DNA of 30,506 bases from a virus. Taxonomy: Duplodnaviria > Caudoviricetes. Of the stretch, positions 1 to 30,506 are shown piece by piece. The stretch lies in the IMG/VR virus record IMGVR_UViG_3300020045_000159, positions 1 to 30,506 of that record. One strand, written 5' to 3'. Both the position numbers and the translations under genes were made by a program. Under the pieces are notes generated by a model. That model ran no database searches. It was given only the letters and a program-made list of their open reading frames with translations, and was not told the DNA's origin. How positions within the stretch are numbered: position 1 is the stretch's first letter; the number at the start of each line of letters is the position of its first letter.

Positions 1-93
1 GCTTCTTCTGATTGGATTGATACATTAGAAAACGCAGGAGGTCCGTTAGGTATGCTTGGAGGTGCGTTAAATAGAGCAAAAAAGCACGAGTAA
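1..93 (+). other. Foreign-looking coding fragment at contig edge (ASSDWIDTLENAGGPLGMLGGALNRAK...), tape-measure-like; probable chimeric end
   Basis: Open + strand frame from nt 1 to TAA at 91-93, opposite to every other gene; joins directly to a 50-bp copy of internal sequence. Confidence 0.35.
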
Positions 94-1957
94 ATCTTGA
101 ATCAGTCAAGAAGCTCCCCTCAAATGGTATTGGCATAATTGCTTTAATCTTTACAATTCGTGCCTTTATATTGAAGATATTGTTAATGTAGTCATCGTAA
201 TAATTCGCATATAAAGTATTCGTTTCAATGAAATCAGTAAACGAGGACTGCTCTGCCCCAAAGTTTATTGTCCAATTGATGCCACTTATGTCGGTATCTT
301 GCCCAAATACATTATACGCTGATGCCGTAGTTGTTGAACTTCCATCATTAATTTTAAAAGATGTGGCAGTTACAGTACCATAATCGTAAAGCACAACAGG
401 CTTTGGAATGTAATTATCGAATCCAACCTTTAGCGAATATCCAACTTGTAAATCTGTACCACTAAATTTTTGAAATAGTAAGTTTTCGAATGGCACTTTA
501 ATTGTGTATTCGCCCCCATCGTTATTTAATTCGTAGTTTAAATCTCCGTATTCGTGATTGGCAAGACCTAAATATTGCTTGTTCATAAAGCTTTCGCTTG
601 GCTCATAGTTAAACCTAATTACCTTGTATGCCTTTTGTCTTTCAACATCTATTTCATCGGTAATTACATACTTCGTAATGTCCTTGATTGCACCAGCGTT
701 ATACCAATCTTCAATCTGCTCAATTCTAAAAACTGAATCTGAAGTTGAATAGCAAGTAAGATTGAACATTTTTAGAATACCAGTAAAGAATTCCTCTAAA
801 GTTATTTCGGGCATATAAGAAGCAATGTCCAAAATCGTTTCAGTCGTTTGACTTGTGCTTTGCGTTACCGTTACATCTGAAGTCGTTGTTGCTCCTACCT
901 TTGTTTCAAAGTAGTAAACCGAAGTATAAGTAACTGGAGAAGTTGCTGATATATGAAATGTGTATGCCCCCGATTCTCCCAATGGCACTTCTAAATACAT
1001 TGGCGAAGTTTGAGTAACATAGCTTTGCTCATTTAACTTTATCCCATTACGATATACATAAAATGTAAATGGTATTCCCGATGAAGTAAATGTAAATGTA
1101 ATATGGCTTTGGCTTAAATAAGCTGGAGCAATTGGCTTTGTATAAGTCAATGTATCAGTAAAGACATTAAACATCCCCTGCGTTCCAGTCGTAGAAGTAT
1201 TCGTTTGGAAATTAATTTTAGTTACCTTGAATTTTTCCGCAAATAGATCGGTATTCTTTAGCCACAAAAAAGCACGAGTAAATCTTGAATCAGTCAAGAA
1301 GCTCCCCTCAAATGTTAATCCTAAATTCAATGAAATTGCATCAAATATGCTTGCAATCTTCATGGCTGGGAATAAGTCAGAAGTATAAATTGGAGTTGCT
1401 GAATTAGATATATCCCAATTGCTTACCGCTGCACCGCCTCCGCCATATTGCCAAACATTCTTTGAAGAAATTAAGGGGAATTTAATCTCATTTGTAACCC
1501 CACCAGTTACACGATTTTTTACAACTGTACCATTATAAGTAAAGTTGTAAGCACTAAAATCAATATCCTTTAATTGCTTACCCGCAAACGCATCCTTTAG
1601 GCTAATCAAACTGCCAATGAAAGTCATTTGATAATTATCTACAACACCATTCTTGTATTGAGCTTTTTCTAATTGAATCTTACCAACCCTGAAAGGAATC
1701 GTATCCAATTCAATAAAAGCATCTACCCTTAATCTCGAATCAAATCCATTGTCAATGCTATTGTCATACCAATGCTTGAAGATTGAATTGTTATGCTCTG
1801 AGGCTGGTACAGTAAATGTTTGGCTAAAGTCTGTAAATACCTTAGCTATGTCGTTTACATCTTGGATTGAGCTTGTTATAGAAATTGTTTCATCGTTAAA
1901 CAACTCAAGCCGTTTAGCTATACCATCAACATAAATATAAATTCCAACTACTACCAT
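2..1957 (-). CDS. Large virion tail/baseplate protein, 3'-partial (absent from ORF track because no stop is reached; sequence below nt 127 probably not native)
   Basis: ATG at 1957 overlaps the upstream stop (TAATG); translates MVVGIYIYVDGIAKRLELFNDETISITSSIQDVNDIAKVFTDFSQTFTVPAS... and stays open to the edge; lies in the tail gene cluster. Confidence 0.8.
   Translation of the reverse strand, partial: MVVVGIYIYVDGIAKRLELFNDETISITSSIQDVNDIAKVFTDFSQTFTVPASEHNNSIFKHWYDNSIDNGFDSRLRVDAFIELDTIPFRVGKIQLEKAQYKNGVVDNYQMTFIGSLISLKDAFAGKQLKDIDFSAYNFTYNGTVVKNRVTGGVTNEIKFPLISSKNVWQYGGGGAAVSNWDISNSATPIYTSDLFPAMKIASIFDAISLNLGLTFEGSFLTDSRFTRAFLWLKNTDLFAEKFKVTKINFQTNTSTTGTQGMFNVFTDTLTYTKPIAPAYLSQSHITFTFTSSGIPFTFYVYRNGIKLNEQSYVTQTSPMYLEVPLGESGAYTFHISATSPVTYTSVYYFETKVGATTTSDVTVTQSTSQTTETILDIASYMPEITLEEFFTGILKMFNLTCYSTSDSVFRIEQIEDWYNAGAIKDITKYVITDEIDVERQKAYKVIRFNYEPSESFMNKQYLGLANHEYGDLNYELNNDGGEYTIKVPFENLLFQKFSGTDLQVGYSLKVGFDNYIPKPVVLYDYGTVTATSFKINDGSSTTTASAYNVFGQDTDISGINWTINFGAEQSSFTDFIETNTLYANYYDDYINNIFNIKARIVKIKAIMPIPFEGSFLTDSRFTRAFLLYLTHLQAYLTDLLRFLMYQSNQKK
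77..126. repeat. 50-bp exact direct repeat, copy 1 (copy 2 at 1265-1314)
   Basis: caaaaaagcacgagtaaatcttgaatcagtcaagaagctcccctcaaatg present at both positions, offset 1188 nt. Confidence 0.95.
1265..1314. repeat. 50-bp exact direct repeat, copy 2 (native position inside tail gene)
   Basis: Encodes FEGSFLTDSRFTRAFL within the minus-strand ORF starting at 1957. Confidence 0.95.
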
Positions 1958-3027
1958 TAAATCACATTGTTAATTAGGTTATAAGCGTATTCGAAGTCTA
2001 TCGTATAATTGATATTACGATCCATTAATGAAGTCTTTAAATTCGTACCTGTGGTTTTGCAATCAGCTGGCTTACCATTAAGTAAAATGGTTTCGGAAAG
2101 AATCAGGTCTTGAATCAAACCCGAGTAGTTCTCATTAACCCAACCTGTATTTAAAGTAACCGATTGGCTTCCGTTAATATTAAATGAGTTGCTTTGTGGT
2201 CTGCTTGTGTTGTAATTAATCGCATCAGGCATTGTTTTATAAGTCGTAGATTCAACGCTTATGCTATTGGTTTGAGCCTTAAAGAAATTAAGGAATTGCC
2301 AACCGCCATAACGATTGATAAACGAGCAAACAACTGGAGTGTATTTAGTTTCGCAAATTGGAATAACCCTAAAGGTTTTAGTCGAAGTTAGTACCGTTGC
2401 TGCATAATAATTAAGCGTTACCGTATTGCCATACTTATACTTTACCGAAGTTGTGCTTAAATCAATTGCAAGCATATCTTTTCTACTTGCATCTGTTACA
2501 TCTATCAAGGTAGCCGTTACCGCATTTCTGCCATTCAAGTCTTTATAAACCGCTTCAACTTTATCCCCCAATGTTGTATTGACTACCACATTTACAAATG
2601 GAATCTCGCCTAAAGTATATTGTATTTCTTTGGTCGTATCTGCAAGAACTACAAAAGCGTTAGAAGCATCTGTTTCGTTGTATCCATCTGAATACAAAGT
2701 ATAACCATTAACCCCCACATAAGTAGTCGTATCAAGCAAAGAATAAGTACCATAACTTGTTTCTTTGTATCGTTTTATGGAAACATTGCACCACATCGAA
2801 TTGGTGCTTTCAGTTGAAGCAATATTGTCAATATACTCACGAATAAAAGAAGATACATTGTATGAGTTTTCGGTCTGCGTTGCTGAAGCGTTTCTTTTAC
2901 TTAAAGTATAATTCGCAGTAGCAGGAATAGAAGCTGGCTTATTCCAAAGGAATATTTCAATCTTACTACCTACTTGCCCACTTTCATTTACTAATATGAA
3001 ATAAGGACTTCTTGCATTTATAATCAT
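1957..3027 (-). CDS. Putative virion structural (tail-associated) protein, 356 aa
   Basis: Long T/S/N/Y-rich ORF with FINRYGGW motif, translationally coupled on both sides within the tail cluster. Confidence 0.65.
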   Translation of the reverse strand: MIINARSPYFILVNESGQVGSKIEIFLWNKPASIPATANYTLSKRNASATQTENSYNVSSFIREYIDNIASTESTNSMWCNVSIKRYKETSYGTYSLLDTTTYVGVNGYTLYSDGYNETDASNAFVVLADTTKEIQYTLGEIPFVNVVVNTTLGDKVEAVYKDLNGRNAVTATLIDVTDASRKDMLAIDLSTTSVKYKYGNTVTLNYYAATVLTSTKTFRVIPICETKYTPVVCSFINRYGGWQFLNFFKAQTNSISVESTTYKTMPDAINYNTSRPQSNSFNINGSQSVTLNTGWVNENYSGLIQDLILSETILLNGKPADCKTTGTNLKTSLMDRNINYTIDFEYAYNLINNVI

Positions 3028-3554
3028 TTCGTTGTTGTTAAATTGTAATCCACCAAAGTATCAATGTCGGCAGCAAAAGAATTTATCATATCATTTTCTA
3101 CATACTTTTTGTATCCAGCTTGGAAAGGCTTAGTAAAAAACAAAGTTGATTCTAATCCCTTATGCCAAATGCTTCGAGTAATTAAAAAAGCCGTTGAATC
3201 GTAGCTTAAAAACTTCCCAGTTTTTTTATCTCGAAATTGAATGCCCCTTTGTTTAACCCATTTATTAATTCCTTTTGTTAATCCACCGTTACTCGTTTTA
3301 CCGAATCTAAATATTGAATTTGGTGCTTTGTTTCCGCTTGTCTTTCCTTTTACCCCTTGATCCAAGAATTGCCCATAATCGTTCATTCTAAATCCAACAA
3401 CCGCATAATTATCTTCAATCAAAATATCCCCTTTAATGGAGTTGTAAAGCGATTTGGTGTTATTGTGCTTTGTCTTGGTCAAGTTAGACCTTGATTGTTG
3501 CACCACATAATCACGATACCTCTTAACTAAAGCGTAAGTATTTTTTAATTCCAT
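3024..3554 (-). CDS. Putative neck/tail-completion protein (HK97 gp10-like), 176 aa
   Basis: Start re-assigned to ATG 3554 (TAATG overlap); basic protein with YGQFLDQGVKG and FFTKPF motifs; position. Confidence 0.5.
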   Translation of the reverse strand: MELKNTYALVKRYRDYVVQQSRSNLTKTKHNNTKSLYNSIKGDILIEDNYAVVGFRMNDYGQFLDQGVKGKTSGNKAPNSIFRFGKTSNGGLTKGINKWVKQRGIQFRDKKTGKFLSYDSTAFLITRSIWHKGLESTLFFTKPFQAGYKKYVENDMINSFAADIDTLVDYNLTTTK

Positions 3555-4009
3555 TAGCAAATGGTCATAGATTGAGGAATGCTTACATCGAATGTTAATG
3601 TCCAACCTGCAATCTTGTTTTCAAATCTATCTACAAAAGGCTCAAATGTTGGAGTGCCTGTTACTTGCACCAATTCATCGTATAATTCGCCACGAATTAA
3701 GTCCAAATATAATTTATTCGCCAATGATAATTGCGTATTTAGCACATCGTGTGTGTTATCATTCCCCTCAAATAGCGATACATTTGCTCCTTTGCTTTCA
3801 TCTACTACATCCATGAATAGAATAGACAAATTAAAGCCTAATGATTGCTCGCTTGGAGTTGCATTATTAACAATAATATGCGTTAAGGGGAATATCGTTT
3901 GCTTGTTTAAATCAATGTCGTAAATATCCCCAACAGATACCGAATTAATAAACCCAGTTGCATCTAAATAAGTCTTTAATCTGTGTACTAAGTAATAGTA
4001 TCCGTTCAT
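3554..4009 (-). CDS. Putative tail terminator protein, 151 aa
   Basis: Acidic ~150 aa protein, FPLTHI and AGWTLTFDV motifs, next to neck gene. Confidence 0.5.
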   Translation of the reverse strand: MNGYYYLVHRLKTYLDATGFINSVSVGDIYDIDLNKQTIFPLTHIIVNNATPSEQSLGFNLSILFMDVVDESKGANVSLFEGNDNTHDVLNTQLSLANKLYLDLIRGELYDELVQVTGTPTFEPFVDRFENKIAGWTLTFDVSIPQSMTIC

Positions 4010-4263
4010 TTTAATTGCTTGTTAATCATTTTCGCTTCTAAATCGTTCTTTTGCTTTTCAAATGTTAGCCAAGTAAGGCATTGATTTAAAGAAAGCTTGG
4101 TAATATCATCAAATCTTCTAACATCCCCTTGAGCAAGAGCATAGAGTGATGAATACCACCCCCATCTTTGTCCGAATTGCGATGCTTCAGAATACTCATT
4201 GCCTGCTTGTTGTTCTCCAAATAAGTCAATGTACTTTTCAGTAACTCGTTGCCTAAATGATAA
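4006..4263 (-). CDS. -1 frameshift extension of tail assembly chaperone (gpGT-like; fused product ~248 aa)
   Basis: Open -1 frame after U9 run: LSFRQRVTEKYIDLFG...FGQRWGWYSSLYALAQGDVRRFDDITKL...KQLK*; its TGA overlaps the next ATG (ATGA at 4009-4006). Confidence 0.75.
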   Translation of the reverse strand, partial: LSFRQRVTEKYIDLFGEQQAGNEYSEASQFGQRWGWYSSLYALAQGDVRRFDDITKLSLNQCLTWLTFEKQKNDLEAKMINKQLK

Positions 4264-4751
4264 AAAAAAACCCTCGCACCTAATACGACATCTAAGGGGG
4301 CATTTTTCATTACATCCGAATAGGCATCCGATCCCAAGTAAGGCTCGATAGTATATTTACCTCCAAGCTTTGCTTTAATTGGTCGATACAAAACTGCCAT
4401 TGCCTTATGCAATTCTTTCCATTCGTTAATGTATGTATCCAAATCCATGTACTCCCCTGAAGTAATATCTTCCATGTTGGGAATGAATCCAAACTCAACT
4501 CCACCAAGCTTAAAAGTCTTTATGAGCTTGTGGTCTTTATTGAACATATTTGTCAGGATGCCATTAATATCCAATATATCCTTGTATTTAATTTGAGGAA
4601 CAAGCTTTAAGTCTATTCCGCAAAATATCTCAATCATTTTATGTTGCAAGAATTCCGAATCTTCGTTTGATTCAGCAATCTTTAAAAACTTTTGATAGCG
4701 AGCCAATGGCACTTCGCTTAAATCCGTAGGAATTGTTATTTCTACTTTCAT
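4086..4751 (-). CDS. Putative tail assembly chaperone (gpG-like), 221 aa
   Basis: ORF containing slippery GTT TTT TTT TAT (4271-4260) with a coding-quality -1 frame downstream. Confidence 0.65.
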   Translation of the reverse strand: MKVEITIPTDLSEVPLARYQKFLKIAESNEDSEFLQHKMIEIFCGIDLKLVPQIKYKDILDINGILTNMFNKDHKLIKTFKLGGVEFGFIPNMEDITSGEYMDLDTYINEWKELHKAMAVLYRPIKAKLGGKYTIEPYLGSDAYSDVMKNAPLDVVLGARVFFYHLGNELLKSTLTYLENNKQAMSILKHRNSDKDGGGIHHSMLLLKGMLEDLMILPSFL

Positions 4752-4782
4752 AATTTATAAACGAGTTAAGTTTTTATTTGTT
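4752..4782 (-). promoter_or_regulatory. Putative phage late (ECF-type) promoter 1
   Basis: AACAA-N13-TCGTTTAT-N5-ATG, shared with 26941-26971 and 29954-29983. Confidence 0.65.
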
Positions 4783-4785
4783 ACT

Positions 4786-5996
4786 CTAATACACATAGTA
4801 TTGCCCTTTGTTGGGATTGTCTAAATGATGAATTACATTATACCTAATCCCATCAATTGCGTGATTATAAGCATCCACATACAAATTGCTTGACTTATTA
4901 CTGTAAATGTAATTGTTTAGCTCTTTAGCTATGTTTTTACTTTCAGGCTCAACAACAATTAAAAAGTCTTGCATCCGTAAAATGCCCGATTCTACTGTTC
5001 CTTTTTTAACCCCCTGAATATTTAACCTTGCAAATTCCAAGTCAGCTATCAATCGAGATTCCGCAGAGTCCGCTATTATAAGCTTGTTGCCACACTTTGT
5101 TTTTAATATCTCTGTTAATACATGGGTTTTTAGCCCATTTTGATAAATATGTTCTTTTACATAAATTATTTTCTTTTTCTTGTCAATAGCAACTTCGGAA
5201 AGGGCATCGGGATCGACAGAAAATCCGAAGTCTAACCCAAATGATGTTTGTAATCCATCGGGATTGAAATCGCCAAACTTCCAATTAGTAAATACTACCC
5301 CCTCTGCTTTGTCAAGCCATCCTCCAAGTATTGTATGTTGGAACTTCTTTGGATTGTTTTCCTTTAATGCTTCAATCTGATTCAAGAATGATTCAGAAAG
5401 GTATTCGGCATTATCTTGGTAAGTCGTATGGATATAAGTTGTATCGCCTTTGCTTGTTGATTGCCCAGCTTCTATACCCTTTTGCTCAAAGAACCGATTG
5501 TAAATGAAATGTTCCTTTGTTGTTGGATTTAGAATCAGTATAACCCTATTTTGTTTCTGCGAGTTACGCACCGACAAATCAATCTTATCAAATACATCTT
5601 CATCAACTAATTCTTCTGCCTCATCCAAGACAAATGTAGTTACCCCTGATAATGATTTAAGATTTGCCGTTTGTGTGCCTGACGAAGTCTTAATTCCCTT
5701 GAATAGAATCTTGCTACCTGTACGAAGATTTATTATTTCATCCTTTGTTATGCTGAAATCATTGTGCAATTCTGCCATCTCAATCTTCTCCACGAATTCG
5801 GGAATAATTGAGATGTGAGCCGAAGTTAATGTGTAACGAGTAAATAGTATTGTATGCCCTACTTCGTATGTTAGAAGCAAAATAAATGAGTTAAGGGCAA
5901 AGGATTTACCGCTCCCACTTATCGCCCCCCCGTTATAACGAAGTATCTGCTACTTTCGCTAAACAGGGGGATATATTTTTTATTGATTGTTATCAT
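4786..5996 (-). CDS. terL: Terminase large subunit (PBSX-type), interrupted by 5 extra nt (5921-5917) in Walker A; 401 aa if bypassed
   Basis: ATG 5996 overlaps terS stop (ATGA); MITINKKYIPLFSESSRYFVITGGR* then, in another frame, GSGKSFALN...; Walker B FVLDEAEE, ILILNP coupling motif, nuclease motifs GLDFGF..DP and NHAIDGIRY. Confidence 0.9.
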
Positions 5997-6253
5997 TTGA
6001 ATTTGACAATCTCTTTAATATCAAAGTCTTTAACCGTATGCGTAGTGTTTTGGTCAATCACTTGCTTAGGCATACCGAATTGATATTGAAAGAATAGCTT
6101 TACTGCCCATTCTTTCTCGCTTTCCAATGCATTTGTGAATGCTTCGAATGCTTTTGGCTCTAATGGCGTTAGCTTTTCAACTAACGATTGCTCCTCTGCC
6201 TTTGACTTACGACCTGCTCCCTCCCGTTTGCCTCCGTGTGATTTTGAATCCAT
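5993..6253 (-). CDS. terS: Terminase small subunit, 86 aa
   Basis: Start re-assigned to ATG 6253; HGGKREGAGRK motif; immediately upstream of and coupled to terL. Confidence 0.7.
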   Translation of the reverse strand: MDSKSHGGKREGAGRKSKAEEQSLVEKLTPLEPKAFEAFTNALESEKEWAVKLFFQYQFGMPKQVIDQNTTHTVKDFDIKEIVKFK

Positions 6254-6254
6254 C

Positions 6255-6617
6255 TTAATATTCGTTATAGATTCTGCGAATTTCCCCAATGTAATCCCTC
6301 CAACATGAAGCACAAGAAGTAGATTCTAAGTCCACATTGAAGATATTTTTATAAATGCTTGATAATTCCCTTTGAACTACTGGTGTAATTTGGCTTGGAT
6401 TAGTCGCAAAGAATGCTTTTAAGTAGCTATAATCTTCCTCATTCAAGCAATTAGGCTTCTTGTACGGAAAGATTTTGTTAAGCTTCTCCTTTCGTTCATC
6501 GCATCCGCAATCTAAACCCGTAATCTCGCTAAATAATTCAACTGCTTTTTTAATGCCAGTTGCTTCGGTAAGCAATTCAATCGTATCGCCTAACCCTTTT
6601 TGTTTTCTTTTTCCCAT
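6255..6617 (-). CDS. Hypothetical Cys-containing phage protein, 120 aa
   Basis: GLGDTIE...DCGCDERKEKLN..FPY and CASC motifs; coupled between sigma gene and terS. Confidence 0.7.
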   Translation of the reverse strand: MGKRKQKGLGDTIELLTEATGIKKAVELFSEITGLDCGCDERKEKLNKIFPYKKPNCLNEEDYSYLKAFFATNPSQITPVVQRELSSIYKNIFNVDLESTSCASCWRDYIGEIRRIYNEY

Positions 6618-7039
6618 TGTTTTATCTTTTCTTTACAATTTTTAATTGTGTTATAAACTGACATGAATCCGATATTGGTTCGCCTTGCTATTTCTCGCAT
6701 ACTTACCCCTGATTCAATCCAAAGCATGAATAGCTTCTTATCATACCAATCCCAAGTTTCAATGTAATCTTGGTAAGGTTTCGCAAGCTCAATGATATAT
6801 TCATCGTTCTCTTCTATTAACGAGTACTCAATCTCCTTTGTTATCTCTACTTTTTCAACTTTCTTTCGATGCAAGTCCATTGTAAGGGATCGAAGCGTGA
6901 AGTAGAAGTAAGCATGATTAATTTCCTTTCCGTAAACTTTAATGTATGCCTCTTGCACAACATCTTCAGCGTATCGTTGTTCGCCAAACTTCTCTACCAC
7001 TCGAATCCAATGCTTATGCTTTGAGTATATGTGATTCAT
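6590..7039 (-). CDS. ECF-like RNA polymerase sigma factor (probable late-gene activator), 149 aa
   Basis: Region 2-like AEDVVQEAYIKV and region 4 HTH GVSMREIARRTNIGFMSVYNTIK. Confidence 0.75.
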   Translation of the reverse strand: MNHIYSKHKHWIRVVEKFGEQRYAEDVVQEAYIKVYGKEINHAYFYFTLRSLTMDLHRKKVEKVEITKEIEYSLIEENDEYIIELAKPYQDYIETWDWYDKKLFMLWIESGVSMREIARRTNIGFMSVYNTIKNCKEKIKQWEKENKKG

Positions 7040-7215
7040 CGTAGTTTATAAAGTTCTTCAACTGTGAGCTTCCAGTAGATTCGGTCATCTTCTTTTAACC
7101 GATTCTCCATAATCAACTCACAAATAAGTAAAGCCAATTCAATAGCGTTTGCCCTATCTCTACAAAAGAAGTTCGCATGGTTACAAAGGAAAGCTGCCCT
7201 TTCATCAGGTTTCAT
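7036..7215 (-). CDS. Small hypothetical protein, 59 aa (distant MTPKEKA-family member)
   Basis: Hand-translated MKPDERAAFLCNHANFF...ALLICELI...YWKLTVEELYKLR*; ATGA overlaps at both ends. Confidence 0.7.
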   Translation of the reverse strand: MKPDERAAFLCNHANFFCRDRANAIELALLICELIMENRLKEDDRIYWKLTVEELYKLR

Positions 7216-7334
7216 AATTTCTTTGATTCTTTATAAATTCTCCAACCCATATATGCTATAAACGAAATTTCCATGATTCCGATTATGATGCCCTCTAAAA
7301 TAAGCTGATTATCCTCTGAATTTTGATAGTTCAT
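7212..7334 (-). CDS. Small membrane protein, ~40 aa
   Basis: Hand-translated MNYQNSEDNQLILEGIIIGIMEISFIAYMGWRIYKESKKL*; one hydrophobic segment; fills gap, ATGA coupling downstream. Confidence 0.5.
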   Translation of the reverse strand: MNYQNSEDNQLILEGIIIGIMEISFIAYMGWRIYKESKKL

Positions 7335-7536
7335 GATTCAAATACCAAATGGCTTTTTCTAAATCCTGTTTCTTGTTGCCTTTCTTGTCTGCCCTCAAGA
7401 TGTACTTGATTGCATTCCCCAACTCAAAGTTTAATGAGTAGTCGTTAATAATATCAATCACTTCAAAGGTCTTGCCTTGATAATGTGCTGGCGAATTAAC
7501 CATAGGATTTAAATCATCTTCATCCCATTCCAACAT
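7309..7536 (-). CDS. DUF3310 (SaV-like) family protein
   Basis: VNSPAHY...EVIDII...FELGNAIKYILRADKK...DLEKAIWYL signature; start uncertain. Confidence 0.8.
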   Translation of the reverse strand: MLEWDEDDLNPMVNSPAHYQGKTFEVIDIINDYSLNFELGNAIKYILRADKKGNKKQDLEKAIWYLNHELSKFRG

Positions 7537-7543
7537 AAATTTT

Positions 7544-7888
7544 TTAGAATTCGATTTTGGTAATCCCATAACTTTTAAGTAAAATATTTAGTTGCGTGTT
7601 TAACCCCTCGTGTTTAATTTCATCCATATCTGACATCTCAATTCCAACTCTGAATAGCTTAATCATTATGTTCCCAGCTTCAATGTGTTGATCTACTGCT
7701 TCTGCCGATGCTTCCTTTGAGTAAAGCTTATCGGTAATTGATTCAAGCTCCTTTAATACTGCATTGCTTTTAAATTTAAGGCTTTGCTTGTTAAAGATGT
7801 TTCTTCTAAAGTCATTGTCTATGTGATCTATTAATGCGTTGGTCAAGCCAGCGTAAATTACAATTGTTTCTCGTTCAGTTAGTTTCAT
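7544..7888 (-). CDS. Hypothetical protein, 114 aa
   Basis: ORF track; co-oriented, A-rich start context. Confidence 0.7.
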   Translation of the reverse strand: MKLTERETIVIYAGLTNALIDHIDNDFRRNIFNKQSLKFKSNAVLKELESITDKLYSKEASAEAVDQHIEAGNIMIKLFRVGIEMSDMDEIKHEGLNTQLNILLKSYGITKIEF

Positions 7889-7970
7889 ATTTGATTTGTT
7901 TAAAGTTTCGATGTCTTTCCATCAGTCACATTTTTATTTCAGTTCGTAAACTATGGTAATGACACCATTG

Positions 7971-8039
7971 TAGTCAGGACAGTTCCGAACTGCATCTCTG
8001 TGCTACAATGCACAGGCGTTACCTTACGCTACGCTGACT
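7971..8039 (-). ncRNA. tRNA-like element B (degenerate cloverleaf)
   Basis: AGTCAG(C)G/CCTGACT acceptor, GCGT-AAGGTA-ACGC D arm, CTGTGC-ATTGTA-GCACAG arm, GCAG-TTCGGAA-CTGT T-like arm. Confidence 0.6.
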
Positions 8040-8089
8040 ATATTTGCACTTCCTTTTAGATTTGTTGTCCAGTGCTAACCATTCCGAAG

Positions 8090-8231
8090 TAGTCAGAACA
8101 GGATTCGAACCTGTAAATTGCTAATCGTTGTGAGCCTATATAGCATTCATCTCACCGCTTCTACGATTGCGTATACCAATGCTTTTTTATTGTTTGCAAC
8201 CAATAATAGGCATATATTCCGCCACCTGACT
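8090..8231 (-). ncRNA. tRNA-like element A (expanded cloverleaf, no anticodon loop)
   Basis: AGTCAGG/TCTGACT acceptor, TGGCGGAAT...TGGTATACGC D arm with inserted hairpin, perfect T arm ACAGG-TTCGAAT-CCTGT. Confidence 0.7.
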
Positions 8232-8233
8232 AA

Positions 8234-8476
8234 TCAATTTGTTAAATGTAATAAATAATCTTTGATAATCTTCACTTGCAAAAAGTTAATTTTTTGGTTA
8301 TATCCCTCTAAGTTAATTAATCTTTCTCGTTTGGTAGTCAAGCACTTATGCAAATCGTTCACTATCACACCTTGACTAATATGTAAATTGTACAAGTTAG
8401 GCTTTGTTAATTGTTCATCTATCCAAGACACGGCTTGTTGGTAATTCGATGGTAAGTGATTCTCTGAACTTGTCAT
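8234..8476 (-). CDS. Hypothetical protein, 80 aa
   Basis: ORF track; co-oriented, overlapping upstream gene. Confidence 0.6.
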   Translation of the reverse strand: MTSSENHLPSNYQQAVSWIDEQLTKPNLYNLHISQGVIVNDLHKCLTTKRERLINLEGYNQKINFLQVKIIKDYLLHLTN

Positions 8477-8666
8477 GTTGTGCCTTGTTAATCTTTACAT
8501 ATCCTCTTCCCGATAAGAATGATTCAATACGATCCGTGTCAGCTCCAAGTAGCCATCGCTTCTTTCCCTCTTGCGAGTAATGGTCGTGAAATAGTTTATC
8601 GTAATCTATTTCAACATAGATGGTCTTGTCTGCTGACCGATAGTAATGCTTTCTTTGCTTCTTCAT
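8415..8666 (-). CDS. Hypothetical protein, 83 aa
   Basis: ORF track; ATGA coupling. Confidence 0.65.
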   Translation of the reverse strand: MKKQRKHYYRSADKTIYVEIDYDKLFHDHYSQEGKKRWLLGADTDRIESFLSGRGYVKINKAQHDKFRESLTIELPTSRVLDR

Positions 8667-8884
8667 AGCTTTTCTATTTCTTGTTTAACTTCATTGTAAA
8701 AATACATTTCAGAATCAATATCTGCATTATAAGATATTTCATTTAATATCCATGAAATTTCATCAACTGCGATTAATGCAAGTTTTTTACATTCAAACCA
8801 ACAATAAGATTGAAATGGAATATTATTTAATCCAAAAGTATAATACTTTCTAACTAATTCTTCTGCTTTTTCTTTAGGTGTCAT
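8663..8884 (-). CDS. Small hypothetical protein (MTPKEKA family, copy 1), 73 aa
   Basis: Paralog of 13002-13214. Confidence 0.75.
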   Translation of the reverse strand: MTPKEKAEELVRKYYTFGLNNIPFQSYCWFECKKLALIAVDEISWILNEISYNADIDSEMYFYNEVKQEIEKL

Positions 8885-8885
8885 A

Positions 8886-9551
8886 TTAGAATAAAGTTAA
8901 TTGTTGAATATGTTGTTGAAATCTTTTCTCGCTTGCATCAAAGTAATCCTTGTCAAGTTCAAATCCAGTAAACTCAAATCCCATATCGTAAGCGGAAATT
9001 CGTGAACTACCTGAGCCTAAATGAGTGTCAAGTATTTTATCTCCTTCTTTTGCATAGTTTTGCAACAACCATTTATACAAATCAATTGGCTTTTGAGTTG
9101 GATGAATTTTTTCAATTGCGGAAGTTTTACCTTGCAAATTTCCGTAATATCGATAATCAAATTGTTTTGCTACTTTATTAAAAGAAGTCCAAGCTAATTC
9201 TCCATCACTAAAATTCTCAACTGGATTTCCTTTAAACCAAAAAATAAAACCTTTACATCCATTTAGCCATAGTTGAGGAAAATAATTACCTCCCCAAACT
9301 ATTTGGTTTTGGCTTACCCTTTTTAATTCATTAAAATATAAATCATTTGGAATAGAATCATCCCAATTTGAATTTTTATATTTATTTGCCTTTACTCTTT
9401 CGCCAGTTGATGCCTTGTTTGTTCTATTAAACTCGCCAAAATTAATCCCATAAGGCGGATCGACAATAGCCAACTCAAAATGCTTATCAGGATATTGCTT
9501 CATACCCTCAATGCAATCCATATTAAATACTTCTGATTTTATAGTTTTCAT
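8886..9551 (-). CDS. DNA N6-adenine/N4-cytosine methyltransferase (beta class), orphan
   Basis: DPPY catalytic motif precedes HPTQKP and LDTHLGSGS SAM-binding motif. Confidence 0.9.
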   Translation of the reverse strand: MKTIKSEVFNMDCIEGMKQYPDKHFELAIVDPPYGINFGEFNRTNKASTGERVKANKYKNSNWDDSIPNDLYFNELKRVSQNQIVWGGNYFPQLWLNGCKGFIFWFKGNPVENFSDGELAWTSFNKVAKQFDYRYYGNLQGKTSAIEKIHPTQKPIDLYKWLLQNYAKEGDKILDTHLGSGSSRISAYDMGFEFTGFELDKDYFDASEKRFQQHIQQLTLF

Positions 9552-9566
9552 ATTGATATAAAATGA

Positions 9567-9908
9567 TTATTCAAGCTCGTAAATAAACAACTCAACTCTC
9601 GGATTCAATTTATCTATTTCTTTTGTCATTTGCAACTGCCAACAATTTCTATCGTTCTTAATGATACAAGTAGTCTGCAAGCAATCGAGAATTACCTTAG
9701 CTGCATTGTCCAAGTCGCTTCGATTAGATTGAAAACAAATCTTCATTGTAATTCCAAACTTTGCATCAATCCTTGTATTAATCTTTGCAACTTGCCAAGC
9801 AAATGATTCTTCGTAGTCCTTTAACTCTTTCGATTTAAATAATCGATTATTAGCTATTCGATAGCCATTGCTCTTGCTTGGTACTTGTCCTTTGATAGTT
9901 AGTAGCAT
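9567..9908 (-). CDS. rusA: RusA-family Holliday junction resolvase
   Basis: PSKSN N-terminal motif, DLDNAAKVILDCL and IIKNDR catalytic motifs, C-terminal PRVE. Confidence 0.8.
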   Translation of the reverse strand: MLLTIKGQVPSKSNGYRIANNRLFKSKELKDYEESFAWQVAKINTRIDAKFGITMKICFQSNRSDLDNAAKVILDCLQTTCIIKNDRNCWQLQMTKEIDKLNPRVELFIYELE

Positions 9909-9910
9909 TG

Positions 9911-10438
9911 CTAATTATGGTCTTTTAAAGTGATTAATCTTGCACTCCCCTTTTCAACATTGCGTAAGTACCTTTGCTTATCTGCTGGATGCATTACATA
10001 GAATCCTCTTGAAGTAATTTGCACGCTTGATTTTCTATTGCATTTATCACAAGAGTAATGAATCCTGTCTTTCAAAGGAAATGCTTTAAACATTTCTTTC
10101 ACTCCTTTCAAATCGTTATCGTGATTGCACCAGAAACAAGTTAAGTAATTATCGTGTCTTAAATTCCAATGATTACGATATTCTTTGCGAAGCTTGCCTT
10201 GTCGCTTGAGTTTCTCTCTTGCATTATCTCGCTTCTTTATTTCGGTAATGTCGTAAATCTTGTAGAAATTAGAAAGCTTCTTAAATGCTAACAATTGCTT
10301 GCAATCGCATCGTAAGTTTATTGACTTTGTGTTACCCGATCTACTGAATCGTTCAATCAAATTATCATTGGCATAATCATGATTGCAATTAGGGCAATGT
10401 AATTCGTTTTGAGTTAATGTTTCTGCTCTATTTGCCAT
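9911..10438 (-). CDS. Hypothetical protein with two zinc-ribbon-like repeats, 175 aa
   Basis: CPNCNHD...CDC and CFWCNHD...CDKC. Confidence 0.65.
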   Translation of the reverse strand: MANRAETLTQNELHCPNCNHDYANDNLIERFSRSGNTKSINLRCDCKQLLAFKKLSNFYKIYDITEIKKRDNAREKLKRQGKLRKEYRNHWNLRHDNYLTCFWCNHDNDLKGVKEMFKAFPLKDRIHYSCDKCNRKSSVQITSRGFYVMHPADKQRYLRNVEKGSARLITLKDHN

Positions 10439-10619
10439 AAGTTTCGTTGTAATAATCTTCTGATGTCATTGGATGATAACGCCCATCTAAATAAGCCGTT
10501 TTTATCTGCTCTTTGTGCATTTGTTCCGCTTCACTTAATACCCTTTTTAATTGATTAAGTTGTATTGGATAAAACAAATTATCCCTTATATAATCAATTG
10601 GTGTTTGTTTATTTTCCAT
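10428..10619 (-). CDS. Small hypothetical protein (KEQI...YYNETY family, copy 1), 63 aa
   Basis: Paralog of 13876-14121. Confidence 0.7.
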   Translation of the reverse strand: MENKQTPIDYIRDNLFYPIQLNQLKRVLSEAEQMHKEQIKTAYLDGRYHPMTSEDYYNETYGK

Positions 10620-10779
10620 TGTATTTTAAGTTTGGTATAATTATCGGATAAAACGCTGAACCTGTCGGGTGTGGTGTTAAGCCATACCCCTTTGTAATCT
10701 TCTCCACACTCACAGGCTTTGGTGGCTCTTTGACTTCACAAGAGAAACAAATGAGTGATAGAATGAGTATTTTATTCAT
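10609..10779 (-). CDS. Small putative lipoprotein
   Basis: Likely start MNKILILSLICFSC: basic N-terminus, hydrophobic core, lipobox-like Cys. Confidence 0.5.
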   Translation of the reverse strand: MNKILILSLICFSCEVKEPPKPVSVEKITKGYGLTPHPTGSAFYPIIIPNLKYNGK

Positions 10780-10990
10780 CTTGTTTTGCTTTATAAAAAG
10801 TAAACACATCACTACATTTTCGCAAATCAGTTACAATATGATATTCTTCGCCATCGAGATGTTGCGTACACAAATAGCAATATTGCTTACCATTATTTGA
10901 AATCTTGCCTAAATCAATTACTGATATAACAATCCCTAAAACTTTCGAATCGGGCACATCAGTAAGGTTTTTAATTATTATCTTTCCCAC
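10772..10990 (-). CDS. Hypothetical protein, 72 aa
   Basis: ORF track; overlapping neighbours. Confidence 0.6.
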   Translation of the reverse strand: MGKIIIKNLTDVPDSKVLGIVISVIDLGKISNNGKQYCYLCTQHLDGEEYHIVTDLRKCSDVFTFYKAKQDE

Positions 10991-11180
10991 TACATTTATG
11001 GTTTAGTTTGAATGTATCGGTTTTGCAACCATTAAAATAATAAGTAGAATCAAAGTCCTCGTGAAAGGTTTCCTCTACTACTTTCAAATATACTCTTTTC
11101 TTTGGTACATTACTTTTTTCTATTGTATATAAAGTTAGTAAAGTAAGCGATCCGATTACAATTAATATTAGCTTTCTCAT
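10971..11180 (-). CDS. Small protein with N-terminal membrane anchor/signal, 69 aa
   Basis: MRKLILIVIGSLTLLTLY; TAATG coupling. Confidence 0.6.
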   Translation of the reverse strand: MRKLILIVIGSLTLLTLYTIEKSNVPKKRVYLKVVEETFHEDFDSTYYFNGCKTDTFKLNHKCSGKDNN

Positions 11181-11914
11181 TATTCGATAGGTTTAATATT
11201 TCCAGCTTCATCCAATCTTACATCGAAGTCAGCCAAGTTTTGTACAAATTTCTTATATCCTTGTTCTTTTGCAGCAATAACATTGCCATTAAACTTATCC
11301 CATATCTCTTGTTTTTCTTCAAGTGATAATCTAAGTATGCTTGTTTCCTTTGCAATGTCGTATAATGCACTCAGTCCCCCATTGTACCACTTAAATTTAG
11401 CATCGTTAGCTAACTTGTCAGCGTAATCATTTGCATTGATTATGGCTTGTGCTTTAAGTTCTTCTTGGCTTGGCTTTGGTAATGACTCATCTTCAACAAC
11501 TCTTTGACTAATAATCCTTGTTTCTTCTGCTGAAAACTCCAAGTATTTAGCCATTATTCTACCAAAGAATTCACAAGAAAAGTTCTCGTAGCATTTAGCA
11601 TCTACTTGAAGCTTGCCAGCTACTGCCATATCAAAGGCTAATTTGATTTGAGCAATGGTTACATTTGCAAAGTTGGTTTTAATAAAATTAATCAGTACAA
11701 ACTTCTCTTCCTCCGTTGGCATATTATTGGCTCGTAAGCCAACTAAAAGCATCGAATAGCGTAACACTTGCTTTAAGTCATTTTCATCGCTTACACGCAA
11801 AGTATGCCCCTTGCTCGCTTGCATAAGCTGCTCTGCTAAAGCGTTACCAGTCTTTAAGAGCTTGCATTCTTGCGGCAGATGTTCCAAGTTTTGGTTCGTT
11901 GTAGTTAGTTCCAT
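11180..11914 (-). CDS. Hypothetical replication-module protein (possible helicase loader), 244 aa
   Basis: Overlaps and follows the initiator gene; function inferred from position only. Confidence 0.5.
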   Translation of the reverse strand: MELTTTNQNLEHLPQECKLLKTGNALAEQLMQASKGHTLRVSDENDLKQVLRYSMLLVGLRANNMPTEEEKFVLINFIKTNFANVTIAQIKLAFDMAVAGKLQVDAKCYENFSCEFFGRIMAKYLEFSAEETRIISQRVVEDESLPKPSQEELKAQAIINANDYADKLANDAKFKWYNGGLSALYDIAKETSILRLSLEEKQEIWDKFNGNVIAAKEQGYKKFVQNLADFDVRLDEAGNIKPIE

Positions 11915-12536
11915 TGTTTGTTTGTTTAGTTTCGAATAGTCCTGAATAATTGTTTGAGATTGAAATTACGATTGCTTGTTGAAGGTCTTCATCTGATTTA
12001 CTTTCCCATTTCTTTTTTAATGTATCAATTCCAATCTTAGTGTAAGTTTGTTTTTTTTCTTTTTTATAAGCAAACCATTGTTCAAATAATGCATCCCTAA
12101 AAGTGAATTCTCGTTCTTCTTCTTCTTGGTATTCTTTTTCTTTTTCTTCTTCTTTTTGTGGATGTGTATCGATACTGTATAGATACTCTATCAATACTCT
12201 ATTTTTAACCTTTAGAAGCTCTTTATCTATGCAAGCCTGAACTTTTGGGGAAGTAGAGTCATTGTACTTTGCCCAATTCAATAAGCATATCTCATTGGTT
12301 TCTTTTGACCATCTTACTTTATTCATCTCTTGAAAGAAATCAATAAGCTTAACTACCGTTTCCTGATTGTAACCAGTATCGAAAGACATCTTACGAATTG
12401 AAGTTTCGTAGATTCCGCATTGAGTGGTTTTATCATTAGTCATTAGGTAAAGATAAAAATACTTTTGCTCAGGAGTTAGATCGCCAACGAATGTATCACT
12501 CCAAAATGTTACTGAAATTTTCCTAAATGCTGCCAT
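11844..12536 (-). CDS. Phage replication initiator/replisome organiser (DnaD-like N-terminal wHTH), 230 aa
   Basis: Start re-assigned to ATG 12536; FWSD...LTPEQKYFYLYLMTN..TTQCGIY signature, E/K-rich linker, C-terminal FEQWFAYKKEKK...NNYSGLF domain. Confidence 0.75.
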   Translation of the reverse strand: MAAFRKISVTFWSDTFVGDLTPEQKYFYLYLMTNDKTTQCGIYETSIRKMSFDTGYNQETVVKLIDFFQEMNKVRWSKETNEICLLNWAKYNDSTSPKVQACIDKELLKVKNRVLIEYLYSIDTHPQKEEEKEKEYQEEEEREFTFRDALFEQWFAYKKEKKQTYTKIGIDTLKKKWESKSDEDLQQAIVISISNNYSGLFETKQTNNGTNYNEPKLGTSAARMQALKDW

Positions 12537-12547
12537 AATTTTAAATG

Positions 12548-12630
12548 AAAAAAGCCAGCCCAAGTGAGAGATTGGAACTGGCTTTGGTTTTTTAAACCCT
12601 TAAATCACCGAAAGACTCTCACCCCTTTCG
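12548..12630 (-). promoter_or_regulatory. Structured leader: two hairpins with complementary loops, second one terminator-like
   Basis: CGAAAGG-GGTGAGAG-TCTTTCG and AAAGCCAG..CCAA-TCTCTCAC-TTGG.CTGGCTTT-TTT. Confidence 0.7.
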
Positions 12631-12650
12631 CTAATTTGTTCTACAATATA

Positions 12651-12920
12651 CTAATCTTCTTTTATTCTAACAAGTCTTTTGCGAAATATTCCAGCGTACA
12701 AAGGAAAATCTTTTTCAAATAGCCTTGCATAATCTGATGTATATGAGTTGTTGCATTTGAACTCATCGCTACCCGATACCATAGTTTGCCAACGGATCAC
12801 TTCAAATATCTGCTTTGCTCCTATGTGTTTATATCCTCTGTTAATAAGCTGGAATGCTAAACGCTTAAACTCTGTGTAAATTTGTGGACTTTCTTCGTGA
12901 TACTTTTTGAAGCTTTTCAT
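12651..12920 (-). CDS. Hypothetical protein, 89 aa
   Basis: ORF track; good A-rich start context. Confidence 0.7.
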   Translation of the reverse strand: MKSFKKYHEESPQIYTEFKRLAFQLINRGYKHIGAKQIFEVIRWQTMVSGSDEFKCNNSYTSDYARLFEKDFPLYAGIFRKRLVRIKED

Positions 12921-13005
12921 CTTTGATTAGTTTTAGTTTACGATAGTTGTTTTGTAATTCTTTAGCAAGATGTGCTTGCCATTGGTTAAAGGTTAGCTCT
13001 TTCAT
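12865..13005 (-). CDS. Small hypothetical protein, 46 aa
   Basis: Hand-translated MKELTFNQWQAHLAKELQNNYRKLKLIK...; ATGA coupling. Confidence 0.5.
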   Translation of the reverse strand: MKELTFNQWQAHLAKELQNNYRKLKLIKDEKLQKVSRRKSTNLHRV

Positions 13006-13214
13006 GATTTTATTATTTCTTCTTTAACTTCTTTGTAAAAAAATACAGTATTACTTGAAGTATAAAATGGTTTACCATAAATAACTAAACCAAAATTATT
13101 CAATATCTCATCTACTGCAATTAATGCACATTGTTTTGCATCAGGCATTAAGAAATGTTTATTGCCATAATTAAACTTATTAACTAATTCTTCTGCTTTT
13201 TCTTTTGGTGTCAT
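13002..13214 (-). CDS. Small hypothetical protein (MTPKEKA family, copy 2), 70 aa
   Basis: Paralog of 8663-8884. Confidence 0.75.
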   Translation of the reverse strand: MTPKEKAEELVNKFNYGNKHFLMPDAKQCALIAVDEILNNFGLVIYGKPFYTSSNTVFFYKEVKEEIIKS

Positions 13215-13336
13215 AGTTTTTTTATATAATTAATTAACCTGTACATAAGCATTCCCATGCTCAATGAAAATATTATTGCATTGATTGTAATTATTACAAC
13301 ATAAACAATAAATAGTAGTAATCCTATTCCGTTCAT
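13211..13336 (-). CDS. Small secreted/membrane peptide, 41 aa
   Basis: Hand-translated MNGIGLLLLFIVLCCNNYNQC...; ATGA overlaps at both ends. Confidence 0.45.
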   Translation of the reverse strand: MNGIGLLLFIVYVVIITINAIIFSLSMGMLMYRLINYIKKL

Positions 13337-13452
13337 AGCTCAAATAGATAAACGATTAGTATTATAATCCAACAGGCAATTATGCCACATAGTCCAAAGA
13401 AAGCCAACGCTTCGCTGGCTCTCTCGTGTTGCTTGTTCTTACCTTGAGCCAC
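13333..13452 (-). CDS. Small membrane protein, 39 aa
   Basis: GTG start; AQGKNKQHERASEALAFFGLCGIIACWIIILIVYLFEL*; ATGA coupling downstream. Confidence 0.5.
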   Translation of the reverse strand: MAQGKNKQHERASEALAFFGLCGIIACWIIILIVYLFEL

Positions 13453-13630
13453 GTAGCTTTTCGAGCATCAGCTCTTTAATTTCAGCCATAACATCTTCGT
13501 TGCGAACCTTGCCATAAACTACTTGCTGAACTAATGGCATATTAAATTCCCTTGCTGAAAATGGCTTAACTCCTTTCGAGTTTAACCGATCCGCTACCTC
13601 CTTGTATAAATCTAATTTTCTAATTTTCAT
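13439..13630 (-). CDS. Small putative DNA-binding protein, 63 aa
   Basis: YKEVADRLNSKG resembles a helix-turn-helix start; otherwise hypothetical. Confidence 0.55.
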   Translation of the reverse strand: MKIRKLDLYKEVADRLNSKGVKPFSAREFNMPLVQQVVYGKVRNEDVMAEIKELMLEKLRGSR

Positions 13631-13886
13631 AATAATAAGTATTTTTTAAAATGTAATCTTCTATAATTTCTGCATCTCCAGTAGCCAAAGCTTCATCGTA
13701 AGCGTCATCGTAATCAAGGATTCCTTTGCAGAAGTTGCCTACAATCATGCTTTGATAATAAGCATCTCCCTCCCCTTGGCTTTTGAAAGATTTGATGTGA
13801 TAGAACTCCTCTTGGTAACCTTTATAATCTCCCTTATAATGGTCTTCCCAAGCAAATCGGTATAGGTTATTTAGTTTAAATATCAT
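13620..13886 (-). CDS. Hypothetical acidic protein, ~88 aa
   Basis: ORF track; start re-assigned to ATG 13886 to minimise overlap. Confidence 0.6.
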   Translation of the reverse strand: MIFKLNNLYRFAWEDHYKGDYKGYQEEFYHIKSFKSQGEGDAYYQSMIVGNFCKGILDYDDAYDEALATGDAEIIEDYILKNTYYYEN

Positions 13887-14121
13887 AAGTTTCGTTGTAA
13901 TATTGTTCTGAACTTTTAGGTTCTCCATCGTTTTTAAAATACTCTACACCTTCGACAAATCCATCATAATTTGCTTTAATTATCTGCTCTTTCTCCATTT
14001 GTTTGGCTTTAGCTAATAGCTTTCTAAAATAAACTTCATCTTCCCAGGCAAAACAAGTAATCATACATTGGGTTTCTAATTCTTTTTCAAGCCATTCGAT
14101 AGCTGTTCGTTTCTTTTCCAT
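13876..14121 (-). CDS. Small hypothetical protein (KEQI...YYNETY family, copy 2), 81 aa
   Basis: Paralog of 10428-10619. Confidence 0.7.
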   Translation of the reverse strand: MEKKRTAIEWLEKELETQCMITCFAWEDEVYFRKLLAKAKQMEKEQIIKANYDGFVEGVEYFKNDGEPKSSEQYYNETYDI

Positions 14122-14123
14122 GG

Positions 14124-14411
14124 CTAAAAAGGTAATGGCGAATTATCGTTGTGAGTAGTTGGAGCTTGCGAAGCTACTGGAGCTTCTTTCTTTTGGAATC
14201 CATTTGCTTCCCAAGTATCAAGTTCAATGTAAATTTTACCACTTTGAGCTTTATTGATATTACAATTAACCCATCCATTTTTATCATTTGCTTGTAGGAA
14301 AGCAATAGCCTCATCTACTTTGAACGATAGCTTGCCAATGGCGAAGCTTGGTGCATTATCATTTCTCTTGAAGATAATACCATCTGCGAATACTTTGTCT
14401 TTCTTTTCCAT
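14124..14411 (-). CDS. Putative single-stranded DNA-binding protein, 95 aa
   Basis: Follows ERF; beta-rich core, flexible tail ending LPF. Confidence 0.6.
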   Translation of the reverse strand: MEKKDKVFADGIIFKRNDNAPSFAIGKLSFKVDEAIAFLQANDKNGWVNCNINKAQSGKIYIELDTWEANGFQKKEAPVASQAPTTHNDNSPLPF

Positions 14412-14965
14412 TATTGTAATTGAGATTTACGGTTTGAAAATAATTTTATTTGAGAATCAGATAATTTATAATTGTCGGATAGGTATAAATAATACTTATT
14501 AAGTCCATCAATATCCTTTGCATTGCTTAACCCTAATTCAACATCTGAATCCATTATAACAGGTTTCAATGCGACCACTTTAAGAGCTTCTTCTTTAACC
14601 TGAGTACCAGCTGCATCCAAGTCCTTGTCGGTAATTATTCCAAGCATTGAACTCAAAGCGTATCTTCTAAAGTAAGTAACTCCCGATCCATACGCTTGAT
14701 AATCATTCATATTACCAAGCTTAACCTTTGGAATCTGCGTAAAGCTTTCGAGTTGCTCTCCGCTTTCAACATGGAATAAGATAGTCTTGATGCCATCATT
14801 CTCCAGTAGTTGTGTGAAGCAAAGCTTATGCTTCTTTAACAACGGATTGATAACGCTAAAGATTTGAGGCAAGTCAGCATAAGTATAGTTATGCCCTTTT
14901 GTGTCCTTGTGTATAATTGGACATTCATTTTGAAAGTCCGAAAGTGATTTAATTAGATTCTTCAT
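14411..14965 (-). CDS. erf: ERF-family ssDNA annealing protein
   Basis: YTYADL and QAYGSGVTYFRRYALSSMLGI...DLDA signature. Confidence 0.9.
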   Translation of the reverse strand: MKNLIKSLSDFQNECPIIHKDTKGHNYTYADLPQIFSVINPLLKKHKLCFTQLLENDGIKTILFHVESGEQLESFTQIPKVKLGNMNDYQAYGSGVTYFRRYALSSMLGIITDKDLDAAGTQVKEEALKVVALKPVIMDSDVELGLSNAKDIDGLNKYYLYLSDNYKLSDSQIKLFSNRKSQLQ

Positions 14966-15110
14966 AATTGATAAATTTTATAAATTTAGATTTTGCTTTA
15001 AAACATTCGTGGGAGATTATGTCTTTGATAGTCCATAACTCGTGATTGAAAGTGAATATCATTGTGTAATATCCCGCTTCATCTTTGAATTGTGCTTTGA
15101 TAGTTTTCAT
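14949..15110 (-). CDS. Small hypothetical protein, 53 aa
   Basis: Hand-translated MKTIKAQFKDEAGYYTMIFTFNHELW...; ATGA coupling. Confidence 0.55.
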   Translation of the reverse strand: MKTIKAQFKDEAGYYTMIFTFNHELWTIKDIISHECFKAKSKFIKFINYEESN

Positions 15111-15232
15111 AACTTTTCAATGATTGATACGATTGTAAGAATTAAGGCTAATTTTGCAGCTAATATTAAAGCTGGCTTAATGTCGGCAGTTGTGAAGTCT
15201 TCGCCAATCATTAGTGAGATAAAGTTTTTCAT
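15107..15232 (-). CDS. Small membrane protein, 41 aa
   Basis: Hand-translated MKNFISLMIGEDFTTADIKPALILAAKLALILTIVSIIEKL*; ATGA overlaps both ends. Confidence 0.55.
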   Translation of the reverse strand: MKNFISLMIGEDFTTADIKPALILAAKLALILTIVSIIEKL

Positions 15233-15828
15233 TTGTCCGGTGTTTTAGGTTTATTAATAACATTCAAATATGCTTTATAACTCTCGAATACTGCTCTGAT
15301 ATGCGTAAAATCGTCGGTATTCCTTTGCGTTTCATAAACTTTATCAGATTCAAAGAATTTATCCCAATCCTCGATTGATTTGGTTTTGCATCCGATTTTT
15401 ATCATGCCATCAACTATACCATGCGACCACCTGCATATCATTGGCATTACTGCTCCCTGCAAGTATGCTCCACGCAAGTCTGCTTCACGCAAGTCTGCTC
15501 CACGCAAGTCTGCTTCACGCAAGTCTGCTCCACGCAAGTCTGCTCCCTGCAAGTATGCTCCACGCAAGTCTGCTCCACGCAAGTATGCTCCCTGCAAGTC
15601 TGCTCCACGCAAGTCTGCTCCACGCAAGTATGCTCCCTGCAAGTCTGCTCCCTGCAAGTATGCTCCACGCAAGTCTGCTCCCTGCAAGTCTGCTCCACGC
15701 AAGTATGCTCCCTGCAAGTCTGCTCCACGCAAGTCTGCTTCACGCAAGTATGCTCGCTTACCATCTAATTCGCCATTTACCCATTTTAAATGCGAATCTA
15801 ATACCGATTTTAATTCTTCTTTGTTCAT
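15229..15828 (-). CDS. Pentapeptide repeat protein, 199 aa
   Basis: 20 x A(D/Y)L(R/Q)(G/E), N-terminal H.KW..G...GKRA cap and C-terminal IKIGC...W domain. Confidence 0.95.
   Translation of the reverse strand: MNKEELKSVLDSHLKWVNGELDGKRAYLREADLRGADLQGAYLRGADLQGADLRGAYLQGADLQGAYLRGADLRGADLQGAYLRGADLRGAYLQGADLRGADLREADLRGADLREADLRGAYLQGAVMPMICRWSHGIVDGMIKIGCKTKSIEDWDKFFESDKVYETQRNTDDFTHIRAVFESYKAYLNVINKPKTPDK
15454..15753 (-). repeat. 15-bp tandem repeat x20 (coding)
   Basis: GCA (G/T)AC TTG C(GT/AG) G(G/A)A. Confidence 0.95.
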
Positions 15829-15870
15829 TTTGATAAGGTTTATTCGATTGCTTCAGTGCTTTCGATAGGT

Positions 15871-15878
15871 CAAAGGTA
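15871..15878 (-). promoter_or_regulatory. Bacteroidota-type housekeeping promoter -7 box heading the early operon
   Basis: TACCTTTG matches TAnnTTTG, 42 nt upstream of ATG 15828, AT-rich upstream; no clear -33 TTTG. Confidence 0.6.
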
Positions 15879-15939
15879 ATATTTACTTTGGAATAAAAAA
15901 AACTTTTTTAATTATTTTTTTTAATTATTTTCAAGCAAC

Positions 15940-15971
15940 AAAAAAGGACATCAGTATAACCGACATCCTTT
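15940..15971 (-). terminator. Probable intrinsic terminator at end of late/lysis operon
   Basis: AAAGGA TG TCGGT TAT ACTGA TG TCCTTT followed by U-run (imperfect stem). Confidence 0.55.
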
Positions 15972-16022
15972 CTATTTCTAAACCTTATCAAACTAAACTA
16001 TGAAAAACTATAATGCAATATG

Positions 16023-17255
16023 CTAAATCTTTTTGGTTAAATCAAAATAATAATCCGTATGGCTTATTTCCCCTCCAAACTTTGTAATTGTTTCGATAGA
16101 ATATCCTGAATAGCAATCTCCGAAATTATGTTGCACCCAAGCAGATGGAGGAGCAAAGCTCATGTAATTGCGATAGTCAAACTTCTTTGTCCTTGAATAA
16201 CCTATACGATGCAAATCGCCTTTCTCTAAGTGAATGTACTTTGTAGCTATATTATAATGGTCAATATAATCATTGATAAATGAAATAGCCTTATCGTTTA
16301 ACTCGAATGGCAACCCCTTAAACATATACTGGGAATCTTTCCCATGTGTTAAAATGTATGTATGATCCCCATAAGTGAAATGCTCCATAAACTTATTGAG
16401 AATATAGAAATTAACCGATTCGTTTGAATAAGTTCTTTCTAATAGCATCTTAATCGTTAAGTTGGCTATTGAAGCAAAGCTTCCCGAATGATTATCATTA
16501 GCCACATTACGAACTAATACTTCGTTTGCAATACCAGCTTGAATACAATTCTCAATTAAGTTTAATTTACCCTCAACAAATACTCTGAAAGCATCTTCAT
16601 TATTCATGTTTTGCTCAAGAGGATGCCCCCCTCTTGTAGTTTGCCCATTCCACCCATCAAGCCCATCTCCCAAGTCATCAATGATAAGTAAATCAAACTT
16701 CCCATTCTGCTTGTATTCTTTTAAAATACTATTGAATACCTTATCAAGATTAGCTTTGAATATATCCTCATTGTACTCATAAGCAAATAAAGACTTATTT
16801 TGTGGATTAGGCTCTAAGCCAATGTGCATATCAGACAAGGTAGCCTTAATTGCTTTAGGAGATAATAGCTTATGGTATTCTATTACTCTTAGTTCATCGG
16901 GATTATAAGCTGAAACAATTTCTTCGATTACTTTCTTGTAATCGGTTTCGCCTTTATCGCCTCGAACATGAACCGAATATTGCTTGCCCTTGTACCAATA
17001 GTTACTAACATTTTCTAAAGGTAAGCCAACTGCTTCACATTCTGTGGTTAAAGCTGGATGGTGTTCTTTTAGTTTGTATCGTTGAACCCTACGAAGCAAA
17101 GCAAGTCTTAATTGTTCTTTCCCGATATGTGGATAAGTGTCAATTAAATGCCTAACGATTGAACCTTGAGTTTCAAATTGCCCAGTCTTATAAAGCTCCA
17201 ATGCCTCAAGACTAACCTCTTGAGTAGTTTTATTTTCTTGATTGCTCATATTCAT
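16023..17255 (-). CDS. Calcineurin-like metallophosphoesterase/nuclease, 410 aa
   Basis: Motifs SDMHIG, GDGLDG, NDNH, THG, GDLH in canonical order. Confidence 0.8.
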   Translation of the reverse strand: MNMSNQENKTTQEVSLEALELYKTGQFETQGSIVRHLIDTYPHIGKEQLRLALLRRVQRYKLKEHHPALTTECEAVGLPLENVSNYWYKGKQYSVHVRGDKGETDYKKVIEEIVSAYNPDELRVIEYHKLLSPKAIKATLSDMHIGLEPNPQNKSLFAYEYNEDIFKANLDKVFNSILKEYKQNGKFDLLIIDDLGDGLDGWNGQTTRGGHPLEQNMNNEDAFRVFVEGKLNLIENCIQAGIANEVLVRNVANDNHSGSFASIANLTIKMLLERTYSNESVNFYILNKFMEHFTYGDHTYILTHGKDSQYMFKGLPFELNDKAISFINDYIDHYNIATKYIHLEKGDLHRIGYSRTKKFDYRNYMSFAPPSAWVQHNFGDCYSGYSIETITKFGGEISHTDYYFDLTKKI

Positions 17256-17397
17256 TCATTAGCTGATCCACCAAGAACTCGATGTTATTGGCAAGTTTCA
17301 TTTTTAGGACAAATGTAGCATCATCTGCATCGTTTATTTGTTGCATTACATCAAGCATAATGTCAAGAACTTGTGCAGTTGAAAGCTTATCATTCAT
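17230..17397 (-). CDS. Small hypothetical protein, 55 aa
   Basis: Start re-assigned to ATG 17397 (ATGA overlap). Confidence 0.55.
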   Translation of the reverse strand: MNDKLSTAQVLDIMLDVMQQINDADDATFVLKMKLANNIEFLVDQLMNEYEQSRK

Positions 17398-17750
17398 CGG
17401 ATTAAAAAGCAAGAAGTTACTATCGTTGTGATTAAAAAGAAATTCCTTTGCCATCCGTTTCTTTTGCGTTTAGAATCGCTTATAATAAACGATTTTTCGG
17501 TTTCATATATCTTTGATTGTCTATCGTAATTTTCTTGCGTTAGAATCGAAATATACTTGGAATTTAAGGAATCTTTTTTAATTAACAACTTCCTTTCTTG
17601 TAAATCATGGATAATAGTATCCATTAAAGTAACTGGTAAACAAATTTGTTTACCTGAATGTCCGATAATTTTGTATGAAATTTGTCCTTTGGCTATCTGA
17701 AAGAGTAAAAGGAATCCGATTAATAGAGGAATCGACTTTAATGATTTCAT
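17394..17750 (-). CDS. Putative spanin-like lysis protein (signal peptide, coiled coil, C-terminal TM), 118 aa
   Basis: MKSLKSIPLLIGFLLLFQIAKGQ...RNFFLITTIVTSCFLIR; overlaps upstream membrane gene after endolysin. Confidence 0.5.
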   Translation of the reverse strand: MKSLKSIPLLIGFLLLFQIAKGQISYKIIGHSGKQICLPVTLMDTIIHDLQERKLLIKKDSLNSKYISILTQENYDRQSKIYETEKSFIISDSKRKRNGWQRNFFLITTIVTSCFLIR

Positions 17751-17880
17751 TTTGGATTGTGATTTGTTGTGAGATTGGCAAAGTTTGAGGCTTTTCTTTG
17801 CAAGATTTGTAGATAAATGCCACAAAAAATAAAAGCAGTAAAGAAGTTACTGCCTTGATTAAATTAGTGTATTGTTCCAT
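17650..17880 (-). CDS. Putative spanin-like membrane protein, 76 aa
   Basis: MEQYTNLIKAVTSLLLLFFVAFIYKSC: N-terminal TM then Cys; directly after endolysin. Confidence 0.5.
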   Translation of the reverse strand: MEQYTNLIKAVTSLLLLFFVAFIYKSCKEKPQTLPISQQITIQNEIIKVDSSINRIPFTLSDSQRTNFIQNYRTFR

Positions 17881-18325
17881 AAAGGTCTGCTTCTTCTTTT
17901 CTGCGACACAATAAGCCATCTAAAACTTTTCCGTTAGCCTTTGTCCATCGCATAAACTCATTCTTAATTGTTTTGTCGTTTGGATCGAGATTAACCTTTC
18001 GAATTAATGTGCTTCCCTTTAATGCTTGCAAGCCTATGTTGTATCCTATGCTTACAAGTGCATCAAATTGATTCTGATTAACTTTATCTGTCGTAAACGA
18101 ATCAACACCCTGCTCGTAATGTTTGAGCATATTTAGGAGCATCGTATCGGCTTCCTTTTGTGTAATTGGTTTGTCGGTTAGTTTTACCTTTCTACCATCA
18201 GGATAATAAGTAGCCCCATACCCGATAGTCGGAATAGAACTTGGGCAAAGATAAGGTTTAGATTTAAACCCCTCGTATTTTTTAATCAGGTTTAACCCTT
18301 TTGCTCCGATTTGGTTTACTTTCAT
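17864..18325 (-). CDS. Endolysin, GH24 phage lysozyme
   Basis: EGFKSKPYLCPSSIPTIGYG (E-x8-C-x5-T triad), NQNQFDALVS..YNIG, GL..RR.EE. Confidence 0.95.
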   Translation of the reverse strand: MKVNQIGAKGLNLIKKYEGFKSKPYLCPSSIPTIGYGATYYPDGRKVKLTDKPITQKEADTMLLNMLKHYEQGVDSFTTDKVNQNQFDALVSIGYNIGLQALKGSTLIRKVNLDPNDKTIKNEFMRWTKANGKVLDGLLCRRKEEADLYGTIH

Positions 18326-18590
18326 CTAATCCAAGTTTTTGTTTTAATTCGGTGTTTTCACTTCTAAGGCTATGGACCTCTTGGGTAAGAGCATCAACTT
18401 TATCTCCTAACTCCTTTACTTTGTCGGACATCTCTTGTGCCATCTCCCTCCAAATTTTAATTGCTTCCTGTGTATTAGTTATTTCGCTTCCTTGTACTTC
18501 GACATTCTCTTTTTTCCTGCCGATTAGCCAAGTAACAAATGAAGCTATCCCACCTGTAATTGATGGCACTATAATGTCATCTAAATTCAT
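18282..18590 (-). CDS. Holin-like single-TM coiled-coil protein, 102 aa
   Basis: N-terminal hydrophobic helix then RKK and a long coiled coil; immediately upstream of endolysin; start at ATGA overlap. Confidence 0.5.
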   Translation of the reverse strand: MNLDDIIVPSITGGIASFVTWLIGRKKENVEVQGSEITNTQEAIKIWREMAQEMSDKVKELGDKVDALTQEVHSLRSENTELKQKLGLDESKPNRSKRVKPD

Positions 18591-18907
18591 TCTGCCCAAG
18601 GTAAAGGAAGTACAACAATAGGAGGATTCTTTTGAGCCTCGATTGAGCTAACAAGTCCAGCATCAATAGTAGCTACATCAAGTCCAGCATCAAGCCAAGA
18701 TTTAACTTGTGCTTCTGTTAAGTTAGGATAGGCAGTAAAATCGGTTTCGGATGGTGTTGGGCAAGACATAGTGCCATAAGATTCTGCGATAAATTCGCCA
18801 TCAATAGCTTTTCTCCGCCAATGAATTAAACTTACCACATCAAGTAAATCGCCAGCTTGTGGCTTTGTGTCAAGTTGAACAATTATCCAATCAAGTGTTA
18901 CTACCAT
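18587..18907 (-). CDS. Tail-fibre-associated hypothetical protein, 106 aa
   Basis: F.AY.NLTEAQVKSWL and LPW end; follows fibre genes. Confidence 0.6.
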   Translation of the reverse strand: MVVTLDWIIVQLDTKPQAGDLLDVVSLIHWRRKAIDGEFIAESYGTMSCPTPSETDFTAYPNLTEAQVKSWLDAGLDVATIDAGLVSSIEAQKNPPIVVLPLPWAE

Positions 18908-18911
18908 ATCT

Positions 18912-19301
18912 TTATAGTTCTATTTCTTCTGCTTTTTTAAACTCAACTCCCGAAATCCAACCTTCAAGGAATGAATAAATATCAAGTCCATCAGGATTAA
19001 TAACAGGGATAGGAGTGAAATTCAAAGTAGTTAAAAGTAAATCTTTTATCTGCTGATTTAATTTCTTAACTCCCTCTTTATTAAACGAATAATCGCCCTT
19101 TTCGTTTGTAATTAAATTACCATCTTTATCCACCGAAGCTGCATCTAATCGAATTTCTTCACGCTTCTCGTTAAATTCATCAATAAAAGGCTTTAATCTC
19201 TCGCCAATCTTGACTAATTTCTTTTGCCCTTTTGTCTTTGATTCGCCTACATTCGCATTTAATAGCTGAATAAGGCTTAATAAATCTGCATTTGTTTTCA
19301 T
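18912..19301 (-). CDS. Hypothetical helical protein, 129 aa
   Basis: ORF track; follows fibre genes. Confidence 0.65.
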   Translation of the reverse strand: MKTNADLLSLIQLLNANVGESKTKGQKKLVKIGERLKPFIDEFNEKREEIRLDAASVDKDGNLITNEKGDYSFNKEGVKKLNQQIKDLLLTTLNFTPIPVINPDGLDIYSFLEGWISGVEFKKAEEIEL

Positions 19302-19333
19302 TTTGTGTTGTTTTTTTATGCAATATAATAAAA

Positions 19334-20860
19334 TTATACAATATGAAGATACCCACTACCATCTCGCCATAAATCTCCAGTTACTAAACCTGTTGGAGAA
19401 GTAGGCAATATCGTTGTATTAATAGTATTATGCTTGATTGCCATTGCTTCGATCCATGTTGCAGTTGAAGATTTAGCCACCACAAATTTAATAGTCGAAT
19501 TAAACAATAAACTTGGTGCAGTTCCGTAGATAAAGCCTGCTTGCCCAAGTGTGTCATAGCCGAATCCGATGCCTCTAAATTGCGTTTCATTTTGCATGAT
19601 TCTTGCCACCGCCCAAAAGGTAGTTGAACCTAATTGTGTTGCTATGCTTCCATTACCATTAACATGGATATTTAAAGCCAAAGAAGCATTTGCAGCCGTA
19701 CTTGCACCGATATAAACTCGACCATTATTTTCTACTCGCATTACCTCGCTTGCTGCACCCGATGGCTGGAATCCGATAACATTATTACCGCTATAAGTAG
19801 TGTGGTATATTCCCGAATCTGTTAATGAAGTAGAACTTGACCACATTGCAATTCGGTTAGTTGTTCCGCTTCCTGATACCCCTCCACCACCAGTTCCGAT
19901 AGCCGTTCCGTTTACCTTAAATGTGCCTGTGATATTAACATCTCCTGCCACTTGGAATGCTCCGCCACCAGTTATGCCCGTAGTACCAATTCCGACAATT
20001 GATCCATTATCAAAGATATTAGAATTACCAATGAAGTTAGAGCTTGTCCACTTGGTAACATAGTTCGTAGTTTGTGTACCTGCAAAGACATTACCTCCGC
20101 CTCCACCACCACTACCGATTGCAACCCCATTAATTTTAAATTGCCCACTAATGTTTACATCGCCAGCAACTTGTAATAATCCACCTCCACTAACTCCACT
20201 TGTTGTGCCTATTAATACATTCTTTGTAGCATCAATTCGCATTGCTTCGCTAAAGGACACATAGAAGCCAAAAAATGAAGCGTTAATAGCCATTGGAATT
20301 GCTCCGTATGAATTATTAACCGCATTTATAAAGATTGAATCATCTGCGGAAAATAAGGTAGTTCTACCAACTCCAAAGTTTAGATTGGCAAATGGCTGAA
20401 CGGCAAATTTATACAATGGTGTTGTAGTGCCAACTCCAAAGTTAGTACCATCATCAAAGGCAATTGAGTTTGTTACTGATGTACTGCTTGACCATTTAGT
20501 TAGATAATTAGTAGTTCCTGCCCCTGATATTCCACCGCCTCCACCTGTGCCAATTGCAACTCCGTTTACTCTAAATGCTCCCGTAATATTAATATCTCCT
20601 GAAACATCAATCTTGTAAGCTGGATTAACTACACCAACCCCGACATTACCTGTGTTATAATAGATGCTTGTTCCGTTAGTTGTCCATTGCGTAGCAGGGG
20701 ATGTAGCCGTTAAGATATTACCACTTGAATCAAAACCCAAATATCCTGCAACCGTACCCGTGAAAGATGTTGTAGAAGTGTAAAAGGGGAATGTCAATCT
20801 TCCTGATGAAATCCCTTTCACATAATTTATTAACTCGCTTAAATCAGTATTTTTTGACAT
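19334..20860 (-). CDS. Tail fibre protein 2, 508 aa
   Basis: G/T/S-rich; three GD(I/V)NI.G.F..NG.AIG.GGGG...TTN...KW-type modules and GNVGVG/VGIGT repeats. Confidence 0.75.
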   Translation of the reverse strand: MSKNTDLSELINYVKGISSGRLTFPFYTSTTSFTGTVAGYLGFDSSGNILTATSPATQWTTNGTSIYYNTGNVGVGVVNPAYKIDVSGDINITGAFRVNGVAIGTGGGGGISGAGTTNYLTKWSSSTSVTNSIAFDDGTNFGVGTTTPLYKFAVQPFANLNFGVGRTTLFSADDSIFINAVNNSYGAIPMAINASFFGFYVSFSEAMRIDATKNVLIGTTSGVSGGGLLQVAGDVNISGQFKINGVAIGSGGGGGGNVFAGTQTTNYVTKWTSSNFIGNSNIFDNGSIVGIGTTGITGGGAFQVAGDVNITGTFKVNGTAIGTGGGGVSGSGTTNRIAMWSSSTSLTDSGIYHTTYSGNNVIGFQPSGAASEVMRVENNGRVYIGASTAANASLALNIHVNGNGSIATQLGSTTFWAVARIMQNETQFRGIGFGYDTLGQAGFIYGTAPSLLFNSTIKFVVAKSSTATWIEAMAIKHNTINTTILPTSPTGLVTGDLWRDGSGYLHIV

Positions 20861-20861
20861 C

Positions 20862-23800
20862 TTATTTTGCTTCTAATTTTGCATTTAATTCCTTGATTGC
20901 TTGAACTAAAATAGGTACAATCTTTGAGTAATCCACCGATTGCATATCTTTTCCATCTTTAATACCAGTTACTGCAAAAGGTAAAACTTCTTGTAATTCG
21001 TGTGCTAATACACCATCCATTCTATTAGATGAATTTTTAAATTTAAAGTCATAAACATTAATTTTAGAAACTTGTTCTAACCCTTTTATTGGCTTTAAAT
21101 CTTCTTTTAATCGGTAATCGGAAGTGATGTTATATGAAGTTGTTGTGCCATTTCCTTGAATATTACCAGTTTGTGAGCCTGCACTATTTCTAAAAGCAAC
21201 ATAATATTGATTAGATGCAGTATATCCATGTTGAATATCAATTCCCCAAATTAATTCATTAGTATAAACATTTAATTTTTCAGTAGGATTTGTTGTTCCA
21301 ATACCTACTTTACCATTTGAAGTAATTCGCATTGCCTCTGTCGAATTAATCAGGAATTTAAAATACGAATCAGTTTGAAATGATGCCGAATTTGAATACC
21401 TGAAATAGAATGTTAAATCCCTTGCTGTACCTGCCCCATCTAAAACTAAACGATTATTAGCATCGTTAAAATAAAATGCACTTGTGGCTGCCGCTACTAC
21501 AAATTTACCACCTAGTTGATATGTATCAGGACTTGTTGTGCCAATCCCCACATTTGTACCATTGTCGTAAATTAAGGAATTAGTTATTGCACTTGTACCA
21601 CTCCATTTGGTAATGTAGTTTGCCGTTCCTGAACCTGTGATTGTTCCTGATGCAATAGCAACCCCATTGACCCGATAAGTTCCTGTGATGTTTACATCGC
21701 CTACCACATCTAACTTGTATGCAGGATTAGTTAATCCGATTCCAACACTACCATTTGCGATAATACGCATCGCTTCATTTGCCGTTGTAATGAATCGTAA
21801 GTAATTCGTAGTTGAAGACCATGAGCCACCCTCAATAGAAGCGTATTCAGTATTGCCATATCTCGCAAATACTAATTGGTATCCATCATCAATGTTTATA
21901 CCTGCATCGTTTACCGCAACTAATCCTGTAACATGGAATGGGGCAGTTGGATTTGTCATACCTACTCCAATATTACCATTGGCAATAATTCTAAGTCTTT
22001 CTAAGTAATTGGTATGAAATGTCAAATAAGATGCTGCCCCTGTTGAGCCAACCCCAGACATAAACGCATAACTTGCTCCTGCATCTAAATCTCCAATTAA
22101 GAAGCCTTGTCCATCTTCAACCCATACTGCACCATTATTAGAATATATGTTTCCAAGCACTTCAAAAGAACCTCTTGGGGCTGGAGTATTAATACCAACA
22201 CCAACAACCGTTTCGCTGATTGTTGAATTAGTTAAGTTAGAACTTCCCGACCATTTTGGAATGTATCCAGAAGTTCCACTTCCAGTTATCCCACTTGTTA
22301 AGCTTGCGACATAGTTAATAATATCAACAATATCATTGGCAACTAATCCTGTTGCTAATACAACCGTTGTGCCATTTGTTGCAGTATAATCACTTGCGTT
22401 TAGTCTTGCACCATTTACATAGACATCAACTAAGCCAGCCGTATATCCTCCAACAATAGTAAAAGTCGTTTGTCCTGCCGTTGCAATAAATGAAGATACA
22501 TTTCGCATCCCCGATCCAACCGAAATACTCCAGCTTCTATCTGCACTTAAATCGTAAGCCGTTCCATTAATCGTTAATACCCTACTTTGTGGAGTATAAA
22601 TTGTGTTGTCATAGCTGATTGTACTACCTGCTATTTTAACGAATCCTGTACCGCTTAAAGCTTGTTGTTTTGCACTAAAGTAGTTCCAATCCGCACTTGT
22701 TACATAGCCATCAGTGGTTGCAGTTGCTTGGCTAATTGATATAACATTTGAAGCGATACTCAAAGGAGAAGTTGCACTTAAAGGCAACTGAATCGCTGCG
22801 TTTTTCCAAACATCTAAAGTCGAATCGTAAACTAATCCTTGATTGTTAGTTGGCGATGTGATTAGCACATTGTGCAATTCATCTAACTCAAAGCCGTTAT
22901 CAACTTTGGCAAATATCTTTCCGTTATTAGCGTGAGCATAAACGACATAACCTACTGTTACTGCGTGTTGTGGAGCAACTGGTTTTACCTTAGTCAAATA
23001 ACCTGCGTGGTCGGGAGATAAATAAAGAATATCCCCATCTAACCAAGTTTCAGAACTTGCCCAAGATTTAGCACCTGTTGTATTAATGCCACTAACATTA
23101 CCAAAAGTAGTAATGAATCCCTCTTGATTGTCTGCGATGCTCTCTGTAACTATACCAATAGTAGTAGCCGAATTCATATCGTTACTACCTTGAGCCAATA
23201 ATACCGCAAGCCTTTGACCTTGTGCCCCTCCCTCTGATACAGAACGAACTCTTACCGCCCTAAAATCTGCTTCGTTTAATGTTGCACCCGTTTTATTAAC
23301 TACTCGAACTACGCTTTCTTGCCCGATTTGCAAGGTAACATTACCGCCTTTTAGCTTCAAATCAGCCGTACCATCGGAATCGTTCCAAGTCATTGTACCA
23401 GCAACCGTAGGAGGATTCGTTGGAGTTGTGTCTAAGCCAAGCCAATTAGTCTTGATTCCCCATTCTCCAAGATCGGAGTTCTTGATTGCACCTAAATAAG
23501 GGATTCTGTCATCGCTATCCGAAATCTCAACATAGACCTCATTAATCGCATCCCATCGCCAAAACTTATTTGCATCTAAGGTAATGTAATAAGTATCGGT
23601 ATTACCAACAGTAGGCAAGTCGGCAAAGGTATCATATTCAGCGATAGAGAGATTATTTTCTCCTCTATTGATATTTACCTCAACTAAGCTTGGAGTGATG
23701 TTTAAAACGACATTTTCAGTTGCATCCGTAACTACAACATCTACGATATTAACGCAAGTATTTGCATCTACCGTAACAACTTCGGTAATCAGATTTTGGG

Positions 23801-23963
23801 TTACATCAATATTAACCTCCACAACTGATGGAGTGATTGTTAATTCTACATTCTCCGTGGTTTCGAGAACATTGATATCAATGATTTGGTCAGTCGGAGT
23901 TGCGGAAATAAGAATATTATTAGTGATTTCCGTAACACCAATTTCGATGTTATTATCACACAT
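20862..23963 (-). CDS. Long tail fibre with C-terminal intramolecular chaperone (peptidase S74) domain, 1033 aa
   Basis: Multiple MRI...G.VGIGT repeats; SDYRLKE...GVLAHELQEVLP.AV...VDYSKIVPILVQAIKEL. Confidence 0.9.
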   Translation of the reverse strand: MCDNNIEIGVTEITNNILISATPTDQIIDINVLETTENVELTITPSVVEVNIDVTQNLITEVVTVDANTCVNIVDVVVTDATENVVLNITPSLVEVNINRGENNLSIAEYDTFADLPTVGNTDTYYITLDANKFWRWDAINEVYVEISDSDDRIPYLGAIKNSDLGEWGIKTNWLGLDTTPTNPPTVAGTMTWNDSDGTADLKLKGGNVTLQIGQESVVRVVNKTGATLNEADFRAVRVRSVSEGGAQGQRLAVLLAQGSNDMNSATTIGIVTESIADNQEGFITTFGNVSGINTTGAKSWASSETWLDGDILYLSPDHAGYLTKVKPVAPQHAVTVGYVVYAHANNGKIFAKVDNGFELDELHNVLITSPTNNQGLVYDSTLDVWKNAAIQLPLSATSPLSIASNVISISQATATTDGYVTSADWNYFSAKQQALSGTGFVKIAGSTISYDNTIYTPQSRVLTINGTAYDLSADRSWSISVGSGMRNVSSFIATAGQTTFTIVGGYTAGLVDVYVNGARLNASDYTATNGTTVVLATGLVANDIVDIINYVASLTSGITGSGTSGYIPKWSGSSNLTNSTISETVVGVGINTPAPRGSFEVLGNIYSNNGAVWVEDGQGFLIGDLDAGASYAFMSGVGSTGAASYLTFHTNYLERLRIIANGNIGVGMTNPTAPFHVTGLVAVNDAGINIDDGYQLVFARYGNTEYASIEGGSWSSTTNYLRFITTANEAMRIIANGSVGIGLTNPAYKLDVVGDVNITGTYRVNGVAIASGTITGSGTANYITKWSGTSAITNSLIYDNGTNVGIGTTSPDTYQLGGKFVVAAATSAFYFNDANNRLVLDGAGTARDLTFYFRYSNSASFQTDSYFKFLINSTEAMRITSNGKVGIGTTNPTEKLNVYTNELIWGIDIQHGYTASNQYYVAFRNSAGSQTGNIQGNGTTTSYNITSDYRLKEDLKPIKGLEQVSKINVYDFKFKNSSNRMDGVLAHELQEVLPFAVTGIKDGKDMQSVDYSKIVPILVQAIKELNAKLEAK

Positions 23964-23965
23964 AA

Positions 23966-24304
23966 TTATCGTGTTATTTCGGGAGTGATATTAAAAGTAC
24001 CTTGAATATAAGTCTTAACTATACCACTTGCAAAAGTGATTTGAATATCATATTGGTAAGTATCCGCTACTATGTCAATGATTTGCTCGTTGATTTTGAA
24101 TTGACCTAATGAAGCAGCCGTAATTGTAATGCCTGCTGAACTTACAGAAGTGAGCGATAAAGCTGGTGTTACATCATTTGCATTCTTACGCAATTGCATC
24201 TTAATAACCGCACCAGTTAAGTTTACTGCTACCGTATCTATTTTTAATTCAAAGGCTACCTCGTTAAAAGTATCACCTTTTATATGTGTAAAATTAAGAC
24301 TCAT
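23966..24304 (-). CDS. Putative baseplate/fibre-attachment protein (BppU N-terminal-like), 112 aa
   Basis: KGDTF...VNLTGA.IKMQLR...YQYDIQI...G.V.TYIQG pattern; precedes fibre. Confidence 0.55.
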   Translation of the reverse strand: MSLNFTHIKGDTFNEVAFELKIDTVAVNLTGAVIKMQLRKNANDVTPALSLTSVSSAGITITAASLGQFKINEQIIDIVADTYQYDIQITFASGIVKTYIQGTFNITPEITR

Positions 24305-24416
24305 TGCTTATCTGTTTTAAAAATATTTGTAATTTCTTTACATTCTTATCTTTTGGCTTATACTTACCTCTATAAGTACCAGCCTCCGAAATTTGCTTCT
24401 TTATCGGGATAGACAT
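24294..24416 (-). CDS. Possible small basic overlapping ORF, 40 aa
   Basis: MSIPIKKQISEAGTYRGKYKPKDKNVKKLQIFLKQISNES*; spans an otherwise empty gap. Confidence 0.35.
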   Translation of the reverse strand: MSIPIKKQISEAGTYRGKYKPKDKNVKKLQIFLKQISNES

Positions 24417-24870
24417 CTGCGTTTGAATTTGTGTTGTATTCAGGAAAACTTGATTGATTAAAGCTCATATAGTCAATGAATCTACGAGTATAATTCTCCG
24501 CAATGCTTCTTTCTTTTTCAACTAAGAAATCAACTTCGGATTTTTCGACATTGGTGCTATTTTCGCTACCATGCTTGTAAACCCCTTTGTTAGCTATTGT
24601 GTAAGCTGCGAATGGCATATACTCAACCATTGACCAATGTATTACCATCGGCTTAATATACACATTTAAAAGCGTTAAATATGGATTAGCTAAGGTATTA
24701 GCTACAATATCATTGTTAATCTTATTGAAAAGCTTTGTGCCAAGATAGTTTTGGATATGAATATCTTGTGCAACCTTTACCCACTGAATGAATTTGTCTG
24801 TGTCTATATTGCCATTTAAGGCAGTATATTTAACAATGTCATCACGAGTAACAAAAAGAGCCTGTGCCAT
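24370..24870 (-). CDS. Putative head-tail adaptor, 166 aa
   Basis: AQDIHIQNYLGTKLF motif; helical; directly after portal. Confidence 0.6.
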   Translation of the reverse strand: MAQALFVTRDDIVKYTALNGNIDTDKFIQWVKVAQDIHIQNYLGTKLFNKINNDIVANTLANPYLTLLNVYIKPMVIHWSMVEYMPFAAYTIANKGVYKHGSENSTNVEKSEVDFLVEKERSIAENYTRRFIDYMSFNQSSFPEYNTNSNADVYPDKEANFGGWYL

Positions 24871-24887
24871 GTTTATTATTTAATAAA

Positions 24888-26621
24888 TTACATATCGTGA
24901 GGAGCAATATAAGCCCTCTTATCTACTGTTGGTAATATTTCGCCAGCCTTTCTTGCTTGTGCTGGAGTTATTTCTTTAGAGGTTTTTGGATTAGTGAATC
25001 TCTTATAAGTTTCTCTTGTCCAAAAATGTTTACAAGTTCCAAAATTATAAGCATCACTAAGCTTTCCGCCACCTTTCCAAAGGAAAATATCATAAGGCTC
25101 GTTCGGATTAGGATGCATACCAAAGCCAGGATTTACATTCTTTTTGCTCATACGATCTATATCCTCTTTACGATATAGCTTATTCATTCGCATCATTTTC
25201 TTGCAAAATTCTCTTTCGGGATTTGGATTGCCACTATATCTATATCTTGACATAAAAAGCTTGCCATCTTGAGAAGATTTTAAGTCGGGTCTTGCAACTC
25301 CAGTAGATGGAGCTAAAAACTCCCACACCTTTGAGAATAAAGATTTTTCGGGATTGTTAAGCAATTCCAATTCTGCATCTAATCTTTCCTCATCCTCCAA
25401 ACTTTCAACTACACGAGAATCAATTAACTCCCATTCCTCCAAGTTTATTTCTTCTCCAAATTCATCCAAGTAATCTTCTTGTGAAGATAATTTAACTCCC
25501 GTTTCCTCCTCCATTGATGCCTTATCAACAACAGGCGATAAGTCAGTAAACTCCAATGGCTGAAGCGTTTTGAAATAAAGATTTAAGCTAATCTTATTGA
25601 ATGCTAAAATCTCATCGAACATATCGCAAAGATTCTCTTGAAATGGTCTGATAATCATATTGTCAAATAAGACAAACGCATTCTTCAATTCATCCGCATT
25701 AGAACTAAATCCATTGGCTGATGGGATACCAAATAATAAACCCGAAGTTACACCATGCCCAAGTAAAATCTTGCCCCTTGCTTCTTCGCTTAAATATTGG
25801 TAATGTTCGGGAGCATTATTTAAAGGAACAGAATCAATAGTTGTTTTCTTGGTTTCATCGTTATTGAATGCCACGATAGTTTTAACACCATGTGAACCCG
25901 AAGTTTTACGCTTGACATCGTTAGAGATTAACTCTTGCTTTTCTTCATCAGGGATACCATTATTAAAGTTAATAATAGTAGTGGGGGCAAAGCCGTTTTG
26001 AACATCATTAATTAAATAATCCGCAATATCTTCTTCTAATTGAGCATAAGGTAAAGCACCCATATAATCAATATTCGAGTAATACTTTTGCCCGATTGTG
26101 TAATTACCAACCATCGCCAATTCCAAGGTCTTATCTCCAAACCCGAAAGCTGGAATGCGTTTAGGGGGAAATTTCTTCGTATCCTGCCAATTATCGCTAT
26201 AATAGTACCCTGTAATCTCGCCTTTATCGTTGCACTTCTCTACACGAATATTCATCGTAGGGATATGCTCAACTCTTACAATCGCATTCTTTGCTTTGTT
26301 ATAAATCAACTGCAAATACCCTTGTCCTAATCGCTTGTAATCAACTACTAATTTCTTAACTACCTCTTTACGAAATAGCATTTTCATTTGAGCATATTCA
26401 TTCGGTTTGCGATTAGAATCTGTTGCATCTAATCCTTTGCCGTAAATAAGTTTACAAATTGAATTGATAACTGAATTGTTTGTTGTTGATCCATTATAAC
26501 GGTCATTTAAACAACCATAATAATCGTTCTTATCTCCAAACTCTACCCAATTATTCTTGTTGCTTTCGATTGATTTAGGAGCTTTGTAAGCCTCCAATTC
26601 CACGAAGTGAATATTACTCAT
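24888..26621 (-). CDS. Portal protein with C-terminal extension, 577 aa
   Basis: W..FG..N.Y start, S.TNN..IN, NGFAPT.II, I..GH.VTS.LLFGI, IIRPFQ portal-like pattern in the first ~370 aa. Confidence 0.75.
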   Translation of the reverse strand: MSNIHFVELEAYKAPKSIESNKNNWVEFGDKNDYYGCLNDRYNGSTTNNSVINSICKLIYGKGLDATDSNRKPNEYAQMKMLFRKEVVKKLVVDYKRLGQGYLQLIYNKAKNAIVRVEHIPTMNIRVEKCNDKGEITGYYYSDNWQDTKKFPPKRIPAFGFGDKTLELAMVGNYTIGQKYYSNIDYMGALPYAQLEEDIADYLINDVQNGFAPTTIINFNNGIPDEEKQELISNDVKRKTSGSHGVKTIVAFNNDETKKTTIDSVPLNNAPEHYQYLSEEARGKILLGHGVTSGLLFGIPSANGFSSNADELKNAFVLFDNMIIRPFQENLCDMFDEILAFNKISLNLYFKTLQPLEFTDLSPVVDKASMEEETGVKLSSQEDYLDEFGEEINLEEWELIDSRVVESLEDEERLDAELELLNNPEKSLFSKVWEFLAPSTGVARPDLKSSQDGKLFMSRYRYSGNPNPEREFCKKMMRMNKLYRKEDIDRMSKKNVNPGFGMHPNPNEPYDIFLWKGGGKLSDAYNFGTCKHFWTRETYKRFTNPKTSKEITPAQARKAGEILPTVDKRAYIAPHDM

Positions 26622-26940
26622 AGAAAATTATATTTTGATTGTGTGCAACATATTCATCCTTATTAACCGAATATGTATCAATATCTTGGTTAGTACAAAA
26701 TACCTTATCAAGATACACTAAATCCGTATTATTCTTGATAGTCATGGTGTAAAAATGTCCTTGTTCTAAAGCGACAATCTTACTAAATTTCAAATAGAAG
26801 CTTTCAGCAGTACAAGTAATTGCATATTCAACTTCCACATTCGTAGATTCGTTTCGCAAAAATAACTTGTTAGCAGTTGCAAGTCGTGTAGGTATAAACT
26901 TGACCTCTTGTGCTATCGCTGATTCTTGTAATATTATCAT
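26614..26940 (-). CDS. Hypothetical virion protein, 108 aa
   Basis: ORF track; first gene after late promoter 2. Confidence 0.65.
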   Translation of the reverse strand: MIILQESAIAQEVKFIPTRLATANKLFLRNESTNVEVEYAITCTAESFYLKFSKIVALEQGHFYTMTIKNNTDLVYLDKVFCTNQDIDTYSVNKDEYVAHNQNIIFYE

Positions 26941-26971
26941 AATTAATAAACGATATTAGTATAGGTTTGTT
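26941..26971 (-). promoter_or_regulatory. Putative phage late (ECF-type) promoter 2
   Basis: AACAA-N13-TCGTTTAT-N5-ATG, just downstream of a terminator. Confidence 0.65.
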
Positions 26972-26979
26972 TTTAAATG

Positions 26980-27005
26980 AAAAAGGGCAGAACATCTGTC
27001 CGCCC
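26980..27005 (-). terminator. Intrinsic terminator after major tail gene
   Basis: GGGCGGA-CAGATGT-TCTGCCC-TTTTT. Confidence 0.75.
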
Positions 27006-27035
27006 AATTTCAAACCCTAAAAAACAACACTCAAA

Positions 27036-27563
27036 CTAAACTCCGGCAACAACTGTAAAACCAGCCGTAGCCAATGTAGTAGTTAAGAAGTTTGCAGGCA
27101 CAGGCTCTTGTCCTGATAATACCAAAGTATATCCTGACAAATCTCCCATTGCAGCACCAGTAACGATTGTGCCACCGCTTACTTCCATTCCATGTGCTAA
27201 ACCACAATAGAACAAGTTCCCATTGTTGTCTTCAACAATAACTTGTGGTCTGCCATAAGAAAGCAATTTGATTTGCTTATGGTCTTTAATTGTTAATTTC
27301 TTTAAAGTCAAATTAAGTGTTTGCTCAAAGAAAGTAGTACCATTTTCACGAGATGAAGTGATAGTTTGCTCAAAAGATGAAGCTCCTTTCAAATCATACT
27401 TATATGCAGTTGGTGTACCTGCAACCGCTGAAATGGCATCCGTATCCGTAACATCGTATGTTACTGTGGTCGCATCGCCCTCGTTCACAAAGTAAACGGC
27501 TTTTAATCCTCCGTTACTTGTTTTACAAGGCTCTAAGCGACCAAGTGAAATATCACAAGCCAT
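27036..27563 (-). CDS. Major tail (tube) protein, 175 aa
   Basis: MACD...GR.EPC...GGLKAVYF, SRENGTTFFEQTL, GD.SGYTL...G.E; follows capsid gene and ends at terminator. Confidence 0.65.
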   Translation of the reverse strand: MACDISLGRLEPCKTSNGGLKAVYFVNEGDATTVTYDVTDTDAISAVAGTPTAYKYDLKGASSFEQTITSSRENGTTFFEQTLNLTLKKLTIKDHKQIKLLSYGRPQVIVEDNNGNLFYCGLAHGMEVSGGTIVTGAAMGDLSGYTLVLSGQEPVPANFLTTTLATAGFTVVAGV

Positions 27564-27585
27564 ATTTATAAAATTAAAATGATTG

Positions 27586-27615
27586 AAAATAAGCTCCCCG
27601 AATTAACGAGGAGCT
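27586..27615 (-). terminator. Hairpin/leaky terminator after major capsid gene
   Basis: AGCTCCTCG-TTAATT-CGGGGAGCT-TATTTT. Confidence 0.6.
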
Positions 27616-27628
27616 ATTAAAGTGCTAA

Positions 27629-28582
27629 TTAGTTAGCTGCGTTAGTGATACCATAAGTAACAATATCCTCAACAACTCCGTATTGAACACCAGCAGTCAT
27701 ACGCATAACTACGCGAACATTTTGTGAGCCATCCAAGTCAGCTAAGTCAATAACTTTAACTTCTGACAAATCAGTTAATAAGCCAGTACCGAAGAACAAG
27801 TTATCCTTAGTAGCAGCGATTGCAGTATTAGCAGCCAAACCATTTGCTACGAAGATTTTAACACCATCAAAAGAAAGTGAGCCGTTATTGTACCATTGAG
27901 TACCCAAAGAGTTAGTACCATTAGCTCCTAATCCTGATGCTCCAAATCCGCCCAAAGCACGAACATAAGCACGAGCAATGTTTTGTGAAACATAGATGTA
28001 CAAGCCATCGTTTCCGTAAAGTGCAGCAGGGATAGCATCAACGATTTTGCCTAATTCAGAAACAACATTGGATGCAGTAACAGTAGTACCAGTAACTTCT
28101 TGAGCAGCAGGTAAAGCAGCATCAACTGATAACAATGTTGCAAAACCATCAAACTCGCCAGCGTTAGCAGTAACACCTGACCAAATGTTTGTTTCGTTCT
28201 TTGCCGCAACTTTAGCAGCAACATGAGCAACTAAGTAATCTTGGAAAGAAGTTGGCAATGTATCAAATGCTCCGTATCCTTGTTGAGCAGATAAGAAATC
28301 TGAATGGAAATCTTTCTTGCAAAGTTGCAAATTCACTTGGAATTCTTTAGGAATAAGGATTCTCTCTGTTAATGTAACAGTAGAAGTTGCAGTAAAATCG
28401 CAAGAGGCATTCTTCAAGATAGCATCAGTCGATAAACGCTTGATAACCTCTTTGTATTTAATGCTTGGTTTTACCGTAATACCACCAGCTTCGATAGTTG
28501 GTGCAGATAATAATGCAGCAGCGATAATTTGATCCTTAAATTCGCCAGCATAAGTTGTTGTAATGCTTGTAGTAGTAGCCAT
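27629..28582 (-). CDS. Major capsid protein, 317 aa
   Basis: Follows protease and scaffold; size, Ala/Gly/Thr richness, biased codons, downstream hairpin. Confidence 0.8.
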   Translation of the reverse strand: MATTTSITTTYAGEFKDQIIAAALLSAPTIEAGGITVKPSIKYKEVIKRLSTDAILKNASCDFTATSTVTLTERILIPKEFQVNLQLCKKDFHSDFLSAQQGYGAFDTLPTSFQDYLVAHVAAKVAAKNETNIWSGVTANAGEFDGFATLLSVDAALPAAQEVTGTTVTASNVVSELGKIVDAIPAALYGNDGLYIYVSQNIARAYVRALGGFGASGLGANGTNSLGTQWYNNGSLSFDGVKIFVANGLAANTAIAATKDNLFFGTGLLTDLSEVKVIDLADLDGSQNVRVVMRMTAGVQYGVVEDIVTYGITNAAN

Positions 28583-28589
28583 TTATTTG

Positions 28590-29189
28590 TTATTTGTTAA
28601 AAATTTTAGAAAATACTGAATCCTCGATTGAACGAACACGATTCTTTGATAATTTAAATGAAGATGCTTTGCTTTCTGATTCAGGATTAAGCACAATGGG
28701 CTCTGCTCCCTCTTCAACATTTGACAATTCAACTTCTAATGATTGCTTAGACAATTTCAAAGCCTCATTCTCTGCTTTAATTTCAGCAAGTTCTGTACGC
28801 AAAGCTTCTAATTCTGCCTCGAAGAATGTTTCCTTTGAAACGGATTCAACAATTCGCTTTGGAGATGGAGCTGCTGGCTCTGCTTCCATTTGTGGCTCAA
28901 CCACTTCTTCGGGTGCAACTTCTGCTGGTGCTTCTGCTTCGGCTTCTTCTTGCTTAATTTCAGCAATGATACCCTCAACTGCAACAACACAAACGCTACC
29001 ATCTTCTAACTTGTACTCGCCAATAGGCATAGGTACAATTCCATCAGGTGTTACGATTCCAATAGAGTAGTCAGGCTCGAATGCTTCAGCCTCTACAATG
29101 GTAATACCATCTTCAAGCTTCATTTGAGCAAGCTTAACCTCTAAAGCAAGTAATGCCTTGATTTGGTTTAACTTGTTTTTGTAGTTCAT
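28590..29189 (-). CDS. Capsid scaffolding protein, 199 aa
   Basis: Very acidic, coiled-coil segment, immediately upstream of capsid. Confidence 0.7.
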   Translation of the reverse strand: MNYKNKLNQIKALLALEVKLAQMKLEDGITIVEAEAFEPDYSIGIVTPDGIVPMPIGEYKLEDGSVCVVAVEGIIAEIKQEEAEAEAPAEVAPEEVVEPQMEAEPAAPSPKRIVESVSKETFFEAELEALRTELAEIKAENEALKLSKQSLEVELSNVEEGAEPIVLNPESESKASSFKLSKNRVRSIEDSVFSKIFNK

Positions 29190-29208
29190 ACTTATTTATT
29201 TAAATTGA

Positions 29209-29397
29209 TTAATTTACGCTTACAATAGTTCTTGGAGCATTGGTATTAATTATATTAGATGGAGCATTTTGCTCTACTAACGATCCAACTCCTTGATTAA
29301 TAATTTCGCCTTTGCAACAATCAGAACTATAAGTTCCATCTTCGCACAAGCAAGCTCTCTTTCCCCCAGTTGGAGATGTGGTTTTACTTTTCGCCAT
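29209..29397 (-). CDS. Small Cys-rich head-module protein, 62 aa
   Basis: Likely start MAKSK; SP.GGKRACLCEDGTYSSDCC.G...QG.G. Confidence 0.6.
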   Translation of the reverse strand: MAKSKTTSPTGGKRACLCEDGTYSSDCCKGEIINQGVGSLVEQNAPSNIINTNAPRTIVSVN

Positions 29398-29953
29398 CTT
29401 GTAAAATTTGAATAATTTGATTAACAATTTCTTCTTCTTTAGCCATTTCTAATTTGTCGGCAAAATATCCCTCAATAGAAAAACCTTTTACCTTTCCATC
29501 TTTAACATCTTGCCAAACCTTGTCATTATCTGCTTTCATTGAAATCATCCAAGTACCTTGTGGCAATGAAAAGCCGTAAGCATTTGACTTGTCGTTTTCG
29601 GTATCATCAATAATCCAAGATTCCACAACTGTCATGCCATCAATCTTGCTATTGTGTTGTAGTGTAGCGTTTGATTGATTGCCATTCTTTAAGAATAATT
29701 CGGAAGCTTGCTTTACTGTATCCTTTGAAAAGAACACATAAAACTCATCTTTACCATACTTGCGATAAATCTGCTTGTTTGGTATTAATGCCGCACCCAT
29801 TAGTATCCGTTTCTCTGCATCTACTTCGGCAAGCTTAACTTCGTATTCTTTGTTTAAAGCGACAAAGTTGCTCTCTATTGCAGGAAAATCGACAAGGGAT
29901 ACGGCATCAATGCCATCTGTATCTTTATCTATGATTAATTCTACGATTCTCAT
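29384..29953 (-). CDS. XkdF-like prohead serine protease, 189 aa
   Basis: AVSLVDFPAIE, RILMGAALIPNK, TLQH, VESWI, GTWM, VKGFSIEG motifs. Confidence 0.8.
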   Translation of the reverse strand: MRIVELIIDKDTDGIDAVSLVDFPAIESNFVALNKEYEVKLAEVDAEKRILMGAALIPNKQIYRKYGKDEFYVFFSKDTVKQASELFLKNGNQSNATLQHNSKIDGMTVVESWIIDDTENDKSNAYGFSLPQGTWMISMKADNDKVWQDVKDGKVKGFSIEGYFADKLEMAKEEEIVNQIIQILQDGEK

Positions 29954-29983
29954 AATCTATAAACGATTTAAAAATTGATTGTT
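29954..29983 (-). promoter_or_regulatory. Putative phage late (ECF-type) promoter 3
   Basis: AACAA-N12-TCGTTTAT-N5-ATG. Confidence 0.65.
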
Positions 29984-29992
29984 TTATTTTCA

Positions 29993-30506
29993 CTACATCG
30001 AAGCACTATTCACAATGTTTCGATCTAAGCTTTGTGCAGTCGTTACATCCTTTGAAACTACATAGGCTTTAATAGGCTGACTTGATTGATTGCCTATTGA
30101 TTGTGCAACTTGATTAATTCCGCTTGCCCCAACTACATTAAATCTTGGTGCTGGCGGTGCAGTCATTCCGCCACTTGCTCCGCTACCACCTTGAATGCCC
30201 GAAGAATTAATTGCCTCAATACCTTGCTTGGCTGACATAATAGCTGAAGCAATACCAATTGCTCCTGCTGCTAATTCAGCAATACCAGTTGGAGTTAAAT
30301 AGCCAGCCTTAGCCGCATTCTTTTGTGTGTTAATTGCAATAGATGCAACTGCCGAAGCTTGGTCTAATATAATCCCTGCGATAGCTAAGTCCTTATTTTC
30401 GCCTGCTACTTGTTGCAATAGTCTTCCAGCCGACATAACCACGTCAGCATATTTTAGTTGCAAATCTATTCTTGTTTCATAAGCCTTTTGGTCAATCTCC
30501 GCTTGC
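29993..30506 (-). CDS. Tape measure protein, C-terminal part (5'-partial)
   Basis: Ala/Ile/Gly-rich helices, then GG linker, PRFNVVG and PIKAYVVSKDVTTAQ; frame appears to continue to the right edge. Confidence 0.7.
   Translation of the reverse strand, partial: QAEIDQKAYETRIDLQLKYADVVMSAGRLLQQVAGENKDLAIAGIILDQASAVASIAINTQKNAAKAGYLTPTGIAELAAGAIGIASAIMSAKQGIEAINSSGIQGGSGASGGMTAPPAPRFNVVGASGINQVAQSIGNQSSQPIKAYVVSKDVTTAQSLDRNIVNSASM

Follow-up and report, generated by a model that had tools for sequence, protein, structure and literature searches.

How can a phage make its large terminase when the gene carries a stop codon inside the Walker A motif? The question is raised by a 30.5-kb virus record, estimated to be 95% complete and called the window below (the whole stretch of DNA that was analysed), in which the reading frame of terL breaks at the Walker A arginine and resumes five nucleotides later. 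A preliminary description, made from these letters alone, had suggested that ribosomes bypass the gap, and we examined the locus, its relatives and comparable systems with this proposal in mind.

The break and the protein it interrupts

All features of the break lie on the minus strand, where the terL ATG (5996-5994) shares ATGA with the TGA of the upstream gene.

5993..6253, minus: upstream gene of 86 aa, probably terS, the name being taken from its position
5919..5996, minus: terL ORF1, 25 codons (MITINKKYIPLFSESSRYFVITGGR) plus TAA
5973..5981, minus: KKY codons, weakly resembling the T4 gene 60 nascent-peptide motif KKYK
5926..5970, minus: mRNA hairpin of 19 bp, -25.8 kcal/mol (z -3.7 for a 111-nt region)
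5922..5924, minus: Walker A arginine codon CGA, the predicted take-off codon
5917..5921, minus: coding gap TAAGT, 5 nt, with the stop TAA at 5921-5919
5919-5917, minus: predicted landing triplet AGT, overlapping the stop TAA
4786..5916, minus: terL ORF2, 376 codons starting at the resume codon GGG (GSGKS...)

ORF1 ends in ITGGR, its final codon CGA at 5924-5922 coming after a run of seven G (5931-5925) and before TAA at 5921-5919. The junction reads GGR-CGA, then TAAGT, then GGG-SGKS, and the codons after the gap, from the GGG at 5916-5914, are GGG AGC GGT AAA TCC. Reading the window codon by codon thus agrees with the preliminary description on three points, namely that a stop-containing 5-nt gap sits in the Walker A motif, that skipping these 5 nt joins 25 and 376 codons into a 401-aa TerL with GGRGSGKS, and that the protein an ORF finder reports from 5880 (364 aa) has no Walker A.

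Pfam assigns ORF2 to PF04466 (E 5e-29) and PF17288 (E 1e-12), that is, a Terminase_3 ATPase and an RNaseH-like nuclease, which makes it a PBSX-type large terminase; a Walker B-like FVLDEAEE and acidic nuclease motifs are also present. It is the single terL among the 51 minus-strand ORFs of the window in a PHROGs scan, and the probable terS matches neither Pfam nor PHROG. Among cultured phages the TerL is closest to those of Nonlabens phages P12024S/L (64% identity) and then to those of Riemerella phages (47%), which points to a probable host in the Flavobacteriaceae; the gapped terL genes as a group are PBSX-type Terminase_3 genes of probably Flavobacteriaceae phages.

Elsewhere on the minus strand of the window, two stretches between genes, 7970-8039 and 8090-8156, are possibly degenerate tRNAs: for one, ARAGORN gives a tRNA-like element whose anticodon has two bases, and the other is a weak tRNA match that stays under the Rfam threshold. 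The same strand carries a 199-aa protein consisting largely of pentapeptide repeats of the A[DY]L[RQ]G type, encoded by strongly repetitive DNA (15229-15828), two paralogous small genes that start MTPKEKAEELV and match phrog_21441 (8663-8884 and 13002-13214), and a DNA methyltransferase gene (8886-9551; phrog_67).

The Walker A motif reads [TS]GGRGSGK in 120 of 120 homologues, with an insertion in none, these being the best-scoring full-length matches and hence close relatives. The same motif is found in PDB 4idh, which we take to be Sf6 gp2. The P-loop arginine of the T4, Sf6 and P74-26 terminases has its counterpart in R44 of D6E, and the mutation R44A abolishes ATP hydrolysis in the D6E enzyme, as reported in the available part of PMC5727402. 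Because the motif is invariant and R44A abolishes the ATPase, a TerL that lacks the P-loop arginine, or that has extra residues in the loop, is unlikely to be functional.

Recurrence of the gap and the segment that moves with it

When relatives were collected by similarity, without the gap pattern, 78 of the closest 80 viral loci could be scored; 8 carry a 5-nt gap, all using TAA, and 70 are intact. A pattern scan of IMG/VR gave 17 stretches, 16 of them terL relatives with the identical 5-nt gap, and metagenomes from JGI/ENA gave 75, of which 7 are terL and the remaining 68 were dropped as chance matches. With the gap length left variable, 23 of 26 matches were gapped terL genes, 7 of these 23 having an in-frame 6-nt form, CGA TAA CGN; three longer-gap matches were other ATPases and were rejected. 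A scan for the 6-nt form hit terL in 11 of 15 matches and added the distant terminases L201/L203, L204 and L202. Permitting any stop codon and gaps of 5-14 nt in genes that use GGT AAA, we obtained gapped terL genes in 11 of 36 matches, two of them new (L265 and L237), and 25 matches that are not gapped terL. For gaps of up to about 33 nt after GGG GGN CGA TAA, only 5 and 6 nt were found in terL.

After removal of duplicates the tally stands at 32 distinct gapped terL sequences including the window, 21 with five nucleotides, 10 with six and one with eleven. Every gap is preceded by the codon for the same arginine, opens with a stop (TAA, TAG or TGA) and is followed by GGN-(S/T)-GK, though the search patterns demanded a stop codon and stop-less gaps would be invisible to them. 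Most of the gapped sequences are close relatives; five occur in distant terL genes 22-39% identical to that of the window, L190, L201, L204 and L237 among them. Individual gap forms, given as arginine codon followed by gap, are:

L201/L203: CGT TAG CGT, 6-nt form, 22% identity to the window TerL
L204: CGA TAA CGT, 6-nt form, 31% identity, nearest cultured relatives Clostridium phages
L202: CGC TAA CGA, 6-nt form
L132/L190, relatives of L201: CGT TAA GA, 5-nt form
L265: CGA TGA TGT, 6-nt form
L237: CGC TGACAAAATGA, 11-nt form, 39% identity

A scan for the L201 family returned four loci, two gapped copies and two intact. The terL ORF2 of L094 has 504 codons where about 378 are usual, possibly through a C-terminal extension or a lost stop. 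The gapped genes all come from metagenomic assemblies. The single DNA run examined contained three contig pieces, and the gap is spanned by none of them. Among cultured phages, blastn with the gap regions of the window and of L204 gave short unrelated matches only, and the terL of Nonlabens phage P12024S, the one cultured relative inspected, is uninterrupted. The pattern GGG-GGN-CGN-TAA found 5 stretches in GTDB genomes, none of them terL, and identified no prophage or host there.

Relatives that are all uninterrupted would have counted against the preliminary description; gapped relatives recur instead, and the gap is a real, conserved feature. Between gapped genes dN/dS has a median of 0.068 and a maximum of 0.151 (39 pairs, first 240 codons of ORF2), and between six gapped genes and their ungapped sisters it is 0.012-0.058. 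These ratios indicate that the gapped genes are under purifying selection, and together with the recurrence they show that the gap is due neither to error nor to decay.

The gap does not travel alone. The last 72 coding nucleotides of ORF1, which we call the first exon, behave as a mobile cassette: in six gapped/ungapped sister pairs (L069/L068, L019/L013, L019/L023, L032/L013, L122/L036 and L122/L071) this exon is 58-75% identical and the adjacent flanks 91-99%, whereas gapped genes of different clades are 75-86% alike in it. The gap and its flanking segment have moved as a unit into near-identical genes. On a tree of 89 TerL proteins, gapped and ungapped members are interleaved, with 15 label changes against a minimum of 3 and a shuffled mean of 22.6, the tree being a quick search in which the six-nt rows have long branches. 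The codons KKY, 17-19 residues before take-off, are present in 24 of 26 gapped and 23 of 66 ungapped genes, an enrichment that may be a passive passenger of the cassette. In T4 gene 60 the KKYK stimulator lies about 30 residues ahead of take-off.

Proposed decoding across the gap

A predicted hairpin accompanies the gap. Folding of the 60 nt before the arginine codon gives -16.8 to -25.8 kcal/mol in every one of the 26 gapped members of the window's family that are long enough to score, compared with -3.0 to -14.8 kcal/mol in 66 ungapped terL relatives. Tested against synonymous-codon shuffles, the fold is significant at p<=0.01 for 18 of the 19 distinct gapped segments and for none of 58 ungapped ones; two genes that turned up later, L237 and L265, likewise have strong predicted hairpins (z -5.9 and -5.0). 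An alignment of 18 gapped sequences, which are related to one another, shows pairing in 79% of cells and two-sided changes at 5 of the 19 base pairs. For two-sided change, only two of the five covariation measures, the cell count and the score, clearly exceed control (a), lying above all 500 shuffles; the number of pairs was equalled in 124 of the 500 shuffles and the number of types in 205. A significant hairpin is lacking in L190, L201 and L204, the three gapped genes that are most distant. From the folding and shuffling results we conclude that the hairpin is under selection in the gapped family members.

The upper stem stops 11 nt short of the take-off codon, close to the 9 nt at which the 5' stem-loop of T4 gene 60 is placed in the available part of bioRxiv 10.1101/2024.12.09.627546; the lower stem, formed by a C run and a G run, would zip only as the ribosome moves on. 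With an exit boundary of 9 nt, sliding by 5-6 nt has a computed folding gain of -4.6 to -9.4 kcal/mol for gapped genes and of -1.3 kcal/mol on average for ungapped ones, while a 12-nt boundary leaves only -0.3 to -4.3 in gapped genes, overlapping the ungapped range. The modelled gain at 9 nt fits the proposal, as put forward in the accessible text of the same preprint, that exiting mRNA is the driver. In the window, the centroid fold leaves both CGA and the gap single-stranded, and no A-site stem-loop contains the stop; in L237 and L265 the stem extends over the take-off codon. As for a 3' barrier hairpin, gapped and ungapped genes are no different (p 0.14).

CGA precedes the gap in 25 of 26 gapped family members and stands at this place in none of 66 ungapped ones. 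Immediately ahead of the resume codon, all 7 six-nt matches of the variable-gap scan have CGN, in a triplet that the pattern left unconstrained, and all 16 five-nt terL matches from IMG/VR have AGY, of which the last two letters were unconstrained. Take-off and landing are a matched CGN/CGN in 9 of 10 six-nt relatives; landing is unmatched on TGT in L265, AGA in L190 and TGA in L237. In the window the pair CGA/AGT agrees at two of three positions, and here as in L190, L237 and L265 the landing triplet is mismatched with the anticodon at position 1. In L237 a TGA stands directly before GSGKS in the downstream frame, and the halves can hence be joined by skipping alone.

In a Bacteroidota genome, not that of the host, a scan covering 30 of the 36 tRNA loci found the arginine anticodons ACG, CCG, TCT and CCT and no TCG. 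As ACG is present and TCG absent, a single tRNA would there read CGA, CGC and CGU. Were A34 of the ACG anticodon modified to inosine, it would form a weak I-A pair at CGA, and this would favour take-off. The G run is 5-6 nt from the landing triplet, a spacing that fits a T4 mini-Shine-Dalgarno, and hairpin pairing already explains the run. Bacteroidota ribosomes occlude their anti-SD.

Taken together, these features suggest the following sequence of events. Peptidyl-tRNA-Arg would release from CGA while UAA occupies the A site, slide 5 nt and re-pair on AGU at two of three positions, after which translation would resume at GGG and give the 401-aa TerL with GGRGSGKS. We infer that the slide is driven by the 5' hairpin, which would refold as the mRNA leaves the ribosome. 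That ribosomes hop over the gap in this manner seems to us quite probable. The route from CGA to AGU to GGG is that of the preliminary description, and our comparisons add support for it in the CGN landing triplets and the 11-nt variant, the hop itself staying a prediction. The 5-nt form is likely to be a one-base-shorter relative of an in-frame CGN-stop-CGN stop-hop. Take-off at a glycine codon with landing on GGG was also considered and rejected, for it deletes the arginine.

The halves could be joined in other ways. Slippage on the G run, either a -1 ribosomal frameshift or the transcriptional addition of one G, would produce TGGAISGSGKS. It is suggested by the G7 run, one of only two runs of six or more G on the minus strand, by an ORF2 frame in the window that meets no stop for 10 codons before the gap, and by the reading of AGY as Ser in the -1 frame. 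However, such a product loses the invariant arginine and adds two residues, which is unseen in the 120 homologues; many gapped alleles have G5 only, the frame of L237 is blocked by a stop, and pairing with the upstream C run accounts for the G run. Since slippage also leaves the conserved CGN plus stop and the in-frame 6-nt forms unexplained, we think it improbable.

Excision of 5, 6 or 11 nt from the RNA, by a nuclease and ligase or by degenerate splicing guided by the hairpin, would restore the canonical motif in all gap forms. The hairpin abuts the site, and removal of GATAA or ATAAG leaves CGY, which keeps the arginine in both variants (T and C). Yet excision predicts neither an obligatory in-frame stop at the start of the gap nor a repeated arginine codon, and in the 5-nt form the gap lies outside the hairpin. 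No Rfam family near the site is above threshold, and no candidate enzyme was recognised among the 51 ORFs, many of which are unannotated. The odds against excision are about as long as those against slippage. Nor does the break resemble the remains of a group I intron or a pair of intein halves: the gap is of 5 nt, its site in the window has no Rfam match, and ORF1 and the start of ORF2 are without intein sequence.

A split protein is harder still to credit. Here translation would stop at TAA and re-initiate at the overlapping AUA, the 25-aa peptide complementing in trans; an ATA (CG-ATA-AGT) does lie in the ORF2 frame and overlaps the stop much as in ATGA coupling, and an ungapped terL discussed below (L221) possibly starts at an ATAA overlap. 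The 6-nt forms, L190 (TTA) and L237 (stop before GSGKS) nevertheless have no in-frame start, the backbone of the P-loop would be broken, and there is neither intein nor dimerisation tail, which makes this reading very improbable. We rate just as low a readthrough of the stop in 6-nt forms (GGR-X-RGSGKS), which would leave the 5-nt form to be decoded through a different shift. In its favour, a 6-nt gap preserves the frame and an arginine four residues before the lysine; against it, TAA ends more genes than any other stop in the window genome (30 of 51), TAA, TAG and TGA are all used at the site, and a search for suppressor tRNAs gave none; readthrough is also inapplicable to the window, cannot serve the 5- and 11-nt forms, and would require two mechanisms for alleles that share hairpin and position. 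Lastly, the metagenomic origin of every gapped gene, with none among cultured phages or in the GTDB pattern scan, could point to a defective allele or sequence error, a reading effectively refuted, as far as sequences can tell, by recurrence in independent assemblies, purifying selection, a selected hairpin and a fixed position in distant families.

Homing nucleases and known bypassing systems

A nuclease gene lies directly 5' of terL at 11 of 31 gapped loci and at 1 of 68 ungapped ones (Fisher p 6e-6, a value inflated by near-copies and by the collection of gapped loci by pattern and ungapped loci by similarity). The association amounts to about five independent pairings, and the 11 gapped loci are:

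NUMOD4-HNH directly upstream of gapped terL: L070, L081, L085, L093, L204, L237
GIY-YIG directly upstream of gapped terL: L089, L115, L265
Other HNH directly upstream of gapped terL: L117, and L114 by 63% identity to that of L117

L202, with a weak T5orf172 match, and L190, unclassified, were not counted as nucleases. The two gapped genes found last, L237 and L265, are both nuclease-adjacent. In the unbiased set of the best 80 viral loci a nuclease stands at 1 of 8 gapped loci, and a counted nuclease is absent from 20 of the 31 gapped loci, among them the window, where the scan of 51 ORFs showed no free-standing homing endonuclease beside the gap. In L204, a serine-recombinase-like ORF (2408-2986, minus) lies upstream of the HNH and gapped terL, at the position expected for terS.

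Searching with the HNH of L070, we found 15 loci. Five have it directly before terL (four known gapped genes and L221), seven beside intein C-halves inserted in Walker A of ATPase genes other than these, and three elsewhere. In the seven (L222-L228), homologues 39-47% identical to the L070 NUMOD4-HNH lie out of frame before intein C-halves that end in HN and are followed by SGK[ST] of a Walker A, which from our reading of the sequences belongs to helicase-like proteins in L222-L224 and terminase-like ones in L225-L228; from its sequence the layout looks like a fractured-gene arrangement. In L221 (at 2307-2420) the HNH directly precedes an ungapped terL with Walker A GGRGSSKS and a hairpin of -19.9 kcal/mol, and given this locus the hairpin may be a component of the nuclease cassette and have no part in hopping. 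The terL of L221 possibly starts at an ATA within an ATAA overlap. GSSKS is also seen in L072, which has a GIY-YIG-like gene upstream of terS.

A likely scenario is that the nuclease would cut uninterrupted Walker A DNA, the insert and the 72-nt exon would have spread as the immunity part, and the window genome would have kept the gap without an adjacent nuclease. Provided that the hop occurs, we lean moderately towards nuclease immunity as the origin of the insert. We would give an even chance to the broader proposal that several unrelated homing endonucleases targeting the terL Walker A (NUMOD4-HNH, HNH and GIY-YIG) have converged on a stop insert of 5, 6 or 11 nt, skipped by a tRNA-Arg that the hairpin pushes even onto a two-of-three match. 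The preliminary description had seen in the hop a means of limiting or timing TerL; the link to homing endonucleases favours immunity instead, and a regulatory role, though possible, has nothing specific in its favour.

A close parallel is T4 gene 60 and its MobA element, whose insert protects against nicking and can persist once the nuclease has gone (bioRxiv 10.1101/2022.08.31.505936, in the portion available). Judged by that preprint and bioRxiv 10.1101/2024.12.09.627546, the system shares several features with the gapped terL genes. A stop immediately follows the take-off codon, and a stem-loop on the 5' side is proposed to push the ribosome; the insert interrupts a conserved part of an enzyme that the phage needs; free-standing nucleases of the HNH or GIY-YIG type lie alongside; a homologous segment upstream has been swapped; and the nuclease can be lost while the gap is retained. 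It differs in its host gene, a topoisomerase, and its gap of 50 nt, against terL and 5-11 nt here, and in taking off from Gly (or Asp) rather than Arg. Unlike in T4 gene 60, landing in terL is often mismatched at position 1 and the gap is too small for an A-site stem-loop; unlike with MobA, the nuclease gene here is placed between other genes and does not itself interrupt the ORF. On these sequence differences, gapped terL is not a member of the T4 gene 60/MobA element, and the main text of the 2022 preprint does not contain the word 'terminase'.

Bypassing in a terminase has one precedent, that of phiHau3 and a prophage, for which the available sections of PMC10732093 report a UAA variant demonstrated by mass spectrometry in E. 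coli, a hungry UUA codon as trigger, a proposed regulatory role and an occurrence in 3 of 100 genes. These terL inserts too are short (7-10 nt) and non-coding, with junctions at highly conserved motifs; we infer that KGWG|KD, in which the phiHau3 g6/g7 junction falls, is the Walker A of that family. There, UUA is read in a Streptomyces host; here a true stop, TAA in the window, opens the gap after an Arg codon, and the closest cultured phages infect Flavobacteriaceae. Those sections of PMC10732093 mention no link to homing endonucleases, in contrast to the gapped terL family, which has one.

Synthetic stop-hops offer a second comparison. The constructs described in the accessible part of PMC5009743, with matched codons around a stop and 9 nt decoded as one amino acid, correspond to the 6-nt form CGN-stop-CGN; they are described from constructs and, when unstimulated, as low-level, whereas gapped terL is natural, conserved and paired with a selected hairpin. 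The same part of that review knew of no natural occurrence of in-frame stop hopping as of 2016. Fractured genes likewise consist of conserved enzyme genes, one terminase included, that are interrupted in association with a free-standing nuclease nearby (PMC2677866, as far as available), but they are repaired by protein trans-splicing, while gapped terL has 5-11 extra nucleotides and no intein. The byps of Magnusiomyces mitochondria, as the available parts of PMC5009743 and bioRxiv 10.1101/2022.08.31.505936 present them, are also mobile inserts that are skipped, with imperfect take-off and landing tolerated; they differ in length (27-55 nt), in an unused sense codon in the A site, in mitochondrial ribosomes and in having no nuclease. 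In the literature searched, where subscription papers and preprint supplements were thinly covered, we found no description of an Arg/stop gap in terL, and Hau3 and T4 were the only precedents.

Judged from sequence comparison, the gapped terL genes are most likely a variant of programmed translational bypassing that uses a stop, Arg codons and gaps of 5-11 nt. Bypassing is known from very few natural genes, and this family would offer the shortest candidate gaps, in an essential gene. It also forms a natural allelic series, with gaps of 5, 6 and 11 nt, three stop codons, matched and mismatched landing, presence or absence of the hairpin, and ungapped sisters. With a cassette of about 80 nt two questions can be tested, whether refolding of the exiting mRNA drives the slide and how much mismatch the P site tolerates on re-pairing. 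For annotation, the gap means that roughly one terL gene in ten in this phage group is wrongly recorded as having no Walker A. If the proposal is true, homing endonucleases would have a third way, besides introns and inteins, to occupy the P-loop.

What the first reader, a model, noticed from the sequence alone, without database searches (positions are those of the whole stretch)
8090..8231. Expanded tRNA-like RNA with perfect T arm and acceptor but no anticodon loop
Seen (minus strand): 7-bp acceptor AGTCAGG/TCTGACT. The Leu/Ser-type D arm TGGCGGAAT..TGGTATACGC is interrupted by a 37-nt hairpin (ATGC..TTATTG..CAATAA..GCAT). The anticodon arm is replaced by a long interrupted stem (AATCGT/ACGATT, GTGAG/CTCAC). 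The T arm ACAGG-TTCGAAT-CCTGT is canonical and no CCA is encoded. It starts 2 nt after a stop codon. The inserts are themselves base-paired, so this does not look like simple decay. Inference: a tRNA-elbow mimic, for example an RNase P/Z processing signal in the early mRNA, a decoy for host anti-phage tRNA nucleases, or a scaffold carrying variable inserts.
Basis: partly seen in the sequence, partly recalled or inferred. Interest (0 to 1): 0.75.

Follow-up and report, generated by a model that had tools for sequence, protein, structure and literature searches.

The report
Phage tRNA frames with swappable inserts
This phage sequence keeps the outer frame of a leucine-type tRNA but carries a different insert where the anticodon should be; it belongs to a very large phage family in which near-identical frames hold hundreds of unrelated inserts that are exchanged between genomes, likely as a way to make stable small RNAs that decoy host defences.

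Summary
Real, and one member of a large family. The 142-nt element (8090-8231, minus strand) has tRNA acceptor, D and T arms, a 37-nt D-loop hairpin and a 54-nt insert replacing the anticodon and variable arms. About 1,500 IMG/VR stretches hold its 3' frame; 5 of 286 sampled members have a normal anticodon arm, and 224 inserts form 189 clusters. The frame covaries as RNA (11-24 and 15-48 pairs) and has the same U-1/C74 flanks as true tRNA genes beside it, so it is likely matured like a tRNA; lacking encoded CCA is normal here. Main new result: inserts are swapped. One slot holds 6 unrelated inserts in 8 phages, two near-identical phages differ at 3 slots, and this exact element sits in 7 unrelated upstream contexts. 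Best reading: a natural tRNA scaffold whose constant ends double as recombination arms and whose cargo likely decoys host defences (untested; no RNA data). Not an intron-containing tRNA. Closest known: T5 RNA1/RNA2 (annotation only), engineered tRNA scaffolds, T4-type PeSL cassettes. The scan noted this class before on other DNA; I found no paper. A cultured Bacteroides phage, BS-TP2, carries a sister form, so it is testable.

The parts
8090..8231 (-). Whole element 1: tRNA frame with two inserts (142 nt including discriminator A73)
8225..8231 (-). Acceptor stem, 5' strand (start of the constant 5' frame)
8216..8224 (-). U8, G9, D stem 5' strand, A14, A15, U16 (rest of the constant 5' frame)
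8179..8215 (-). 37-nt hairpin inserted in the D loop before G18G19; one compensatory change in L365/L384; inserts at this site recur in at least 7 unrelated insert types
8169..8178 (-). G18G19, U20, A20a and D stem 3' strand
8115..8168 (-). 54-nt insert in place of anticodon and variable arms; ends in U48; no canonical anticodon loop, and none recoverable by one excision
8098..8114 (-). T arm (constant 3' frame)
8089..8097 (-). Acceptor 3' strand, A73 and C74; no encoded CCA
8046..8082 (-). Spacer hairpin module that also follows four other copies of this element
7971..8039 (-). Element 2: degenerate second frame (6 of 7 acceptor pairs, 4-bp T stem, short stem with 6-nt loop); ARAGORN tRNA-???
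7909..7928 (-). Small hairpin module (TGAC, stem, GAAAGA loop) that often lies near family members
7889..8233 (-). Variable intergenic slot between the 80-aa and 114-aa ORFs: empty in 7, palindrome in 5, hairpin module in 5, another family member in 1 of 18 close relatives
14411..14965 (-). Erf-like single-strand annealing protein: candidate for the exchange (role inferred)

Best explanation
It is one cassette of a natural tRNA-scaffold system: a constant tRNA frame holds an insert that is exchanged between phage genomes, the frame is likely cut out and matured like a tRNA into a stable RNA, and the insert it displays likely acts as a decoy or inhibitor of host RNA-recognising defence proteins. 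Steps: (1) shown: the frame is constant, inserts are unrelated and are swapped, moved, duplicated and deleted with breakpoints in the frames; (2) inferred: exchange is homologous recombination through the 16-26 identical bases at each end, for instance by the phage's Erf-like annealing protein; (3) inferred from covariation and flanks: the transcript folds into the tRNA L-shape, RNase P cuts at +1, the 3' end is trimmed to C74 and CCA is completed, and LeuRS may charge it; (4) inferred, weakest: selection acts on the cargo, in an arms race with host defences.
For: Frame constant when chosen by its 5' end only: 124 of 140 hits have T arm plus acceptor, 101 of these the consensus 3' acceptor strand. 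RNA-level covariation, one member per insert family (215): C11-G24 125, U11-A24 11, others 8 of 144 scored, p 2e-10; G15 with C48 in 6 of 7, A15 with C48 in 9 of 187, p 5e-7; T stem 19 two-sided changes, 35 one-sided kept, 6 broken. Flanks equal to true tRNA genes: U-1 234 of 282 vs 172 of 247, C74 273 of 282 vs 243 of 247. A14, A15:U48, G18G19-A and A73 together in 161 of 264 members, 30 of 31 Leu tRNAs, 33 of 213 others; E. coli tRNA-Leu lacking anticodon and variable arms stays chargeable on these elements (PMC9976931, passages). Swapping: of 33 pairs with both flanks homologous 4 share the insert, against 4 of 4 for true tRNAs; one slot has 6 inserts in 8 phages; L166/L201; same behaviour in a gut sister family with another acceptor sequence. 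Cargo not random: helix at the anticodon-stem position 41 of 162 vs 21.6 +/- 4.2 shuffled, tetraloop hairpins 18 vs 7.2 +/- 2.8; 74% of 224 inserts fold better than their shuffles; this insert pair is kept without indels in 11 contigs and 7 upstream contexts; inserts lie almost only inside frames; one 20-kb stretch has 10 copies, all inserts different. Engineered scaffolds of the same design give stable RNA in E. coli (PMC3753655, passages). Host nucleases that cut tRNA anticodon stems or variable loops exist (PMC12445682 abstract; PMC13096335 passages).
Against: No expression or processing data. No target, partner protein or linked gene: 70 downstream ORFs share no Pfam family. Insert folding is only modestly above chance (mean z -0.68; 11% below -2) and the window's own 54-nt insert has z 0.02. 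Covariation within this subtype is one pair and not significant (64 of 500 shuffles); 98% identity may mean recent spread, not selection. No strong shared motif among 171 inserts. Acceptor stem shows little true covariation (2 two-sided, 36 one-sided, 12 broken). Degenerate and collapsed frames occur (element 2; 16 of 140, including L212 with no interior). The 33 pairs come from only 6 slots, most from one, and the true-tRNA control is 4 pairs from one phage pair. The D-loop insert of this subtype may hinder charging.
Confidence: 0.4

Rival explanations
1. The frame is a cis-acting punctuation and shuffling cassette: RNase P and 3' trimming cut the long early transcript and free the next small gene, and the repeats let accessory genes be gained and lost (as PeSLs do); inserts are tolerated passengers.
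For: An ORF starts within 40 nt downstream in 84 of 247 members vs 43 of 234 tRNAs, p 1e-4, peak at 14-23 nt; a 47-aa ORF plus one copy is lost between two 3' frames in L201; upstream and downstream flanks reassort (74 of 113 pairs); PeSL precedent (PMC2839356 abstract).
Against: Two thirds of members have no ORF close behind, including this one; inserts are long (median 54 nt) where deletion would be cheap; structured bias.
Confidence: 0.25
2. The frame itself is the active part: a non-decoding, probably leucylated tRNA body that soaks up toxins or enzymes reading the acceptor end or elbow (or donates leucine outside the ribosome); the varied inserts only keep it off the ribosome and away from anticodon nucleases.
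For: Leu identity set kept; C74 kept; frame sequence nearly invariant.
Against: The acceptor sequence differs wholly in the gut sister family and is 2 or more changes from each of 36 tRNAs read from three Bacteroidota genomes, which fits homogenisation by recombination better than mimicry of one host tRNA; does not explain up to 10 different inserts per phage.
Confidence: 0.18
3. Inserts are antisense or guide sequences that pair with phage or host mRNA.
For: Great sequence diversity inside a stabilising frame; an earlier scan note suggested this for a Lactiplantibacillus family (e1-5323500, unchecked).
Against: Longest antisense match of this element's inserts to its own genome is 9-10 nt, as for shuffles (9-12); of 201 inserts searched against 1.77 Mb of masked loci 13 hit, none reversed into a gene by my reading of the contexts. 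Inserts are purine-rich. Host transcripts were not tested.
Confidence: 0.07
4. Decaying or selfish tRNA-derived repeats, spread by recombination without benefit to the phage.
For: Degenerate copies (element 2); continuum with real tRNAs, 5 of 286 have true anticodon arms and the T stem equals that of phage tRNA-Ile(UAU); slot empty in 7 of 18 close relatives.
Against: Tertiary-pair covariation, kept processing flanks, D-loop inserts confined to one tolerant site, no transposase or integrase seen beside it, persistence in compact genomes such as this one, which has no true tRNA gene.
Confidence: 0.07
5. Ordinary tRNA gene with introns that are spliced out.
For: A helix at the anticodon-stem position is enriched.
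Against: A canonical loop can be rebuilt by one excision in 7 of 162 inserts vs 6.8 +/- 2.5 shuffled, and not in this element; no common anticodon among 51 ARAGORN calls on members; phages with the family also have normal Leu tRNAs.
Confidence: 0.03

Closest known systems
Phage T5 RNA1 and RNA2 (AY543070.1, annotated 'tRNA-like stable RNA with unknown functions'); T4 RNA C and RNA D
   Same: Phage RNAs in tRNA regions with acceptor and T arm and no normal anticodon arm; RNA1 has a Leu-type D arm, RNA2 has the T arm of the common family variant. T4 RNAs C/D are expressed late, function unknown (PMC9697503 passages).
   Different: Other acceptor sequences; one copy of each; the RNA1 region is alignable over 80% or more of the query in 294 of 494 records with a match, so wholesale swapping is not evident there (not examined closely). 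Known only as annotations; no family model.
Engineered tRNA scaffold (Ponchon/Dardel design; PMC3753655 passages)
   Same: Acceptor, D and T arms kept, anticodon stem-loop replaced by cargo, processed by the host into stable RNA.
   Different: Laboratory construct; here natural, with extra D-loop inserts and cargo exchanged between genomes; processing only inferred.
PeSL cassettes of T4-type phages (PMC2839356 abstract)
   Same: Short repeated non-coding cassettes whose recombination shuffles and deletes accessory genes.
   Different: PeSLs are promoter-terminator units; no promoter above chance and no terminator here; here the repeat is a two-armed frame and the part between the arms is itself exchanged.
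Canonical tRNA (Rfam RF00005), tRNA-Leu and tRNA-Ile(UAU) of the same phages
   Same: Arms, tertiary pairs, flanks; D arm closest to Leu, T stem closest to Ile(UAU).
   Different: No anticodon arm in 281 of 286; this element is below the Rfam cut-off, though several other members pass it.
Bacterial Y RNAs (PMC4201824 abstract) and allo-tRNAs / irregular tRNA polycistrons (PMC5389517 passages)
   Same: tRNA-like RNAs handled by tRNA enzymes; some allo-tRNAs are non-translating and lie near toxin-antitoxin systems.
   Different: No Ro60-like gene among the 48 window ORFs scanned or 70 downstream ORFs; 7/5 not 8/4 or 9/3 geometry; allo-tRNAs keep anticodons.

Membership tests
Canonical tRNA | 7-bp acceptor, D arm with G18G19, 5-bp T arm | tested here: met
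Canonical tRNA | 5-bp stem with 7-nt anticodon loop (U33, R37) | tested here: not met
Canonical tRNA | Rfam RF00005 gathering score or ARAGORN call | tested here: not met
   21.4 bits vs 29; no ARAGORN call
Intron-containing tRNA | Excision restores a canonical anticodon arm | tested here: not met
   none for this element; 7 of 162 vs 6.8 by chance
tRNA-Leu identity (LeuRS substrate) | A73, A15:U48, G18G19, A20a | tested here: met
   present in this element and 161 of 264 members; defined in E. coli
tRNA-Leu identity (LeuRS substrate) | Actual leucylation | not testable with these tools
   needs in vitro charging
T5-type tRNA-like stable RNAs | tRNA frame without anticodon loop in a phage non-coding region | tested here: met
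T5-type tRNA-like stable RNAs | Sequence homology beyond D and T motifs | tested here: not met
   no cultured phage record covers 80% of the window region or of another member
T5-type tRNA-like stable RNAs | Accumulates as a discrete stable RNA | not testable with these tools
   no RNA holder listed
PeSL cassette | Recombination between copies swaps or deletes the DNA between them | tested here: met
   (products seen; mechanism inferred)
PeSL cassette | Strong promoter plus terminator stem-loop | tested here: inconclusive
   6 sigma-70-like sites vs 7.8 by chance, 0 terminators; the scan does not cover Bacteroidota promoters
Y RNA | Encoded beside Ro60/Rsr and matching Y RNA models | tested here: not met
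allo-tRNA | 8/4 or 9/3 acceptor/T geometry | tested here: not met
   7/5
tmRNA | G3:U70 acceptor, tag ORF, no D stem | tested here: not met
   U3-A70 in 276 of 282; D stem covaries; no tmRNA call

The most novel reading that the evidence does not exclude
Phages of Bacteroidota share a communal library of hundreds to thousands of small RNA effectors, each loaded in a standard tRNA frame that both stabilises the RNA and serves as its recombination arms: an integron-like cassette system for RNA anti-defence factors.
Probability: 0.35. Interest if true: 0.92.

Novelty: new variant of a known kind. Interest (0 to 1): 0.74.

Why it matters
Phage tRNA regions are known to counter tRNA-cutting defences, but the tRNA-like stable RNAs of T5 and T4 have had no function for decades, and annotation tools either miss these elements or mislabel them as tRNAs with arbitrary anticodons (51 such calls). 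A family this abundant, with a fixed frame and exchangeable cargo, turns that old question into a screen: each insert can be cloned in its frame and tested against defence systems, and a cultured phage with a known host carries one. If the cargo is active, it is a large unexplored source of natural RNA inhibitors or aptamers and a natural counterpart of an engineered expression scaffold.

Tried and rejected
Rfam: no family for this element; only tRNA at gathering level in 15 loci; in 8 more loci tRNA plus three sub-threshold hits. Cultured phages: no record covering the region; an Enterococcus phage hit was an ordinary tRNA. RNA data: no RNA holder listed among 8 runs; this says nothing on expression. 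A 17-nt search for this insert gave 7 loci, 5 of them unrelated coding sequence; two further scans gave 82 loci, of which 10 held the element. Intron model, antisense to own genome, capture of inserts from elsewhere in the phage loci, second T-loops inside inserts (0 of 162 under a strict pattern, though a related 7-mer is enriched): not supported. Shared downstream protein: none. My recalled idea that the acceptor copies host tRNA-Ile was not borne out: no match among pattern hits in 4 genomes or 36 host tRNAs read, but host Ile(GAU) was not among them, so it is open. The single-flank control for true tRNAs (20 of 168 and 14 of 99 same isotype) is confounded because flanks include neighbouring tRNA ends; I replaced it by the both-flank test, which has only 4 control pairs. 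Literature: 9 searches found no description of this family; Fremin 2023 (PMC10690425, passages) lists five tRNA-like candidates; frame motifs were absent from 6 supplementary files, 3 files could not be searched and may hold it. PMC4810235 (passages) had nothing relevant. SPP1 and Lactiplantibacillus members named in earlier notes were not checked.

Full report
Setting. The window is a whole 30.5-kb virus record of a tailed phage: terminase, portal, tail fibre, endolysin, replication genes and an Erf-like annealing protein, all on the minus strand. Its terminase is closest to Nonlabens (65%) and Riemerella (48%) phages, and 9 of the 18 GTDB records holding the 3' frame are Bacteroidota MAGs, the others mostly short contigs, so the host is probably a member of Bacteroidota. 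It has no true tRNA gene; ARAGORN's one call is element 2.

Observation. Rfam and ARAGORN do not classify it. The inner structure is therefore plausible but unproved.

A large family. The exact 3' 23-mer is in about 1,500 IMG/VR stretches (135 loci from 6 of 64 parts), the 5' 16-mer in about 1,600 (126 loci from 5 of 64 parts); my sample is thus under a tenth of that collection. Chosen by the 5' end alone, 124 of 140 distinct hits have a T arm and matching acceptor strand 69-278 nt on, mostly of the same sequence; most of the other 16 show damaged versions. In one freshwater run summed contig depth over the 3' frame is about 30,000 against about 60 over this insert (a rough sign only). I worked with 282 distinct elements (it includes a few mis-joined entries and true tRNAs), a strict set of 264 (at most one change per acceptor strand, at most 200 nt), and a cleaner recount of 286. 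Five of the 286 have a canonical anticodon arm. Inserts have a median of 54 nt and 224 of them form 189 clusters, 165 singletons. Copies are co-oriented and clustered within a genome, up to 10 in 20 kb, often among true tRNA genes but also alone, as here.

The frame is selected as RNA. With one member per insert family (215 of 264), D-stem pair 11-24 and the tertiary pair 15-48 covary across the insert, and T-stem changes mostly keep pairing (relatedness is not modelled, but the members carry unrelated inserts). Flanks match those of 247 true tRNA genes in the same loci: U at -1, A at -2, C at 74, CCA rarely encoded. That RNase P favours such flanks and that CCA can be completed from C74 is my own knowledge, not a call. 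Hairpins inserted in the D loop before G18G19, as here, recur in at least 7 unrelated insert types. The leucine identity set is present in 161 of 264 members; in E. coli these elements suffice without anticodon and variable arms (PMC9976931, passages). The D arm is nearest to phage tRNA-Leu, the T stem to phage tRNA-Ile(UAU), and L087 is a normal Ile(UAU) tRNA in the family frame, so the frame probably arose from, and still recombines with, true tRNA genes.

Inserts are exchanged. Of 62 pairs with homologous inserts, 7 share an upstream and 6 a downstream flank. Of 33 pairs with both flanks homologous, 4 share the insert; these fall in 6 slots, one with 6 inserts in 8 phages; true tRNAs keep their identity in 4 of 4 such pairs, all from one phage pair. 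L166 and L201, 93-99% identical over most blocks, differ in insert at 3 slots; one insert of L201 sits in another slot in L166; L201 has one insert twice; and a 47-aa ORF with one whole copy is missing from L201 exactly between two 3' frames. The window's own element occurs in 10 other contigs of small and large phages, without indels, with 7 unrelated upstream flanks counting the window, and in all 4 runs laid, where the matches of three end at 8233. In 18 close relatives the same intergenic slot is empty (7), holds other small modules (10) or holds a family member with another insert (L288) (L295 lacked upstream DNA and was left out; 11 more distant relatives lack it there). A sister family with a wholly different but paired acceptor, present unannotated in cultured Bacteroides phage BS-TP2, shows the same pattern: 13 distinct sequences with about 7 unrelated inserts in 64 of 68 loci parsed, one insert in 52 of them. 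So each gene pool has its own frame sequence, which fits homogenisation by recombination. That the exchange is homologous recombination through the frames is inference from these products.

What the inserts do. They are somewhat structured, purine-rich, without a strong common motif, almost never found outside frames (13 of 201 hit masked loci, nearly all in damaged or related frames; shuffles 1-3), not introns and not antisense to their own genome. No gene travels with them, though a start codon follows closely more often than after tRNAs. I commit to the scaffold-with-decoy-cargo model at 0.4: it explains the RNA-level frame, the length and diversity of cargo, many different inserts per phage and their spread between unrelated phages. 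It has no direct evidence for the defence step; the punctuation model (0.25) and the frame-decoy model (0.18) remain strong rivals and are not exclusive.

Comparison and novelty. T5 RNA1 and RNA2 have this architecture and are annotated as stable RNAs of unknown function; the engineered tRNA scaffold has the same design; PeSLs shuffle genes by repeat recombination. It works like these but fails membership of tRNA, intron-containing tRNA, Y RNA, allo-tRNA and tmRNA. Nine literature searches found no account of the family or of insert exchange; three supplementary files of Fremin 2023 could not be searched. Earlier notes of this scan describe the same class on other DNA, and one gave me the T5 lead; a word search for cassette exchange found no note. 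Verdict: real; new variant of a barely known kind, with cassette exchange as the new feature; interest 0.74.

Noticed in passing
window 7909-7928 (-); L286, L288, L291, L297, L299, L312, L414: Small hairpin module (TGAC, covarying stem, GAAAGA loop), 49 variants in the loci, near family members more often than near tRNAs (26 of 282 vs 4 of 247 flank hits); no Rfam match.
   Followed up: partly
window 8663-8884 and 13002-13214 (-): Two ORFs of phrog_21441; in runs X1 and X5 the ends (8660-8692, 8855-8885) are constant while the middle is replaced in many contigs: a protein-coding cassette with fixed ends.
   Followed up: no
window 8046-8082 (-); L317/L363, L335, L364, L386: Hairpin module with conserved stem and variable loop directly after this element.
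   Followed up: no
L284, L289, L293, L294, L298, just before the 114-aa ORF: An AT-rich palindromic insert of about 75 nt occupies the same slot; part of it also appears in L291, L312 and L095.
   Followed up: no
L087, L215, L031, L097, L133: Family frames carrying canonical-looking anticodon arms (TAT, TTT, GAA, TAA): possible chimeric tRNAs with a Leu-like or mixed body, candidates for mistranslation or nuclease bait.
   Followed up: partly
L181, L190, L229, L277: The 3' acceptor strand is interrupted or replaced; in L181, L190 and L229 by a related hairpin, perhaps another mobile module inserting at this site.
   Followed up: no
L212: A collapsed frame of 28 nt in which the 5' and 3' frames are joined with no interior.
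   Followed up: no
L414:1430-1536 (PQ571275.1, Bacteroides phage BS-TP2): Unannotated sister element, with the hairpin module before it and a start codon about 20 nt after it.
   Followed up: yes
L106, L144, L112 inserts; T5 RNA2: Some inserts hold a second T-loop-like hairpin resembling one in T5 RNA2 (7-mer enriched).
   Followed up: partly
window 15936-16010 (-): Weak match to Bacteroidetes FopS sRNA (28.9 bits, cut-off 56), probably a 3' UTR terminator.
   Followed up: no
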